Of a stretch of DNA of 64,000 nucleotides, positions 1-64,000 are shown one piece after another. This stretch comes from an uncultured Bacilli bacterium (GTDB lineage Bacteria > Bacillota_I > Bacilli_A > RF39 > UBA660). The DNA is taken from positions 1,504-65,503 of the forward strand of contig CAJTXY010000003.1 in assembly GCA_910583685.1 (NCBI GenBank), in the 5' to 3' direction. The translations under genes and the position numbers were made by a program. The notes below the pieces were generated by a model, which did no database searches, was not told the origin of the DNA, and saw nothing but the letters and a program-made list of their open reading frames with translations. Numbering within the stretch: the stretch's first letter is position 1; the number at the start of each line of letters is the position of its first letter.

Positions 1-3000
1 CGCAAGCTGGCAGAATTGAAAATTGTTCCGAAGAAGAGTTGGTATTAAGAAAAATCAACTTTAAAGAAAGTGTTCAAGGACAATATGTAAAACTTGAAAT
101 GGAAACGTATGGTATATTTGCGTCTGTTGCTATGATTAACTTATATGAAGATAAAACAAAGACGCCTATAACTATTCCAACTGCAGAGGTTGAATATAGT
201 ACTACAGAACTTACCAATCAAAATGTAGTTGCTAAACTTGTTAATGCAAGTACTGATATTACAGTTACCAATAATAATGGTAAAGAATTTTATACCTTTA
301 CAAAAAATGGAGAATTTACATTTGAGTTTGTTGATGAACATGGTAATAAGGGTAGTGCAAAAGCAGTAGTATCTAATATTGACAAGACTACACCAACGGC
401 AAAAGTAGTATATAGTACAACACAATTAACAAATAAAGATGTCGTTGTTACTTTAACAGATGCAAGTGAAGATATTACTATTACTAACAATAATGGTTCT
501 AATATCTATGTATTTACAGAAAATGGTGAATTCACATTTGAATTTGTAGATAAAGCAGGAAATTCTAATAAAATAACAGCGATTGTAAATAATATTGATA
601 AAGTTGTACCAACAGCCAAAATAGTATATAGTACTACGAAGTTAACAAATAAAGATGTAGTTGCTACTTTAACTGATATTAGTGAAGATATTACTATTAC
701 TAACAACAGTGGAAAAAATACGTATACATTTAAGGAGAATGGAACATTTACATTTGAATTTGTAGATAAAGCAGGCAATAAAGGAAAAGCTGTTGCAACT
801 GTAAATAATATTGATAAGGTTGCTCCAACAGCGAAAGTAGTATACAGTACTACTCGTCCAACAAGCAAAGCTGTAGTTGTTACTTTAACGGATGCAAGTG
901 AAGATATTACTATTACCAATAATAGTGGAAAAAATACATATACGTTTACAGAGAACGGAACATTTGCATTTGAATTTGTAGATAAGGCTGGCAATAAAGG
1001 TGTTGCTACTGCCCGTGTTGATTGGATTCAAAAAGATGGATTTAATGCTACTATTTCTTATAGTACCTCTAAAGTAACTAATAAAGATGTAATAGCAACA
1101 ATTGAATTTGCAAAAACGGATGTAACAATTACGAATAATAATGGTAAAAATACATATACGTTTACAGAAAATGGAGAATTTACATTTGAATTTGTAGATA
1201 GGTCAGGTAATAAAGGAAAAGCTGTTGCTTGTGTCGATTGGATTGATAAAGTTGCACCTCAGGCTGCTATTACCTATGATATTACTAAAGTGACAAATCA
1301 AAATGTAAAAGCAACGATTGCATTTAATGAGAAGAATGTAAGAATTACCAATAATAGTGGAAAAAATACATATACGTTTACTAAAAACGGAGAGTTTACA
1401 TTTGAATACGTAGACGAAGCTGGAAACTCTGGTAAAATGACTGCTAAAGTTAATTGGATTGATAAAGAGGCTGTAAAAGCAATTGTTTCTTATGATATTA
1501 CAAAACCAACTAATAAGGATGTAGTAGCAACAATTCAATTAAATAAAGATAATGCAAGAATTACCAATAATGGTGGAAAGAATATATATACATTTACCAA
1601 AAATGGAGAATTTACATTTGAATTTGTAGATGAAGCTGGAAATGTAGGGGCAGCGATTGCCCGTGTTGATTGGATTGATAAAGAAGTACCAAAGGCTACA
1701 GTTACTTATGATATTAATAAGTTAACTAATAAAAATGTAGTAGCAACAGTGGAATTCAATAAAAAGAATGTTACCATTACTAATAATGGTGGAAAGAATA
1801 CATATACGTTTACTAAAAACGGAGAATTTACATTTGAATTTGTGGATTCTGTTGGAAATAAAGGAAAAGCTGTTGCCCGTGTTGATTGGATTAGTAAAGA
1901 AGGATTAGCATCTAGAATCGTTTATAGTACGAATAAGCTAACGAATCAGGATGTAATAGCAACGATTGAATTTAATAAGGAAGGCGTAAAAGTTCTTAAT
2001 AATAATGGTTCTAGTACCTATAAATTTACCAAAAATGGAGAATTTACATTTGAATTTATTGATGAGGTTGGTAATAAAGGAAGTGCTTTAGCAAAAGTTA
2101 ATTGGATTGATAAAGAATCTCCAATCGCGATTATTTCTTATAATATTACAAAACCAACCAACAAAGATGTAGTAGTAACAATTCAGTTTAATGAAAAGAA
2201 CGTTACTATTACCAATAATGATGGTAAAGATACTTATACTTTTACAGAAAATGGCGAATTTACATTTGAATTTATGGATGAAGCAGGAAATAAGGGTACT
2301 GCTTTAGCGAAGGTTAATTGGATTGATAAAGAGGTGCCTAAGGCAACAATTACTTATAATATTGCGACATTAACTGATAAAGATGTAAAAGCAACAATCC
2401 AGTTTAATAAAAAGGGTGTTAAGATTACTAACAATGGTGGAAAAAATACTTATACCTTTACTAAGAATGGAGAATTTACTTTTGTCTTTGTAGATGAGGT
2501 AGGAAATGCTGGAACAGCTGTTGCCCGTGTTGATTGGATTGAAAAGGAAAAATTTGCTTTCCGTGTTAGTTATGATATTTCAACACTTACAAATAAAAAT
2601 GTTATAGCGACACTTCACTTTAATAAGGAAAATGTAAAAATTACTAATAACAAAGGAAAGAATACATATACGTTTACAAAAAATGGTGAGTTTACATTTG
2701 AATTTATTGATAATAAGGGTAATAAAGGAAAAGCCGTTGCTCGTGTTGATTGGATTGATAAGGTAGCTCCAAAAGCAACTATTGATTATAATATTAAATC
2801 GGCTACACAACAGAATGTAATTGCAACAATTCGTTTTGATAAAAAGAATGTAAGAATTACCAATAATGATGGAAAAGAGAAGTATACGTTTACTAAGAAT
2901 GGAGAGTTTGTATTTGAGTTTATTGATGAAGCTGGAAACAAAGGTACTGCTTTAGCAAAAGTTACTTGGATAAAGGGGACATCAGATGATAATAAACCTA

Positions 3001-3803
3001 GTGATCCAGCAGGTCCTGGAGAAATAGAAGGTCCAACAGAACCATCACGCCCTATTATTCCGGATGTACCATCTGGCTCAAAACCAGGCAATCCTAACAC
3101 ACCTTCTGGTTCAAAACCAGGCAATCCTAACACACCTTCTGGTTCAAAACCAGTAAACCCTAATGTACCATCTATTATTACGAGGCCTAGTATTGTTGTT
3201 GATTCTAATTATTTATTAAATAACAATGAAAGCTCACAACAACCAGAAGATAAGAAAATTATTTATAATACATATAGGACAGGAATTATCGGAGTTAAAA
3301 TTCCGATGGATAGAATTCAAAAAAATGGATCTTTAGGTTATCGTAATTTAAAATTAAAAGATAGTATTAAAAAACAACTTAGTGATGAATATGACAGTTT
3401 TGATATTTATTTTGAAACAGAAGATGGTATTAAAAATTATTTAGAAAATGTTTCTGTAATTATGACATTTGATGTTGTTTCTGTTGAAAACTTAGTTCTT
3501 TATAAGCTTAATGATAAGGGTGAGTTAGTAAAACTTGATTATAAAGATCTTGGAAATAAAAGAATTGAAGTTGAAACTATGGGACTTGGAAAATATATCT
3601 TATCTTATGAACAAGAAGATGATGAGACTGAGGAAAAAGTAAATAAGACTAAAAAGCCTGCAGAAACCAACATTGGAAATGTAGAACAGGATGATATGGA
3701 TTTTTATCTTTCTATCTTAGGTGGCATTTTAATTATTACTAGTGCAGTTTTAATTGTGAAAGTTAGGAGAAGAAAAAATAAATCTATTCATTATGTAATA
3801 TAG
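1..3803 (+). CDS. Giant repetitive cell-surface protein, 5'-truncated by the window edge. About 13 tandem ~72-aa repeats, then a Pro/Ser/Gly-rich linker (PSGSKPGNPNT ×3), a C-terminal globular region, and a single C-terminal TM helix with a basic tail. No LPXTG motif.
   Basis: The reading frame is open from nt 3, so the TTG at 39 is not the true start. The motif ITNNxGKNTYTFTxNGEFTFEFVDxAGNKG...IDKxxPxAK recurs about 13 times. The C-terminus reads ILGGILIITSAVLIVKVRRRKNK. Confidence 0.75.
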   Translation, partial: QAGRIENCSEEELVLRKINFKESVQGQYVKLEMETYGIFASVAMINLYEDKTKTPITIPTAEVEYSTTELTNQNVVAKLVNASTDITVTNNNGKEFYTFTKNGEFTFEFVDEHGNKGSAKAVVSNIDKTTPTAKVVYSTTQLTNKDVVVTLTDASEDITITNNNGSNIYVFTENGEFTFEFVDKAGNSNKITAIVNNIDKVVPTAKIVYSTTKLTNKDVVATLTDISEDITITNNSGKNTYTFKENGTFTFEFVDKAGNKGKAVATVNNIDKVAPTAKVVYSTTRPTSKAVVVTLTDASEDITITNNSGKNTYTFTENGTFAFEFVDKAGNKGVATARVDWIQKDGFNATISYSTSKVTNKDVIATIEFAKTDVTITNNNGKNTYTFTENGEFTFEFVDRSGNKGKAVACVDWIDKVAPQAAITYDITKVTNQNVKATIAFNEKNVRITNNSGKNTYTFTKNGEFTFEYVDEAGNSGKMTAKVNWIDKEAVKAIVSYDITKPTNKDVVATIQLNKDNARITNNGGKNIYTFTKNGEFTFEFVDEAGNVGAAIARVDWIDKEVPKATVTYDINKLTNKNVVATVEFNKKNVTITNNGGKNTYTFTKNGEFTFEFVDSVGNKGKAVARVDWISKEGLASRIVYSTNKLTNQDVIATIEFNKEGVKVLNNNGSSTYKFTKNGEFTFEFIDEVGNKGSALAKVNWIDKESPIAIISYNITKPTNKDVVVTIQFNEKNVTITNNDGKDTYTFTENGEFTFEFMDEAGNKGTALAKVNWIDKEVPKATITYNIATLTDKDVKATIQFNKKGVKITNNGGKNTYTFTKNGEFTFVFVDEVGNAGTAVARVDWIEKEKFAFRVSYDISTLTNKNVIATLHFNKENVKITNNKGKNTYTFTKNGEFTFEFIDNKGNKGKAVARVDWIDKVAPKATIDYNIKSATQQNVIATIRFDKKNVRITNNDGKEKYTFTKNGEFVFEFIDEAGNKGTALAKVTWIKGTSDDNKPSDPAGPGEIEGPTEPSRPIIPDVPSGSKPGNPNTPSGSKPGNPNTPSGSKPVNPNVPSIITRPSIVVDSNYLLNNNESSQQPEDKKIIYNTYRTGIIGVKIPMDRIQKNGSLGYRNLKLKDSIKKQLSDEYDSFDIYFETEDGIKNYLENVSVIMTFDVVSVENLVLYKLNDKGELVKLDYKDLGNKRIEVETMGLGKYILSYEQEDDETEEKVNKTKKPAETNIGNVEQDDMDFYLSILGGILIITSAVLIVKVRRRKNKSIHYVI
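150..2990 (+). repeat. Tandem coding repeats of about 213-219 bp, about 13 copies, inside the surface-protein gene.
   Basis: Recurring nucleotide blocks (attac[ct]aataataatgg...gaatttacatttgaatttgtagat) at about 216-bp spacing. Confidence 0.7.
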
Positions 3804-4003
3804 AAATAGTTAAGGATGAAAGGTTAAACTTTCTCCTTTTTTTTAGGACTTAGTAAAAAATGCTTTTCCTTGATGATGAAAGTTAGAATTTGAGATAATT
3901 TTTCCAAAGAGGCTGTTATGACTTATTATAGTTTTTTTGATTTATAGTAGGGCTGCTAGCTCTTTTTCTTTTTTAATGATATACTAGGTGTAGGTGACTT
4001 TAT

Positions 4004-4387
4004 ATGAAAACAGTAGAGAGAAATGTGTTAGTACTTGCTTATTTAGGAGATACTATTTATGAGAATTATGTGAGACGTTATTTGGTTTTACAAGATATTG
4101 CAAACGTAAATGACTTGCAAAAGGAGGCGGTGTCCTTTGTTAGTGCTAGAAGTCAGTCTAGATTTGTTCATTTGTTAATCGAAGAAGATTTTTTTAGCGA
4201 TGAGGAACTTTCCGTTATTATGCGTGCTCGTAATTACAAAACAACTTCTCATCCTAAAAATTGTTCTATTACTGAGTATAAATATGCAACAGGACTTGAG
4301 AGCTTGATAGGGTATTTGAGCCTTGAAAATAGAAATGGTAGAATAGATGAAATTATGGAAAAAATACTAGGAGGTAGTTTATGTTAG
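4004..4387 (+). CDS. mrnC: Mini-ribonuclease 3 (Mini-III, YazC).
   Basis: LAYLGDTIYE motif, 127 aa, and a position upstream of rlmB-sigH as in Bacillus. Confidence 0.8.
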   Translation: MKTVERNVLVLAYLGDTIYENYVRRYLVLQDIANVNDLQKEAVSFVSARSQSRFVHLLIEEDFFSDEELSVIMRARNYKTTSHPKNCSITEYKYATGLESLIGYLSLENRNGRIDEIMEKILGGSLC

Positions 4388-5073
4388 TCTATGGAAAGAA
4401 TGTGGCAAGGGAGTTTTTAAAAAATCCACAAAATGTTAAAAAAGTGATTTTGCAGGAGAATTTTGATGATAAAGAGATCAATTCTATTTTGGAAAACAAT
4501 ATTTTCAAGGTGGAAATAATGCGAAAATATGAAATGGACCATTTGGTGGATGGCTTACATCAAGGTATAATGTTAGATATCAAGGACTATCAATATAAAG
4601 ATTTAGATGAATTAGCAGATGAAAATTTTGTTGTTATTCTAGATCATATTGAAGATCCACATAATTTTGGTGCTATTATTAGAACTTGTGAAGCAGCGGG
4701 AGTTGGTGGCATTATTATTCCAAAAGATCGTCAAGTGGGAGTTACGCCAACAGTTGTTAAAACTAGTGCGGGGGCAATTTATAATATGCGAATTTCTCAA
4801 GTTGTAAATTTAACTTCTACTATCTCTAAATTAAAAGACTATGGATTTTGGGTAGTAGGTACTGCACTTGATGATAGTACTGATTATCGGGAAATTGATT
4901 ATACAGGTAAAATTGCACTTGTTATTGGAAATGAGGGACGAGGAATTAGCCGCTTAGTTCGAGAATCTTGTGATTTTGTTGCTAAAATTCCGATGTATGG
5001 AACCACAAATAGTCTAAATGCATCCGTTGCCAGTGGAATTATGATTTATGAGGTAGTCCGAAATAGAAAGTAG
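4381..5073 (+). CDS. rlmB: 23S rRNA 2'-O-ribose methyltransferase, SpoU/TrmH family (RlmB/YacO).
   Basis: SpoU-type motifs (GNEGRGIS, NVSVASGI-like end). Synteny yazC-yacO-sigH. Confidence 0.8.
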   Translation: MLVYGKNVAREFLKNPQNVKKVILQENFDDKEINSILENNIFKVEIMRKYEMDHLVDGLHQGIMLDIKDYQYKDLDELADENFVVILDHIEDPHNFGAIIRTCEAAGVGGIIIPKDRQVGVTPTVVKTSAGAIYNMRISQVVNLTSTISKLKDYGFWVVGTALDDSTDYREIDYTGKIALVIGNEGRGISRLVRESCDFVAKIPMYGTTNSLNASVASGIMIYEVVRNRK

Positions 5074-5080
5074 GGATATT

Positions 5081-5704
5081 TTGAATTATAAAGATGTTAA
5101 TGATTATGAAATGTTATATTTAATTGGTGAAAAAGATGAAGAGGCCGAAAAGATTCTTTTTGGTAAATATCGGAATCTTATTATGAAAATTGCACCTAAA
5201 TATTTACCATTTGCTTCTCCTAGAGGAGGCGAGTTTGAAGATTTAGTACAGGAAGGTTATTTAGGACTTTATTCTGCAATTAAAAATTATAATCCTTATA
5301 ATCATACTTTGTTTTATACTTTTGCCTCTGTTTGTATTGAAAGACAAATGGCTACTTATTGTAGAAGACTAAGTGCTAATAAGCAGGAAGTATTAAATTA
5401 TAGCTATTCTCTAGATATTACGCCAGACGATGCTAGAGATCCTTTTTTAGAAACTATTCCTGGTGATGAAAAAGAGCCATTGCAAAAGTTAGTGATATCG
5501 GATCAGATCCAAGATATTATAGAATTTAAGAATAGATTATCTTTTGATATGGCTTGTGTTTTTGAACTTCGGTTAAATGGTTTTACTTATCAGGAAATTG
5601 CCACTTTACTTGATTTTCCTAGATCTAAAGTAGATAGTGCACTGTGTCAGATTCGCCATAGGCTTAGAAAGTTTGCAAATAAGACAGAATTTTTGACAGT
5701 ATAG
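5081..5704 (+). CDS. sigH: RNA polymerase sigma-H factor.
   Basis: Region 2 (DLVQEGYLGLYSAIKNY) and the FASVCIERQM...LNYSYSLD block match B. subtilis SigH. The 4.2 HTH is near the C-terminus. Confidence 0.75.
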   Translation: MNYKDVNDYEMLYLIGEKDEEAEKILFGKYRNLIMKIAPKYLPFASPRGGEFEDLVQEGYLGLYSAIKNYNPYNHTLFYTFASVCIERQMATYCRRLSANKQEVLNYSYSLDITPDDARDPFLETIPGDEKEPLQKLVISDQIQDIIEFKNRLSFDMACVFELRLNGFTYQEIATLLDFPRSKVDSALCQIRHRLRKFANKTEFLTV

Positions 5705-5778
5705 TCTTTTGGATTGTTAAAAATATTATTTGTCTTTTTGTCTTTTTTGAGATAGAATGATAGTAGGGTGAATAGGAT

Positions 5779-6462
5779 ATGAGTGTGATTGAAGTAGTAA
5801 CATTAAAAGATTGGCTTAGGCAACCTCATACTATGGAGGAGTATCAATCCTTGTTTATGGTTATGGATATGACAATGCATTATATTCATAATAAAGGGTA
5901 TGGGATTTTAACAAAAAAAGGTCGAGATGGGTACCCTGAACTAGATACTAGTCGAGTTAGAATTTTGGATGGAAAGGTTCCTAGGGTGTTTTTTCCTGAT
6001 ATTGATGTTGTGGAGCCAAGTTATCAAAAGCAATTAGTTCATGATAATATTTATAGTAATGCTTATACTGCTATTAAAGCCTATTCTAATTTTAATGAAG
6101 AACTCAATCACAGATTTTTAAAGGAAAACTTTAAGGAGTTTGAACTTTTTTTACCAGAGGATGATATTCCTTATTATCGTGGTATTATAGAACGGGATGC
6201 CTCTGTTTATTATGCTGAGTATGTTCAAAAGCGTATTGAAAAACAAATTGAAAAAGAAGAGGGTGTTTTGCAAGGAGAAGCACGAAGTAATTCTCTATCG
6301 AAATCTACTGAAATTGGAAAGGCTATTGCTAGTCAATATAGTCAGTTAGATAGTAGTAATATTGCAGCTTTTGTTCATTTATATATTTTCCCAGCAATTA
6401 TTATTTTTCTAAGTTTAATTATACCGATTATTGCTTGGGTATTTGCTCTTTTGGAAAGGTAG
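5779..6462 (+). CDS. Hypothetical protein with a C-terminal TM helix. It occupies the position where Bacillus has rpmGB.
   Basis: Long ORF, its own promoter-like TTGTCT-17-TAGAAT upstream, hydrophobic C-terminus. Confidence 0.5.
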   Translation: MSVIEVVTLKDWLRQPHTMEEYQSLFMVMDMTMHYIHNKGYGILTKKGRDGYPELDTSRVRILDGKVPRVFFPDIDVVEPSYQKQLVHDNIYSNAYTAIKAYSNFNEELNHRFLKENFKEFELFLPEDDIPYYRGIIERDASVYYAEYVQKRIEKQIEKEEGVLQGEARSNSLSKSTEIGKAIASQYSQLDSSNIAAFVHLYIFPAIIIFLSLIIPIIAWVFALLER

Positions 6463-6550
6463 AAAATTGTTGACATTCTTTAGTGTTTGTGGTATTTTAC
6501 TAGTGAACACGAAAGAGTGTTTTTATTTTGAAAAAGAAAAGGTGAATGAT

Positions 6551-6814
6551 ATGGCCAAGAATGTAGAAACTAAAGATACAGAAAGTATGAAAAAAGATGT
6601 GAAGAAGAGTAAAATAGTAGAAAAAAAGAGTTTATGGGAAAGATTTATGATATTTTGTCACGGTGTGGGTGATGAATTTAAAAAAGTTCATTGGCCTACT
6701 AAAAAAGATATGGTGAAATATTCTGTTGCAACAGTTGTATTTGTTGTATTCCTTTCTTTATTTTTCTATGTAGTTGATATTATCTTTGCACTTGTTCATT
6801 CTTTATTTAATTAA
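6551..6814 (+). CDS. secE: Preprotein translocase subunit SecE.
   Basis: C-terminal WPTKKDMVKYSVATVVFVVFLSLFFYVVDIIFA TM segment typical of SecE. RBS AAAAGGTGA precedes the ATG at 6551. The ORF-track start at 6431 is probably too long. A TTGACA-17-TGgTATTTT promoter lies at 6469-6497. Confidence 0.75.
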   Translation: MAKNVETKDTESMKKDVKKSKIVEKKSLWERFMIFCHGVGDEFKKVHWPTKKDMVKYSVATVVFVVFLSLFFYVVDIIFALVHSLFN

Positions 6815-6831
6815 GAAGGGGGAGAATTTTT

Positions 6832-7365
6832 ATGGAGAAACAATGGTATGTAGTAAATACTTATTCTGGACATGAGAATAAAGTAAAAGAAAAGTTAGAG
6901 ATGCGTGCAGAGTCTATGGATATGCAAGACTATATTTATCGTGTGATTGTACCAGAACAAAAAGAAGTAGAAATTAAAGATGGTGTTCAAAAGGAAAAAC
7001 TTAAGAAGATGTTTCCTGGTTACATTTTAGTTGAAATGGTTATGACTGATGAAGCTTGGTATATTGTGCGTAATACGCCAGGAGTTACAGGATTTATCGG
7101 TTCTAGTGGTAAAGGGGCAAAGCCTACTCCTTTACAACCATATGAAGTGGATCGTATTTTATCTACAATGGGAATTAGTAGAATGGATGTTGAGGAAGAC
7201 TTGGCTATTGGTACAAAAGTTAGTATTGTGGATGGTCCATTTAAAGGAATGTTTGGTAAAATTGACCAACTTGACCTTGAAAATAATAAAATTCTTTTAC
7301 TTGTTGACTTGTTTGGACAGGAAACTTCTGTAGAAGTTGAACTAAATCAGATTCAGAAAGCATAA
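6832..7365 (+). CDS. nusG: Transcription termination/antitermination factor NusG.
   Basis: NGN plus KOW domains, 177 aa. Confidence 0.9.
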   Translation: MEKQWYVVNTYSGHENKVKEKLEMRAESMDMQDYIYRVIVPEQKEVEIKDGVQKEKLKKMFPGYILVEMVMTDEAWYIVRNTPGVTGFIGSSGKGAKPTPLQPYEVDRILSTMGISRMDVEEDLAIGTKVSIVDGPFKGMFGKIDQLDLENNKILLLVDLFGQETSVEVELNQIQKA

Positions 7366-7520
7366 AATAGTTGCAAAGAATCCATTATTATGTTATTATT
7401 TAAGGGCTATATTTAATTTAATATAGATTAAGTGGGAAGTTACAAGAAGCTTTTAAATAAGCGGATGAAAAGCTGTTTGGACCACTCGCGAAAACTAAAA
7501 ATTTATAGGAGGTGTTTTTC

Positions 7521-8018
7521 GTGGCAAAAGAAGTAGTTAAAAAAATCAAATTACAAATTGAAGCAGGAAAAGCGACACCAGCTCCACCAGTTGGAACAGT
7601 ACTAGGACCTGCCGGAATCAATTTAGGAGAATTTTGTACAAAGTATAATGATGCTACAAGAGATAGAATGGGAGACGTTTTACCAGTAGAGATTTCAATA
7701 TACGATGATAGAAGTTTTGATTTTGTTATTAAGACTCCACCAACAAGTTTCTTGCTAAAAAAATATGCAAAAGTTAGTAAGGGGTCTGTTAAGGGAGCAA
7801 GTAATATTATTGCAACTTTAACTGCTGCACAAGTAAGAGAAATTGCAGAGATTAAGTTACCTGATTTGAATTGCTATACAGTAGAAGAAGCAATGAAAAT
7901 TGTGGCAGGTACTGCAAGAAATATGGGAATTGCTGTAGAAGGTGCAGATAATAAAGAATCAGATACACAAGCTGCAGTAGAAGAGACAGAAACTCAAGAA
8001 ACAAATAATGAAGAATAG
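7521..8018 (+). CDS. rplK: 50S ribosomal protein L11, with an unusual C-terminal acidic extension of about 25 aa.
   Basis: GTG start after [32 protein letters not shown] matches the L11 signature. Confidence 0.9.
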
Positions 8019-8095
8019 GAAAACTAAAATATTCATATAGGTTTTTACCTATGTGGAAGGTAATATCCGCTTGTACCACATAAGGAGGAATAAAA

Positions 8096-8794
8096 ATGAA
8101 GAAGAGAAGTAAAAAATATTCTCAAGCTTTAGCTAAAATAGAGAAAAATAGAATCTATGAAAAAGATGAAGCTGTGAAATTAGTAAAAGAAACATCTATT
8201 AGTAGTTTTGATGGTTCTATCGAAGTAGCAATGAGATTAAATCTTGATACTAAGAAGGCTGATCAACAATTAAGAGGTGCTATTGTTTTACCTAAAGGAA
8301 CAGGTAAAGAAATTAAAGTTTTAGTAATTGCTAAAGGAGAAAATGCAAAGAAAGCACAAGAGGCTGGAGCAGATTATGTTGGAGATATGGATATGATTGA
8401 AAAAATCGAAAAAGAAAATTGGTTCGATTTTGATACTATGATTGCTACTCCAGATATGATGCCACTTCTTGGAAAATTAGGACGTGTTTTAGGACCTAAA
8501 GGTTTAATGCCAAACCCTAAAACAGGTACTGTTACAATGGATGTAGTAAAAGCCGTAGAAGAAGTAAAAGCTGGTCGTGTAGAATATAGGACTGATAGTT
8601 ACGGAAATGTACACGGAATTATTGGTAAAGCATCATTTACAGAAGGAGACTTAATTGAAAACTTGAATGCCTTTGTTGCAGCAATTTTAAAAGTAAAACC
8701 TTCTACAGTAAAGGGTGATTATGTAAAGAATATCTCTATTTCTTCAACAATGGGACCTGGAATTAAAATTAATCCACAAAACTTTGACAAGTAA
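8096..8794 (+). CDS. rplA: 50S ribosomal protein L1.
   Basis: 232 aa, L1 family similarity. Confidence 0.9.
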   Translation: MKKRSKKYSQALAKIEKNRIYEKDEAVKLVKETSISSFDGSIEVAMRLNLDTKKADQQLRGAIVLPKGTGKEIKVLVIAKGENAKKAQEAGADYVGDMDMIEKIEKENWFDFDTMIATPDMMPLLGKLGRVLGPKGLMPNPKTGTVTMDVVKAVEEVKAGRVEYRTDSYGNVHGIIGKASFTEGDLIENLNAFVAAILKVKPSTVKGDYVKNISISSTMGPGIKINPQNFDK

Positions 8795-8950
8795 GAAGAA
8801 ATAGGTTATAATAATAACAATTTGTTGGTGCCATAGACAGTAGGTTGTTTGTAAATCCTACCGAGGACTACTTTATAAAAGAGTTTAAGTTCTACTGTCT
8901 ATTATAAGTAGAACTTTTTTATGGCTAAGACTAAAATGAGGAGGTGTGTT
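8795..8950 (+). promoter_or_regulatory. rplJ (L10) leader with nested hairpins and an attenuator-type terminator (stem 8889-8914 plus T-run 8915-8920) directly ahead of rplJ.
   Basis: Structured 156-nt gap. agacagtag/ctactgtct and gtagg/cctac pairings. gttctact...agtagaac plus TTTTTT. Confidence 0.5.
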
Positions 8951-9445
8951 ATGGCAAGTGAGAAAATCTTAAAACAGAAGCAAGCTGTAATTGATGAGAT
9001 TAAAGGACACGTTGATAGTGCAAGTACTATTGTGTTGTTTGATTATCGTGGTATTACAGATAGTGAATCTAAAGAACTTCGTCGTAAGCTTCGTGAGACA
9101 AACTCTGACTATAAAGTATATAAAAATACTTTAATGGCTAGAGCGTTTAACGACTTAAGTATTGATCTTAACGATTCATTAAATGGTCCTAGTGCCTTTG
9201 CTTATGGTGAAGATCAAGTTGCACCAATTAAGGTTTTAACTGATTTTGCAAAGGAACACCAAGCATTAAAGTTGAAGGTTGGTATTATTGATGGAGAAGT
9301 GGCAGATCAAGCGAAGTTAAGCGAATATGCTGCATTACCATCAAGAGATGGACTACTTACTATGCTTGCTGGTTCTATGATTGGTCTTGTTAAGGACTTA
9401 TCTATCTGCTTAGATTTATATGCACAAGAAAAAGAAGAAAATTAA
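8951..9445 (+). CDS. rplJ: 50S ribosomal protein L10.
   Basis: The start at 8951 follows GAGGAGGTG. The N-terminus aligns with Bacillus L10. The ORF-track start at 8921 sits inside the terminator T-run. Confidence 0.85.
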   Translation: MASEKILKQKQAVIDEIKGHVDSASTIVLFDYRGITDSESKELRRKLRETNSDYKVYKNTLMARAFNDLSIDLNDSLNGPSAFAYGEDQVAPIKVLTDFAKEHQALKLKVGIIDGEVADQAKLSEYAALPSRDGLLTMLAGSMIGLVKDLSICLDLYAQEKEEN

Positions 9446-9482
9446 TTATTAAATAAAATTTAGGAAATAGGAGGAATTTAAA

Positions 9483-9854
9483 ATGGCTAAATTAAATAAA
9501 GAAGATTTTATTAGTTCTTTAAAAGAAATGAATCTTTTAGAGATCAAAGAATTAGTAGATGCAATGAAAGAGGAGTTTGGTGTTGATCCATCTGCAGTAG
9601 CAGTTGCTGCACCAGCTGCTGGAGGAGCTGCAGCAGATGCTGCGCCTGCAAATGTATCAGTATGTATTGCTGATGCTGGAGCTGCAAAAGTTGGAGTTAT
9701 CAAAGTAGTTCGTGAAATTACTGGACTTGGACTTAAAGAATCTAAAGATATCGTTGATCAAAACGGTGTTGTTAAAGAAAACGTACCTACTGATGAAGCT
9801 AATGAAATCAAAGCTAAACTTGAAGAAGCTGGAGCTACAGTAGAATTTAAGTAA
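9483..9854 (+). CDS. rplL: 50S ribosomal protein L7/L12.
   Basis: Ala-rich hinge and conserved C-terminal domain. Confidence 0.9.
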
Positions 9855-9864
9855 TTATAAAAAT

Positions 9865-9892
9865 AAGACTTCAAATTAGAAGTCTTTTTTGT
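9865..9892 (+). terminator. Intrinsic terminator after rplL.
   Basis: aagacttc-aaatta-gaagtctt followed by TTTTTTG. Confidence 0.6.
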
Positions 9893-9918
9893 TGTGATGT
9901 AAAATTTTGTAAAAATTG

Positions 9919-9947
9919 TTGACAAAACGAAATGTTTTCTATATAAT
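9919..9947 (+). promoter_or_regulatory. Consensus sigma-A promoter (TTGACA-17-TATAAT) ahead of the methyltransferase-rpoB-rpoC unit.
   Basis: Exact -35 and -10 hexamers with a 17-nt spacer. Confidence 0.55.
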
Positions 9948-9962
9948 ATAGTTTACGAAAGG

Positions 9963-10006
9963 AGACAACTGAACTTTTAAAGTAAAAGTTGTCTCTTTCT
10001 TTTTAT
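9963..10006 (+). terminator. Hairpin plus T-tract inside the leader, directly downstream of the promoter. Candidate attenuator.
   Basis: gagacaact...agttgtctc stem followed by TTTCTTTTTAT. Confidence 0.45.
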
Positions 10007-10026
10007 ATTATTAAAAGGATGATTGA

Positions 10027-10611
10027 ATGGGTCAATATTTTGAAAATGAAAAGTTGCCGAGTAAGTTACAAAAAAAAGAGGTAATTGTCTGTGATGAGAA
10101 ATTTATTTTCTATACAGATAATGGTGTTTTTTCTAAAGATGGACTTGATTTTGGCAGTAGGCTTCTGATTGAGACAATTGTTTCTGAAGATATGGGAGGT
10201 CATATTTTGGATGTAGGATGTGGTTATGGTCCTCTTGGTATTGTTTTAGGAAAGATAAAAGATATCTATGTTGATATGATTGATGTGAATCTTCGGGCGC
10301 TTCATTTAGCAGAGCGAAATGCAAAAGAAAATCATTTTGATATGGCAAATATTTTTGAAAGTAATTGTTATGAGAATGTGTTGGGTAAGTATACTGCAAT
10401 TGTGACTAATCCACCAATTAGGGCAGGAAAGAAAGTGGTTTACGATATCGTGATGAATGCTAAAAAGTATTTGGAGCAAGATGGAAAGTTATTTTTAGTA
10501 ATTCGTAAAGAACAAGGAGCAAAATCGCTAATTTCCGACATAGAAAAAATATATACTGTAGAAGTATTAGAACGAAAAAAGGGCTTTTTTATAATTAAGT
10601 GTACTTTTTAA
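10027..10611 (+). CDS. Class I SAM-dependent methyltransferase (YbxB/RsmC-like small rRNA methyltransferase).
   Basis: LDVGCGYGPLG motif I and TNPP motif IV. The position between rplL and rpoB matches Bacillus ybxB. Confidence 0.7.
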   Translation: MGQYFENEKLPSKLQKKEVIVCDEKFIFYTDNGVFSKDGLDFGSRLLIETIVSEDMGGHILDVGCGYGPLGIVLGKIKDIYVDMIDVNLRALHLAERNAKENHFDMANIFESNCYENVLGKYTAIVTNPPIRAGKKVVYDIVMNAKKYLEQDGKLFLVIRKEQGAKSLISDIEKIYTVEVLERKKGFFIIKCTF

Positions 10612-10710
10612 TTGACTTATTGATTCATTTGTGTTAATAATATAAATTGGCAACGTATTATTTTTTATAAATATGTTCTTTGAATTATAATGTGTATAGG
10701 GGTGAATACA

Positions 10711-13700
10711 GTGGCATATAAGAACGTTAAATGCGGTGATTTCCGCACAAGAAGAAATTTCTCTAAAATCAAAAATACGTATGAACTAAAAGACTTATTA
10801 GAGATTCAAAAGAAGTCTTATCAATGGTTTACAGAAAAAGGAATTAAAGAGGTTTTTGAAGACTTATTTCCGGTTGAAAACTTTTCTGGAACTCTATCGC
10901 TAGAGTTTGGTGATTATCATTTTGATGAACCAAAATATTCCATTAAAGAAAGTAAAGATCGTGAGTCTACTTTTGCTGCACCTTTAAAGGTGGAAGTGCG
11001 TCTTTATAATCGTGAGACGGGAGAAGTAAAAGAACAAGAAATCTTTATGGGTGATATGCCTATTATGACAGATAGTGGAACCTTCATTATTAATGGAGCA
11101 GAACGTGTTATTGTTTCACAACTTGTTCGTTCTCCGAGTGTTTATTTTAATCGTGAGATTGATAAAAACGGTCGTGAGTTAATTACATCACAAATTATTC
11201 CGACTCGTGGTACATGGTTAGAATTTGAGACGGATGCTAGAGATGTACTTTATGTTAGAATTGATCGTACTAGAAAGGTTACCCTTACTACACTTTTACG
11301 TGCTTTTGGTTTATCTAGCGATGATGAGATTCTTTCTATGTTTGGGGAAGATGAGTATTTAAAAAATACGATTAGTAAAGATGCAACTAAGAATACAGAC
11401 GAGGCTTTAATTGAAATTTATGAGAAATTAAGACCAGGAGAGCCTGCTACACTTGATTCTTCTAAAAACCAAATTATTACTCGTTTCTTTGATGAGTTTC
11501 GTTATGATTTAGCACGTGTTGGACGTTATAAATTTAATCGAAAGTTAAACGTAATCGATCGTCTACTGAACCAAACAATAGCAGAGGATGTTAAAGTTGG
11601 TGATGAGGTTGTCTTAGCGAAGGGAACTTTGATTACAAAGGCCAATATTGATATTCTTAAAGATGCGTTAGACAAAGGGTTTGGAGTACGTGATGCAAAA
11701 GTAAATGAAGAGTTAGATACATTTAATCGTATTCAAGAACTTAAGATTGTTGATCCACTTGATAAGAAGAAAAAGCTTATCGTTATTGGAAATGATTATG
11801 AGCTAGATGTAAAACGTTTAACTATTTCTGATGTTTATGCATCTGTATCTTATTATTTAAATCTTTTACACGGTGTTGGTAACTTCGATGAGATTGATCA
11901 CTTAGGAAATCGTCGTATTCGTCAGGTGGGAGAGCTTTTACAAAATCAATTTAGAATTGGTGTATCTCGTATGGAACGTGTGATCCGTGAGAGAATGACA
12001 ACTCAAGAAATGGAAGAAGTTACTCCTAAGACGTTAATTAATATTCGTCCTGTTACTGCTGCAATGAAAGAATTCTTTGGTAGCAGTCAGTTATCACAAT
12101 TTATGGATCAAACAAATCCAATCGCAGAGCTTACTAATAAACGTCGTTTATCTGCACTTGGACCAGGTGGATTATCACGTGATCGTGCCGGTGTTGAAGT
12201 TCGTGACGTTAATACTTCTCACTATGGTAGAATTTGTCCAATTGAGTCTCCAGAAGGACCAAATATCGGACTGATTACATCACTTGCAAGTTATGCTAAG
12301 ATTGATGAATATGGGTTTGTGATGACTCCATATCGCAAGGTTGTTGATTGCAAAATTACAGATGATGTTCATTATTTAACTGCGGATGAAGAATTAGACT
12401 ATATTATTTCTCAATCTACAGTGGAAACTGATGATGATAATAAAATTGTACAAACTCAGGTTAATGCTCGTTTTAGAGGAGATAATATTTTAGCAAAACC
12501 TGAACAAGTAGATTATATTGACGTTTCTCCTCAACAAGTTGTATCTGTTACAACAAGTTGTATTCCATTCTTAGAGCATGACGATGCAACTCGTGCTTCA
12601 ATGGGTGCAAATATGCAACGTCAAGCAATGCCACTAATAAAAACAGAGGCACCATTTATTGGAACTGGTGTTGAACATATTGCTGCAAAAGACTCTGGAG
12701 TTGTTGTTGTTGCAAAGGCAGATGGTGTTGTAGAATATGTAGATGCCCGAAAAGTTGTTGTTAAGACCAAAGGTGGAAAAGATACTTATAATTTAGCTAA
12801 TTTTGAGCTTGCAAACTCTGGTATTTGTAATCATCAAAGACCAATTGTTAAACTAGGAGATAAAGTTGTTGCAGGAAAGACAATTCTTGCTGATGGTAAT
12901 AGTACTGATATGGGAGAACTTGCTTTAGGTAAGAATATGGTAGTTGCATTTATGACATTTAATGGTTATAACTATGAAGATGCTGTTATCTTAAATGAAA
13001 ACCTAGTAAAAGAGGATGCCTATACTTCTCTACACTTAGAAGACTATGAAATGCAATGTCGTGAAACAAAACTTGGACCTGAAGAGATTACAAGAGATAT
13101 TCCAAATGTTAGTGAAGAAGCTCGTCGTAACTTAGATGAAAATGGTATTGTTACAATTGGTACAGAAGTAAAAGAAGGAGATATCTTAGTTGGTAAAGTA
13201 ACACCGAAGGGAATGGCTGAACTTACTTCTGAAGAGAAGTTATTGCACGCAATCTTTGGTGAGAAGACTCGTGAAGTTCGAGATACTTCTTTACGCGTAC
13301 CTCACGGTGGTGATGGTATTGTTCATGACATTAAGATTTACTCTCGTAAAGATAACGATGAACTTCCTGCAGGAGTATCTAAAATTATTCGTGTATATAT
13401 TATTCAAAAACGTAAGATTCAAGTTGGAGATAAAATGTCTGGACGTCATGGTAATAAAGGTGTTATTTCCCTTATTCTTCCACAGGAAGATATGCCATAT
13501 TTACCAGATGGTAGACCAGTTGATGTTATGCTTAATCCACAAGGTGTGCCTTCTCGTATGAATTTAGGACAAATTTTAGAGTTACATATGGGAATGGCTG
13601 CTAAAAAGTTAGGAGTTCACGTTGCAACACCAGTATTTGATGGTGCTCATATTGAAGATATTGAGGCAATGATGGAAGAAGCTGGAATGGATAAAGATGG

Positions 13701-14328
13701 TAAGACGATCCTTTATAATGGACGTACTGGAGAACCATTTGATAATCGTATCTCTGTTGGTGTTATGTATATGATTAAGTTACACCATATGGTAGATGAT
13801 AAGCTTCATGCACGTGCTACTGGTCCATATTCACTTGTTACACAACAGCCACTTGGTGGTAAAGCACAGTTTGGTGGACAAAGATTTGGAGAGATGGAAG
13901 TTTGGGCACTTTATGCTTACGGTGCTGCTCACACTCTACAAGAAATCTTAACTGTTAAATCAGATGATGTTATTGGTCGTGTTAAAGTTTACGAAGCCAT
14001 TGTTAAAGGTCAAGAAATTAATCAAGCAGGTGTTCCTGAATCATTTAGAGTACTTATGAAAGAGTTCCAAGCATTAGGACTTGATATTTCTATCATTAAT
14101 GATGAAGGGGAAACTTTAGAGCTTAAAGAGATAGAAGAGGCTGAAGACAAGGAAGATATGAAATTATCTATTGATGAATTAGAGTCATCTCCTGCTACAG
14201 AAATTAGAGAACAAAAAGATGCAGAAGAGCTTAGTTTAGAGATGGAGGAAATTGATGAAGATGATGAGGGGTTCATTGAAGAGATAGAGGAAGATGAATT
14301 ATTAGAGGAAGGAGTTGATGCTGAATGA
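10711..14328 (+). CDS. rpoB: DNA-directed RNA polymerase beta subunit. The alternative ATG at 10690 is less likely. A C-terminal acidic tail of about 70 aa is present.
   Basis: N-terminus aligns with Bacillus RpoB. GTG at 10711 follows TAGGGGTGA. Confidence 0.95.
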
Positions 14329-17300
14329 TAGAAGTAAATAAATTCGAAGCATTAAAAATTGGTATCGCTTCTCCTTCAAAGATTCGCGAATGGAGTTATG
14401 GTGAAGTTAAAAAGCCAGAGACGATTAACTACCGTACTCTTCGTCCAGAACGTGATGGACTTTTCTGTGAAAAGATTTTTGGACCATCTAAGGACTTTGA
14501 ATGTGCTTGTGGTAAATATAAGCGTGTTCGTTATAAAAATATTGTATGTGATCGTTGTGGAGTAGAAGTTACACGTAGCAAGGTTCGTCGTGAACGTATG
14601 GGTCATATCGAACTTGCTTCTCCTGTTTCTCATATTTGGTTCTTTAAGGGTGTTCCTTCTCGTATGGGACTTGTACTTGATATGAGTCCAAGAGATTTAG
14701 AGGAAGTACTTTACTTTGTTAGTTATGTTGTAATTGATAAGGGAAATGCTCCTCTTGAAAATAAACAGACTCTATCTGAAAAAGAATATCGTGCTTATTA
14801 TGAAAAATATGGTACTGGTTTCAAAGTAGGAATGGGTGCTGAGGCGATTAAAGAACTACTTAAAAAAGTAGATTTAAAGAAAGAAATCGACGAAATCACT
14901 GCTGAGCTTGAAAATGCTCAAGGGCAAAAGAGAACTCGTCTAGTAAAACGACTTGACGTATTAGATGCTTTTTATCAATCAGGAAATAGACCTGAGTGGA
15001 TGATTATGGATTGTATTCCAGTAATTCCGCCAGATCTTCGTCCGATGATTCAGCTTGATGGTGGTCGTTTTGCAACGAGTGATTTAAATGATTTATATCG
15101 TCGTGTTATTAATCGTAATAATCGTTTAAAGAAATTAATTGATCTAGGGGCTCCTGGTATCATTATTCAAAATGAAAAGCGTATGCTACAAGAAGCAGTA
15201 GATGCCTTATTTGATAATGGTCGTCGTGGTAGAAGTGTTACAGGTGCTGGAAATCGTCCTCTTAAATCAATTTCTAGTATGTTAAAAGGTAAGCAAGGAC
15301 GTTTCCGTCAGAACTTACTTGGAAAACGTGTAGATTACTCTGGTCGTAGTGTTATCGTTGTTGGTCCATCGTTAAAGATGTATCAATGTGGTATTCCAAA
15401 AGAAATGGCATTAGAGTTATTTAAACCTCACGTTATTCATGGCTTAGTTAGTCAAGATATTGCTCATAATATAAAAGCGGCAAAACGTTTAATTGATAAT
15501 CAAGATCCTGTTGTTTGGGATATTGTTGAAGAGGTTATAAAAGAACATCCAGTTTTATTAAACCGTGCTCCGACACTTCATAGACTTGGAATTCAAGCAT
15601 TTGAACCAATTCTAGTTGGTGGAAAGGCAATTCGTCTTCACCCACTTGTATGTACTGCCTTTAATGCAGACTTCGATGGAGACCAGATGGCTGTTCACGT
15701 ACCTCTTTCTGAAGAAGCACAGGCAGAAGCTAGACTTTTGATGTTAGGTTCTAACAATATTTTACATCCAAAGTCAGGTGACCCAATTGTTACGCCTTCA
15801 CAAGATATGGTTTTAGGAAATTACTATATTACAATGGAAAAGGCTGGTTTAGATGGAGAAGGCCGTGTATTTAGAAATGCAAATGAAGCATTGATGGCTT
15901 ATGAAAGACGAGAAATTACACTTCATACCAGAGTGGCAATTCCTGTAGACTCTTTCAAATATAAAGTGTTTATGGATGATCAAAAAGGAAAATATTTGGT
16001 TACAACTCCAGGTAAACTTAAATTCAATGAAATTTTACCAGATTCTTTCCCTTATATTAATGAACCTACAGATGATAATATTCAAAAAATTACACCTAAT
16101 AAATACTTTATTGAGCGTGGTAAGAATATTAAAGAAGAAATTGAAGCAATGCCACTTGTTAAGCCTTTTGTTAAAAGTACATTAGAGAAAATTATCGCTC
16201 AAGTGTTTAAACGCTATAAGACAACTGAGACTTCTGCAATGCTTGATAATTTAAAAGATTTAGGATTTAAATATTCTACAATTGCTGGTATTACTATTAG
16301 TATTTCCGATGTTGAGACTAGTAAGAACAAGAGAGCCATTGTTGAAGAGGCCCAAAAAGTTGTTGATAAAATTAACAAACAATATAAACGAGGTTTAATT
16401 ACAGAGGATGAACGTTTTAACAAAGTAATTGAAACTTGGAATGGGGCAAAGGATCAGGTTCAAAAGGAACTTGAAGAAATTGCAAATAGCGATATTGATA
16501 ACCCAATCTTTATGATGATGCATTCTAAGGCTCGTGGTAATATCTCGAACTTTACACAGGTTGCTGGTATGCGTGGTATTATGGCAAAACCAAATGGTGA
16601 GTCTGTAGAAATTCCAGTATTATCTTCATTTAAAGAGGGACTTTCCGTATCAGAATTCTTCTTGTCTACTCATGGTACTCGTAAGGGTCTTGCAGATACG
16701 GCATTGAAGACAGCGGATTCTGGATATTTAACAAGACGTCTTGTTGATGTCAGTCAAGATATGATCATTCGTGAAGAAGATTGTGGAACGGATCAAGGTG
16801 TTGTTGTTCGTGACTTTATCAATGAAAAGACTGGTACTGTTATTGAGGGACTTTATGATCGTATCGTTGGACGTTATGCAAATAAAAAGATTCTTCATCC
16901 AGAAACTAAAGAAGTTATCGTTGATAAACTTCAGTTAATTACAGAGTCTCTTGCTGAGAAAGTAATTGCTGCTGGAATTACAGAAGTTGAAATTAGAAAT
17001 ATCTTAATATGTAATACTGTAAATGGTATCTGTCAAAAATGTTATGGACGTAACCTTGCAACAGGTAATATTGTTGAAATTGGTGAGGCAGTTGGTGTTA
17101 TGGCTGCACAATCTATTGGTGAGCCAGGTACTCAGCTTACTATGCGTACATTCCATACTGGTGGTGTTGCTGGTGGAGAAGATATTACGCAAGGTCTTCC
17201 ACGTGTACAAGAGTTATTTGAAGCACGTAATCCAAAAGGAAAAGCAACGATTGCAGAGATTGATGGTAAAGTTACTAAGATCAAAGAAGATCACGGTAAA

Positions 17301-17957
17301 TATAAGATCAGTGTTACTAATAAATTAGAGACAAAAGAACACGTTACTAATTATGCTGCAAAGCTTTGTATCGAAAAAGGTGATGAAGTTCATTGTGGTG
17401 ATCGTCTTACAGAAGGTGCAATTAGTCCTAAAGAGTTGCTTGCTGTAACGGATCCAATCACTACACAAGAATATATTCTAAAAGAAGTACAACACACATA
17501 CCGTTCTCAAGGTGTTGATATATCTGATAAGCACGTTGAAATCATTGCTCGTCGTATGATTAGCAAGATGAGAATCGTAGAAAGTGGAGATACAAAATTC
17601 TTACCTGGTTCTCTTGTTAATTTCCGTGAATTTACAGATGGAAATACAGAAGTAGTATTAAAGGGTAAAAAACCAGCTTTAGGAAAACCAGTGTTACTTG
17701 GAATTACGAAAGCTTCCCTTGAAACTGATTCTTTCTTATCTGCTGCATCATTCCAAGAGACAACTAGAATCTTGACCGATGCTGCTATTCGTGGAAAAAT
17801 AGATCCATTAGAGGGATTAAAAGAAAATGTTATTATTGGTAAACTAATTCCTGCTGGAACTGGTTCTCGCCAATACCGTGATATTGATTATGCTTTAAAA
17901 AGTGAATTCATTGATGAAGAGCCACTTGAGAAGTTAGAAGATCAATTTATGGAATAG
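14325..17957 (+). CDS. rpoC: DNA-directed RNA polymerase beta' subunit.
   Basis: Zn-binding CxxC N-terminus and NADFDGD catalytic motif. Confidence 0.95.
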
Positions 17958-17962
17958 ATTTA

Positions 17963-17990
17963 AGACACATCTTTCGAGATGTGTTTTTTC
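17963..17990 (+). terminator. Intrinsic terminator after rpoC.
   Basis: acacatct-ttcg-agatgtgt followed by TTTTTT. Confidence 0.7.
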
Positions 17991-18021
17991 TGTACATTTT
18001 TTGTTATTTATGTTATAATAA

Positions 18022-18822
18022 GTGGCGATTTTGGAGGCGGTAATAATGGAATGGCAGGATGTTATATATATGGACGGTTATGAGAATCTAGTTCGAAGAG
18101 AAAGTGGAAAGCATTCTAAATTTGCCCAAAGGGAAATTGGGGGGGTACAATATCTGCTTAAAATTTTTGATAAATGTACAGATGATAAAAGAACAGTTAT
18201 CGACCGATTTCGTAATTTATCTTATGAGGGTGTTAATGCTTTTCCTACTGGTAAAGTATATGTTTATGATCGTGATGAAGGTTATGTATCTAAGTATTAT
18301 GACGGGGCAGTAGACTTTTCTGATGATTTATGTTCTATTATTCCTTATGATGTTCGTTATCAGGCAACTCTTGATATTTGTTCGCAACTTCGTTTTTTGC
18401 ATATGAATGAATTTATTGCAAATGATATTCGGCTGGCTAATAACCTTGTTTCTTTTAGAGATCGATGTGGTTTAATGATTGATTTTGAAGATATGATATT
18501 GGAGGATGATTATAAGGTTAAATCTACGTATTATCGATTTTATAAAAAGGGTTATAATGAAAAATTACCTCCTTCTAAATGGGATGATGTAAAGAAACAG
18601 TTTATATGTAGCGTTTCACTTTTGTTGGCCCAAGATTTTGAAACACTTATTCTTTGTCGTGATGAGTATGATTTTTTAAATAAATTTTCTTTTGATAGTG
18701 AGCTTTATGAATTTACTAATCAGCTTTTTAGAGATGATAAAGTAATTTATTTTGATGAGATTGCACCAAAATTTCGTGATGAGGAAAAAGTACGAAGTTA
18801 TATTAAAAGTATGAAGAGTTAA
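18022..18822 (+). CDS. Hypothetical protein with an atypical protein-kinase-like fold. The likely start is the ATG at 18046.
   Basis: Catalytic-loop-like NDIRLANNLV and DFE (a DFG-like motif). No strong Gly-loop. Confidence 0.45.
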   Translation: MAILEAVIMEWQDVIYMDGYENLVRRESGKHSKFAQREIGGVQYLLKIFDKCTDDKRTVIDRFRNLSYEGVNAFPTGKVYVYDRDEGYVSKYYDGAVDFSDDLCSIIPYDVRYQATLDICSQLRFLHMNEFIANDIRLANNLVSFRDRCGLMIDFEDMILEDDYKVKSTYYRFYKKGYNEKLPPSKWDDVKKQFICSVSLLLAQDFETLILCRDEYDFLNKFSFDSELYEFTNQLFRDDKVIYFDEIAPKFRDEEKVRSYIKSMKS

Positions 18823-18902
18823 GTGTTAAGCTCTTTTTTCTTTGCCTAAATTTATATACAATTCTTTTAATCTTTTGTATAATCAAGATAGGAGGGGTCT
18901 AG

Positions 18903-21395
18903 ATGATAGAATTAAAGGGCGTTGGGAAAACTTATCAGTCGAGATATGGTAGTGATACAAAAGCACTTGAAGATATTAATCTTTTGTTTGGAACTAGTGG
19001 TCTTGTTTTTATTGTTGGAAAAAGTGGCTGTGGTAAATCAACTTTATTAAATCTTTTAGGTGGCCTTGATGCTCCCTCTTCTGGTGAAATTTTGCTAAAC
19101 GGTAAGAGTATTTCTAGACTTCAAAAAGATGAGAGTGATGCTTATCGTAATACTTATGTTGGTTTTGTTTTTCAGGATTTTAATATTTTAGAACAGTACA
19201 ATGTTTATGAAAATATAGAGCTTGCTTTAAAACTTCAAAATAAAAATTTATCTTTCCAGGAAATGGATGAACTTCTTCGTTTATTAGATCTAGAGGGATT
19301 AGAAAAACGCAAAATTAATGAGTTATCAGGTGGTCAAAAGCAACGGGTAGCGATTGCCCGTGCCCTTATTAAACATCCACAAATGATTTTGGCTGATGAA
19401 CCTACAGGAAATTTGGATGCAGCTTCTAGTACTCAGATTTTTGAGATATTAAAGGAAATTAGTAAGAGGCAACTAGTCATTGTTGTCTCTCATGATCTTG
19501 AATCAGCAGAACATTATGCGGATAGAATTATTAAAGTAGCTGATGGAGCGATTGTTTCTGATACGGCACCTAGTTCGGAGGTAATAGAAAAGGAAGTATC
19601 TTTTCATCCCTCTCACTTACCATTTTCTTATGCTTTTAAAATGGCTCTTTCTAATTTAAAAAGAAAGCCAGTTAAACTGTTTATGACTATACTTTTGACT
19701 GCTATTTCTCTTCTTTTTATGGGATTTACTGTGAATAGTCTTTTATTTAATCCGATTCAGTTTACAACCAGTGTAATTTACGATAATGAAAATTATGTTT
19801 ATCATTTACGAAATAGCAAAATATACCCACTTGGAGAAACCGATTATTTACAGTTAGATGATAGGGACTTTGAGAAGCTTTCTATGCTTACTAAAAGTAA
19901 GATTAATCCAGCTTATTCTTTGTTTGATGATGGTGAACTTTTGACTTTTCATTTTGGTGAGAATCCATCTTCTCAAAAGCATAATTCTTATTATGAAACT
20001 GTTCCCAATTTTTTTAATTTTATTGAGCTTACAGATGAGAGAGTGCTGGGGGATGTAATTGGTAGGCTTCCTATTCATTCAAATGAGATGGTTGTTTCTA
20101 AATATTTTGCTGATTATGCTATCAAGTTTGGTATTATGGACAGTAATGGTAAGCTATATTTTCCTAAAAATTATCAGGACTTTGTAACATCTGATCATCC
20201 AATTGCTTTGGGTTCTAATTCTGTTTTTATTGTTGGGATTCGCAATGATGATGATAAGTTGTTTCTCTCTTCTAAAGAAAAAGGGGCATTTGATGATGAG
20301 GATTTGCGAAAATACTTTTCAGAAAGTTATCTTTATCATAGTTCTGACGTTTATGTAAAAGGGTTTACTGAGGAGGCAAAGCTTTTAGTACGTCGTGAAT
20401 CTATTTTAAATCGAATGTCGTTACAGAATTCCGCTGATCGCATTGAAGGAGATTTATTATCATTGCAGGGGGAAGTTTCTGCTTTGACTAAAGGAGGCAT
20501 TTCTTCTTTTACTCATTTATCTAGAAAACAAATTTTGATTTCTAAAGATTCTTTGTTAAGACTAGACCCAGAATTTAAAACAAGATTTGAGGTTTATGCC
20601 TCTTTAAAACCCAATGAAAATCCGGATCAGTTGTTATATGAGCTTTTAAATCAATATATTTTAGACGATAAATTGGCACACCTATCTCTTACACTTACCA
20701 CTCATAATCTTGTTACTTTTTCCACGGAATCTACTCCTGTTTTTATTGCAGGTATTTCCCTTGATGGGAAGGATTATGTCAGCGATGATTATTTAAAAGA
20801 TTATCAACCAGTTTCTAAGCGATGTTTATTTGTACAATTTTATAATGATGATATGAAAAGGCAAGCTTCTATACTAAAAAAATTTCCTTTTACTTATGAT
20901 TCTTTAAATATGAAAAATCCAGGAACTTATTATACAATTGATATGAAATATGACACTACTATACTTAATGTTATTGGTGTTTATGAGGGGTTATGGTTTT
21001 ATATATTGATTGCAAGCTTGGTATTTGTTTTGTTTACTTTCCTTTTGTATTCTAATTTTTTGGCAACATCTATTTCTTACTCTAGAAAAGAGATTGGTAT
21101 TTTACGTGCTCTCGGTGCCAGAAGAGGAGATATTATAAAAATATTTGATTATGAGGCCCTTGTGATTGGCGTTTTATCTTGGATCTTATTTATGATATTC
21201 TGGTTTTTAACTGTTTATTTATTAAATAAGTCATTATTTGATCATTTGTTTTTTACTGTAAGGGGTATTATTACACATCCATTTGTACCTTTCTTTATGT
21301 TAGTGTTTATTCTTTTCTTTGCTAATCTTATTACTTTTGCTTCTATTAGTAGGATTACGAAGATTAGGCCGATAGATGCTATTTTGGAAAAATAA
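18903..21395 (+). CDS. ABC transporter, fused ATP-binding domain and FtsX/MacB-type permease.
   Basis: Walker A GKSGCGKST, signature LSGGQKQRVAIARAL, Walker B ILADEPTGNLD. The C-terminal 4-TM FtsX-like region is separated by a large extracytoplasmic domain. Confidence 0.8.
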   Translation: MIELKGVGKTYQSRYGSDTKALEDINLLFGTSGLVFIVGKSGCGKSTLLNLLGGLDAPSSGEILLNGKSISRLQKDESDAYRNTYVGFVFQDFNILEQYNVYENIELALKLQNKNLSFQEMDELLRLLDLEGLEKRKINELSGGQKQRVAIARALIKHPQMILADEPTGNLDAASSTQIFEILKEISKRQLVIVVSHDLESAEHYADRIIKVADGAIVSDTAPSSEVIEKEVSFHPSHLPFSYAFKMALSNLKRKPVKLFMTILLTAISLLFMGFTVNSLLFNPIQFTTSVIYDNENYVYHLRNSKIYPLGETDYLQLDDRDFEKLSMLTKSKINPAYSLFDDGELLTFHFGENPSSQKHNSYYETVPNFFNFIELTDERVLGDVIGRLPIHSNEMVVSKYFADYAIKFGIMDSNGKLYFPKNYQDFVTSDHPIALGSNSVFIVGIRNDDDKLFLSSKEKGAFDDEDLRKYFSESYLYHSSDVYVKGFTEEAKLLVRRESILNRMSLQNSADRIEGDLLSLQGEVSALTKGGISSFTHLSRKQILISKDSLLRLDPEFKTRFEVYASLKPNENPDQLLYELLNQYILDDKLAHLSLTLTTHNLVTFSTESTPVFIAGISLDGKDYVSDDYLKDYQPVSKRCLFVQFYNDDMKRQASILKKFPFTYDSLNMKNPGTYYTIDMKYDTTILNVIGVYEGLWFYILIASLVFVLFTFLLYSNFLATSISYSRKEIGILRALGARRGDIIKIFDYEALVIGVLSWILFMIFWFLTVYLLNKSLFDHLFFTVRGIITHPFVPFFMLVFILFFANLITFASISRITKIRPIDAILEK

Positions 21396-21456
21396 AATTT
21401 TCTTTACAAAAAGGGTATTTTTATATAAAATATAGTGAACAGAAAGAGGGAGTTAT

Positions 21457-21621
21457 ATGAAAAAATTAGATGATAAGGGATTTAGCTTAAGTGCTATGAT
21501 AACTTTTGTTTGTATATTTATTTTCTTTTTAATTGTTGTTGCACTCATTTCCTTTAATTTGGGGGTTGGAAAAGATTCACCAGAGCCTTTATATGATATT
21601 GAAGAGGAAGGCTCTAAGTAG
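21457..21621 (+). CDS. Small membrane protein of 54 aa, not in the ORF track.
   Basis: RBS AGAGGGAG 6 nt upstream. One TM helix, then an acidic tail. Confidence 0.35.
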   Translation: MKKLDDKGFSLSAMITFVCIFIFFLIVVALISFNLGVGKDSPEPLYDIEEEGSK

Positions 21622-21630
21622 AATTTTGTT

Positions 21631-22104
21631 ATGAAAAACAGAATCGTTAGTGAGGAAGAATACCAATCAGCTTTATTGCAACTTTCTAATATTATGCGAG
21701 AAAAAGAAAGACTTAAGTGTTTGAATGAATCGGGTAATTATAATGCTCATATTCAACTTGGTAGTAGTTTTGAAGAGTTGCTAATTAATTTGAAGCGAAA
21801 TAATATGAGAATTGATGAAAATTTGGAGTTATATCGAAAAAGCATTTTATCTGAATTTCTTGTTACTACTCGTAGTGATTTCGATATAGTAGAAAAATTG
21901 GATTTTATTATAGAACAAAAACTTGTTGGTTTAGATACCGATGAGGGTTCCATAGGTTTTGAAGCTATTTTTGATGAGATGGTTTGTTTAAACCGACAAA
22001 AAGAGGCAAATCAATATTTGATTGATTATATAGAGAAGATGCAAACTACAGAGAGTACTTGCCGTAAGATAAAAGGAGCTTATGAAAAGAGAAGTAGGAG
22101 ATAA
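21631..22104 (+). CDS. Hypothetical cytoplasmic protein (157 aa).
   Basis: ORF only. No recognisable motif. Confidence 0.45.
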   Translation: MKNRIVSEEEYQSALLQLSNIMREKERLKCLNESGNYNAHIQLGSSFEELLINLKRNNMRIDENLELYRKSILSEFLVTTRSDFDIVEKLDFIIEQKLVGLDTDEGSIGFEAIFDEMVCLNRQKEANQYLIDYIEKMQTTESTCRKIKGAYEKRSRR

Positions 22105-22170
22105 TGTTAAAATGCTTCTCTTTTTTTTCATTTTCAGAATGGATGCTGGTTTTTTGTTGGAAAGTTTTGC

Positions 22171-22199
22171 TTGACTTTGGCATATAGTAGTGATATATT
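22171..22199 (+). promoter_or_regulatory. Promoter for the str operon (TTGACT-17-TATATT).
   Basis: Hexamers with a 17-nt spacer, about 100 nt upstream of rpsL. Confidence 0.5.
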
Positions 22200-22298
22200 A
22201 ATTTTGCTAATTAAATTGGTTTTGCATTGCTGCAAAATTTTATTTAAGGGTTAAAATGATACACCTGGATATGTGTAAAGAAAGGAGACTTATAAAAT

Positions 22299-22712
22299 AT
22301 GACTACAATCAACCAATTAGTTCGTAAAGGTAGAGGTCAAAAGGTACGTAAAAGTAAAGCTCCAGTGTTAGGAGTTGGAATTAATACTATTCAAAAGAAA
22401 GCTACTAATAATCCATCTCCACAAAAACGCGGTGTTTGTACTCGTGTTGGTACGAAGACACCAAAGAAACCAAACTCTGCATTACGTAAATATGCACGTG
22501 TTCGTCTAAGTAATGGAAAAGAAGTGGATACTTATATTCCTGGAATTGGCCATAACTTACAAGAGCATAGTGTAGTACTTGTACGTGGTGGTCGTGTAAA
22601 AGACTTAATCGGTGTACGTTATCATATCGTTCGTGGAACGCTTGATACCGCTGGTGTGAAAGATCGTAAACAAGGTCGTAGTAAATATGGTGCGAAAAGA
22701 CCTAAAAACTAG
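22299..22712 (+). CDS. rpsL: 30S ribosomal protein S12.
   Basis: PNSALRK motif, 137 aa. Confidence 0.95.
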
Positions 22713-22740
22713 AAAGTAAATTTGGAAGGAGGAAGTAAAA

Positions 22741-23208
22741 ATGCGTAAAAGACGTGCAGTAAAAAGAGATGTTCTTGCAGATCCTATATACAAGTCAAAA
22801 GTTGTTACAAAGTTAATTAATACAATTATGCTTGATGGTAAAAAGGGAACAGCTCAAACTATTGTTTATGAAGCATTTGAAACAGTAAAAAACAAGACTG
22901 GAAAAGATCCACTTGAGGTATTTAACGAAGCAATGGAAAATATTAAACCAGCATTGGAAGTTAAATCACGTCGTGTAGGAGGATCAAATTATCAAGTTCC
23001 TATCGAAGTTAGTCCAGCTAGAAGTCAAGCTTTAGCACTTCGTTGGTTAACTAAGTATTCTCGTCTTCGTGGTGGAAAAGGGATGGCTGAGAATTTAGCT
23101 AATGAACTTATTGATGCATCTAATGGAACAGGTGCCGCAGTGAAAAAACGTGAAGATACACATAGAATGGCAGAAGCTAATAAGGCTTTCGCTCACTATA
23201 GATGGTAG
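22741..23208 (+). CDS. rpsG: 30S ribosomal protein S7.
   Basis: 155 aa, S7 family similarity. Confidence 0.95.
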
Positions 23209-23220
23209 GAAGGAGAAATT

Positions 23221-25290
23221 ATGGCAAGAGATACGTCTTTAGATAAGACAAGAAATTTTGGTATTATGGCTCACATTGATGCCGGTAAAACAACGACGAC
23301 AGAACGTATTTTATATCATACAGGTAAAATCCATAAGATTGGTGAAACTCATGAAGGTGCTAGTCAAATGGACTGGATGGAACAAGAAAAAGAACGTGGT
23401 ATTACTATCACTTCTGCAGCAACAACTGCTCATTGGAAAGGGTATCGTTACAATATCATCGATACACCAGGACACGTAGACTTTACAATTGAAGTTAGTC
23501 GTAGTCTTAGAGTACTTGATGGTTCTGTTGCACTTTTGGATTCTCAAGCAGGTGTTGAGTCTCAAATGGAGACTGTTTGGCGTCAAGCTGATGAATTTAA
23601 AGTTCCAAGAATCATTTTTGCAAACAAAATGGATAAGATGGGTGCAAACTTTGAATATAGTCTAAAAACAATAAAAGACCGTTTAGGAGTTAATGCTAAA
23701 CCTATTGAATGGCCAATTGGTGCAGAAAGCGAATTCCGTGGTGTTATTGATCTTGTTACAATGACTGCTGTGGAATACGATGGTGGTGCAGAAGAGGAAG
23801 CAAAAGAGATTGAGATTCCTGCAGATTTAAAGTCTATTGCTGAAGAACGTCGTAATGATTTAATTGAGGCAGTAGCAGAATTTGATGATGAAATGATGGA
23901 GAAGTATCTTGAAGGAGAAGAAGTTACAATCGATATGATTAAACGTGCTATCCGTAAAGGTACACTTGCTGCAGAATTCTTCCCAGTTATGTGTGGTACT
24001 GCTTTAGGTAATAAGGGTATTAAACCATTACTTGATGCAGTTATTGACTATTTACCAAGTCCACTTGATACTGAGTCAATTAAGGGACATAACTTAAAAG
24101 GAGAAGAAGAAGTTCGTCATCCAAAAGACGATGAACCATTTAGTGCTTTGGCATTTAAAGTTATGACTGATCCATTCGTTGGACGTCTTACATTCTTCAG
24201 AGTTTATTCTGGTCATTTATCAAGTGGTAGTTATGTACTTAATTCTACAAAAGATAGTAAAGAAAGAATTGGTCGTATCTTACAGATGCATGCAAATACT
24301 CGTAATGAGATTAGTGATGTATATACAGGAGATATTGCGGCTGCAGTTGGACTTAAAAATACAACTACAGGGGATACTCTATGTGATGAGAAAAAACCAA
24401 TTATCTTAGAACAACTTAGTGTACCAGAGCCAGTTATTCAACTTGCTGTTGAACCTAAGTCAAAAGCAGATCAGGATAAAATGGCAATTGCTTTACAAAA
24501 GCTTGCTGAAGAAGATCCTACATTTAAAGTTCATACAGACCATGAAACAGGTCAAACTGTTATCGCTGGTATGGGTGAGTTACACTTAGATGTACTTGTA
24601 GATCGTATGAAACGTGAGTTCCACGTAGAAGCAAATGTTGGTGCTCCACAAGTTGCTTATCGTGAGACCATTAAAGCAGCTGGTGAGTGTGAAGGTAAAT
24701 ACATTAAGCAATCTGGTGGACGTGGACAATATGGACACGTTTGGGTTAAATTTGAACCTAATCAAGATAAAGGTTATGAATTCGTGGATGCTATTGTTGG
24801 TGGTGTTGTTCCTCGTGAATATATTCCAGTTGTTGATAAAGGATTACAAGAGGCAATGCAAACTGGTATTTTAGCAGGGTATCCAATGATTGATATTAAA
24901 GCAACATTATATGATGGTAGTTATCATGATGTTGACTCTAATGAAATGGCATTCAAAATTGCTGCTAGTCTAGCTTTAAAAGAAGCGAAGAAACATTGTC
25001 AAGCGGTGCTTTTAGAGCCAATTATGAGGGTAGATGTTACAACACCTGATGAGTACTTTGGTAACGTTATGGGTGACTTAACATCTCGTCGTGGACGTCC
25101 GCTTGGACAAGAAAGCCAAGGAAATGCAGTAAAACTTTCTGCAATGGTACCACTTTCTGAAATGTTTGGATATGCAACAAACTTACGTAGTAATACGCAA
25201 GGTCGTGGAAACTTTGTTATGACATTTGATCATTATGAAGAAGTTCCTAAAAATATTGCTGAAGAAATTATTAAAAAGAGTGGAAATTAA
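23221..25290 (+). CDS. fusA: Elongation factor G.
   Basis: G-domain AHIDAGKTT and DTPGHVDF motifs, 689 aa. Confidence 0.95.
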
Positions 25291-25380
25291 AAAGTTATTA
25301 AAAAAGTATCAAAACAGTTGAAAAAACTTCAATTGTTAGATAAAATATAAGTTGTAATTAGAAAAAAGGAGGAATTGCAA

Positions 25381-26565
25381 ATGGCAAAAGAAAAATTTGA
25401 TCGTTCAAAACCACACGTTAACGTTGGTACAATTGGACACGTAGATCATGGTAAAACTACAACTACTGCTGCTATTACTAAAGTATTAGCTGGTAAAAAT
25501 GGAAATACTGCTGTTGATTTTGAAAACATCGATAAAGCTCCAGAAGAAAGAGAACGTGGTATTACTATCAATACTGCTCACGTTGAGTATAGTACTGATA
25601 ATAGACATTATGCACACGTTGACTGTCCAGGACATGCTGATTATGTTAAAAATATGATTACAGGTGCTGCACAAATGGATGGTGCTATCCTTGTTATTGC
25701 TGCAACAGATGGACCTATGGCACAAACTCGTGAACATATCTTACTTGCTCGTCAAGTTGGTGTACCTAGAATGGTAGTGTTCTTAAACAAGTGCGATATG
25801 GTTGACGATGCTGAACTTTTAGATTTAGTTGAAATGGAAGTTCGTGATTTATTAAACGAATATGGTTTCGAAGGAGACGATACTCCAGTAATCCGTGGTT
25901 CTGCACTTAAAGCTCTTGAAGGAGATGCTGATGCAGTTAAGGCTGTTGAAGACTTAATGGCTGCAGTTGATGAATGGATCCCAACTCCAGAACGTGATAC
26001 TGACAAACCATTCTTAATGAGTATTGAAGATGTATTTACAATTACTGGACGTGGAACTGTTGTTACAGGACGTGTTGAACGTGGTCAATTAAAACTTAAC
26101 GATGAAGTTGAAATCGTTGGTATTAAAGATACTCAAAAAACTGTTGTTACAGGAATTGAAATGTTCCGTAAACAACTTGATTATGCACAAGCAGGAGATA
26201 ACGCTGGAGTACTTTTACGTGGTATTTCTCGTGAACAAGTTGAGCGTGGTCAAGTACTTGCTAAACCAGCTAGTGTTACACCTCATACTAAGTTCAAAGC
26301 TGAAATTTACGTATTAAGCAAAGAAGAAGGTGGACGTCATACTCCATTCTTCACAAACTATCGTCCTCAGTTCTATTTCAGAACTACAGACGTAACTGGT
26401 GTTATTACACTACCTGAAGGTGTAGAAATGGTTATGCCAGGTGATAACTTATCAATTGATGTTGAGTTAATTCACCCAATTGCTTTAGAGCAAGGTACTA
26501 AGTTCTCTATCCGTGAAGGTGGACGTACTGTTGCTTCAGGTGTTGTAAGTACAATTTCTGAATAA
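25381..26565 (+). CDS. tuf: Elongation factor Tu. The ATG at 25381 follows AAGGAGG.
   Basis: GHVDHGKTT and DCPGHADY motifs. Confidence 0.95.
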
Positions 26566-26624
26566 TTTATATTGATATTAGAAAGAGTCATACTATTGAT
26601 TCTTTCTTTTTGTATACAAATAAA

Positions 26625-26647
26625 AAACTGATTTTATTTATCAGTTT
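26625..26647. terminator. Bidirectional hairpin between convergent tuf and the FemAB gene.
   Basis: aaactgat-tttattt-atcagttt, T-rich on both sides. Confidence 0.45.
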
Positions 26648-27920
26648 TCTTTGTTTGCTTTCTTATTTGCTTTTCATCTTTATCTTTATTAAAACTTCGA
26701 TATAGGTTGTAAGTTAATCCGTTTAGGATAATATCGAATTCTCCTATATATTCCGTGATAACAGAGCCATAGCCTAGTTTCATTTCGTTTAATCCTTCAT
26801 AGTCGTTTTCAATGTCTTCGAAGGCACCACTTACTGCATTTAAATTAAAATACTTGTACCCTTTTTGCCTATAATCTTTAATCATTTGCCATTTTAATAG
26901 ATAATTGGGATTTAATGCTTTGTATTTTTTGTTAAATCCCTCAATTACTAGATAGGAGGCATTATCATAATGAATGGCAAGAGCACCTCCCACGACAAAA
27001 CCATCAGGGTTTTCTTTTAAAAGCCTTGTAGCCATTATCATATCCTTTTTATAAATATTGATTAATTTATCAGACTCCATTTTTTTGTTTAATGTGTTTC
27101 TCTGACTAATCCCTTTTTTAGTTGGATCTTGTATTAGTTTTGCTAATTTATCATTATGATCTAGTTCTTCCTCATAAAGTGCTTTACTACTAATTACGAA
27201 TTGCTCTGTATCTAGAACGGCATAATATAAATCGATATTTCCTGCAAAGTTTTTACATAATTCTTTATAATAATTTAGAGTTCTTGTATGCTTTTTCTTA
27301 ATAAAATTGTATAATGGTTCCACATTTAGTGCGGAATCGCTGTATATTTTAATTCCACTTCTCTCTGCTTTTCTAATCTTATGACGTGTTCTTTTATCAA
27401 AACTTTCAAATATTTCATTTATGCTGCGATTTAATAATACTAAGGCTTCAAACCTAGATTTTTCATTTTCAAAGTATAAATTATTTCCTTTGTGTTGAAA
27501 ACCAGCATTTTTTAAATTGGCTAGTATTAAATTTACTTCATTATTTAAGTTTAGGATGTTTCCTTTGGAGTCTCTAATAGAAACTGGAATTAATGGATCC
27601 ATTTTTAAATACATAAACCCTTGTTTTCCAAGTAAAGATTTTAGTTTACTAGCAAACTCTTTTACTATAAATGAATTTCCATAATCAAAAAGAATTCCAC
27701 GGGGAGCATAGGCCATTTTGCTATTCATAAAAACTTCTTTATATAGAAGCAAGGTGGCACCGATTAGAGTGTCGGTTTCATCAATTATACCGATGTAGTG
27801 TGCTTTGTATCCAAACTTAATCATGGTGTGGGCGTATGCTGCTGATTGGTAATAATTTCTATATCGATGGTTTTTAGCATATTGTTCAAAGTCTTTTTCT
27901 TCTAAAGTAATTACCTTCAT
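26634..27920 (-). CDS. FemAB-family peptidoglycan interpeptide-bridge aminoacyltransferase (FemX/MurM-like).
   Basis: 428 aa, FemAB-like N- and C-terminal GNAT-fold halves. Confidence 0.7.
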   Translation of the reverse strand: MKVITLEEKDFEQYAKNHRYRNYYQSAAYAHTMIKFGYKAHYIGIIDETDTLIGATLLLYKEVFMNSKMAYAPRGILFDYGNSFIVKEFASKLKSLLGKQGFMYLKMDPLIPVSIRDSKGNILNLNNEVNLILANLKNAGFQHKGNNLYFENEKSRFEALVLLNRSINEIFESFDKRTRHKIRKAERSGIKIYSDSALNVEPLYNFIKKKHTRTLNYYKELCKNFAGNIDLYYAVLDTEQFVISSKALYEEELDHNDKLAKLIQDPTKKGISQRNTLNKKMESDKLINIYKKDMIMATRLLKENPDGFVVGGALAIHYDNASYLVIEGFNKKYKALNPNYLLKWQMIKDYRQKGYKYFNLNAVSGAFEDIENDYEGLNEMKLGYGSVITEYIGEFDIILNGLTYNLYRSFNKDKDEKQIRKQTKKTDK

Positions 27921-28029
27921 ATTCTCCCTCCACTATTCTTCCTTATTATATCATTTGCTTATTTTTTTTACAATCTAACTTTTGTAATTTGATGTTTAAA
28001 ATGTGTCTACTTATAGTATAATGATATTA

Positions 28030-29388
28030 GGTGATATTATGTTTTTAAAACAAAAAATTTTAATACTTGGAATGGCACGCAGTGGGTATGAAGCGGCTAA
28101 GGTTCTGATAGAGCGAGAATGTGATGTAGTATTAAATGACAGTAAAAGTGAAGATAAAATGAATAAAGATCAGGTGGAGGAACTTCGGAATTTAGGTGTA
28201 AGGCTGATATTTGGCTCTCATCCCGATGATTTACTTGATGATAGTTTTGATTTTTTAATTAAAAATCCAGGTGTTCCTATTGATCATATTTATGTAGAAA
28301 AGGCAAGGGAACTTGGAATTGAAGTTATTAATGAAGTGGAAATGGCATATAGACTTTTACCAGAGGATGTTACTTTGATTGGTATTACAGGAACTAATGG
28401 GAAAACAACCACTACTACACTTACTTATGAAATATTAAAAGAAGCTTTTGGTGATAGAGTTCATTTAGCAGGGAATATTGGTTTTCCTCTATGTAGTTTT
28501 TTAAAGAAACTGAAAAAAGATGATATCATTGTAATGGAAGTTTCTTGTCAACAGGGAGAAAATTTAAAGGAGTTTAGGCCCCATATTGCTCTTTTTACAA
28601 ATTTAACAGAAGCACATATTGATTTTATGAAAACGTATGAGCATTATAAGATGGTAAAGTCGAAAATGTTTTATAATCAAAAAGAAGAAGATGTTGCTAT
28701 TTTAAATATTGAGAATGAAGATGTTTTAGAAGTTACGAAAAATATTTTGTCTACTACGAAGTACTTTTCTAGTAAAAATGAAGTGAATGGTTGTTATATA
28801 AAAGAGGATGCTATTTATTATTATGGTGAGAAGGTGTTAAATACTGCAGATGTTTTTATTAAAGGACGTCATAATTTAGAAAATGTGATGGCATCTATTA
28901 TGATTTCTAAAGAATTTGGGGTTTCTGATGATGTTATTTTGAGTGTTATTTCTACTTTCAAAGGAGTGGAGCATCGGTTGGAGTATGTTGATACTGTGGA
29001 TGGTGTTAAGTACTATAATGATACGGAAGCAACTAATATAAAGTGTACTCAGATAGCACTTTCTTCCTTCAAAGAGCCTCAGATACTCATACTTGGTGGA
29101 CTTGAACGAGGACAAAACTTTGAGGAACTTACTCCTTATATAGGTGGAGTGAAGGCTATTGTCGGAATTGGTCAATGTCGTAATCGAGTGTTGGAATATG
29201 GGACTTCTATTGATAAGCCGACTTATATTTTTGAGACATTAAAGGAGGCTTTCCCAAAGTGTGTGGAACTTGCTAGTAGTGGAGAGGTTGTGTTGCTTTC
29301 TCCTGCTTCGGCATCATGGGATCAATATAAGGAGTGTGAAGAGCGTGGAGGCGAGTTCAAAGAGTATGTCTCTATGTTAAATAAATAA
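28030..29388 (+). CDS. murD: UDP-N-acetylmuramoylalanine--D-glutamate ligase.
   Basis: GITGTNGKTTTT P-loop and Mur ligase C-terminal domain. The ORF-track start at 28003 is probably too far upstream. Confidence 0.85.
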   Translation, partial: GDIMFLKQKILILGMARSGYEAAKVLIERECDVVLNDSKSEDKMNKDQVEELRNLGVRLIFGSHPDDLLDDSFDFLIKNPGVPIDHIYVEKARELGIEVINEVEMAYRLLPEDVTLIGITGTNGKTTTTTLTYEILKEAFGDRVHLAGNIGFPLCSFLKKLKKDDIIVMEVSCQQGENLKEFRPHIALFTNLTEAHIDFMKTYEHYKMVKSKMFYNQKEEDVAILNIENEDVLEVTKNILSTTKYFSSKNEVNGCYIKEDAIYYYGEKVLNTADVFIKGRHNLENVMASIMISKEFGVSDDVILSVISTFKGVEHRLEYVDTVDGVKYYNDTEATNIKCTQIALSSFKEPQILILGGLERGQNFEELTPYIGGVKAIVGIGQCRNRVLEYGTSIDKPTYIFETLKEAFPKCVELASSGEVVLLSPASASWDQYKECEERGGEFKEYVSMLNK

Positions 29389-29407
29389 AGTAAGGGAGGG
29401 GAATATT

Positions 29408-29779
29408 ATGGAAAAGAATGCTTTAATACTAGAAATCAGTGGAGAAAAGGGTGAAGTTAAACAATGTCAGGAGGTCTTGGCTGAGGCCTCATTGATTGGA
29501 ATTGAAAATGTGTATTTAGCCTTTAATCGAGATAGTGATAAAAAAAATAGACAACGTTCCCTTCAACGTTTGACTTATTATTGTGATGTTTTAGATATGC
29601 AACTTTTGTCTTTTGCTGGTTATTATGGGTCTATATTAGAAGAACCTATGATTGCTTCTCTTGATTCCTATGGAAATTTGACTGCTACTTGCTATTGGAA
29701 GGGATTTTCAGAATATAAGGAATCAAAGGGAATTGCTTTAGAAAGTGCTAAAGTTCATAAAGTGCTTGTGAAAATGTAA
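29408..29779 (+). CDS. Hypothetical protein (123 aa).
   Basis: ORF with RBS GGGAGGGG. Confidence 0.45.
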   Translation: MEKNALILEISGEKGEVKQCQEVLAEASLIGIENVYLAFNRDSDKKNRQRSLQRLTYYCDVLDMQLLSFAGYYGSILEEPMIASLDSYGNLTATCYWKGFSEYKESKGIALESAKVHKVLVKM

Positions 29780-29782
29780 TAA

Positions 29783-31544
<1,762 letters not shown>

Positions 31545-31623
31545 GAAACTATAAGTTGTAGTTTCTTTTTCTTGTGTTGATTAGTCATATGTGTTATAAT
31601 ATGTAGCATTTAGAGGGGGAGCT

Positions 31624-33189
31624 ATGAAAGAAAGATTACAGAAGAAGCTTCGGGCTTTTTTGATTGGAATGTCCTTTCCTGTTTTGTTTTCATCTGGATG
31701 TTCTAAAATAGAAGAAAGAGCAATGATAATTTCTTCTATTCATAAAAATGTTGTGAATGTAGATAGGTTAAGAGATGATTTATTTTCATCTTTTTCACAA
31801 TATTTTACGTCTAATGATTTGGAATATACGGGACTTGAGTCATTATTAACTGATGAAGAGATTGCTGATGTTATTGAATGTTCAAAAACTACAAGTAAGT
31901 GTGATTTTGTATGGGATGGTGACATTGAAAAGGTTAAAGGGGCAGTAAGGACTAATTCTAGTGAGTTTCTTAAGGAACACGAAGGATTTAGCAGTGCATT
32001 TTGTGAAGTCTCGGGGAATGATTTCGATTTATTTCAATGCCAAATATGGTTTGAAACTGCTTTTGATCAGGTTATAGATGATCTTGTTGCTAATTCGTCT
32101 GGTGATATTAGTGAAGATATTTGTAAATTTCAAACACTTAGTATTGTTTTTGGAGAGATAGAGGGGAATTTATCTACAATGGGATTTTATCAAGATAATA
32201 CGAATACTATTGTTTTGTGCTATAAATCAATTATGGAAGTTTGTGAATATACTGGTGAGTCTTTTTCTGCTTTTCTTACTCGTGTTTTGTCTCACGAACT
32301 AAATCATACTAGGCAAATAATATGTGAGGATCGGTTACAAAAGGGGCAACAGTATAAGGAGATTTGTTGTAAGACCGATGATATTAGTTTAGTTACGGAG
32401 GCATCGGCTGAATCTGCTTTTTATAATGTAAACGATGGTTCCTTGAGTAAAGATTATTTTATTTATTCATATGAAAGAAAGTATGAAGCTTTGCTTTTCT
32501 TATTTGCTGTTTGTAATGAAAAGGCAGAAGTTGAGGATTATTATAATTCTATATTTGATACTGATTTAGAAAAATTTTATGAATTTTTGGGATGTGATAG
32601 TGAGGAGGATATTTATAGCTTTTATAAAATACTGGGTTCTATGGATGCTGCACTTGGGCGAAATAGTGACTTAGATAGTAGTTTTGAAACAATTGGTGAT
32701 ACAAAAAGATTTATAGGATACAATTATAAAGTTAATCTCTTTCATCATATTCTTTCTGATATGATTGATTATACTTGTAATCATTCGGATTTTTCATTGG
32801 AGGAGAATTTGGCTTTATTTAAGATAGTGAGAACTGTTTTATGTGATAGTTCCTATACAGTAAATGAAGAAAGTGAACGTATTTATGATCCTGCTTTTGT
32901 TACTTCATTTAAGGTAAGTGAAGATATGTATTATTCGTTTTTAAGTATATATTATCAAACGAGCATTTCACAGATGGAACAGTTAGAGGAGACTTATGTA
33001 AATGAAATGATGGATAGGATTTCTCGGCTTTCTGTTACAGGAGATGACACTTCGTATCAACCTGGTGATACTTTATTTTTAGAGCGGTTTCCTTTATTGG
33101 AACCAGTCTTTAGAGCTACTGATGTGATGGCTTATGATTATGATTTTTTTGTTGAAAATAATGATACTATATATGCGAAGAAAAAATGA
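31624..33189 (+). CDS. Cys-rich lipoprotein with an HExxH zincin motif (putative metallopeptidase).
   Basis: Lipobox FSSGC after the signal peptide. The LSHELNHT motif is present. There are many Cys residues. Confidence 0.5.
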   Translation: MKERLQKKLRAFLIGMSFPVLFSSGCSKIEERAMIISSIHKNVVNVDRLRDDLFSSFSQYFTSNDLEYTGLESLLTDEEIADVIECSKTTSKCDFVWDGDIEKVKGAVRTNSSEFLKEHEGFSSAFCEVSGNDFDLFQCQIWFETAFDQVIDDLVANSSGDISEDICKFQTLSIVFGEIEGNLSTMGFYQDNTNTIVLCYKSIMEVCEYTGESFSAFLTRVLSHELNHTRQIICEDRLQKGQQYKEICCKTDDISLVTEASAESAFYNVNDGSLSKDYFIYSYERKYEALLFLFAVCNEKAEVEDYYNSIFDTDLEKFYEFLGCDSEEDIYSFYKILGSMDAALGRNSDLDSSFETIGDTKRFIGYNYKVNLFHHILSDMIDYTCNHSDFSLEENLALFKIVRTVLCDSSYTVNEESERIYDPAFVTSFKVSEDMYYSFLSIYYQTSISQMEQLEETYVNEMMDRISRLSVTGDDTSYQPGDTLFLERFPLLEPVFRATDVMAYDYDFFVENNDTIYAKKK

Positions 33190-33255
33190 TTTATTCTATA
33201 GAAGGGAACTATATTTTCTTTTTGTTTTTCTACTATGGAATGTTTGGAGGGAATT

Positions 33256-34014
33256 ATGAAAAAAATAATTATACCTAATAAAGTTGTATTTTTAAGTGAT
33301 TTAAGAGTTTTATCTTCTGTTTCTCAATTAGAGAAAGTAGGTGCTGGTCATGATGGAATTATATTTCGTTATAATGATAAGGCTTTGAAAATACTCAAAT
33401 ATGATATTAATTTGAGAAAACAAAAAGATTTGATGACTTTTGATAAAAACTTATATTTTCAAAATGAGTTAAAATTGAAAAGAATTTTGAATTCAAAGGA
33501 TATTTTATTAGATTTTGATGGTGTTTATTGTGGGTATGTGATGGAATATTTGCCAAAATGTCAAAAAGAAGATACTGGGGGAGATAAAAAACCAGGTGAA
33601 TTTTTATGTGGTGACTTGCTTACTTCTAGTTTTGAATTAATGGAAGACTTTAATGAATTAACTAAAAAGCAGGTGGTTGCAAAAGATATTAATCGCGGAA
33701 GTTATTTGTATACAGATGATTTTCTATATTTATGTGATATGGATAAGTATTTTCGTCTGGATGGTAGTACTACTTTAAGTGTTAGTGATGCCAATATAAA
33801 GATGTGTAATTTTGTAATTTCTAAGTTTTTATACTACGAAATGCAAAACGTTTCTGTTCTTGATAAAACGGAATGTAAGCACCTGAATAATTGGGTTAAA
33901 AAATCATCTAATTCTAGGACTTTTATGAAAGATCTAGAACAGGACTTAGCCAACTGTGCTAATGAACCTATCTCGGAGTATGCGTTATCAAAGGTTAAAA
34001 AGATTGTTCGTTAG
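33256..34014 (+). CDS. Hypothetical atypical protein-kinase-like protein. The ORF track opens at 33235.
   Basis: Gly-loop-like VGAGHDGIIF, Lys in KALKILK, catalytic-loop-like AKDINRGSYL, CDMD. Confidence 0.45.
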   Translation: MKKIIIPNKVVFLSDLRVLSSVSQLEKVGAGHDGIIFRYNDKALKILKYDINLRKQKDLMTFDKNLYFQNELKLKRILNSKDILLDFDGVYCGYVMEYLPKCQKEDTGGDKKPGEFLCGDLLTSSFELMEDFNELTKKQVVAKDINRGSYLYTDDFLYLCDMDKYFRLDGSTTLSVSDANIKMCNFVISKFLYYEMQNVSVLDKTECKHLNNWVKKSSNSRTFMKDLEQDLANCANEPISEYALSKVKKIVR

Positions 34015-34071
34015 TTGCATTCTTCTTTATTATGTGATAATATAAGTGTGTTAGAAATTTGGAGGGATTCG

Positions 34072-34287
34072 ATGGAAGCTGTGTTATTAGTAATATCCAT
34101 TTTATTAATTATTATAGTACTTTTACAAAGTGGAAAGGCAGAGGGTACTGCAGGAATTATCTCTGGTGGAAGTGGAGAACTTTTTAGGGAGAGAAAAGAA
34201 CGTGGTGCTGAACTTGTTATTAGTCGAATTACATTGTTATTAGGACTTTCGTTCTTTGTGATTTGTTTAGTGGCATCATTTATGTAA
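34072..34287 (+). CDS. secG: Preprotein translocase subunit SecG.
   Basis: MEAVLLVISILLIIIVLLQSGKAEG... matches the SecG N-terminus. Two TM helices. Confidence 0.7.
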   Translation: MEAVLLVISILLIIIVLLQSGKAEGTAGIISGGSGELFRERKERGAELVISRITLLLGLSFFVICLVASFM

Positions 34288-34352
34288 AAAGGCTTTGTTT
34301 TTAAGCTTTTTTATTTTATAATAAAAGAAGAATAGAATATGAGGGTGACGAA

Positions 34353-36458
34353 ATGAGAGAAAAAATCATAGAAGTACTAAAAGCTGAGAATCGGGCAATC
34401 AATATTTTTGATATGTGTGATCTACTTGGTATGAGTAGTGTTGATGATATGAAAGTATTGCTTCAGGAGTTAGAGAAACTCGAGGAGGATGCTACTGTTT
34501 ATCATACAAATAAAGATAGGTATATGTTAACTGAGAATAGTCATTTGAAAAAAGGAATTATGCGTGCTAATAAAAAAGGCTTTGGCTTTGTTGATGTTGA
34601 GGATCTTGATGATGATATATATGTTAGTAAGGATAATATGAATGGTGCTATTCATGATGATACTGTTTTAGTAGAGATTACTAGTAAGATGAATATTGAT
34701 CGCCTAGAGGGTAGAGTTTTAAGAATTCTTCATCGTGCGGCAACTCATTATATTGGCGAGATTAATTTTTCCCATAATAAGGGCTATGTTTCTTTGGATG
34801 ATGCAAAAATTAATTTAAAAATAGAGGTAGCAAGGGAAGATTCGCTTAATGCTGTAGATGGACATAAGGTGGTAGTATCATTAGGCAGAAAGTTAGATAA
34901 TCACGGAAGATATTCTGGAAAAGTAGAAGAGATTATTGGACATAAGAATGATCCTGGTGTTGATATTTTGTCTATTGTTTATAAATATAATATTCCAACA
35001 GAGTTTAGTGAGGAAGTCAAGCAGGAGGTTTCTTCTATGCCAATGGAAGTTTTAGAAAGTGATCTTCCAGGTAGAAGAGATTTACGAGATATGGAGATCT
35101 TTACTATTGATGGAGATGATACTAAAGATATTGATGATGCTATTTCGATTGAAGAACTTTCTAATGGTCATTATAAATTGGGGGTTCATATTGCAGATGT
35201 TTCCTATTATGTTAAAGAAGGAAGTCCTTTAGATATTGAGGCGATGGAGAGAGGAACTAGTGTTTATTTAGTAGATCGTGTTATTCCAATGCTACCTCAT
35301 GAACTTTCTAACGGAATTTGTTCATTAAATCCAAATGTGGACAGGCTTGCTATTTCTTGTATGATGGAGTTTGATTCTGATGGAAAGCAAGTTGATTATG
35401 AAATTTTTGAGAGTGTGATATGTTCTCGCAAGCAGATGACCTATAAAAATGTTAATCTTATTTTAGAGAAGAATGAAATACCAGAGGATTATTCAGAATT
35501 TGCTGAGTCTATTTATAAAATGGGGCAACTTGCTAAAATTTTACGGAAAGCGAAAGAAAAGCGTGGATATATTGATTTTGAAGTAGATGAAGCAAAAATT
35601 TTAGTAGATGAAAATTGTAAACCTACTACTATTGTTCTTCGTGATCGTGGACTTGGAGAGATGTTAATTGAGGACTTTATGATTGCAGCGAATGAGTGTG
35701 TGGCTAGCCATATTTTCTATATGGAACTTCCTTTTATTTACCGAATTCATGAGTATCCAAAGGAGGAGAAAATTCGTAGTTACTTGAGTTTTATTGGGAC
35801 ACTTGGGTATCAGATTCCTGGAAATATTAAAGATACAAGGCCAAAAACGATTCAAAATTTAGTAAATTTTTTGAGTGATAAAAAAGAATTTAAGATTTTA
35901 TCCAGTTTACTTCTTCGTAGTATGCAAAAGGCAGTTTACAAAGAGGAAAATTTAGGACATTATGGACTTGCTAGTCCGTGTTATACACATTTTACGTCAC
36001 CAATTAGGAGATATCCTGATACAACGGTGCATCGCTTGCTTAGAACTTATCTTTTTAAAGGGGATATTTCGGCAAGATCTCGTAGTCACTGGGAACAGAA
36101 GTTGGTCTACATTGCAGAGCATTCTTCATCGAGGGAACGTGCTAGCGTTGATTGTGAGAGAGAAGTTGAAGATATGAAGATGGCTGAGTATATGGAGGAA
36201 CATATTGGGGAAGAATATGAAGGAATGATTTGTTCTGTTATGAGTTTTGGAATGTTTATTCAGCTTGATAATTTGATTGAAGGTTTGGTCCCTATTCGAG
36301 ATATGCTTGACTTTTTCCACTATGATGAGGAGAGAATGACATTGACTGGAGAGAGAAGTCATATCACTTATACGATTGGGGAACGTGTTTTAGTAAAGGT
36401 AGTTCGTGCCAGTAAAGAGGAGAAGACTATTGATTTTGAAATAATAAAGAAGGTGTAG
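34353..36458 (+). CDS. rnr: Ribonuclease R.
   Basis: RNB domain and C-terminal S1 domain. Sits beside smpB as in Bacillus. Confidence 0.9.
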   Translation: MREKIIEVLKAENRAINIFDMCDLLGMSSVDDMKVLLQELEKLEEDATVYHTNKDRYMLTENSHLKKGIMRANKKGFGFVDVEDLDDDIYVSKDNMNGAIHDDTVLVEITSKMNIDRLEGRVLRILHRAATHYIGEINFSHNKGYVSLDDAKINLKIEVAREDSLNAVDGHKVVVSLGRKLDNHGRYSGKVEEIIGHKNDPGVDILSIVYKYNIPTEFSEEVKQEVSSMPMEVLESDLPGRRDLRDMEIFTIDGDDTKDIDDAISIEELSNGHYKLGVHIADVSYYVKEGSPLDIEAMERGTSVYLVDRVIPMLPHELSNGICSLNPNVDRLAISCMMEFDSDGKQVDYEIFESVICSRKQMTYKNVNLILEKNEIPEDYSEFAESIYKMGQLAKILRKAKEKRGYIDFEVDEAKILVDENCKPTTIVLRDRGLGEMLIEDFMIAANECVASHIFYMELPFIYRIHEYPKEEKIRSYLSFIGTLGYQIPGNIKDTRPKTIQNLVNFLSDKKEFKILSSLLLRSMQKAVYKEENLGHYGLASPCYTHFTSPIRRYPDTTVHRLLRTYLFKGDISARSRSHWEQKLVYIAEHSSSRERASVDCEREVEDMKMAEYMEEHIGEEYEGMICSVMSFGMFIQLDNLIEGLVPIRDMLDFFHYDEERMTLTGERSHITYTIGERVLVKVVRASKEEKTIDFEIIKKV

Positions 36459-36462
36459 TATT

Positions 36463-37653
36463 ATGGCCAAAAGAAGTGGTAAGAAAAAGAAATTAGAAAT
36501 ATCAGTGAGAGTTTTGACAGTCATTGCACTGTCGTTGGTTGCAGTTGGTATTTCTATACAAGCTTACTCTTCTTTGTCGCCAAAGGAAGTAGTTGTTCAA
36601 AAGAAGCCTAAGCAGGAAGTAGAAAAGGAAGAGAAAAAAGAGTATTATGCTAGTATGGTAATGGTTGGGGATGCTTTGATCCATAATTCTTTATATATAG
36701 ATGCAAAACAGGCAGATGGTAGTTATGATTTTAAACCAATGTTAGAATTAACAAAACCAATTACTAGTAAGTATGACCTTGCTTATTATAATCAGGAGAC
36801 TGTTTTAGGTGGTACCAAGCTTGGGCTTTCTAGTTATCCTAGGTTTAATTCTCCACAAGAAGTTGGAGATGCTTTTATTGATTCTGGTTTTAATTTAGTG
36901 AGTCTTGCAACTAATCATACGATGGATTGTGGAGAGAAGGCTGTTTTGGCAGGATTAGAATATTGGAACAGTAAGGAAGGTGTGGTTACAGCAGGAAGTT
37001 ATACTTCGTTTGAAGAGAGAGATAAGCCTAGAATTTATGAGATAAATGGTATAAAATATGCTTTTTTTTCTTATACAACTTGGACGAATGGTTTGGTACC
37101 GCCTACTGGAAAAGAGTATTTGAATAATGTTTATTCTGATGAGCTTGCCAAGTTGGATATTGAAAGAGTTCGTGATCAGGTGGATGTTGTGATGGTTGCA
37201 ATGCATTGGGGGACAGAATATTCTTTGGGTGTTAGTGAAGAGCAAGAAAAAATTGCCCATTATTTATCAGATTTGGGTGTTGATATTATTATTGGAGCTC
37301 ATCCTCATGTTGTAGAGCCTGTTGAGTATATTGGAAAAACACTGGTTATTTATTCCTTGGGTAATTATATTTCTGCACAGGATACAGTGGAAAAGCTAAC
37401 TGGTCTTATGATGTCTGTTGATATAAAAAAGACTGTCGATAATGGGGTTACTACTGTTTCTGTTGAGAACCCAAAAGCGGAGCTTCTCTATACTAAATTT
37501 AATTTACGTGGAAAGTTTAATTTTAAGGTTTATCCTTATAGTCAGCTTAATAATATGATTCTTCCTAATTATCGAAGTTATTATGAAAAATATAAAGCAA
37601 TTGTTACACAAAGATATCCAGATTTAGCATTTAGTGAATTAGCAGGGGAGTGA
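36463..37653 (+). CDS. CapA/PgsA-family metallophosphatase-like membrane-anchored protein.
   Basis: N-terminal TM segment and CapA-type block [11 protein letters not shown]. Confidence 0.7.
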
Positions 37654-37657
37654 TAGA

Positions 37658-38107
37658 ATGGAAATTTTAAATCGAAAAGCAAGGCATGACTATTTCATAG
37701 AGGAAACCTTTGAGGCTGGTATTGCTCTTACTGGTACAGAAATTAAATCGATCCGGAATGGTTCTGCTAATATTAAAGATAGTTATGCTATTATTAAATC
37801 TGATGAGGTCTTTCTTCTTAATATGTTTATTTCACCATATAAAGAGGGAAATCAGTTTAATCATACGGAGAGAAGAACACGTAAACTTTTACTTCATAAA
37901 AAGGAGATAAAAAAATTAAAAGAGAAAATCGAAATGCAGGGTTTTACTCTTGTTCCTCTTAAAGTTTATTTTAAAAATAATAAAGCCAAAATCTTGCTTG
38001 GACTTTGTCGTGGTAAGAAGAATTATGATAAACGTGAGTCGATTAAAGAGCGTGATCAAAAGAGGGAAATGCAAAAAATGAGCAAGTACAAAAACCAATA
38101 TTTGTAA
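37658..38107 (+). CDS. smpB: SsrA-binding protein.
   Basis: 149 aa with a conserved C-terminal basic tail. Confidence 0.9.
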
Positions 38108-38108
38108 A

Positions 38109-38137
38109 TTGCTTTTTCTTTTTTTTTATGATATAAT
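38109..38137 (+). promoter_or_regulatory. Promoter for tmRNA (TTGCTT-18-TGaTATAAT, extended -10).
   Basis: The TSS would fall at about 38150, matching the tmRNA 5' end. Confidence 0.5.
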
Positions 38138-38149
38138 TTAGAACAAGTC

Positions 38150-38495
38150 GGGGATGATATGGTTTCGACGGGAACATTTGACTAGTAGATGGCAAGTCGT
38201 AGGCTTACGTTACAAGCAAAATTAAATATAACTGGAAACAGTAATCAATTAGCTTTCGCTTAATAATTTAGGAAGCATCTTATCTTACTTTTCTCTACGG
38301 AGTAAGAATAGGATTCATTTTAGTAGAGTATATTCTAAATTTGTCTAAGATTTAGGATGAATTATATTAGACTAGTTTACTTTTTGAGTCGTTAACTACT
38401 TTGGAAGTAAGCGAATTTTTATTAGTTAACTAAGCTTGTAGAAGTTTACTTTGTCTGGTTTTCGGACAGGAGTTCGATTCTCCTCATCTCCACCA
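38150..38495 (+). ncRNA. ssrA: tmRNA (SsrA). The predicted tag peptide is AKLNITGNSNQLAFA followed by a double stop.
   Basis: GGGGAUG... 5' end and ...GGAGUUCGAUUCUCCUCAUCUCCACCA 3' tRNA-like end. The GCA resume codon and tag ORF end in TAATAA. Confidence 0.85.
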
Positions 38496-38539
38496 TTGAG
38501 TAATCTTTTCTAACTTTTGTTAGATTAGAACATATAGTA

Positions 38540-38566
38540 TCAACTTCAAAAGAAGTTGACTTTTTG
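38540..38566 (+). terminator. Intrinsic terminator after tmRNA.
   Basis: tcaacttc-aaaa-gaagttga followed by CTTTTTG. Confidence 0.6.
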
Positions 38567-38638
38567 TATTTATGAAAATATAGGAAAAAATTAGGTTTTA
38601 TAGTATAATACTAATCGAATTAATTTTGGGGGATTAAA

Positions 38639-40103
38639 ATGAAGTTATATATACAGGCAATTAAATTATTATTTAATAAGTTTATACTAAGAAGAAATAA
38701 TGGAATAATTATTAAGGATTTTTCTGAAAAAATGGGTGTAGTTTATATTAAATTGGCTCAAATGTTAGCAACTCAGAATTTTGGTAATTTGTTTACTGAA
38801 AAAGATAGACAGATATTATCAAGCATTTGTGATAATTGTAATCCTATTAGTTATGATGAAATTGAAGAAATATTAAAACAAGAGTATGGAACTAATTTGG
38901 AAAATATATTTAGGTTTATTGAGCATAAACCAGTTGGAGCTGCATCTGTGTCACAAGTGCATAGAGCAATACTTAAAACTGGTGAAGAAGTAGCAATAAA
39001 AATTAAAAGAAAAGATATTACAAGAACAATAGATGAAGATATAAAACGAATAAAAAAAATTGTGCATAGATTTGGTAGGTTTGTAAATTTTAGTAATTTT
39101 ACTGGGGGATCACGCATTAGATTTATATTTAGAGTGGATAGAACAAGAAACTGATTTTGCATATGAAAAAGAAAACATAAAAATATATCAAAATTTTGCA
39201 GATAGTGTTAATGGGAAAGTAAATGGTACTAAAAAAATTAAAGTTCCTAGATTATATGAAGAATATTGTACTGATAATGTAATTGTTATGGAATTTATAA
39301 CAATTCAAACTGTTAATAAAATGGAATTAACTGATGAAAATAAAACTAGGATTACTACTGCTTTAAATAGTTATATTAGGTCAAGTTTTTGGGCATTGTT
39401 TAATGATAAGCAAATAGTTTTTCATGGAGATCCGCATAGCGGGAATATTTGTATAGATGAAGACGACAATATTTGCTTTTTAGATATGGGACTATTATGT
39501 GCGTTAAGTGATAGTGATGCTAAACTATGTAGAAATTTCTTTTTAACAGTATACTCTGGAAATTACGAAAAATTGTATGATATGCTAGTTTCTTATGGAG
39601 ATATGAGCGAAGAAAAAAAGAAGTTATTTAAAGAAGATTGCAAGAAGTATTGTGAAGATATAAAGAAGAAAGAGGTTACTTATTATTTTATCGATATGGT
39701 CAATGTTTGTTTAAACTATGAATTTGTTCCTCCTAATTTTCTATTTAATATGGCTAAGGCGTTTTTTTGTTTAAATGGTATTAGTAATTTTTCCGATAAC
39801 AAATGTAGTGCAAGGGAATTATTACAAGATCAAACAATGGAGTTTTTAGTTAAAAGAAGTCTAAAAGATTGCAAAGGAATTGTAATAGATAGTCTACATA
39901 TTGCTCCAAAGGTATTAGAAGATATCTCACAATATGGGGTAGTCAATACTATTGCAAACGTAGCGGCTAGTAGTGAAATAAAAAGCGATATAAGACAATC
40001 CTTAGAAAATTTAAGGGAAATGATAGATTTAATTAAACTATCTTTTGGTGATGAAATCCCAGTACAGCCAGACCAAGCACAACAAAGAACAAAGCATTTG
40101 TAA
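38639..40103 (+). pseudogene. UbiB/ABC1 (AarF) atypical kinase gene broken by a +1 frameshift at a G5 tract (39104-39108). It is split into ORFs 38639-39154 and 39288-40103.
   Basis: Deleting one G restores a continuous reading ...FTGDHALDLYLEWIEQETDFAYEKENIKIYQNF...VPRLYEEYCTDNVIVMEFI..., which matches conserved ABC1 blocks. The two pieces together are about 490 aa. Confidence 0.65.
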
Positions 40104-40305
40104 AATTACTATAAGTAGAATAAAATTATTGCTACTTTTTTCATATTTTAGAAGGGGCATTAAAAAAAGTATTAAAGATATTATAATATATAAAAGTGGC
40201 TATTCCTTTTTACTGGGATTATAGATTTTGAATGTTAATAAGCATTGCTTGTAGCAATGGATCATTCTTTATATAATAGTTTGTAAAGAAAGGAGTTGTT
40301 CTAAA

Positions 40306-40815
40306 GTGTTAAAGGAAAATATTAAATCATTAAGAAAATCCAGAGGACTTTCACAGGAAGAGCTCGCAATTCAGTTAAATGTGGTGAGACAAACAATTTC
40401 TAAATGGGAGCAGGGGTTGTCAGTTCCTGATGCAGAGATGTTAATCTCGATATCAGAGGTTTTTGAAACACCAGTAAGTACTTTACTTGGAGAAGATATT
40501 TCTGAGTCTAGAGTGGATGATTTAAAAGTAATTTCTGAAAAATTAGAGATAATAAACTTACAATTATCTCAAGAAAGAAGCGTAAGAAGAAAGATGATTT
40601 ATTGGTTACTAATTTCCTTATGTGTAATTACCATAATAATTTTCGCTGTTTTTCTCTTATTAAATAGTCCATATTTAAATTGGAATTATAATGATCCTGA
40701 AAATGCTGTTTTAGGAGTTGCTTTTCATTCGTTTGAGTGGTTATTTTTTAGGGTGGCACCAATTTTTCTTATTATATCAGTTGTTGGGATTGTACTTATT
40801 CGAAAGAAAATTTAA
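40306..40815 (+). CDS. XRE-family HTH transcriptional regulator with C-terminal TM helices.
   Basis: The N-terminus LSQEELAIQLNVVRQTISKWE is a Cro/C1 HTH. Two hydrophobic helices lie in the C-terminal half. Confidence 0.7.
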   Translation: MLKENIKSLRKSRGLSQEELAIQLNVVRQTISKWEQGLSVPDAEMLISISEVFETPVSTLLGEDISESRVDDLKVISEKLEIINLQLSQERSVRRKMIYWLLISLCVITIIIFAVFLLLNSPYLNWNYNDPENAVLGVAFHSFEWLFFRVAPIFLIISVVGIVLIRKKI

Positions 40816-41312
40816 GATTGTTTGTGGTACAAATTAGAAGTTATCAAGAGAGGGATAAATATGAATAAAAAAGAGTTTAAGAAAAAATGTAAACAAGAAA
40901 AAACTACAAGTTATAAATTAATGCTATTAGGAGAGGTAATATCTATAATAGGCTTAATCGTTGTTCTATTTACCACTTTTCATTATTAAAGATTTTATAC
41001 CACAAATTGTTTTGCTTGTAATCGGAGGAATAATTGCATTTATTGGAATGATATTAGATTTAATAGGAGAGATAATTTTAACTAAGAATTATAAAGAGTA
41101 TAATAAATAAAACTTAATGATGGAAAACTCTATAGATAATGTTAGAGGCTAAGCCTTAATACGTAGTTTCGAATGTAGTTTTCTATATCAAACAGATAGT
41201 AATCTCGGACTTTTAAAATTTATAGTTCGAGTTTTAATGTGGTATAATAAAAAAGAAAAAAGTATTAACCTAATAAGCTTTTTATGCTATACTATTTTTA
41301 TAAAACAAATAT

Positions 41313-41388
41313 GCCGATTTAGCTCAGTTGGTAGAGCAACGCCCTCGTAACGCGTAGGTCGAAGGTTCAAGTCCTTTAGTCGGCACCA
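41313..41388 (+). tRNA. tRNA-Thr (anticodon CGU).
   Basis: Cloverleaf: acceptor GCCGATT/AGTCGGC, D-arm GCTC/GAGC, anticodon loop CUCGUAA, T-arm GAAGG/CCTTT, CCA encoded. A TGgTATAAT extended -10 lies at 41240-41248. Confidence 0.85.
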
Positions 41389-41425
41389 GATTGATAGGAA
41401 ACTCGAACTTCGAGTAGCAATAGAA

Positions 41426-41450
41426 AACGACTTGTCAAAAAGTCGTTTTT
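41426..41450 (+). terminator. Intrinsic terminator after tRNA-Thr.
   Basis: aacgactt-gtcaaa-aagtcgtt followed by TTT. Confidence 0.6.
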
Positions 41451-41576
41451 ATGTTATTATGAATATGTCAAGGAAACTTGCATAAAATAAAAAAGGAACA
41501 TTCAATATGCCAGTGTTGAGTGTTGCCATTTAATTGGTTACCACCTAAATCATTGGATGAGTTAGGTGGATTTCTT

Positions 41577-41660
41577 TTATATTAAAGTTATGAATAACAA
41601 TAATAGTAAAAGGAAGATAATAATTACTAGAGCAAAGATTAGTAAATCTTTCTTGTTCAT
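41577..41660 (-). CDS. 27-aa hydrophobic peptide (MNKKDLLIFALVIIIFLLLLLLFITLI). Type I toxin-like or small membrane peptide candidate.
   Basis: RBS GGGAGG 7 nt upstream of the ATG. A minus-strand TTGTTA-17-TATAAT promoter lies at about 41713-41741. It is below the ORF-track size cut-off. Confidence 0.35.
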   Translation of the reverse strand: MNKKDLLIFALVIIIFLLLLLLFITLI

Positions 41661-41835
41661 TGTATCGCCTCCCTTCTTTATGAAGTTTGGCTCCACCCAA
41701 CTTATTAAATGTTCCTAAAATGATTATAGCAAACATTAGTTTTAGTAACAAGAATTTTTCTACTAAATTATGCCAATTTAGTAAACACACTTGTATATTG
41801 TCAAAAACAATATACTATACGATGAGGGATTATTT

Positions 41836-42639
41836 ATGAAATTAAAAGTATTAGAAGATAATAATACATTCATTGATATGTATTATTTAGCAGAACCAGG
41901 AGTAAGTTATTATATTGAAGATGGCAATGAAAAAATATTATTTGACACAGGATACTCAACTGTTATTATAGAAAATGCAAAGAAAATGAATATTAATTTG
42001 AATGATGTTAACAAATTAGTTATATCACATGGTCATGATGATCATACTGGTGGTTTAATACATTTTTTTGAAGAAAAAAGAACTATTGAGTTAATTGCTC
42101 ATCCAGAATGTTTTGATTATAAAGAAGACTCAACTGGCTTATATATTGGAAGTCCTTTATCTAAGGAAGAACTATCAAAAGTTTGTCAATTAAATTTATC
42201 TAAAAAACCAGTTCAAATTAGCGAACATATTACCTATTTAGGAGAGATTCCTATTTTGAATGATTTTGAACAGAGATATTCAATTGGAAAAAGTATTGTT
42301 AATGGAGAAAAAATTGATGATACAATAAACGATGATTCAGCAATTGTTTATAAAAGTGAAAAAGGTTTATTTGTTATAACAGGATGTTCTCATAGTGGAA
42401 TTTGCAATATAATAGAATACGCTAAAAAAGTTTGTAATGACGGTAGAATATATGGAGTTATTGGTGGATTTCATTTATTTGATGTAAATGAAAGGTTAGA
42501 AAAAACTATAGATTATTTAAAAGAAAATAATATCGAATTGTTATATCCATGTCATTGTGTATCTTTAAAAGCAAAAATACAAATGTCAAAAAAATTAGAT
42601 ATCAATGAAGTTGGTGTAGGATTAGAGTTAAATATTTAA
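41836..42639 (+). CDS. MBL-fold metallo-hydrolase.
   Basis: HGHDDHTGG (HxHxDH) motif. The ATG at 41836 follows GATGAGGGA. The ORF-track start at 41791 is probably too long. Confidence 0.75.
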   Translation: MKLKVLEDNNTFIDMYYLAEPGVSYYIEDGNEKILFDTGYSTVIIENAKKMNINLNDVNKLVISHGHDDHTGGLIHFFEEKRTIELIAHPECFDYKEDSTGLYIGSPLSKEELSKVCQLNLSKKPVQISEHITYLGEIPILNDFEQRYSIGKSIVNGEKIDDTINDDSAIVYKSEKGLFVITGCSHSGICNIIEYAKKVCNDGRIYGVIGGFHLFDVNERLEKTIDYLKENNIELLYPCHCVSLKAKIQMSKKLDINEVGVGLELNI

Positions 42640-42822
42640 AAAAGTTATTGTACGTCCTTCTTTAGGGCACCATTGAGGTTTCTGTTCGAACTTTTTCGGA
42701 CATTGATATATATAATATCAGTTAATGTGATTGGTATATTTTATTTCCACAGATAATTTTGTTATACTTGGCAAAATTCCTAGGGGTTAAATATTTTGCC
42801 AAAACAAAATATAGGGGGCTTT

Positions 42823-43425
42823 ATGGGAAAATATAAAATTGGTATGGGACAATATAGTAATGTTATTGAAATAGAAGCTTTTTATGAGTTTTTGTGTACT
42901 AGTTCTTTAGATGATTTAGAGGATATTAGAAAAATGTATATGTGTTATCATAACTTTGCTAATTGTTATATCTATACAATAGTTGAATATGAAGATAAGT
43001 ATAATTATAAAAATGAAAATGGTTGGTCTGATAGAGCTTTTTTAGAAAAAGAACGAAAAAAACGTGAATTAATGATAAGATTAACACATGATTGTTATCT
43101 TGCTATTTTACTTCATAAATTAGACTATGCTAATTATAAAAATATTATTAAAGGTTTGTATGGCTATTTTGAACATAGCGATGCTGAACTAAATCCTCCT
43201 TTACTCGATTATAAAACTAAAGAATATATATTAACAAAAGAACAATATATACAAGGTTTGATAAATGCTCAACATGAATCTACAAATGTAGGAGACTATT
43301 TACATACATCTTCTTTAGGTAGTATAATAGAAATCGAAAAAGAAATAATTAAACCTAATGAAAAAGTAAAATGTTTACGCTTAGATCAACAGATACATTA
43401 TGGTGACTTAAAGATATTTAAATAA
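42823..43425 (+). CDS. Hypothetical protein (orphan). The ORF track opens at 42796.
   Basis: ORF preceded by the AAAATATAGGGGG leader motif. No recognisable domain. Confidence 0.45.
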   Translation: MGKYKIGMGQYSNVIEIEAFYEFLCTSSLDDLEDIRKMYMCYHNFANCYIYTIVEYEDKYNYKNENGWSDRAFLEKERKKRELMIRLTHDCYLAILLHKLDYANYKNIIKGLYGYFEHSDAELNPPLLDYKTKEYILTKEQYIQGLINAQHESTNVGDYLHTSSLGSIIEIEKEIIKPNEKVKCLRLDQQIHYGDLKIFK

Positions 43426-44050
43426 AAAAGTTGTAAATAACTACGTCATTAGCACCATTAAGGTTAAAAGTCGCACTTTAGCGATTAGATATAAATAAAA
43501 TTGTTAATTTTAATAAAACTTTGATCCCATTTTTTGATACTTGTGTCAAAATATATAGGGAGTTAGGATTTGTGACCTTTATTTTGAACTATTAAAAATT
43601 TAATATTATACTGTGTTAGTATAATAATTGTTGTTGGTGTAAGATTGCATTAGTAAATGCACTGTTGGGATTCAGATAAAGGACTGGTCGAAGGTCCTTT
43701 TTATGATACTATGTATCTAGCAAGCGGTAATGTCTAGTTTCGAAGAGTTAGGTGCTATTTCAAAAGGATTTGTTTTAGTACTGTAGGTTGATGCTGTTTT
43801 TATTAGATAAAAACTACAATAGTAGGATTATGATAGTACAAAGATATTTCCTTTTTAAAGTTGAAGGAGAATAGTAGACAACAAACTAATTAAGTATTCC
43901 TAAAGAAATATAAATAATATAAACAAGCGAACATAACAGTATTTATGAGTTCGCCTATATTTTGACAAGATGTTCAAATATATAGGGGGCAACGTTATGG
44001 TAAAATATATTAGAAAAATAAGAAATACAATGTAGATAAGGAGGTAGTAT

Positions 44051-44641
44051 ATGAAAAATTATCAGCATACAATAACGGAAAATTCTCTGGAATGGATAAC
44101 TTATTATTCTAATATCAACTTTCCACAATTTACGCCTATTAATTATTATTTGTATAAATATAAAAACTTGTTTAGTCAATTTAATGTCCTAGGGTCTTTA
44201 ATAATAGCAGAAATCCTTCCTTTATTTGAAGATTATAATATTCCATTGGCGGGTAATGATTATTTGCTTTTTGTGAATCCTAGGGATAATATAGCAAATG
44301 GATTTGATATAGAAAAATACCAAAAGTTAGCAACAACAGAACCTTATTTATTAAGACAAAAGCAATATTGGGAAGAATGTGTTGAAGCTTTTGAATGGTT
44401 TGAAAGTCAACTTTTGTTATCCTCTATAGATGTAGATAGAATGATTCAAAAAGAAATTATGGAAAGATATGAATATGATTTTGATAAGGATGATTTAAAT
44501 GCTTATAATATATTTAGAAAATTTTTAAGTGAAACCCAAACTAATAAAGAGGATGAGACAAGGCAATTGTTTGAAAAAAATAGTGATATTACTTTACAAA
44601 AAAGAATGATGGAATATCAAAGAACTAGAATAGGGGAATGA
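44051..44641 (+). CDS. Hypothetical protein (orphan, 196 aa).
   Basis: RBS AAGGAGG. No recognisable domain. Confidence 0.5.
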   Translation: MKNYQHTITENSLEWITYYSNINFPQFTPINYYLYKYKNLFSQFNVLGSLIIAEILPLFEDYNIPLAGNDYLLFVNPRDNIANGFDIEKYQKLATTEPYLLRQKQYWEECVEAFEWFESQLLLSSIDVDRMIQKEIMERYEYDFDKDDLNAYNIFRKFLSETQTNKEDETRQLFEKNSDITLQKRMMEYQRTRIGE

Positions 44642-44997
44642 ATATACTTTTAGTTGTAGATCACTATCACTATTGTACTATGTGGTGCGGTTGGAATTAC
44701 AATAAAGAAACTCGAGTTTTTAAAAGGATAAGAATTCGAGTTTTAATATGTATGAATAAAAACTTGTTAATTAGAAAAATGGGGTATTGTTGCTGGTTTA
44801 TGGATTAAAAGTATTATATAAAATTAGATGGTAATCTACTGATGCCTTTAGAAGTAAATAATATTAATATAATTTATTTGAATCAGATCATTTATTGCTT
44901 TCAATTTGTTAGATCAATAGTGATTTAATAAGAAATGGATGCTTTTTTAGGTATAAAAAAAATTGTTTTTCACAAATTATAAGTAGGAGAGTGAAAA

Positions 44998-45426
44998 ATG
45001 GAAGAAAATATAAATGCTTTAGATGAAATCCATAAAGGTGCTTGTATGGGAATGGATGCTTTACATTTTGTTTCTGATAAAGTGGAAGATGATAAGTTAC
45101 GTGAGGAACTTAGAAAGCAGTATGATGATTATAAGAAAATTGCTAGTCATATAGAAGAGGTGTATCCTAAATATAATGATGGTCTTCCTCATAAGACTAC
45201 TACTATGAATAAAGCAATGACTTGGTATGGCATTTCTATGAAAACGTTTTCTGATAAGAGTACATCTAAGCTTGCTGAACTTTTACTAGAAGGAGTTAAT
45301 ATGGGAATTATTGAAGGTAGAAAAGTACTTAATAATAAAAATATGGATAAAGAGGTTCACAAAATTATTGATCAATATGTATCTATGCAAGAAAAAAGTG
45401 TTGAGGTTTTGAAAAAATATTTATAA
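44998..45426 (+). CDS. Hypothetical helical protein (142 aa).
   Basis: ORF with RBS AGGAGAG. Confidence 0.5.
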   Translation: MEENINALDEIHKGACMGMDALHFVSDKVEDDKLREELRKQYDDYKKIASHIEEVYPKYNDGLPHKTTTMNKAMTWYGISMKTFSDKSTSKLAELLLEGVNMGIIEGRKVLNNKNMDKEVHKIIDQYVSMQEKSVEVLKKYL

Positions 45427-45474
45427 AGATACAAGGGTATCTTTTTTTCTTGTTATTTATTTTGTATAATAGAA

Positions 45475-45867
45475 TTGGAGGAGATAATGATGAAAGAATT
45501 AATGTTAAAAAAATGTTCTAATTGTGGAGCACTTGTTAAGGTGATTGTACCTTGTAGTTGTGATGATTGTGGGTTTACTTGTTGTGAGAAGTCTATGAAT
45601 GATGTAAGGGCAAACTCAGTGGATGCTGCTATTGAAAAACACGTACCTACTTATGAAGTTGTAGATGGTAATATTGTTGTTCGTGTGAGCCATGTTATGG
45701 AAGATGACCATTATATTGAATGGATTTCTTTGGTCTCAGATACAGGGGAAGAATGTATTTATTTGAAACCTGGAATGGATGCTACTGTTACCTTTTATCA
45801 AAAGACAAGTGGTATGTTGTATGCTTACTGTAATAAACACGGTCTTTGGGAAAACGAAATAAAATAA
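45475..45867 (+). CDS. dfx: Desulfoferrodoxin-type superoxide reductase (2Fe-SOR).
   Basis: N-terminal desulforedoxin-like CxxC...CC cluster. EKHVP motif plus the His and Cys ligands of the SOR domain. Confidence 0.75.
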   Translation: MEEIMMKELMLKKCSNCGALVKVIVPCSCDDCGFTCCEKSMNDVRANSVDAAIEKHVPTYEVVDGNIVVRVSHVMEDDHYIEWISLVSDTGEECIYLKPGMDATVTFYQKTSGMLYAYCNKHGLWENEIK

Positions 45868-45971
45868 TATGAAATTTTATCTTAATTGATGAGAACTATG
45901 AGTTCTTTTCAATATCATTCCTTTATTGGGAAAAGAAAAAAGAGTGTTAGATTAAGTTCTAATACTCTTTT

Positions 45972-47183
45972 TTAGCTGTAGATACTGTTTGTCATTTTAC
46001 TGATGGCAGTATAAATATAAGAAATTCGATACCAGGTTTGTTTATTTACTGTTCCAGTTTGTGATAGGTAAAATACACTTTGAAATTTTAAAACTGCTTT
46101 TTTGGTTGCGGCATCAAATAGACCAGATGGATTTTCAATTGCCGGAATACCTGGGTAGCTTCCTCTGATGTAGTTTAGCACATTCTGTAAGATATAGACA
46201 TCGTTGCTACAGTCCCCTTCTTTTAGAGTTTTTGTAAATGAATAGGGGTATTCACCAACCGTTTCTGCTTCATAAATATTAATATTGTTGCCATAATAAT
46301 ATTTTAAAATTTGTATTGCATCGTAACCTTTATCTCCTAAGTCTTTTGAGCCCCATTGACTTAAATAACCAGGTTCTGTTGTATTGCTCTTATAATGTGC
46401 AAGTAGTGGTTGGGGTTTGATTCCACTTCTAATGTAATTTGTAAATATTTCATCTACTATATCTGATATTGTTTGAAAGATGGTTCCATTTTTTGTGTAT
46501 TTTTGGTCATAGCTAGTAGTAGATGTGATGGTAAAGTCAAACCCTTTGCTGGGGTACCATTCTGTAAATATTCTGTTTAGTGTAAAAGAAATGATTGCTA
46601 GTATATTTGCTTTTATGGTTTCTTCTGGCCAGGTACTATATATTTCACTACTTGCGACATTTTTTATATAGTCTATGAAAGGAACTGTATAGTTTGCTGC
46701 ATTTGCATTTGTAGGAATGCCATCGTGTACTATGATATTTTCTGGGATTACTACTTTTGATAAAACATATGGTGTAATTTCTTGTTCTATTTGTTCTTCT
46801 ATATTAGGTGGATAGTCTCCCCATAAAGTATTAGGAGGAATTACTTCAATATCTTCTTCCTCATTCTCATCTAAAGAAGTCATATAAATATTTTGAATGG
46901 ATGTGATGCCATCAAAAATTTGGACACCTTCCACCCTTGTTTCAGTAAGTCCAAGAGAAGTTACCAATATATCATATGTTTCGTAGGGACGAGTTTCTTG
47001 TTGATCTTTTTCTGAAAAACTTTTATCTACAGTATCTAATGTAATTATTTCTGTCTTACCATCTTCATTTGTTTTTACTTCTGTTATTATATTTTCGTTT
47101 TTTAATACTTTTACAACTGCATTTTTTACAGGATTTGCCATTGTATCACTGTAGACGTTTACGATTAAATAACCTTTTGCCAT
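45972..47183 (-). CDS. Cell-wall protein with an N-terminal beta-sandwich (CarboxypepD_reg-like) region and a C-terminal PG_binding_1 domain. Possibly a SleC-like lytic enzyme.
   Basis: C-terminal ...DVYILQNVLNYIRGSYPGIPAI...DAATKKAVLKFQ matches the peptidoglycan-binding domain consensus. Confidence 0.55.
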   Translation of the reverse strand: MAKGYLIVNVYSDTMANPVKNAVVKVLKNENIITEVKTNEDGKTEIITLDTVDKSFSEKDQQETRPYETYDILVTSLGLTETRVEGVQIFDGITSIQNIYMTSLDENEEEDIEVIPPNTLWGDYPPNIEEQIEQEITPYVLSKVVIPENIIVHDGIPTNANAANYTVPFIDYIKNVASSEIYSTWPEETIKANILAIISFTLNRIFTEWYPSKGFDFTITSTTSYDQKYTKNGTIFQTISDIVDEIFTNYIRSGIKPQPLLAHYKSNTTEPGYLSQWGSKDLGDKGYDAIQILKYYYGNNINIYEAETVGEYPYSFTKTLKEGDCSNDVYILQNVLNYIRGSYPGIPAIENPSGLFDAATKKAVLKFQSVFYLSQTGTVNKQTWYRISYIYTAISKMTNSIYS

Positions 47184-47251
47184 ATTTCACCTCATTCTAT
47201 TATACATAATATATTGTTAATAAATGAATATAATTTATCGAGGTGATGAGA

Positions 47252-48394
47252 ATGGAGATAAATAATTTACAATTAGGTGATACCGGTGACACTGTTAAAG
47301 TTTTACAAGAAAAATTGAAAATACTTGGATTTTATAATGCAGTTGTGACAGGTATTTTTGGTATATCGACGGAAGTTGGGGTCAAAGCTTTTCAGAAGGA
47401 ATTTGGTTTGGAAGAGACGGGAATCGTTACTCAAGAGATGTGGGAGATTTTGTTTGCTTTAACGGCTGTTGCTGCTCCTGCTAGTGAGAATAAGGTATTA
47501 CGTTTAGGTGATAGTGGAAGCGAGGTTCGTGAACTACAACTAAAGTTGCGAGCACTTCTTTATTATACAGGGCCTATTACTGGTAATTTTGATTTAGAGA
47601 CAGAAAATGCTGTAAAAAGGTTTCAATTTAATAATGATATTACAACAAATGGAATTGTTGATAGTGCCACTTGGGTATTGATTGAAGTTCTGTATGGTAG
47701 GTTAAACCAATGCGTATTAGATCAAATTGGTGATAATGATAATGTTGGAGGGGATGGACAAAATAGGATTTATGTAGTGAAGGCAGGAGATACTTTATTT
47801 GGTATTGCTAATCGCTATGGTACTACGGTGGATGAGTTAAAGAGACTTAACAATTTGACTAGTAATGTTTTAAGTGTTGGTCAGGTTTTGCGACTCCCAG
47901 TTGTTGGGGCTAATGGCGATGATGATTCTTATTTACGCTATGTTGTAAAGTCGGGAGATACTTTATTTGGTATTGCTAGTCGTTATAATACAACTGTAGA
48001 TGAATTAAAAAGGCTGAATAATTTAACAAGTAATGTTTTAACAATAGGGCAAGTTTTAAAAATTCCAACAGAAAATCAAGGTGGCAGTAGTCCTAACTTT
48101 CTTTATACAGTAAAAGCAGGTGATACTTTGTTTGGTATTGCTAGTCGTTATAATACAACTGTAGATGAATTAAAAAGACTGAATAATTTGACTAGTAATG
48201 TTTTAAGTATTGGTCAGGTATTACGAATTCCTTCTAATAGTAGTAATAACTATATTACATACACAGTACAAAGAGGAGATACTTTGTTTGGTATTGCTAG
48301 TCGTTATAATACAACTGTGAATGAGTTAAAGAGACTGAATAATTTAACTAGTAATGTCTTGAGTATTGGTCAGGTCTTAAAGATAGGCGTTTAA
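47252..48394 (+). CDS. Cell-wall binding protein with 2× PG_binding_1 and 4× LysM.
   Basis: Two LxxGDxGxxVxxLQxxL repeats, then four YxVKxGDTLFGIAxRYNTTVxELKRLNNLTSNVLxxGQVL(K/R)IP LysM units. The ORF track opens at 47243. Confidence 0.75.
   Translation: MEINNLQLGDTGDTVKVLQEKLKILGFYNAVVTGIFGISTEVGVKAFQKEFGLEETGIVTQEMWEILFALTAVAAPASENKVLRLGDSGSEVRELQLKLRALLYYTGPITGNFDLETENAVKRFQFNNDITTNGIVDSATWVLIEVLYGRLNQCVLDQIGDNDNVGGDGQNRIYVVKAGDTLFGIANRYGTTVDELKRLNNLTSNVLSVGQVLRLPVVGANGDDDSYLRYVVKSGDTLFGIASRYNTTVDELKRLNNLTSNVLTIGQVLKIPTENQGGSSPNFLYTVKAGDTLFGIASRYNTTVDELKRLNNLTSNVLSIGQVLRIPSNSSNNYITYTVQRGDTLFGIASRYNTTVNELKRLNNLTSNVLSIGQVLKIGV
47770..48390 (+). repeat. Four tandem LysM-coding repeats of about 150-190 bp each.
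   Basis: Near-identical nucleotide blocks ggagatactttatttggtattgctagtcgttataatacaactgtagatgaattaaaaag. Confidence 0.6.
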
Positions 48395-48422
48395 ATAAAA
48401 AAGACTGGTCTATTGCCAGTTT

Positions 48423-49397
48423 TTATTGTCCTACTTTTTCTTTTTTTCTTACTTTTATTGCTCCATTGTCACATTTATTTCCCCATGAATCAATTAATTC
48501 TTTATCTTTGTAGATGCAAATAATTTCACAGTTATTGGCACAACGTTTACATTCTACTCCTTTTGTTTCAAATTCAATATCTTCAATATCAAAAGTGAAA
48601 TCGATTTCTTTTCCATCGGTTTTAGCAAGAATTGCTACACCTAGGGCTCCCATTAAGTGAGAATTATCATCTACTATCACTTTTTCTCCAGTTGCATCTT
48701 CAAAAGCTTTGATAACTCCAATATTCTTGGAAACTCCTCCTTGGAAAACGATGGGGGCATTAATTTTCTTTCCTTTTCCTACATTATTTAAGTAGTTTGT
48801 TACAACAGCCTTACAAAGTCCTGCAACGATATCTTCTTTTTTATGTCCAATTTGTGCTTTATGAACTAAGTCGCTTTCTGCAAAAACTGTGCAACGGGCA
48901 GCGATATTTGTTGGATTTTTACTTTTTAAAGCTAGGGGACCGAATTCTTCTACTTCTAATCCTAGACGCTTTGATTGACTGGAAAGGAAAGAGCCAGTAC
49001 CAGCAGCACAGAGTGTATTCATTGCATAGTCTACTACGATTCCGTCATCAATTAAAATAATTTTAGAGTCTTGTCCTCCAATTTCAAAGATAGTTTTTAC
49101 TTCTGGGTATAGAGAAAGAGTTCCAATGGCGTGAGCAGTGATTTCATTTTTTACAACATTTGCTCCTAGTAGTACTCCGATTAATTTTCTAGCAGAACCA
49201 GTCGTTCCTACTGCTACAACTTTATATTTTTTGAGATTTATCTGTTCTTTTAAGTTTGCAATTAGTCTTTTTACTGCATCCATTGGATTTCCTTCTGTCC
49301 ATAGATATTTGCTTGCTAAAATATTGTTCTGTTCATCTATAATAATTCCTTTTGTAGAAATAGAGCCTATGTCGACTCCCAAGTATGCCTTTTTCAT
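48423..49397 (-). CDS. BadF/BadG/BcrA/BcrD-type ATPase (CoA-substrate-specific enzyme activase) with an extra Cys-rich C-terminal extension.
   Basis: N-terminal LGVDIGSISTKGIII (ASKHA phosphate-1). 324 aa. C-terminus CKRCANNCEIICIY...CDNG. Confidence 0.7.
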   Translation of the reverse strand: MKKAYLGVDIGSISTKGIIIDEQNNILASKYLWTEGNPMDAVKRLIANLKEQINLKKYKVVAVGTTGSARKLIGVLLGANVVKNEITAHAIGTLSLYPEVKTIFEIGGQDSKIILIDDGIVVDYAMNTLCAAGTGSFLSSQSKRLGLEVEEFGPLALKSKNPTNIAARCTVFAESDLVHKAQIGHKKEDIVAGLCKAVVTNYLNNVGKGKKINAPIVFQGGVSKNIGVIKAFEDATGEKVIVDDNSHLMGALGVAILAKTDGKEIDFTFDIEDIEFETKGVECKRCANNCEIICIYKDKELIDSWGNKCDNGAIKVRKKEKVGQ

Positions 49398-50470
49398 TAT
49401 TTTTTCTCCTTTCGCATCATAATCATATCGTAGAAAGCTTCAATTCTTGTATTAATTCCTACATCGCTTGTCTGTGAATCAAAGCTAAAATAAATAATGG
49501 GAATTTTATAATCTTCTGCAATTTTTTGTAATACTGGCATCGCATCAATTTCGGGTGTACAACCAAAGCTTTTTAAGTGAATAATACCATCAAACCCTTC
49601 CTTAGCATAATCAAGTGCACTTTTAATTGTATACATTGAAGTAGCACCCATATCATATTTTGCATAGTTTTTGATACTTTTTTTAATTTCTTTTTCTGGG
49701 GCGTTAAAGAAGCTGTTTGTAATATTCATCCAACGTTTGATGACAATTCCTTTTTTTGCAAGTTCTTTTTCCATATGATGATTACTATATGGATCCATAA
49801 TGGTATAGTATTCGCCGATAAAACCTACTTGTAGAGGATGTTCTGGTTTGTTTGTTTTTACTTTCTTTAGTTTTGACATATATTTTTTATAAGTTTCATT
49901 TAATTCTTTTTTGTTTTTTATTGTTTTTAATTCCGCTAAAAAATCTTTATGTATGCTATCAAAGTCCCCATTATGAACTTCAAATCCGACATTTTGACGA
50001 ATAAAATCTTCAATTTTGTCAATTTTTTCTACTACTTTTACTACTAAAAGTAGAGTAGATGTTACTTTTTTTAGGTTTAGTTTGGGATTGATTTTTTTAA
50101 ATTCGTTGTAAAAGGTTAGCGGTTTTGCGAAGTCGGCTTCTGCCATATTGATGAAGTTGACATCATAACCTAAGTCTTTTAAAATCTGCTCGTGCAACTC
50201 TCCATAGTAGCCTAATCTACAAGGGCCTCCTACTTGAATTAATGTATTTGCTCCTGCTTCAATTGCTTCAATGTAACCGCCTAGTTGATATTTAAATGGA
50301 GTACAAACAAAATCAGGAGAGTACTTTGTTCCAATTTCTAGTGTTTTTTTTGTAGTGAGTGGAGCATCTATATAGTCGCATTCTAGGCCTTGCTTCATAA
50401 GAATTTCAATTGCGATATTGTAATTTCCGAATCTTGGGAAACTAATTTTGCAGTTCTTTTTCATAGTCAC
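49397..50470 (-). CDS. DUF2229-like CoA-enzyme-activase-associated protein.
   Basis: Family resemblance. The start overlaps the upstream gene's stop. Confidence 0.55.
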   Translation of the reverse strand: MTMKKNCKISFPRFGNYNIAIEILMKQGLECDYIDAPLTTKKTLEIGTKYSPDFVCTPFKYQLGGYIEAIEAGANTLIQVGGPCRLGYYGELHEQILKDLGYDVNFINMAEADFAKPLTFYNEFKKINPKLNLKKVTSTLLLVVKVVEKIDKIEDFIRQNVGFEVHNGDFDSIHKDFLAELKTIKNKKELNETYKKYMSKLKKVKTNKPEHPLQVGFIGEYYTIMDPYSNHHMEKELAKKGIVIKRWMNITNSFFNAPEKEIKKSIKNYAKYDMGATSMYTIKSALDYAKEGFDGIIHLKSFGCTPEIDAMPVLQKIAEDYKIPIIYFSFDSQTSDVGINTRIEAFYDMIMMRKEKK

Positions 50471-51380
50471 GTTCCTCCTTAATTCTAATAATATCGATGA
50501 AACTTTCTAATCTAGTTTCCATTCCTGCGGTTCCTTCTTGTGCATCTAGAACTAGAGTGATGATTGGTTTGTCCTTTAGACGTCTCATAATCATTTCATT
50601 TACTAAAGAGTCAGGCCCACAAGGGAAAGCTGATACTAAAATAATGCCATCCACCTTGTCTTTGTATAAAGAGATTGCTCCTACTAATTCTTTGTTAAAA
50701 GTCCAGGGTAGAGTTTTGCTTATAATTCGTGCTTCTTCTCTTGCTTTTTTACTTTCTACTACACAGCCTAGTATGGGAACACAATTCAGTTCTTTTAAGG
50801 TATCTAGTACAGGTCTTCCTATATATTCATCATAAATATTATAAGGGTGAGAAATAACTAAAATCTTTAGCTTTTCGCTTTCTAAATTTTTTCGTTGTTC
50901 ATTTAACTCAATTAGTTTTGTTGTTTTTTCTGCTTGTTTTGCAATATAGTATGCTTTTAATACTTGGGCTTTGTTTTTCCCTAAGAATTTTCCCATTTTT
51001 AAAAATGCTTTTAACTCTGTATCTTTGTTTAAGATATCGATACTATAGTATAAAAGTTTTAGATTTTTTTCTCTATATGTATTCTTTACTAAATCATAGA
51101 TTGCCTGAAAGCGGGAACATACAATATCTTTTGTACCGCCTAGTGTTGCAATTCGGGGAACAAAAATATAGTCACATTTATCTATTAGATAGTTCACGTG
51201 ACCTAAATAAATTTTATGTGGAAGGCAGGCCTCATCAATGGCAAGGGCGGTTCCTTCTCTCATTAGTTCTTTATTTGTTTTAGGACTTACAATGTATTCG
51301 ATTCCTAATTCTTCAAAAAAGGTTTCCCACAATACGTGGTATTTATAATAAAGAAAAGCTCTGGGAATTCCTATTTTCAT
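50442..51380 (-). CDS. 2-hydroxyglutaryl-CoA dehydratase D-component-like protein (HgdD family).
   Basis: Family resemblance: N-terminal MKIGIPRAF...DEACLPHK. Confidence 0.55.
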   Translation of the reverse strand: MKIGIPRAFLYYKYHVLWETFFEELGIEYIVSPKTNKELMREGTALAIDEACLPHKIYLGHVNYLIDKCDYIFVPRIATLGGTKDIVCSRFQAIYDLVKNTYREKNLKLLYYSIDILNKDTELKAFLKMGKFLGKNKAQVLKAYYIAKQAEKTTKLIELNEQRKNLESEKLKILVISHPYNIYDEYIGRPVLDTLKELNCVPILGCVVESKKAREEARIISKTLPWTFNKELVGAISLYKDKVDGIILVSAFPCGPDSLVNEMIMRRLKDKPIITLVLDAQEGTAGMETRLESFIDIIRIKEERDYEKELQN

Positions 51381-51541
51381 ATACTACACCTCTACTTCTA
51401 TTACTTTTATTTTAGCAGGAAATGAGTATTATGTAAATGTTGGTGTGTTTTTGACTATATAATGTATTGAGGTAACTTTTCTTTTGCTTGTAAAAGTTTT
51501 CAACTAATGTTATTATATTAATAAGAATAGAGGGTGGAAAA

Positions 51542-52069
51542 ATGGATTTTATTATTACTTTTTTTAGAGACATATTGGATGGACCAGTCTATATTGTAGT
51601 TACAGTTATATGTTCCATTTTTATTTGTGCTTGTATTGGGTATTTAGCAGAGAAAAAGCAAAAACAGAAAAAAGAGCGGGAACAGTATGTAGAAGCACCT
51701 GCGGTCTCTAGTGCAATTCCTTCGGCTGTACCTAGTGTTACTCCTGCCATTTCTACTAGTTCTGTTGCTCCTCAAGTGACATCTACTATGCCACCTGCTG
51801 TTTTAGGAGTTTCTGATATGACTCCTAGTTCTAGCCCAACGACTATTGAAAAGACTTCACAAGTTGGGCCAGTTCAGTTAGATATGCCTCAAGTAGTAGC
51901 AATTCCTGTAGCAGATGGGCAAGCTCCCGTTGCTATTCCTACTTTCCAAAACCCAGTAATTGCAACTGCCCCTAGTGTTCAGCCTGTTTCCCAACCAGAT
52001 GTGTCTCAAATTCAAGGTGGAATGCCAAATCAGATTTCAGAGATGCCAACTTCTGTTAATTCACAGTAA
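51542..52069 (+). CDS. Membrane-anchored low-complexity (Pro/Ser/Val/Ala-rich) protein.
   Basis: N-terminal TM, then a PAVSSAIPSAVPSVTP... region. Confidence 0.45.
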   Translation: MDFIITFFRDILDGPVYIVVTVICSIFICACIGYLAEKKQKQKKEREQYVEAPAVSSAIPSAVPSVTPAISTSSVAPQVTSTMPPAVLGVSDMTPSSSPTTIEKTSQVGPVQLDMPQVVAIPVADGQAPVAIPTFQNPVIATAPSVQPVSQPDVSQIQGGMPNQISEMPTSVNSQ

Positions 52070-52135
52070 AAAAACTTTATTTCAATTTTAATTTTTGATA
52101 TACTTTAATATGTACCGTAAAAAGGAGATGATGTA

Positions 52136-52969
52136 ATGCCGCTTACAGTAACAGATATAGTTTCGATTATTCGAAAACTTGTTGATATATGTTTAGTATG
52201 GGGGATTTTCTATTTTATTTTAAAAAATATTCGTAATAATGTAAAACTGTCCTTGATCTTTAAAGGTGTTGCTTTTGTTATTATTTTAAAATTTGTAAGT
52301 CAGCTTTTTGGTTTTACAACAATTGGTTGGTTACTTGAATATATTATTATGTGGGGACCACTTGCTCTTATTATAATTTTTCAACCAGAGATTCGTACTA
52401 TTTTGGAGCAGTTGGGACGAACTCAGCTTTTAGGAAGGCATAAAACACTTACTGTTGATGAAAGAGAGCATTTGGTATATCAAATTATTCAAGCTCTTGA
52501 GTATTTAAGAAAACAAAGAATTGGTGCTTTAATTGTTTTAGAGCGGGATGTTAGTCTATCTGATTATATTGGTAAGGCTAAGAAGCTTTATGCAGATTTA
52601 TCTAGTGATTTGCTTATTTCTATATTTTTCCCTAATAATCCATTACATGATGGTGGTGTGATTATTCAAGGGGATCGTGTTACTTGTGCAGGAGCTGTTT
52701 TCCCAACTAGTAGTAGTTCTAAAATAAATCGTCATGTTGGAACTCGTCATCGTGCTGCCCTTGGAATTGCAGAAGAGACGGATTGTATTTCTATTATCGT
52801 CAGTGAAGAGACTGGTCGATTATCTATTGCTGTTAAGGGCGAGTTATTCTATAATCTTTCTATGGATGATGTTAGAATTATGTTGATTGATGAACTTAGA
52901 CCAAAACAAGGCTTAGATTATTCAGAAGATGATATAGATGAGGAAGAGATATATGAAGAAAATAATTAA
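52136..52969 (+). CDS. cdaA: Diadenylate cyclase CdaA.
   Basis: 3 TM helices plus a DAC domain (LHDGGVIIQGDR, RHRAALGIAEETD). Confidence 0.9.
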   Translation: MPLTVTDIVSIIRKLVDICLVWGIFYFILKNIRNNVKLSLIFKGVAFVIILKFVSQLFGFTTIGWLLEYIIMWGPLALIIIFQPEIRTILEQLGRTQLLGRHKTLTVDEREHLVYQIIQALEYLRKQRIGALIVLERDVSLSDYIGKAKKLYADLSSDLLISIFFPNNPLHDGGVIIQGDRVTCAGAVFPTSSSSKINRHVGTRHRAALGIAEETDCISIIVSEETGRLSIAVKGELFYNLSMDDVRIMLIDELRPKQGLDYSEDDIDEEEIYEENN

Positions 52970-54311
52970 TAGTTTTAAAAATTTGTTTCGTCATATCGGT
53001 CATTTCTTTGATAAATTATTGATTACGCCTATAACAAAAATAATTCTTAGAATTTCCGATTTTTTTAAAGAAAATGGTAAGGGTATTGAACGTTTTTTTG
53101 GAAAGAAGTCTACTTTGATTATCTTATCACTTATTCTTGCATTTGGTGTATTTGTACTTATTGATCGAGAAAGTAATGTAATGATTGATCAGTACGCAGA
53201 AATTCTCTACAATCAACCAGTTTCTGCTATTTATAATGAAGAGCTGTATGTAGTGGAGGGACTTCCTAAAGCAGTGGATATTACATTAGTGGGTCAAAAA
53301 AGACATATCTTTTTAGCAAAACAAGCTCCTGCAAAAGGTGTTTCTGTCGATCTTACTGGTCTTAAACCTGGTAATCATAAGGTTACTTTGAAATATTCAC
53401 AGCGTTTAAAATCACTTGATTATAAATTGGACCCTTCTACGGTTACAGTTACTATTTATGAAAAAGTATCTGAAACTAAGAGTCTAACAGTTGATATATT
53501 ACACAAAGATAATTTAGATAGTAAGCTTTATATTGATGATATTGAGCTTGATAGAAGTGATGTTATAGTTAAGGGTGCAGAATATAAGCTTAAGAAAGTG
53601 GCTACTGTAAAAGCACTTGTTGATGTTGATAACTTTGTAAATCCGAAGGCGGGAACTATGAATTTAAAGGATGTTCCACTAGTTGCCTATGATACAGATG
53701 GAAAGATTGTCGATGTTGAGATTGTACCGAAGAGTGTTGATGCTAAAGTTGTAATTACCTCTCCAAGTAAAGAAGTGCCAGTCAAGATTGTACCGAAGGG
53801 AAATCTAGCTTTTGGTAAAGCAATTAGTTCTATTAATACTAATATTTCTAGTATTACAGTTTATGGTGAAAAGGCTGCTGTTGAGAAGTTGGATGAATTA
53901 GAAGTAGAAATCGATGTTAAAGATTTATCGAGAGACAAGGAATTTAATATTACCTTAAAGAAACCAAATGGTATTACAGAGCTTAGTGTAAAAACTATTA
54001 ATGTAAAGGTTGGTATCGATAACTCTATTACGAAAGAGTTTAAAAATATTCATATTGTAACAGAAGGTTTAAATAATCATCTTTATACTGTTCAGGCATT
54101 GTCTGAGGCAGATAGTATTGTTACGGTTGTTGTAAAGGGTAGTGAAAATTCAATTAAATCATTAGATGAATCTACTCTGAAAGCTTATATTGATCTTAAA
54201 AATTATGCGGCAGGAGAATATGAGGTTCCCGTTAAAGTAGATGGTGATGATTTGACACTTGATTATTCATCTAAAACTAAAAAAGTTAGAGTACGAATTA
54301 CTCCAAAATAA
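52953..54311 (+). CDS. cdaR: CdaA regulator CdaR (YbbR-domain protein).
   Basis: N-terminal TM and repeated YbbR-like beta domains. The start at 52953 follows AGGAAGAG. It overlaps the cdaA end. Confidence 0.8.
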   Translation: MKKIINSFKNLFRHIGHFFDKLLITPITKIILRISDFFKENGKGIERFFGKKSTLIILSLILAFGVFVLIDRESNVMIDQYAEILYNQPVSAIYNEELYVVEGLPKAVDITLVGQKRHIFLAKQAPAKGVSVDLTGLKPGNHKVTLKYSQRLKSLDYKLDPSTVTVTIYEKVSETKSLTVDILHKDNLDSKLYIDDIELDRSDVIVKGAEYKLKKVATVKALVDVDNFVNPKAGTMNLKDVPLVAYDTDGKIVDVEIVPKSVDAKVVITSPSKEVPVKIVPKGNLAFGKAISSINTNISSITVYGEKAAVEKLDELEVEIDVKDLSRDKEFNITLKKPNGITELSVKTINVKVGIDNSITKEFKNIHIVTEGLNNHLYTVQALSEADSIVTVVVKGSENSIKSLDESTLKAYIDLKNYAAGEYEVPVKVDGDDLTLDYSSKTKKVRVRITPK

Positions 54312-54343
54312 AAAAGGTTTGCAAATTTTATTGCAACCTTTTT

Positions 54344-54544
54344 TTAGTCTCTTAAATGATCAAATAATATTGTAATACTAATTAGACCACTGATTCCTAT
54401 GATCACGTATACAATCTTAGCAATGATGTTGTCTACACCACCAAAGATAGATGCTACAAGATCTAAGTTAAATAGTCCAACTAGTGCCCAGTTAAGTGCA
54501 CCAATAATTATTAGCACTAATGCAACTTTTTTTAATATTTCCAT
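54344..54544 (-). CDS. DUF378-family small membrane protein.
   Basis: 66 aa, two TM helices, IIGALNWALVGLFNLDLVA motif. Confidence 0.55.
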   Translation of the reverse strand: MEILKKVALVLIIIGALNWALVGLFNLDLVASIFGGVDNIIAKIVYVIIGISGLISITILFDHLRD

Positions 54545-54666
54545 CTTCTCGTCTCCTTTACTTATACTTCTTCATTAGTTATTATTGTCAAGTATTTCTG
54601 AAATTATTCGTAATAATTGCAATTTTTTTCCATATAGTTAAATGAAGATATAAATGAGGTGAAATA

Positions 54667-55668
54667 ATGAAGAAAAAATTACTATTCCTATTTGCATTTT
54701 TCTTTTTCTTTTTTTTAACAGGATGTGGAAAGCAAAATGCAAATGATGTTTCAAAAGATTTTGATAAAAGTATTCATAAATTAAAAGGGTATCAAATTGA
54801 GGGTAAATTAGAAATTGTAAATAATGATGATGTTTATAATTATGATGTTGTGGTTTCTTATAAACAAAAGGACTTTTATAAGGTATCTTTAAAAAATGTT
54901 GCTAATAATCACGAGCAAATTATTTTAAAGAATCAGGAAGGAGTTTATGTTCTTACACCATCTTTAAATAAGAGCTTTAAATTTCAAAGTGATTGGCCTT
55001 ATAGTAATTCACAGATTTATTTATTAGAATCTCTTCGTGATGATATAAAGAATGATGATAGTCGGGAATTTAAAAAGAATAAGAATACTTATGAATTTGT
55101 AACAAGAGTTAATTATCCTAATAATCGTAAACTTACTTCTCAGCGAATTGTTCTTGATAAGAATTTAAAACCTAAAACTGTAAAGGTATTAAATGAAGAA
55201 AAAATTCCACAAATGACAATGGTCTTTACTGATATTGATTATAGTCCTACTTTTAAGAAAGATTTTTTTGAATTAGATATCGCTATGAAAAGTGCAAAAG
55301 TAGAGGAAGAAGTTGTAGAAACTTCTAAAATTGATGAGACTATTTATCCATTGCTAACTCCTGCAGGTACGAAACTTGTGAGTGAGGAGAGAGTAGAGAA
55401 GACAAATGGTGAACGTGTGATTATGACATTTGAGGGTGAAAAACCATTCTTATTAGTTGAAGAGACTGCAAATGTTTCAGATGAGTTAACTGTTATTCCT
55501 ACTTACGGTGATATTTATCGTCTTATGGATACACTTGGTGTTATGACAGATAATTCTCTTACTTGGACTTCTGCGGGAATTGAATACTATTTAGTTAGTG
55601 ATGTTATGAATTCTTCAGAACTTGTTGAAATAGCACAGTCTATCAATGTTTTACCAACGATGAAATAA
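54667..55668 (+). CDS. Lipoprotein (LolA-like or DUF4367-like fold suspected).
   Basis: Signal peptide with lipobox LTGC. Confidence 0.5.
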   Translation: MKKKLLFLFAFFFFFFLTGCGKQNANDVSKDFDKSIHKLKGYQIEGKLEIVNNDDVYNYDVVVSYKQKDFYKVSLKNVANNHEQIILKNQEGVYVLTPSLNKSFKFQSDWPYSNSQIYLLESLRDDIKNDDSREFKKNKNTYEFVTRVNYPNNRKLTSQRIVLDKNLKPKTVKVLNEEKIPQMTMVFTDIDYSPTFKKDFFELDIAMKSAKVEEEVVETSKIDETIYPLLTPAGTKLVSEERVEKTNGERVIMTFEGEKPFLLVEETANVSDELTVIPTYGDIYRLMDTLGVMTDNSLTWTSAGIEYYLVSDVMNSSELVEIAQSINVLPTMK

Positions 55669-55718
55669 ACAGTAATTGTTTATTTTTTCTTTTTAGTATG
55701 TTATACTTTTGTTGGTGA

Positions 55719-56255
55719 TTGAAAATGGCAAAAAATAAACAAAAAGTGAATAAAAAGAATGATTCTGTATATAATAAGAAAGGAAAGGTACAGGAGACGC
55801 CAATTGGTGTTTCAAAGGTTATAAAGTGTGTTATTGCTGTATTTATAGTTTTTGGTCTTTTTTATCTTTTAACTCTCTACCTTACTGATAGAAATTTGAG
55901 GAGTTCTGTTAAGGTATCAGAGGCTAGAATTCAATATGAGATTATTCTAGCAGGAGAGAGCTTTCAGCAAAATGGTAATGATTATATGATTCTTTATTTT
56001 GATGAGGAGAATATTGGAGATTATAGTACAGCTTTAAGTGAGTATAATGATAAAAAGAGCAAAACTTCTCTTTATAAGTGTTATACTAATGAAGCATTAA
56101 ACAAAAAGTTTGTTTCCAAGGATGTTAATAAAAATCCAGAAAAAGCAGAAGACTTAAGAGTGGAAGAGAATACATTAATCCGTTTTAAAGACCATAAAGT
56201 AGTAGAATATATTACGGGTAAGGATGCTATTATTTCTTATTTAAAAAGTCTTTAA
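55719..56255 (+). CDS. Hypothetical membrane-anchored protein.
   Basis: Basic N-terminus, then a TM helix. Confidence 0.45.
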   Translation: MKMAKNKQKVNKKNDSVYNKKGKVQETPIGVSKVIKCVIAVFIVFGLFYLLTLYLTDRNLRSSVKVSEARIQYEIILAGESFQQNGNDYMILYFDEENIGDYSTALSEYNDKKSKTSLYKCYTNEALNKKFVSKDVNKNPEKAEDLRVEENTLIRFKDHKVVEYITGKDAIISYLKSL

Positions 56256-56281
56256 TCATCTTATATTAAGATGTTTTTCTT

Positions 56282-56358
56282 GCCTCAATAGCTCAGTTGG
56301 TTAGAGCACTTGACTGTTAATCAAGGGGTCCTAGGTTCAAGTCCTAGTTGAGGCGCCA
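56282..56358 (+). tRNA. tRNA-Asn (anticodon GUU).
   Basis: Acceptor GCCTCAA/TTGAGGC. Anticodon stem-loop CTTGA-CUGUUAA-TCAAG. CCA encoded. Confidence 0.85.
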
Positions 56359-56370
56359 TTTATGAGATTT

Positions 56371-56394
56371 CGCAACATTGGTTGCGTTTTATTT
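56371..56394 (+). terminator. Intrinsic terminator after tRNA-Asn.
   Basis: cgcaac-attg-gttgcg followed by TTTTATTTT. Confidence 0.55.
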
Positions 56395-56458
56395 TGCTTT
56401 TCATTCTATTTTTATGACTTTTGTGATATGATAGTAATGAATGTAAAGAGGTGATGAT

Positions 56459-57718
56459 ATGGCTCGTCGTCGAAGGGAAGAAATAGAAAATACAGTTTAT
56501 AATGACAATGATGATACGATTCGTGAAATTATTGTTGAGAAAAAAAGTGGGTTTAATACCATTGAAGTTGTTATCATTATGATTATTGCTATTTTGTTTG
56601 GAGGACTTTTGGGGAGTGTTCTTACTTATACAAAGGGTTTTATTTCTCCGAATCGTGTTCCTAGTGATTTGGAAGAGTTGGTATCTACTTACAATACAAT
56701 TGTTGATACTTATTATAGTAAGCTTAATAAAGAGGAACTCTTAGATTCTGCAATCAAAGGGATGGTTGATTATTTAGATGATCCTTATTCTGTTTATATG
56801 GATGAAGATGCTTCAGAGTCTTTTAATGAGACTGTTAATGGTGAATATACTGGTATTGGTGCTCAGGTGATGCAAAGGGATGGTAAAGTGATTGTCTATA
56901 GTGTATTTAGTGGTTCACCAGCTGCTAAGGCAGGATTAAAAAAGGATGATGTTATTCTTCAGGTTGCTGGTAAAAGTGTAGATGGTAAAAGTTTATCTGA
57001 GATTACAGCAGTTTTAAAAGGAGAAAAGGCTGGGGAAAAGGTTAAGGTGCAAATTGCACGGGGAGAAGACGTTAAGGAAGTAGTCTTATCTAGAGGTAAG
57101 GTAGAGCTGCCTTCTGTTACTGGAAAAGTTATTGAAAAGAATCATCAGATGGTTGGTGTTATTGTTGTTGATGTATTTGCAGCTAATACCTATAAGCAAT
57201 TTAAAAATGAGCTTCTTGATTTAGAAAATAAGAAAATTGATTCTTTAATTATTGATGTTCGTGGTAATCCTGGTGGTCATTTGAATCAGGTAACTAAGAT
57301 TTTGTCTTTATTTTTAAATAAGAAACAGGTTCTTTATCAGATTAAAAATAAGGGTAAAAAAGAAAAGGTTTATGCTGAGTCTAAAGAAAGCCGCAAATAT
57401 GATATTATAGTACTTACTAATAAAAGTAGTGCTTCCGCTTCTGAAATTCTATCTGCGGCAATAAAAGAATCTTATGGCGGTAAAACAGTAGGTGTTGCTA
57501 CTTATGGAAAAGGAACAGTACAAAAAGCATTTTCTTTAGAAAGTGGTGCTAGTATTAAATATACAACAGAAGAGTGGTTAACACCGAAGGGAAACTCTAT
57601 AGATAAGAAGGGTGTTATTCCTGATTTTGAAGTGGAACTTTCTGAGGAGTATATGAGTAATCCTAGTGATGAGACAGATAATCAGTTGCAGACAGCACTT
57701 GATATTATAACAAAATAG
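56459..57718 (+). CDS. ctpA: Carboxyl-terminal processing protease (S41 family) with a PDZ domain.
   Basis: N-terminal TM, PDZ domain (GSPAAKAGLKKDDVIL), and S41 catalytic region (LTNKSSASASE). Confidence 0.85.
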   Translation: MARRRREEIENTVYNDNDDTIREIIVEKKSGFNTIEVVIIMIIAILFGGLLGSVLTYTKGFISPNRVPSDLEELVSTYNTIVDTYYSKLNKEELLDSAIKGMVDYLDDPYSVYMDEDASESFNETVNGEYTGIGAQVMQRDGKVIVYSVFSGSPAAKAGLKKDDVILQVAGKSVDGKSLSEITAVLKGEKAGEKVKVQIARGEDVKEVVLSRGKVELPSVTGKVIEKNHQMVGVIVVDVFAANTYKQFKNELLDLENKKIDSLIIDVRGNPGGHLNQVTKILSLFLNKKQVLYQIKNKGKKEKVYAESKESRKYDIIVLTNKSSASASEILSAAIKESYGGKTVGVATYGKGTVQKAFSLESGASIKYTTEEWLTPKGNSIDKKGVIPDFEVELSEEYMSNPSDETDNQLQTALDIITK

Positions 57719-57734
57719 GAGCCCTTTTGGGTTC

Positions 57735-58292
57735 CTATATTAGTTTGCTACTAATAATTAGTTGCTTATCTTTATGAGTAGGGCTGCATGTAGTTAATAT
57801 CAATTGTTTTTCATATTGCTTATTAATATGAATATGACCACTTTTATTTTCTTCCCAGATAGATGCTACTTGATAGAAATACTCTTTATTTAAAAACTTG
57901 ATTTTTATGATATCATTTTTTTCTAATTTATTTAAGTGTTCAAAATAAGAAATATTACTACTTCCTGAATGAGCTGCTATAAATAAAATACTTTCTTTTT
58001 TATTTGGAAATGTTGATTCTTTTAAAATTGTTACATTTTCTTCTACATTATTTTTTTTGCTTTCTATTTTGTATAGTGGTTTTTGTAGATGAATTTTATC
58101 AATTGTAATTTTTCCAATGATATCATTTTCTATTGGTATTGTCCTTTTTTCATTTAGTTTAGTATTAATGGATTCTGTTTTTGTACTATTGAATATTGTG
58201 AAACAGGCTGCCAGATACAGCGTTAGAATAACAAGACTATAACACTTTTCTTTTGTAACCATAAAGACCTGCTGGTATAAGGAATAGTCCAA
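57735..58292 (-). CDS. Sortase (class B/D-like). The alternative start at 58262 avoids overlap with the upstream gene.
   Basis: TLxTC-type active site QLILTTCSP. His motif AAHSGS. N-terminal TM. Confidence 0.7.
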   Translation of the reverse strand: MDYSLYQQVFMVTKEKCYSLVILTLYLAACFTIFNSTKTESINTKLNEKRTIPIENDIIGKITIDKIHLQKPLYKIESKKNNVEENVTILKESTFPNKKESILFIAAHSGSSNISYFEHLNKLEKNDIIKIKFLNKEYFYQVASIWEENKSGHIHINKQYEKQLILTTCSPTHKDKQLIISSKLI

Positions 58293-59676
58293 TTAGGTAA
58301 TCGCTATTTTTACTAGTATTAGGCACTTCTATTTCGTAATCATATAGATTCTTTTTTATAATGTCTCCTGCATCTTTTATTTCTATTTTAAAATCTTCTA
58401 CTAACTTATAATTTTCTTTTGAATTTTTTTGTTTTACTATATAATCTCCGTATGGTAGTTCTATTTCGGCGAAGCCATTTTCGTTTGTTGTAATACTAGT
58501 GATATATTCATTTTTACTATTATATATATCAAAGGTGACATTTGCCTCTTTACTTGTATTTCCTATCGTACCAAACTCTTTATTGATTTGGAGTTTTCCC
58601 TTCATTATTTCATTGCTAAGTTCTAATTTAACAATCGCTTTCTCATTTGTGATTTCTACTTTATATATGTTCTTATCTAGTTGGTAACCTATACCTGCTG
58701 ATAGTTCTTTTAGAGTGTAGGAACCAAATGCTAAGTTTTTAACAGATGCTTTACTATCTTTTCCTATTATTAATTCTTTTACTAAGTTATTATTTTTATC
58801 ATATAATCCATATTTTGCTCCTATTAATTTTCCATCTCCACTTGGTATGGTAGAATTGGTATCTTTATCTATCTTAGTAATTTCTAGGCCTGTTCTTTTT
58901 ACTTTTACTGTTAAACTTATATGTATATCTTCGGCATTTCCTAAAGTCATTATTTTTTGTTCACCGTCCTTGTGATAAAATAGGGCGGGATTTGGATGAA
59001 TTTGTGATTTTCTTGTTAGTCTAAAAGTATATATTCCTTCTTTTAATCCTTTTATTTTCAAAGTATTATTGATAATTTCAATATTTTTGTTTGTACTTTG
59101 GTAATTGTTTAATACTTGATTGTTATCTGTTAAAACTAGTTCACTATCTTCCATAGTAGTGAACATCTTTCCTCCTAGGTTTGGTGTCTTTAGATGATTT
59201 TCAACTAGTGATAATAGTTCTGCCATTTCCTTTTCATAAGGGTAAATTGCAGGACCATTTAGTCCATCTGTGAATTCATAAATTCCATTTGGTTCTGCAA
59301 ACTTCCAAATTAATTGTTGGGTAATAGCATACCATTTGATATCTTCGTGTCCGGGGTACAAATATCCGTAGTTTGCTAGTAGTCTTAACTTTTGTTGTGT
59401 TCTTTCATCTAGTTCATTTATATAGTCTATTTGATTGTAATCTGTACCATTTTCAAAGTTTATAAATGGTTCGATACAATAAGCAATGTTTCCCGTAAAT
59501 TCATCCTTAAATAGCCTTGCCCGTTGAAAGTTTGTTTTTCCATCTATACTTCTTCTCATATAAATGTCTCCAGCGTATTCCGCCTCATAGAACCCAGTAT
59601 TACTGGCTTTTACTTCTGGTATATTTAGTGTAGTTACCATAATTGCTGCTATTATTAACAAAACAAATTTTTTCAT
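58237..59676 (-). CDS. Sortase-substrate surface protein. It has a signal peptide, a possible thioester-type adhesin domain, and CnaB/prealbumin-like domains. The C-terminal sorting signal is VPNTS plus a hydrophobic segment and a KRK tail.
   Basis: C-terminus EVPNTSKNSDYLIGLFLIPAGLYGYKRKVL. N-terminal AYCIEPF Cys motif. Beta-rich middle region. Confidence 0.6.
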   Translation of the reverse strand: MKKFVLLIIAAIMVTTLNIPEVKASNTGFYEAEYAGDIYMRRSIDGKTNFQRARLFKDEFTGNIAYCIEPFINFENGTDYNQIDYINELDERTQQKLRLLANYGYLYPGHEDIKWYAITQQLIWKFAEPNGIYEFTDGLNGPAIYPYEKEMAELLSLVENHLKTPNLGGKMFTTMEDSELVLTDNNQVLNNYQSTNKNIEIINNTLKIKGLKEGIYTFRLTRKSQIHPNPALFYHKDGEQKIMTLGNAEDIHISLTVKVKRTGLEITKIDKDTNSTIPSGDGKLIGAKYGLYDKNNNLVKELIIGKDSKASVKNLAFGSYTLKELSAGIGYQLDKNIYKVEITNEKAIVKLELSNEIMKGKLQINKEFGTIGNTSKEANVTFDIYNSKNEYITSITTNENGFAEIELPYGDYIVKQKNSKENYKLVEDFKIEIKDAGDIIKKNLYDYEIEVPNTSKNSDYLIGLFLIPAGLYGYKRKVL

Positions 59677-59846
59677 ATTTATTCCCTCCTTCGTTTTGTG
59701 ATTTGAACTTTATCACTTTTTTTTCTTGTTTACAAATGGCAGTTTTCACATTTTTTGTGGAAATTTATTCTGAAATAGTAAAATTTCTTAGGGAAAATGA
59801 TTTTTTTCACAGATACTTTTGGATTAAAAAACAAGTTTCGTAATAT

Positions 59847-59875
59847 TTGACAAAAAAAATAGTACTCTTTATAAT
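59847..59875 (+). promoter_or_regulatory. Consensus sigma-A promoter (TTGACA-17-TATAAT) for fhs.
   Basis: Exact hexamers 23 nt upstream of the fhs ATG. Confidence 0.55.
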
Positions 59876-59897
59876 GAAGAGTAATTGAGGTGATAAT

Positions 59898-61478
59898 ATG
59901 ACGGATTTAGAAATCGCAAGAGGTGCTTCTAAACTTGATATTAAGGCTGTTGCTGAAAAGCTGGGGATTCCTTCTGAAAATTTGCTTTGTTATGGAAATG
60001 ATAAGGCAAAAATTAACAATTTTTGTGGAAAAAAGGAAGGAAAACTTGTTTTGGTAACTGCTACTTCTCCGACTCCTGCCGGGGAGGGAAAGACAACTGT
60101 TAGCATTGGACTTAGTGATGCTTTAGCAAAGATTGGGAAGCAGGTGGTAGCAGTTTTAAGACAACCATCAATGGGGCCTGTTTTTGGGATGAAAGGCGGT
60201 GCAACGGGAGGAGGCTATTCTCAAGTAGTACCAATGGATGAGATTAATCTTCATTTTACAGGAGATTTTCATGCAATCACTGCTGTCAATAATTTGTTAT
60301 GTGCGGCGATTGATAACCATATTGAAAAGGGAAATCAACTTGGTATTGATAAGGTTACATTTAAGAGATGCTTGGATGTAAATGATCGATCACTAAGACA
60401 TCTTTCTTTAAAAACTAGGGAAGAGGAGTTTACAATCACTGCAGCAAGTGAGATTATGACTCTTTTCTGTTTAGCAACTTCTCTTGATGATTTAAGAGAA
60501 AAACTTGGTAATATTGTTGTTGGTTATAATAAAGATGGAAACTTTATTTATGCAAGGGATTTAAACATTGTTGGTTCATTAATGGTTTTATTAAAGGATG
60601 CTTTCCTTCCTAATTTGGTTCAAACACTGGAAAATACTCCTGTGCTAATTCATGGTGGTCCTTTCGCTAATATTGCTCATGGCTGTAATAGTGTTGTTGC
60701 TACAAAGCTTGGGCTTAGTGTGTCTGATTATGTTGTTACAGAGGCGGGGTTTGGTGCAGACCTTGGTGCTGAGAAGTTTTTTGATATCAAATGTCGTAAG
60801 GCTAATATAAAACCAGATTGTGTTGTTTTGGTTACTACATTGAATTCTCTTTACTATAATGGTGAAGGAAGTTTATCATTTGATAATTTGCAAGCTCATA
60901 TTGATAATTTGCTTTTATATACAAATCATTTGGTAGTTTGTATTAACCAGTTTGATGGTGATCGGCAAGAAGATATTTTGAAGGTAGAGGAATATTGTTC
61001 TAAGCAAAATATTCCGTGTGCCTTATCTAGTGCTTATCGTGATGGTGGGGCTGGTGCGATTTCCCTTGCTGAAGAGGTAATTAAAATTACTGATGAAGAG
61101 AGTCAATTTCATTTACTTTATGATGAGTCATTATCGATTATGGAAAAGGTTGATCAAGTAGCAAAGAAGATTTATCACGCGAAGGAAGTTGTTTATAGTG
61201 AAAAAGCACAAGAGACTTTGCAGTTATTGATGAGACAGGATGTATCGAATCTTCCTATTTGTGTTGCGAAGACACAGTATTCTTTATCAGATGATGCTAA
61301 AAAGTTAGGTGCTCCTACTGATTTTACTGTGACAGTTCGTGATTTGATTCTATATAATGGTGCTGGCTTTATTACTGTTTTATTAGGTAATATTATGACG
61401 ATGCCGGGGCTTCCTAGCAGACCTAATTATGAAAAGATTGATTTAGATAGGGATGGAAATATTGTTGGTTTATTTTAG
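59898..61478 (+). CDS. fhs: Formate--tetrahydrofolate ligase.
   Basis: TPAGEGKTT P-loop. 526 aa of FTHFS family. Confidence 0.9.
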   Translation: MTDLEIARGASKLDIKAVAEKLGIPSENLLCYGNDKAKINNFCGKKEGKLVLVTATSPTPAGEGKTTVSIGLSDALAKIGKQVVAVLRQPSMGPVFGMKGGATGGGYSQVVPMDEINLHFTGDFHAITAVNNLLCAAIDNHIEKGNQLGIDKVTFKRCLDVNDRSLRHLSLKTREEEFTITAASEIMTLFCLATSLDDLREKLGNIVVGYNKDGNFIYARDLNIVGSLMVLLKDAFLPNLVQTLENTPVLIHGGPFANIAHGCNSVVATKLGLSVSDYVVTEAGFGADLGAEKFFDIKCRKANIKPDCVVLVTTLNSLYYNGEGSLSFDNLQAHIDNLLLYTNHLVVCINQFDGDRQEDILKVEEYCSKQNIPCALSSAYRDGGAGAISLAEEVIKITDEESQFHLLYDESLSIMEKVDQVAKKIYHAKEVVYSEKAQETLQLLMRQDVSNLPICVAKTQYSLSDDAKKLGAPTDFTVTVRDLILYNGAGFITVLLGNIMTMPGLPSRPNYEKIDLDRDGNIVGLF

Positions 61479-61511
61479 ATAACAGAAAAACTCGATTGAT
61501 TTCGAGTTTTC

Positions 61512-62588
61512 TTATTTTATATATTCGTTTAGGTTTTTAATTTTATGCGTTAGTTCAGGCATATTGCAAGTTGGAATAAATCCGCTTTCTGAATTAATAA
61601 CATCTGGAATTCGATTTACAATTGTTGCACAAGTTAGTTCCACTGTTTGTGGTTTATTAATCACTAATGTAGTTTCTGGTTCTCCAATGATAGACCATTC
61701 GTTTTTATCAAATTCGTCAGGTCCATATACTTTTCCAATGCATTCTGTTTCTACTATAATTCCTTCTTCTGTTTCACTTGTAACTAGAGCACTCATTCCA
61801 GTAGCATCTCCAGCTTTTACGGTCATATTTAATGTAGAGGAATCAATATCTTCTTTATACGTTTGTGGAATACACTTTTGGGTTTGCTTCGTAATATGTA
61901 AGTTAAGTTTTTCTGCTAGCCACCCATTTACGTTCCACATATAAGAAGGAGAATAGGTACCATTGTCTATTCGTTCTTTTCTTTCTTCTTCACTTATTCT
62001 GTCTACGCTTGCAATTTTTTTATCAAATTCATCTAAGGAAAGTCCAGCTCCATGCGCTTCTGCTAGAGCAATTCCATAGTCTTCTACATTATAAGAAGAG
62101 CTTCCTTTAATTTTTATAATTTTATGAGTTGATGCTGCCATTGCGGAAATAAGCCCACCCCAATAGATGTCTTGATAGCCGCTTCCTGTAATTGTACAGT
62201 TGTTTTCTTTTGCTAATTTATCAATTTCTTTTGATAGGTTAGGGTTAGAGTTAAATGAATAGAATGCTTCTTCACAGGTTGTAATTGCATTAATTCCAAG
62301 TTTGGCACATAGCAATAAAGCATCTTTTACGTCTTCTAGTAAGCTCATTGTTTCAATAATACAAATATCTGGTTTTACTTCCTTTAGCATCTCTTCTGCA
62401 TCTTTTATATCAGTTATTTTTATACCTAAGTCTTCTTTGTTCATAATTACTCCGATATCTTTTCCCACTATATTTGGATTGATATCAACTGCACCAACAA
62501 GTTCTCCTCCTTGTTCCAAGACATATTGCATTGTAACGCTGGCCATTTTTCCGCAGCCATATTGTACGACTTTTACTTTTCTTTCCAT
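61512..62588 (-). CDS. NAD(P)-dependent amine dehydrogenase-family oxidoreductase (2,4-diaminopentanoate dehydrogenase or DapB-like N-terminus).
   Basis: Rossmann VVQYGCGKMA N-terminus, 358 aa. Confidence 0.5.
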   Translation of the reverse strand: MERKVKVVQYGCGKMASVTMQYVLEQGGELVGAVDINPNIVGKDIGVIMNKEDLGIKITDIKDAEEMLKEVKPDICIIETMSLLEDVKDALLLCAKLGINAITTCEEAFYSFNSNPNLSKEIDKLAKENNCTITGSGYQDIYWGGLISAMAASTHKIIKIKGSSSYNVEDYGIALAEAHGAGLSLDEFDKKIASVDRISEEERKERIDNGTYSPSYMWNVNGWLAEKLNLHITKQTQKCIPQTYKEDIDSSTLNMTVKAGDATGMSALVTSETEEGIIVETECIGKVYGPDEFDKNEWSIIGEPETTLVINKPQTVELTCATIVNRIPDVINSESGFIPTCNMPELTHKIKNLNEYIK

Positions 62589-62667
62589 TTTTTGTTTTCC
62601 TTCCTTCTTTCTTTATTTAATTTTTGTAGTTTTTATAAAACTATACATAAAAACTGCATAATGCAGT

Positions 62668-63405
62668 TTAAGGTGTTTCTGGTTTATTTCCTGAGTCTGA
62701 TTCCTCTTTCTTGTCTTCTTCTTTTGGTGGTTCTTCTTTATCTTCTTCTTTTGGGGCTGGTGTAGGAAGTGTCACCTGAGGTTCATAGATTTCAATATTT
62801 CCGGTGTAGAATTTTCCATTGTATGTTACTGTATATTGATAAGTACCAGCTTCATTTACATTAATACCAGATAAGTCTAATTTAATTGCAATTTTTGCTT
62901 CTTCTGGAATTGTTTCTACAATATAGGTTGTAATATCAGTCGATAATGTAGCACCTTTTGTAAGTTTTAATGATTTTAAGGTCATTTTATCGATTGTAGG
63001 AAGTGGTTTTTCTTTAATAACATAGGTTCCATTATATGTTTTTTTCTTATATGTAATTGTATAAGTATAGCTTCCAGCTTGTGTTACATTGATATTACTA
63101 GTGTCTAATTTTAGGTTTTTTAATATTTTATTATCTAAATCATATACTAAATAGTCTTTTATATCTACACTAATTGGTGTATTAATTTCACTTTCCATAT
63201 CTTTTAATTTGATTTCATTTGTTTTGGCTTTGGCCACTCGCTTTTGTGTAATTTTGAATTTAATAATATTTTTTGGTTCTTCAAATTTAATTACCATAGG
63301 CATAATAACTCCGCTTGATATACATAAAATGCCTAGAAAAGCGATTGCGGAAATAGTGATGGTTCTTGTTTTTCCAATCATAATATCCCTACCTTCTATT
63401 CTCAT
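62668..63405 (-). CDS. Membrane-anchored extracellular protein with two Ig-like repeats and a Pro/Glu/Lys-rich C-terminus.
   Basis: N-terminal TM. Duplicated block NV(T/N)(Q/E)AG(S/T)Y.YT(I/V)TY. Low-complexity tail. Confidence 0.5.
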   Translation of the reverse strand: MRIEGRDIMIGKTRTITISAIAFLGILCISSGVIMPMVIKFEEPKNIIKFKITQKRVAKAKTNEIKLKDMESEINTPISVDIKDYLVYDLDNKILKNLKLDTSNINVTQAGSYTYTITYKKKTYNGTYVIKEKPLPTIDKMTLKSLKLTKGATLSTDITTYIVETIPEEAKIAIKLDLSGINVNEAGTYQYTVTYNGKFYTGNIEIYEPQVTLPTPAPKEEDKEEPPKEEDKKEESDSGNKPETP

Positions 63406-63502
63406 TATATTATACTTCCTACTCTTTCACAAGAAAAATTCATTCCTTTTATTGTATATTTTGTCAAATTAACATATAATGTAGTTAGAAGGAAGCGTTA
63501 TT

Positions 63503-63934
63503 ATGAGTAGTATGTTTTGGTTTATTACTTTCTTGATTCTTTTAGTGATTGAGCTTATTACTGTTAATTTGGTAACAGTTTGGTTTGTGGTAGGTGCCCT
63601 TTTTGCTTTTGTAGTTTCTCTTTTTATAAATAATGTTATTTTAGAAGTTTTTACTTTTATTCTTATTAGTGTTGTTATGTTAGTTATTACGAGACCTTTT
63701 CTTAAAAAGTTACGAAAAAAAGAAAGGGTGGCATTAAACTCTGAGAGAATTATTGGTCAATGTGGACTTGTACTGCGAGCGATTGATAAACATCATCCTG
63801 GAGAAGTTAAAGTGATGGGAAGTATTTGGACTGCTATTAGTGATGAGAAGATTGCAGTTGATGAGGAAGTTATTATTTTAGAGATTGATGGTGTAAAAGT
63901 AAAGGTAGAGAAAGTGAACCAGAAGGAGGATTAA
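63503..63934 (+). CDS. NfeD-family membrane protein (short form with a C-terminal OB-fold).
   Basis: 3 TM helices, then a beta-rich C-terminal domain. Sits upstream of an SPFH-like gene. Confidence 0.65.
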   Translation: MSSMFWFITFLILLVIELITVNLVTVWFVVGALFAFVVSLFINNVILEVFTFILISVVMLVITRPFLKKLRKKERVALNSERIIGQCGLVLRAIDKHHPGEVKVMGSIWTAISDEKIAVDEEVIILEIDGVKVKVEKVNQKED

Positions 63935-63937
63935 TTT

Positions 63938-64000
63938 ATGGAAACTTTTTTAATTATTATCATTATTATTTTGGTAGTGTTGGCTCTTGGAATTAAAATT
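63938..64000 (+). CDS. 3'-truncated ORF, probably an SPFH/flotillin-like protein (N-terminal TM only).
   Basis: METFLIIIIIILVVLALGIKI directly after NfeD, which is the conserved NfeD-flotillin pairing. Confidence 0.35.
   Translation, partial: METFLIIIIIILVVLALGIKI

Follow-up and report, generated by a model that had tools for sequence, protein, structure and literature searches.

Is the small hydrophobic peptide gene that lies beside a tRNA gene in this genome of an uncultured Bacilli bacterium the toxin half of a toxin-antitoxin pair of type I, and by what means might its expression be held in check? Type I systems are hard to find by homology, and those known come almost entirely from cultured model bacteria. 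The original prediction, made from the window (the whole 64,000-nt stretch of DNA analyzed here), was of a type I locus in the manner of Fst/RNAII and TxpA/RatA. The analyses reported here point to a new type I toxin-antitoxin-like family with an architecture of the bsrG/SR4 type. Comparison of its natural copies supports a conserved coding ORF, both promoters, the structure of the antisense RNA and its one-way terminator. From these sequence comparisons it is highly probable that the peptide gene at this locus is real and its antisense RNA functional, and we consider it likely that the two form a true toxin-antitoxin pair.

The peptide gene and its surroundings comprise the following features:

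38150-38495, tmRNA (Rfam)
41313-41388, plus strand, tRNA-Thr(CGT) (ARAGORN and Rfam); the module starts directly past its 3' end
41389-41415, plus strand, tRNA-flank motif GATTGATAGGAAACTCGAAC with a small palindrome, a separate repeated element that the module can do without
41423-41450, both strands, terminator hairpin with a U-run on either side (terminator scan)
41577-41579, minus strand, stop codon of the peptide ORF
41660-41577, minus strand, 27-aa hydrophobic ORF MNKKDLLIFALVIIIFLLLLLLFITLI, candidate toxin of subfamily A (ORF list and translation)
41673-41668, minus strand, Shine-Dalgarno sequence GGGAGG, 7 nt from the ATG and predicted to be base-paired
41751-41723, minus strand, promoter of the peptide mRNA, TTGTTA-17-TG-n-TATAAT (promoter scan, 10/12 plus TG extension)
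41836-42639, MBL-fold gene, neighbor of the module and anchor of the search for relatives

A tRNA had been expected next to the locus, and tRNA-Thr(CGT) is indeed found there. The hairpin at 41423-41450 is conserved with compensatory changes in an alignment of eight loci. It is the terminator of the tRNA on the plus strand and, with UUUUCUAUU after it on the minus strand, probably marks where the peptide mRNA ends; its loop contains the -35 box of the antisense RNA promoter. The part of the window from 38 to 45 kb has a lower GC content (25-29%), and no integrase or transposase gene was found near the module within the window. In an Rfam scan of the window, the gathering score was reached only by the tRNA, the tmRNA and an L10 leader. 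The block shared with relatives is only ~1.3 kb long, from 41383 to about 42660-42790, and consists of the module and the MBL-fold gene, with flanks that are unrelated in each genome.

The minus-strand ORF of the original prediction is present, and so is its ribosome-binding site at the 7-nt spacing claimed for it. The proposed promoter, TTGTTA-17-TATAAT, was likewise found by the scan; its -10 box lies 63 nt 5' of the ATG, which gives a predicted 5'UTR of 56 nt. The position of this promoter is conserved, with TATAAT in most of 61 unique copies, mostly in the form TTGTTx-17-TATAAT. The ORF is the sole strongly hydrophobic small ORF preceded by a Shine-Dalgarno sequence in the 64 kb, bar one out-of-frame intragenic ORF. 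Its product has a charged N-terminus and a hydrophobic C-terminus, and is probably a single-helix membrane peptide. An exact look-up of the 39-aa GTG-extended ORF matched no record, and seven representative peptides gave no toxin family in Pfam and NCBIfam, with no Fst-family hit at E <= 10. Our literature search found no paper linking type I systems to Erysipelotrichaceae or carrying these peptide strings.

Relatives were fetched through the neighboring MBL-fold gene, yielding 80 loci from MAGs of uncultured gut Bacilli. The same small ORF, on the opposite strand and just upstream of the MBL gene, is present in seven of them, with diverged peptides such as MYKKDFLILSLIIIIFLLIGLLFTFVK and MTKKDFLIFALIVIIILLILLLFKW. 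In the eight-locus alignment, the most conserved part is not the ORF but the plus-strand -10 box together with the first ~30 transcribed nucleotides. We took an exact 22-nt probe from this conserved stretch to search metagenomes, and retrieved 88 stretches from gut metagenomes of human, rodent, rabbit and ruminant origin. Thus, the check in related genomes that had been proposed for the peptide finds the module conserved, in more than 90 copies (7 MAG loci and 88 metagenome stretches). The MAG relatives are labelled either Tenericutes or Erysipelotrichaceae.

A convergent ORF with an ATG and a GGAGG Shine-Dalgarno sequence is found in ~75 of the ~88 copies that have enough flanking sequence. 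The open ORFs encode 23-36 aa, end 85-127 nt from the start of the antisense RNA and fall into six peptide subfamilies, with 59 unique coding sequences among the open copies. Within subfamilies of the same length, variable sites at codon positions 1, 2 and 3 number 80, 39 and 92, respectively. Depletion at position 2 is expected under selection for I, L, F and V, all of which have U at this position, and the ORF appears to be a real coding gene under frame-specific constraint.

The copies without an open ORF are mostly decayed or orphan. A nonsense codon interrupts the peptide ORF in two (L100 and L159, the latter with a mutated Shine-Dalgarno sequence as well), the ORF is truncated at its 5' end in four (L084, L092, L145, L164), and five are orphan antisense RNAs that have no peptide gene (L108, L120, L136, L154, L024). 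The excess of decayed peptide genes beside intact antisense RNAs is biased because the copies were probed with a motif from the antisense RNA. Only 3 more of the 73 further MBL-anchored loci carry the RNA, so its presence is patchy among close relatives. Several contigs carry tandem copies of the module; the window holds a single copy (89 bits with CM R1, our covariance model from 48 antisense RNAs). Patchy presence, tandem copies and decayed peptide genes are population features of a toxin-antitoxin-like kind. Searches of phage and plasmid collections gave no phage hit and a single 54-nt chance plasmid match, and the RNA motif was absent from viral contigs; a phage or plasmid origin is thus unsupported by these collections.

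The candidate antitoxin is a small RNA (sRNA) read from the plus strand, convergent with the peptide gene:

41432-41460, plus strand, sRNA promoter TTGTCA-17-TG-n-TATTAT (scan 10/12, with TG extension)
41467-41580, plus strand, antisense sRNA of ~114 nt, candidate antitoxin (fold, promoter, terminator)
41467-41481, plus strand, SL1, invariant, with a GAAA loop and an A-rich linker after it
41495-41527, plus strand, SL2, the middle hairpin
41541-41553 and 41557-41569, plus strand, arms of the 13-bp terminator stem
41570-41579, plus strand, U-tract ATTTCTTTTA, overlapping the peptide stop codon

The plus-strand promoter proposed initially (TTGCAT at 41479, TTCAAT at 41502) has to be abandoned: it scores ~7/12, fails the scan, is at chance level and lies inside the conserved transcribed region. 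A better and conserved promoter is found 47 nt upstream of it. The -10 box of this promoter and the sequence downstream are invariant in eight loci that were picked independently of the motif, and the -35 box is TTGACA in copies that are not at tRNA genes. A plus-strand mini-ORF (ATG at 41508, 8 codons) was rejected, as it is not conserved.

The structure of the sRNA is well backed by its natural variation. Its fold has a z-score of -5.0 relative to shuffled controls, and 48 unique sRNAs align to three elements, namely the 5' hairpin, SL2 and the terminator stem, with compensatory change at 12 of the 24 pairs of the consensus structure. Alignment cells are paired in 96.6% of cases as against 25-40% in slid-partner controls, and cells with a double change number 114 as against 24.7 +/- 6.7 after shuffling (0/500 shuffles). 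Many pairs alternate between C-G and U-G, and such pairs hold on the plus strand only. For SL2, too, the plus-strand form is the more stable one in 41 of 49 copies.

The hairpin with a T-run that had been placed at the 3' end of the peptide gene is real, with its arms at 41541-41569, 6 nt away from the coordinates first given for it (41547-41575). Of 49 copies, 44 have a T-run behind it on the plus strand and only 2 on the minus strand, and this asymmetry indicates a one-way terminator of the ~114-nt plus-strand RNA. Termination of the peptide mRNA at this stop-codon hairpin was rejected on the same count; with a terminator that works one way, transcription of the peptide mRNA has to continue past it. 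The T-run of subfamilies B and C lies antisense to the Lys-Lys codons at the C-terminus of the peptide. The sRNA is fully complementary to the 3'UTR of the peptide mRNA and overlaps the ORF by the stop codon or the last 2-3 codons only. The locus thus appears to encode a separately transcribed antisense RNA complementary to the candidate toxin mRNA.

What such an RNA could do depends on the mRNA that it would meet, whose predicted features are the following:

41716-41421, minus strand, predicted full peptide mRNA of ~296 nt (ends placed from promoter and terminator)
41716-41687, minus strand, 5' end of the mRNA and 5' arm of a long-distance helix (predicted TSS ~41716)
41494-41530, minus strand, 3'UTR arm of the long-distance helix, complement of SL2 of the sRNA

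The predicted length of ~296 nt follows from taking the tRNA terminator at 41423-41450 as the likely 3' end, and the resulting 3'UTR of ~155 nt would hold the entire complement of the sRNA. In copies away from tRNA genes, the 3' end of the mRNA is undefined. Across copies, the 5'UTR is 47-65 nt long and opens with AGGRAAYA...GTTGAGTG. The mRNA fold has a z-score of -7.8 relative to shuffled controls, and the first ~30 nt pair with a distal segment of the 3'UTR, the very part that the sRNA covers. Duplex energies for this helix are -34.7 kcal/mol for cognate arms, -23.8 kcal/mol for non-cognate arms and -11.3 kcal/mol for shuffled sequences, and none of 5000 permutations reached the cognate mean. 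As minus-strand RNA, the pairing surpasses its plus-strand reading in stability in all 52 unique copies, with 128 G.U pairs, which excludes an inverted repeat maintained at the DNA level, such as transposon ends. The comparison of copies shows that the long-distance helix co-evolves and is selected, as far as sequence can tell, on the minus-strand RNA.

The Shine-Dalgarno core is itself paired in the MFE fold in 47 of 56 copies, often with an upstream anti-Shine-Dalgarno sequence (e.g., CCUCC-GAAA-GGAGG). Binding of the sRNA was modeled by masking the complementary region of the mRNA. Upon masking, the modeled probability that the 5' end of the mRNA is unpaired goes up from 0.09 to 0.54. The Shine-Dalgarno sequence is mostly paired in each state of the model, with family-wide values of 0.18 for the free mRNA, 0.15 for the masked and 0.23 for the 3'-truncated form, and the change from 0.18 to 0.15 is so small that translational control by the sRNA is weakly supported. 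For the mRNA in the window, the modeled Shine-Dalgarno helix lengthens from 5 to 10 contiguous pairs upon masking.

These features find their closest analogue in bsrG/SR4 from the Bacillus subtilis prophage SPbeta, with txpA/RatA sharing the 3'-overlap type. The probed structure of the 296-nt bsrG mRNA has nt 1-35 paired with nt 232-262 in helix P1 (PMC3834814); the mRNA predicted here is also ~296 nt long, and its first ~30-35 nt pair with the 3'UTR just ahead of the terminator. In bsrG the Shine-Dalgarno sequence is held in a 4-bp helix that SR4 binding extends to 8 bp (PMC3834814). An upstream anti-Shine-Dalgarno helix is shared as well, CCCCU..AGGGG in bsrG and, in many of the present copies, CCUCC..GGAGG. 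The target of SR4 is the 3' part of bsrG mRNA including the 3' half of P1 (PMC3834814), and the convergent antisense RNA of this locus likewise covers the 3' part of its mRNA, including the half that corresponds to the 3' half of P1. Binding of SR4 frees bsrG nt 1-33, with RNase III-dependent decay ensuing (PMC3834814); release of the 5' end and lengthening of the Shine-Dalgarno helix upon sRNA binding are predicted for the present mRNA too. The same folding method was run on the real bsrG region as a positive control, and there it returned both P1 (30 pairs) and the anti-Shine-Dalgarno hairpin.

By analogy, the family is probably regulated like bsrG/SR4. The 5' ~30 nt and the 3'UTR at 41494-41530 would close the mRNA, burying its 5' end, and the Shine-Dalgarno sequence would be kept in a local helix. 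Pairing of the sRNA with the 3'UTR would give a duplex of >100 bp, a likely substrate of RNase III, and would open the closing helix, so that the 5' end of the mRNA is expelled and open to 5'-dependent decay. The Shine-Dalgarno helix may then lengthen, leaving the peptide untranslated. Loss of the sRNA, presumably the less stable of the two RNAs, would allow peptide synthesis and membrane damage. In this scheme, transcription of both RNAs, the involvement of an RNase, the toxicity of the peptide and its counteraction by the sRNA are inferred.

The match to bsrG/SR4 is a resemblance of architecture and not evidence of homology. The Rfam BsrG model (RF01412) scores 13.4 bits in the window against a gathering score of 55 (E = 0.62), and gives nothing at E <= 1 on 16 other loci spanning all subfamilies. 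Conversely, the best score of CM R1 within the bsrG locus of SPbeta is 12.2 bits (E = 0.067 in 1.1 kb), and BLASTP of the peptides against BsrG, its sequence verified in SPbeta, gives no alignment at E <= 100. Homology to BsrG/SR4 was rejected on these three results. The Rfam antitoxin and toxin-mRNA models (TxpA/RatA, SprA1, SprG and others) gave nothing relevant, including in scans in E-value mode. Since every test of membership in a known family failed, the locus would work like bsrG/SR4 yet is not a detectable member of that family. The two also differ in detail. The order of charges is reversed relative to BsrG, which has KKK at its C-terminus; the sRNA here is ~114 nt long and lies wholly within the 3'UTR, whereas SR4 has 183 nt and an SL1 outside the overlap; and the hosts are uncultured gut Bacilli, in which the module frequently sits at the 3' end of a tRNA gene instead of within a prophage.

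The type I reading first proposed is supported, in that all the features of such a layout that sequence can test are present and conserved; Fst/RNAII is not its closest analogue, given the one-way terminator. In all Gram-positive families among the 24 that T1TAdb lists, the antisense RNA lies on the 3' side (PMC8594479), an arrangement that this locus shares. With txpA/RatA of the B. subtilis skin element it has in common a 3'-overlapping antisense RNA, a fully paired duplex and a paired Shine-Dalgarno sequence (PMC3834814, PMC8594479). However, TxpA has 59 aa and no Rfam or Pfam match to it was obtained here; RatA overlaps more of the 3' part of the txpA ORF, and a change of the Shine-Dalgarno helix upon binding is unreported for it (PMC3834814). 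Like fst/RNAII (par of pAD1) and SprA1/SprA1as, the locus combines an antisense RNA at the mRNA's 3' side, a nearly spared ORF and a small hydrophobic peptide (PMC8594479). In those two systems, functional pairing takes place outside the overlap, at 5' repeats, and a single bidirectional terminator serves both RNAs, unlike the terminator here (2/49 on the minus strand). The duplex between the sRNA and the 5' region of the mRNA reaches -28.8 kcal/mol versus -24.1 +/- 4.1 kcal/mol for shuffled sequences, a difference of ~1 SD; pairing in trans in the style of Fst is thus not clearly supported, as it barely exceeds shuffled controls. A long-distance 5'-3' lock (the fbi element) is also known from hok/Sok of plasmid R1 and aapA1/IsoA1 of Helicobacter pylori (PMC3834814, PMC8594479). 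In these Gram-negative systems it is the 5' region that the antisense RNA attacks, and 3' processing is required for activation, whereas here the antisense RNA hits the 3' partner of the lock itself.

Could the same observations have another cause? That the ORF is a chance product of AT-rich DNA, or the inverted repeat the ends of a small DNA transposon (MITE), deserves next to no credence. AT-rich DNA does yield many I, L, F, K and N codons, and an inverted repeat does bracket the ORF; yet the ORF stays open, with its ATG and GGAGG, in ~75 diverged copies under frame-specific constraint, and it is the sole such ORF across the 64 kb. The greater stability of the repeat as minus-strand RNA, G.U pairs included, defeats any explanation at the DNA level, and one arm of the repeat begins exactly at the predicted TSS. 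Open ORFs, codon constraint and G.U asymmetry together refute this reading. We also find it very unlikely that the plus-strand RNA is mainly a trans-acting sRNA, with SL1 and the A-rich 5' domain serving as a seed or protein handle and control of the peptide being secondary. Such a role would suit the first ~30 nt, whose conservation in the eight independently chosen loci exceeds that of the ORF and of the remainder of the RNA, and the sRNAs that stand without a peptide gene (L108, L120, L136 and L154). However, the variable SL2 co-varies with the 5' end of the cognate mRNA through the 3'UTR segment that they share, which ties the evolution of the sRNA to the peptide mRNA; the peptide ORF is retained in the great majority of copies; and no trans target was identified. 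A role in trans would in any case be compatible with that of an antitoxin rather than exclude it.

A toxin-antitoxin pair must further be weighed against a small membrane protein that is harmless, perhaps modulating a membrane complex, and whose expression is tuned by a cis-antisense RNA outside any addiction or toxin module. The sequence evidence, a conserved peptide and an antisense RNA, is silent on toxicity, and the peptide matches no toxin family. Nevertheless, the peptide gene is solitary, lacking any conserved partner or operon and having flanks that differ in each genome, and its patchy distribution, tandem duplication and frequent decay argue against such a function. So does the double lock on the mRNA, as a buried 5' end, a paired Shine-Dalgarno sequence and a strong antisense promoter are a known design of toxin mRNAs. 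We therefore consider a non-toxic membrane protein unlikely and retain the toxin-antitoxin pair as the preferred reading.

If so, the copies described here would together form a new and large family among uncultured gut Bacilli, with an RNA design unusually well backed by natural covariation. Independent recurrence of the bsrG/SR4 design would argue for a general, possibly convergent, way of controlling lethal peptides in Firmicutes. Its natural variants, more than 50 in number, are a ready mutational data set for the mechanism, and could serve as kill switches for gut bacteria that are compact, orthogonal and under RNA control. Mapping of genome plasticity in these hosts may, in addition, be aided by the link to tRNA 3' ends.

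Two further traits that stand out are the near-invariant 5' domain of the sRNA and the association with tRNA ends. The 5' domain, common to all six subfamilies, could be a handle for a host factor or have a cross-acting function. As to the tRNA ends, 33 of 95 copies sit 52 or ~78-86 nt past a tRNA gene on the same strand, with 13 anticodon types represented. A further 21 copies follow a CACCA string within the upstream 130 nt, possibly a tRNA 3' remnant, and the remaining copies have no tRNA nearby. This suggests, speculatively, an accretion of small cassettes at tRNA 3' ends, in which the module may act as a stabilizer. In the stronger form, in which the module is the stabilizing cargo of integrase-less cassettes that insert or recombine precisely at many tRNA 3' ends, we regard the idea as distinctly doubtful; if true, it would point to gene mobility of a new kind among uncultured gut Bacilli, one targeted at tRNA ends. 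The range of anticodons, the tRNA-3'-like repeats bounding the 1.3-kb cassette and the flank motif all fit this cassette reading. The 20-mer GATTGATAGGAAACTCGAAC comes after CACCA in 28 of 30 copies, 8 of which have no module behind it, and the right edge of the block (42650-42700) resembles a tRNA 3' fragment together with a degenerate copy of the same motif.

Our comparison of the window with related contigs (L001-L007 and L031) revealed that a single block of about 1.3 kb is the only portion common to them. This block holds the module, i.e., the convergent pair of hydrophobic peptide gene and antisense sRNA, together with a gene for an MBL-fold protein.

Features of the window in and around the shared block (window coordinates).
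38639-39154 and 39288-40103: ABC1 atypical-kinase gene, in two ORFs, one matching the N-terminal and the other the C-terminal part of the Pfam domain
40306-41110: membrane-anchored XRE-type HTH protein (169 aa), then two overlapping small ORFs (55 and 49 aa)
41383-42790: shared block, module plus MBL-fold gene (41836-42639)
41389-41415: tRNA-flank 20-mer
41467-41498, plus strand: conserved 5' domain of the sRNA, present in all copies, GTCAAGGAAACTTGCATAAAATAAAAAAGG, in which a hairpin (4 bp, GAAA loop) precedes an A-rich stretch
42796-44641: ORFs of 209 and 196 aa, just past the right edge of the block

On either side of the block the sequence is different in each genome. The left neighbor changes every time and is a tRNA gene for Thr-CGT, Arg-CCT, Leu-CAA or Thr-GGT, or else a mere tRNA-3'-like remnant. 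The right edge (window 42650-42700, GTCCTTCTTTAGGGCACCATTGAGG...) is similar to the 3' end of tRNA-Thr followed by a degenerate version of the 20-mer, and from its sequence this tRNA-3'-like edge resembles the direct repeats of att-type sites. No integrase was found near the block.

The 20-mer itself, GATTGATAGGAAACTCGAAC, contains a small hairpin; 28 of its 30 copies sit immediately 3' of the CACCA that ends a tRNA gene or the remnant of one. Besides the window, it was found in L005 (7847-7874) and L007 (1312-1340), as well as in L015, L027, L082, L105, L118 and L156. Because eight of the copies have no module downstream, the 20-mer is an independent repeated element of tRNA flanks, separate from the module.

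Within the module, the −10 region and first ~30 nt of the sRNA are invariant across eight loci picked independently of the motif, whereas the ORF and the remaining RNA have diverged into six subfamilies. In the rare copies with a diverged 5' domain (L018 and the second copy in L087) the hairpin is retained. In subfamily B/C copies (L082, L089, L087, L095 and others), the codons for the C-terminal Lys-Lys of the peptide (AAA AAA) are antisense to the T-run of the sRNA terminator and the peptide stop codon falls inside the terminator stem; thus, the two genes share bases that are under dual constraint.

In the decayed peptide genes, codon 4 has become a nonsense codon (L100), a premature stop is combined with a mutated Shine-Dalgarno sequence (L159), or the 5' part is truncated (L084, L092, L145, L164), and orphan sRNAs lack the peptide gene (L108, L120, L136, L154, L024), with counts of both biased because the sRNA motif served as the probe. 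Six contigs (L089, L102, L111, L115, L121, L138) carry two modules, ranging from head-to-tail tandems ~330-480 nt apart to pairs ~2-4 kb apart, and some pairs, such as that in L111, combine different peptide subfamilies.

As for the surrounding genes, the split ABC1 atypical-kinase gene, probably a pseudogene, comes directly after smpB-tmRNA (37658-38495), within a low-GC stretch (25-29% GC, ~38-45 kb of the window). The 55- and 49-aa ORFs, which look like membrane proteins, are immediately upstream of the tRNA-Thr promoter. The 209- and 196-aa ORFs, for which no Pfam match was found, sit where the GC content of the window is lowest.

Follow-up and report, generated by a model that had tools for sequence, protein, structure and literature searches.

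A tandem array of small integrative units, each bounded by a sequence ending in CCA, probably occupies the segment from the tmRNA gene to about 44.7 kb of the window, that is, of the whole 64,000-nucleotide stretch of DNA from an uncultured Bacilli bacterium analysed here. The units in this window are most likely non-autonomous, partly decayed, CIME-like derivatives that accreted in tandem. The two orphan proteins encoded in the array are accessory cargo. Since their units are flanked by junction scars, the orphan genes represent the cargo of worn-down mobile elements in a decaying array rather than a new functional type of gene array. Coordinates are positions in the window, and features lie on the forward strand unless stated otherwise.

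Composite junctions behind protein-coding genes

The sequence-only reading of this DNA had described a related element of about 75 nt directly behind two genes, one encoding a metallo-beta-lactamase-fold (MBL) hydrolase and the other an orphan gene starting at 42823. Both elements are found where they were claimed to be, element A at 42638–42718 and element B at 43424–43499, directly 3' of the stop codons of the MBL and 42823 genes. Their pairwise local score of 28 exceeds the maximum of 26 reached in 5000 dinucleotide shuffles. A scan of the whole window gives chance pairwise scores of 25–31, and for this reason the A/B pair alone is weak evidence. The decisive test was an nhmmer profile whose 19 source copies all came from other genomes, with the window left out. 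This profile matches element A (E=1e-7), element B (E=2.9e-6) and the tmRNA 3' end (E=3.6e-7), and the next-best match in the window reaches only E>5.

The 3' elements are composite recombination-type junctions, in which the right end of one unit is followed by CCA and then by the left end of the next unit. The right end is 31–33 nt long, begins at the stop codon and extends from AAAAGTTGTARATAAC to GCACCA. Left ends occur in two types: R1 comprises N10, TGTTCGAAC and a hairpin or terminator, and R2 reads GATTGATAGGAAACTCGAAC and onwards. The TGTTCGAAC motif starts at +11 in 39 of the 44 distinct sites, and GTTCRA starts at −24 in all 18 tRNA or tmRNA sites. Element A combines a type-1 right end of the MBL unit (AAAAGTTATTGTACGTCCTTCTTTAGGGCACCA, 42640–42672) with the R1 left end of the following unit (42673–42718), which has TGTTCGAAC at +11 and an 8-bp hairpin. 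Element B combines a type-2 right end (AAAAGTTGTAAATAACTACGTCATTAGCACCA, 43426–43457, E=0.0014), belonging to the 42823 unit itself, with a decayed R1 left end (43458–43499). The hairpins of the left ends could instead be ordinary terminators.

An interpretation of these elements as gene-specific flanks or structured RNAs does not hold. Junctions of the same type are present at genuine tRNA and tmRNA 3' ends and, in relatives, between neighbouring units. Apart from itself, element A has its best match in the window at the tmRNA 3' junction. To the left of the junction, nothing but CACCA is common to A, B and the 3' ends of the tmRNA and tRNA-Thr genes, and the likeness lies to the right of CCA. 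The structure prediction recommended earlier returned ordinary folding energies (z −1.1 to −2.0): A and B form only short local hairpins (z −1.1 to −1.7), with no end-to-end pairing, and TGTTCGAAC is kept in sequence and position although its pairing partner varies. Rfam yielded no match in 42500–44900. A view of A and B as decayed 3' halves of tRNAs was dropped, because a non-tRNA unit, present at no fewer than 86 metagenome loci and not called by ARAGORN, has a 3' end that matches the left part of B. A literature search with the literal element sequence returned only Cas12a crRNAs, a coincidental likeness due to GUUGUAGAU.

The single-gene unit of the 42823 gene

Comparison of five genomes sets the limits of a single-gene unit of 785 bp at 42673–43457. 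Its parts are, in order, the R1 left end, a decayed terminator hairpin, a promoter, a 5' UTR, a ribosome-binding site, the coding sequence and the type-2 right end. The extended −10 promoter element TGTTATACT (42760–42768) and the GGCAAAAT/ATTTTGCC inverted repeat of the 5' UTR were both read off the alignment, and the ribosome-binding site is AGGGGG. The gene itself (42823–43425) encodes an orphan protein of 200 aa, for which a structure model predicts a long helical hairpin with a small alpha/beta part. This protein and the product of the second orphan gene, at 44051, were said to have no recognisable domains, and indeed neither is matched by Pfam, PADLOC or PHROGs. The immunity role that had been suggested by analogy is not indicated, with PADLOC and PHROGs both silent on these proteins.

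In the five genomes, the 42823 gene is accompanied by its own left and right ends, its neighbours differ, and similarity falls to background at CCA. For instance, in L001, L004 and L008, identity amounts to 87–91% in the coding sequence and 76–88% in the unit's own right end, but to 36–52%, which equals background, in the next left end. Homologous copies are located at matching positions in L001, L004, L007 and L008. A type-1 right end stands upstream of the unit in three of the five genomes despite different upstream genes, and to account for this recurrence, one has to assume in addition that type 1 is a common type in general. The comparison with relatives also removes the possibility that the 42823 gene is a conserved single-copy core gene, as it forms 23 homologue clusters in varying contexts. 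A search of phage and plasmid collections with the unit by BLAST gave nothing useful. Exact-protein look-ups recovered only the same MAG and sample, and among these there was no excised circle, empty site or strain polymorphism of the window units.

The probable array from the tmRNA gene to 44.7 kb

The array is anchored by the tmRNA gene ssrA (38150–38495), which is identified by Rfam (154.7 bits) and by ARAGORN and whose CCACCA end lies at 38495. At the tmRNA junction (38463–38540), the gene's T-arm, acceptor and CCA lead into a decayed left end of type R1, TTGAGTAATCTTTTCTAACTTTT, and a terminator hairpin. The cargo of the first unit behind it is an ABC1-type kinase (38639–40103), with the N-terminal and C-terminal halves of Pfam ABC1 on two separate ORFs (38639–39154 and 39288–40103); this split gene is possibly a pseudogene. 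Further downstream, decayed junction D (41165–41250) comprises a worn right-end remnant, identified by eye only, and an R2-type left end, for which an R2-only profile from other genomes gives a match at 41195–41243 (E=0.012). The hairpin region of this left end doubles as the extended −10 element (TGGTATAAT) of the tRNA-Thr(CGU) gene at 41313–41388. This gene is called by both Rfam and ARAGORN, and its CCA end acts as a junction (41357–41436), with the R2-type left end GATTGATAGGAAACTCGAAC directly after the tRNA 3' end. The R2 profile matches this tRNA 3' end at E=2.6e-13, and a terminator scan places an intrinsic terminator 3' of the junction, at 41423–41450.

The following unit (41389–42672) carries the MBL hydrolase (41836–42639; Pfam Lactamase_B, 7e-14) as its cargo. 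The hydrolase also shows a weak match to Anti-Pycsar_Apyc1. Over the whole window, Rfam detects the tmRNA, two tRNAs and an L10 leader, and nothing else. The G+C content of the array stretch is 26–29%.

Two features of CIMEs are present in the array: the junction ends of the family are kept (A, B, and the R1 and type-2 ends of the 42823 unit), and recombination and transfer genes are absent from the window. In particular, tblastn found no recombinase, MobV relaxase, 91-aa ORF or tyrosine integrase in the 64 kb, and Pfam found no recombination or transfer genes among the genes of the window units.

Leader motifs and decayed remnants

A leader motif had been reported to occur three times, and this observation stands: CAAAAWATATAGGGRG is found three times with at most two mismatches, against 0.28 occurrences expected, a number reached in 2 of 100 shuffles. 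The third copy, together with its ATG region, aligns with the leader and start of the 42823 gene at a score of 45 (z=9.5, 0 of 3000 shuffles), which makes it the best non-self match in the window. The second copy (43541–43573) is weaker when taken alone, its score of 28 being attained by 47 of 3000 shuffles, and it is collinear with a truncated copy of the 5' region of the 42823 unit. This decayed copy of a 42823-type unit (43458–43580) retains the left end, the spacer and the first leader motif, and in the collinear alignment it ends before the second motif and the ATG.

Next to it lies a decayed paralogue of segment 41410–41720, at 43584–43950, as revealed by direct repeats D3 and D7 and by a three-way alignment with L142. 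It holds a promoter-like site at 43584–43612, found by promoter scan, and a terminator-like hairpin at 43678–43705, and keeps a remnant of a small minus-strand ORF region. A possible pseudo-tRNA at 43627–43690 is suggested by an alignment, but ARAGORN and Rfam do not detect it, and it is not claimed here.

The leader of the 44051 gene (43956–44050), with the ribosome-binding site AGGAGG, is homologous to the leader and start of the 42823 gene. The 11-codon ORF noted in this region is present at 43997–44035, but it is not a conserved ORF, as the L142 homologue has no ATG there. Its interpretation as a truncated paralog has to be abandoned, because the region belongs, as a native and conserved leader, to the 44051 gene family, which also occurs in L142 and L147. 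The 44051 leader shares ancestry with the 42823 leader and is therefore not a recent local remnant. The gene itself (44051–44641) encodes an orphan protein of 196 aa. With just three homologue clusters, it is no conserved core gene either. The 42823 and 44051 proteins show no similarity to each other or to a 192-aa cassette protein of L007.

The 44051 gene is followed by element C (44648–44681), a decayed right end of type 2, TTTTAGTTGTAGATCACTATCACTATTGTACTA, whose CACCA is worn to TACTA. Positions 44652–44673 of this element agree in 21 of 22 bases with a right-end subtype from L004 and L130, and its pattern has no match in 100 shuffles. An R2-like flank after element C (44707–44753) is not significant (E=5.7).

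Related units in other genomes

The idea of modular, recombining units gains strength from relatives, in which units with other cargo form arrays behind tRNA or tmRNA genes. In related uncultured gut Bacilli, units with these ends and varied cargo are stacked head to tail. The array of L001 begins with tRNA-Leu and continues with GNAT, genes for 122- and 115-aa proteins, the 42823 homologue, and MGMT and Tag genes; in L007 and L125, tmRNA is followed by two units, and in L004, tRNA-Leu(CAA) is followed by the 42823 homologue. An insertion polymorphism was also found: a unit of 2.67 kb in L014 is positioned exactly between the CCA of tRNA-Arg and an R1 left end, and the same position is empty in L109. 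A 300-aa ORF of this insertion, considered as an integrase, is DUF7674.

In a human-gut clade, the right end lies inside a unit of about 70 nt that has its own promoter and resembles a small RNA gene. This RNA-like unit has no Rfam match in L037. Its interpretation as a riboswitch or leader was rejected, because the downstream genes are mutually unrelated and the upstream genes likewise.

Units of larger size that have the left and right ends of this family carry a gene for a large serine recombinase, and several of them also encode a MobV relaxase. By tblastn, the recombinase is present in 27 loci, MobV in 36 and an ORF of about 91 aa proximal to the left end in 34. The distance from the recombinase start to the junction is 592–685 nt in all seven loci (647 nt in L008). 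The recombinase of L008 (2871–4733) has Resolvase, Recombinase and Zn-ribbon domains; in L130 (6878–7843), Resolvase and Recombinase are clear and the Zn-ribbon match is weak, and a 642-aa protein of L060 contains Resolvase and Recombinase. Mob_Pre is located at 8993–9997 of L130. A scan of the units, which was not exhaustive, showed no VirB4 or coupling protein. The recombinase is less than 30% identical to plasmid-borne relatives. The association of serine recombinase and MobV with these ends leads to the conclusion that the full-size units are probably integrative mobilizable elements. A Phage_integrase gene is found about 350 nt past the CCA junction in L014 and L109, and the presence of such tyrosine-integrase elements at CCA ends means that the serine recombinase is not the sole candidate.

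Proposed mechanism and alternative explanations

In the proposed scheme, a unit would consist of a left end (R1 or R2), a promoter and leader of its own, a single cargo gene or a few, and a right end of 31–33 nt. The large serine recombinase would insert circular units at CCA. One half-site may be GTTCRA of the T-loop at −24 and the other TCGAAC, its inverse, at +14; the dyad would be centred on the CC of CCA. The sequence data place the crossover only at or near CCA. Every insertion would supply a new right end ending in CCA and hence a possible next docking site, so that arrays would grow head to tail. The units in the window would have moved, if at all, in trans or in cis, and elements C and D, the remnants at 43458–43950 and the split ABC1 gene would be the parts now decaying.

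A wider hypothesis is offered only tentatively and is, on balance, doubtful. It holds that a clade of serine recombinases uses the universal tRNA T-loop and CCA end as a palindromic att half and can dock 3' of nearly every tRNA or tmRNA gene. The elements of this clade would end in a CCA-terminated mimic of a tRNA end, which in the human-gut clade is the RNA-like unit of about 70 nt with its own promoter and no Rfam match, and would thereby renew the docking site. In gut Firmicutes, this would produce an array without a fixed limit, similar to an integron and made up of single-gene cassettes that bear promoters.

Classical islands at tRNA and tmRNA genes could alternatively account for the array, with A and B as att fragments displaced by successive integrations and deletions and the serine recombinase as a passenger. 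These genes are standard targets of tyrosine integrases (Islander, PMC4383910), and besides the Phage_integrase genes of L014 and L109, displaced genuine tRNA 3' fragments of 18–20 nt occur in L039 and L014; moreover, the GCACCA common to all junctions is as short as the overlap region of tyrosine recombinases. This explanation is nevertheless unlikely. The tyrosine-integrase elements have another left end (GAGTAGAGATTAGC) without the TGTTCGAAC motif, whereas left ends of types R1 and R2 and the right end AAAAGTTG occur together with the serine recombinase, MobV and the 91-aa ORF at fixed spacing. Beyond CACCA, the right ends in A and B contain no piece of the adjacent tRNA or tmRNA genes, and a displaced copy of 15–20 nt or more of the target's 3' part, the classical mark of a tDNA island, is found in neither. 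Distinctly improbable, too, is a model without site-specific mobility, in which the elements are modules at the level of RNA, for example a signal for 3' processing or termination common to tRNA, tmRNA and some mRNAs, and owe their spread to duplication and to homologous recombination between repeats. The precise 2.67-kb insertion polymorphism at a CCA argues against it, as do the tight linkage of the elements to recombinase and relaxase genes, the ordinary folding energies (z −1.1 to −2.0), and the constant sequence and position of TGTTCGAAC with a changing pairing partner. It does fit the start of the elements at stop codons, their co-orientation with genes, their hairpins, the T-rich terminator often seen in the left end, and the resemblance of the promoter-bearing right-end unit of about 70 nt to a small RNA gene.

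Compact single-gene cassettes with a recombination site abutting the stop codon, arranged head to tail in a single orientation, also recall an integron-like or single-strand (HUH, IS200/IS605-like) system, in which another recombinase would insert 3' of CACCA by means of end hairpins. Hairpins are indeed present at both ends, and the right end closes with the target's own pentanucleotide. It would be quite surprising if this were the case, as genes for IntI-type recombinases or HUH transposases did not appear among about 147 loci, where the serine recombinase recurs instead; furthermore, the cassettes have their own promoters, and a long imperfect palindrome like that of attC is absent. Chance similarity in AT-rich intergenic DNA, to which the G+C content of 26–29% and the chance occurrence of single pairwise scores of 25–31 might point, is hardly credible and already refuted by significant matches to profiles and patterns from other genomes only and by the homologous copies at matching positions in L001, L004, L007 and L008.

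Significance

If the proposed array model with docking at CCA is true, uncultured gut Bacilli and related Firmicutes would possess a form of cassette capture that works like an integron but is built from other parts, namely a serine recombinase and the CCA ends of RNA genes as self-renewing docks. It would explain the common conserved 'trailer' after many tRNA and tmRNA genes and the clustering of orphan genes there, and would provide an annotation rule for the limits of accessory units: right end, CCA, TGTTCGAAC at +11. Additionally, a recombinase that accepts many tRNA ends would be of interest for genome engineering.

Comparison with known systems

A closely similar layout is known from Dehalococcoides, where serine-recombinase islands are stacked behind ssrA; some of them lack integration genes and were interpreted as cis-mobilizable (PMC3146451). 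Like the units described here, these islands form tandem stacks immediately 3' of the tmRNA gene, repeats of the tmRNA 3' end delimit them, their cargo consists of accessory genes, and, as in the recombinase-bearing units of relatives, a serine recombinase gene adjoins the left junction. They differ in using ssrA as a single target, with a 20-bp repeat and insertion in the T-loop, whereas here many tRNA species and tmRNA serve as targets and the repeat is approximately the CCA end. The Dehalococcoides islands are also of phage-genome size, compared with units down to 0.74–0.8 kb and one gene here, and their six-gene integration module lies on the reverse strand, in contrast to the 91-aa ORF, recombinase and MobV on the forward strand.

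Tn4451/Tn4453 of Clostridia encode the large serine recombinase TnpX and the MobV-family protein TnpZ (PMC5704250). The recombinase-bearing units resemble them in their size of a few kb, in the order of large serine recombinase, Mob_Pre/MobV relaxase and cargo, and in very short flanking repeats, a likeness of layout. Integrative mobilizable elements with serine recombinases are usually found within dispensable genes or have low specificity (PMC5704250), unlike the RNA-gene 3' ends occupied here. The concept of accretion comes from CIMEs of the ICESt1/ICESt3 family (Pavlovic 2004 and Bellanger 2011, as cited in PMC5704250). CIMEs likewise lack a recombinase, keep their two att ends (attL and attR) and are piled next to the target. 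They can be moved by the recombinase of a related element, as may also hold for the units in the window; classical CIMEs are decayed ICEs or IMEs of several kb associated with tyrosine integrases. By comparison, the units described here look like purpose-sized single-gene cassettes with their own promoter and many different cargos.

In staphylococci, SCC elements use large serine recombinases (CcrAB/CcrC) at the 3' end of a conserved gene, rlmH/orfX, and their composite arrays include ccr-less pseudo-SCC elements between short repeats. SCC has one protein-gene target, extends over tens of kb and is unrelated to the tRNA T-loop and CCA. Integron cassettes share with the units described here a compact build, in which a gene is paired with a single site next to its stop codon, and an array of one orientation that grows at a docking site. 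The two systems differ in that the window contains no IntI tyrosine recombinase or attI/Pc platform and that A and B have no attC fold (R''/L''–L'/R' boxes); the units described here, unlike integron cassettes, have their own promoters, a terminator in the left end and an RNA gene as anchor.

Repeated elements behind the MBL and orphan genes

The sequence-only reading placed two related elements of about 75 nt behind neighbouring genes, and both are found at these positions: element A (42640-42715) directly follows the stop codon of the metallo-beta-lactamase-fold hydrolase (MBL) gene, and element B (43426-43500) that of a 200-aa orphan gene (orphan200, 42823-43425, plus strand). The A/B pairwise score exceeds all 5000 dinucleotide shuffles, but similar chance scores turn up in a window-wide scan, and the two copies by themselves are therefore weak evidence. 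What settles the matter is a profile made from 19 copies in other genomes only, with the window left out. This profile matches A (E=1e-7), B (E=2.9e-6) and the 3' end of the tmRNA gene (E=3.6e-7), with no further match below E=5, and the repeats are thus real.

Within the window, the sequence most similar to A, apart from A itself, is the extreme end of the tmRNA gene together with its downstream flank. Moreover, tmRNA, tRNA-Thr, A and B align without gaps once anchored on CACCA, and therefore each element consists of two halves. The right end (RE) comprises 31-33 nt left of CCA, begins 0-3 nt past the stop codon and occurs as type 1 (AAAAGTTGTTGNAYNTCYTTCYTTMGGRCACCA) or type 2 (AAAAGTTGTARATAACTWCNTCA..GCACCA). 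The left end (LE) lies to the right of CCA and is of two kinds: R1, with TGTTCGAAC at +11 from the CCA junction and a hairpin, often followed by a terminator, and R2 (GATTGATAGGAAACTCGAAC..TTCGAGTTTTAATATG). At many junctions a genuine tRNA or tmRNA gene stands in place of the RE.

Anatomy of the array in the window

The window belongs to a MAG of an uncultured gut Bacilli-type bacterium (GCA_949948905.1, contig CATLHO010000002.1) and has a low G+C content of 26-38%, lowest at 38.5-45 kb. According to the gene tables, the tmRNA gene (38150-38495) directly follows the genes for RNase R, a PGA_cap-family protein and SmpB; the tRNA-Thr(CGU) gene lies at 41313-41388, and elements A and B and both orphan genes are further downstream than either RNA gene. 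The first unit (38496 to about 41190) adjoins the tmRNA gene and contains a decayed R1 LE, a split ABC1-type kinase, an XRE-type membrane protein and a worn junction, D. The kinase is present as two ORFs, one (38639-39154) with the N-terminal half of the Pfam domain and the other (39288-40103) with the C-terminal half, and is probably a pseudogene. An R2 LE follows (LE part E=0.012 with a profile of R2 ends from other genomes); the extended -10 of tRNA-Thr comes from its hairpin region.

In the third unit (41389-42672), an R2 LE and its terminator are followed by a small ORF on the minus strand, then by the MBL gene and a type-1 RE. The MBL gene (41836-42639) has a weak precomputed match to Pfam Anti-Pycsar_Apyc1, an anti-defence enzyme family that degrades cyclic nucleotides; PADLOC gave only weak MBL-domain matches. 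The orphan200 unit (42673-43457) comes fourth. The last unit (43458-44681) is a three-part mosaic: it opens with a truncated duplicate of an orphan200-type LE with its leader, continues with a decayed paralogue of 41410-41720 and closes with a second orphan gene (196 aa, 44051-44641, plus strand) with a decayed type-2 RE (element C). A DUF2383 gene lies after the last array junction (44998-45426) and also 108 nt past a right-end CCA in an unrelated human-gut locus (L059); it may be further cargo or a gene that is conserved next to the original target.

Orphan genes and their leaders

As the sequence-only reading supposed, neither orphan protein has a recognisable domain, with no match in Pfam, PADLOC or PHROGs. 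The model of the 200-aa protein is a confident prediction (pLDDT 82.5, pTM 0.83) of a long helical hairpin with a small alpha/beta part. For this protein there are 23 homologue clusters (47-96% identity) in MAGs of uncultured Bacilli, Firmicutes and 'Tenericutes', against only three for the 44051 protein.

The proposed leader motif does occur three times in the window, against 0.28 expected. The third copy with the following ATG region finds its best non-self match in the window in the 42823 leader and start (z=9.5), and it had been taken for a truncated paralog. Since homologues of the 44051 gene in two other loci (L142 and L147) carry a leader of the same kind, this copy is instead the 44051 gene's own leader, ancestrally related to that of orphan200. 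Nor is the 11-codon ORF conserved as a peptide: the L142 leader has its sequence without the ATG. In L142, the 44051 homologue directly follows the tRNA-Thr trailer region, where the window has the MBL and orphan200 units.

The promoter of the 42823 gene has an extended -10 (TGTTATACT, 42760-42768), kept as TGnTAT.. in L001, L004 and L008, three loci of other genomes. In the 5' UTR (42770-42822, about 55 nt), GGCAAAAT and ATTTTGCC pair with each other and enclose a first AGGGG, a decoy, and the second motif copy just downstream bears the true ribosome-binding site. The motif is a tandem duplicate in the window, L004 and L008 and single in L001. This inverted repeat may be a translational control element; the stability predicted for its fold is unremarkable (z=-1.05).

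Discrete units in relatives

Orphan200 has a different neighbour in each of five genomes: in the window it adjoins the MBL gene, in L001 a 115-aa gene, in L004 a real tRNA-Leu(CAA), in L007 a 192-aa gene behind tmRNA and in L008 a NUDIX gene. In all five, an R1 LE precedes and a type-2 RE follows the gene. DNA identity to L001, L004 and L008 is 87-91% in the CDS, 76-88% in the RE and 36-52% straight after CCA, the background level of these alignments. Because identity drops to background right there while the stretch keeps its own LE and RE, sequence comparison marks the 785 bp at 42673-43457 as a discrete unit. The type-1 RE upstream of this unit recurs, which is explained only by assuming that type 1 is common.

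Arrays of similar units with other cargo were found: tRNA-Leu(CAG), GNAT, 122- and 115-aa genes, orphan200, and three MGMT genes with Tag in L001; tmRNA, a 192-aa gene and an orphan200 homologue in L007; and tmRNA with 191- and 183-aa genes in L125. A pattern scan yielded at least 120 metagenome loci, mostly from human gut, and over all loci 25 distinct LE-to-RE units of 0.74-6.3 kb were delimited. One clear insertion polymorphism was also seen: a 2.67-kb unit in L014 sits precisely between a tRNA-Arg CCA and an R1 LE, a junction that is uninterrupted in L109.

Mobility and the probable recombinase

Larger units keep a fixed order: after the LE come a small ORF (about 91 aa) and the gene for a large serine recombinase (Resolvase, Recombinase and Zn ribbon domains), often also a Mob_Pre/MobV relaxase, then cargo and finally the RE. 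By tblastn, the recombinase was found at 27 loci, the relaxase at 36 and the small ORF at 34, and the distance from the CCA/LE junction to the recombinase start is 592-685 nt in all six testable loci and 647 nt in L008 as well. This layout, the recombinase and relaxase loci and the constant distance mark the larger units as probable integrative mobilizable elements (IMEs). The window units have their ends, not their genes, in common with them, and tblastn over the 64 kb found no recombinase in the window.

The T-loop GTTCRA starts at -24 in 18/18 sites, and TGTTCGAAC, which contains its inverted copy, starts at +11 in 39/44, placing a dyad axis between both C of CCA. Such geometry fits a serine-recombinase att site, and we infer that crossover takes place at this axis, performed by this recombinase. 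The main rival is that tyrosine-integrase elements are responsible; they too occupy CCA ends in L014 and L109, with an LE different from R1 and R2. Such an element (L014 764-1681, L109 5861-6778) has a distinct left end with a GAGTAGAGATTAGC.. hairpin and is found inserted immediately past GCACCA, both at tRNA-Arg and at an RNA-like unit of about 70 nt. As for the serine recombinase, the ORF of about 91-94 aa (L008 2334-2609, L060; 34 loci in total) always lies between the left junction and the recombinase gene, has no match in Pfam or PHROGs and is kept even in minimal units (812 bp in L053); its product may set directionality or act as a regulator.

Tandem islands behind ssrA, partly gene-less and moved by a CcrB-like serine recombinase, are known from Dehalococcoides (PMC3146451), and IMEs with a serine recombinase and MobV relaxase (Tn4451), cis-mobilizable elements and accretion have been reviewed (PMC5704250). 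In the literature searched, no paper was found on serine-recombinase IMEs that, as the sequences here suggest, use the CCA ends of many tRNA species as docking sites, or on single-gene promoter-bearing derivatives, an absence that is not proof of novelty.

Further observations

The unit of about 70 nt is conserved in the human-gut clade (L037 11085-11208 and at least 86 other metagenome loci, e.g., L040, L035 and L100). It has its own strong promoter (TTGCAA-17-TGATATACT), a hairpin (GATTGATA/TATCAATC), GAGAGCC and AAAAAGTTGTAGATAACTACTTCGTTGGCACCA, highly variable flanks on both sides, and no Rfam match or ARAGORN call. Its final 31 nt are identical to the type-2 RE of the window cassettes. 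Two readings fit this unit: the right end of mobile elements, or a small RNA gene, multi-copy and so far undescribed, that is used as a docking site; in the latter case, the promoter-driven unit could be a chromosomal gene serving as target.

Unit or adjoining genes in the window's clade include the DNA-repair genes MGMT, Tag, Ada/AlkA and NUDIX. In human-gut loci (L072, L032, L099, L064 and L050), housekeeping-type genes lie within or beside units or right ends, namely those for arginyl- and tyrosyl-tRNA synthetases, peptide deformylase, 2-hydroxyacid dehydrogenase and nucleoside hydrolase; extra copies of drug-target enzymes on mobile units are worth a look. Finally, a prophage with a tyrosine integrase at tRNA-Gln (L001 12976-14282) comes right after the L001 cassette array, which shows that mobile DNA of other kinds also gathers in this neighbourhood, a general hot spot.
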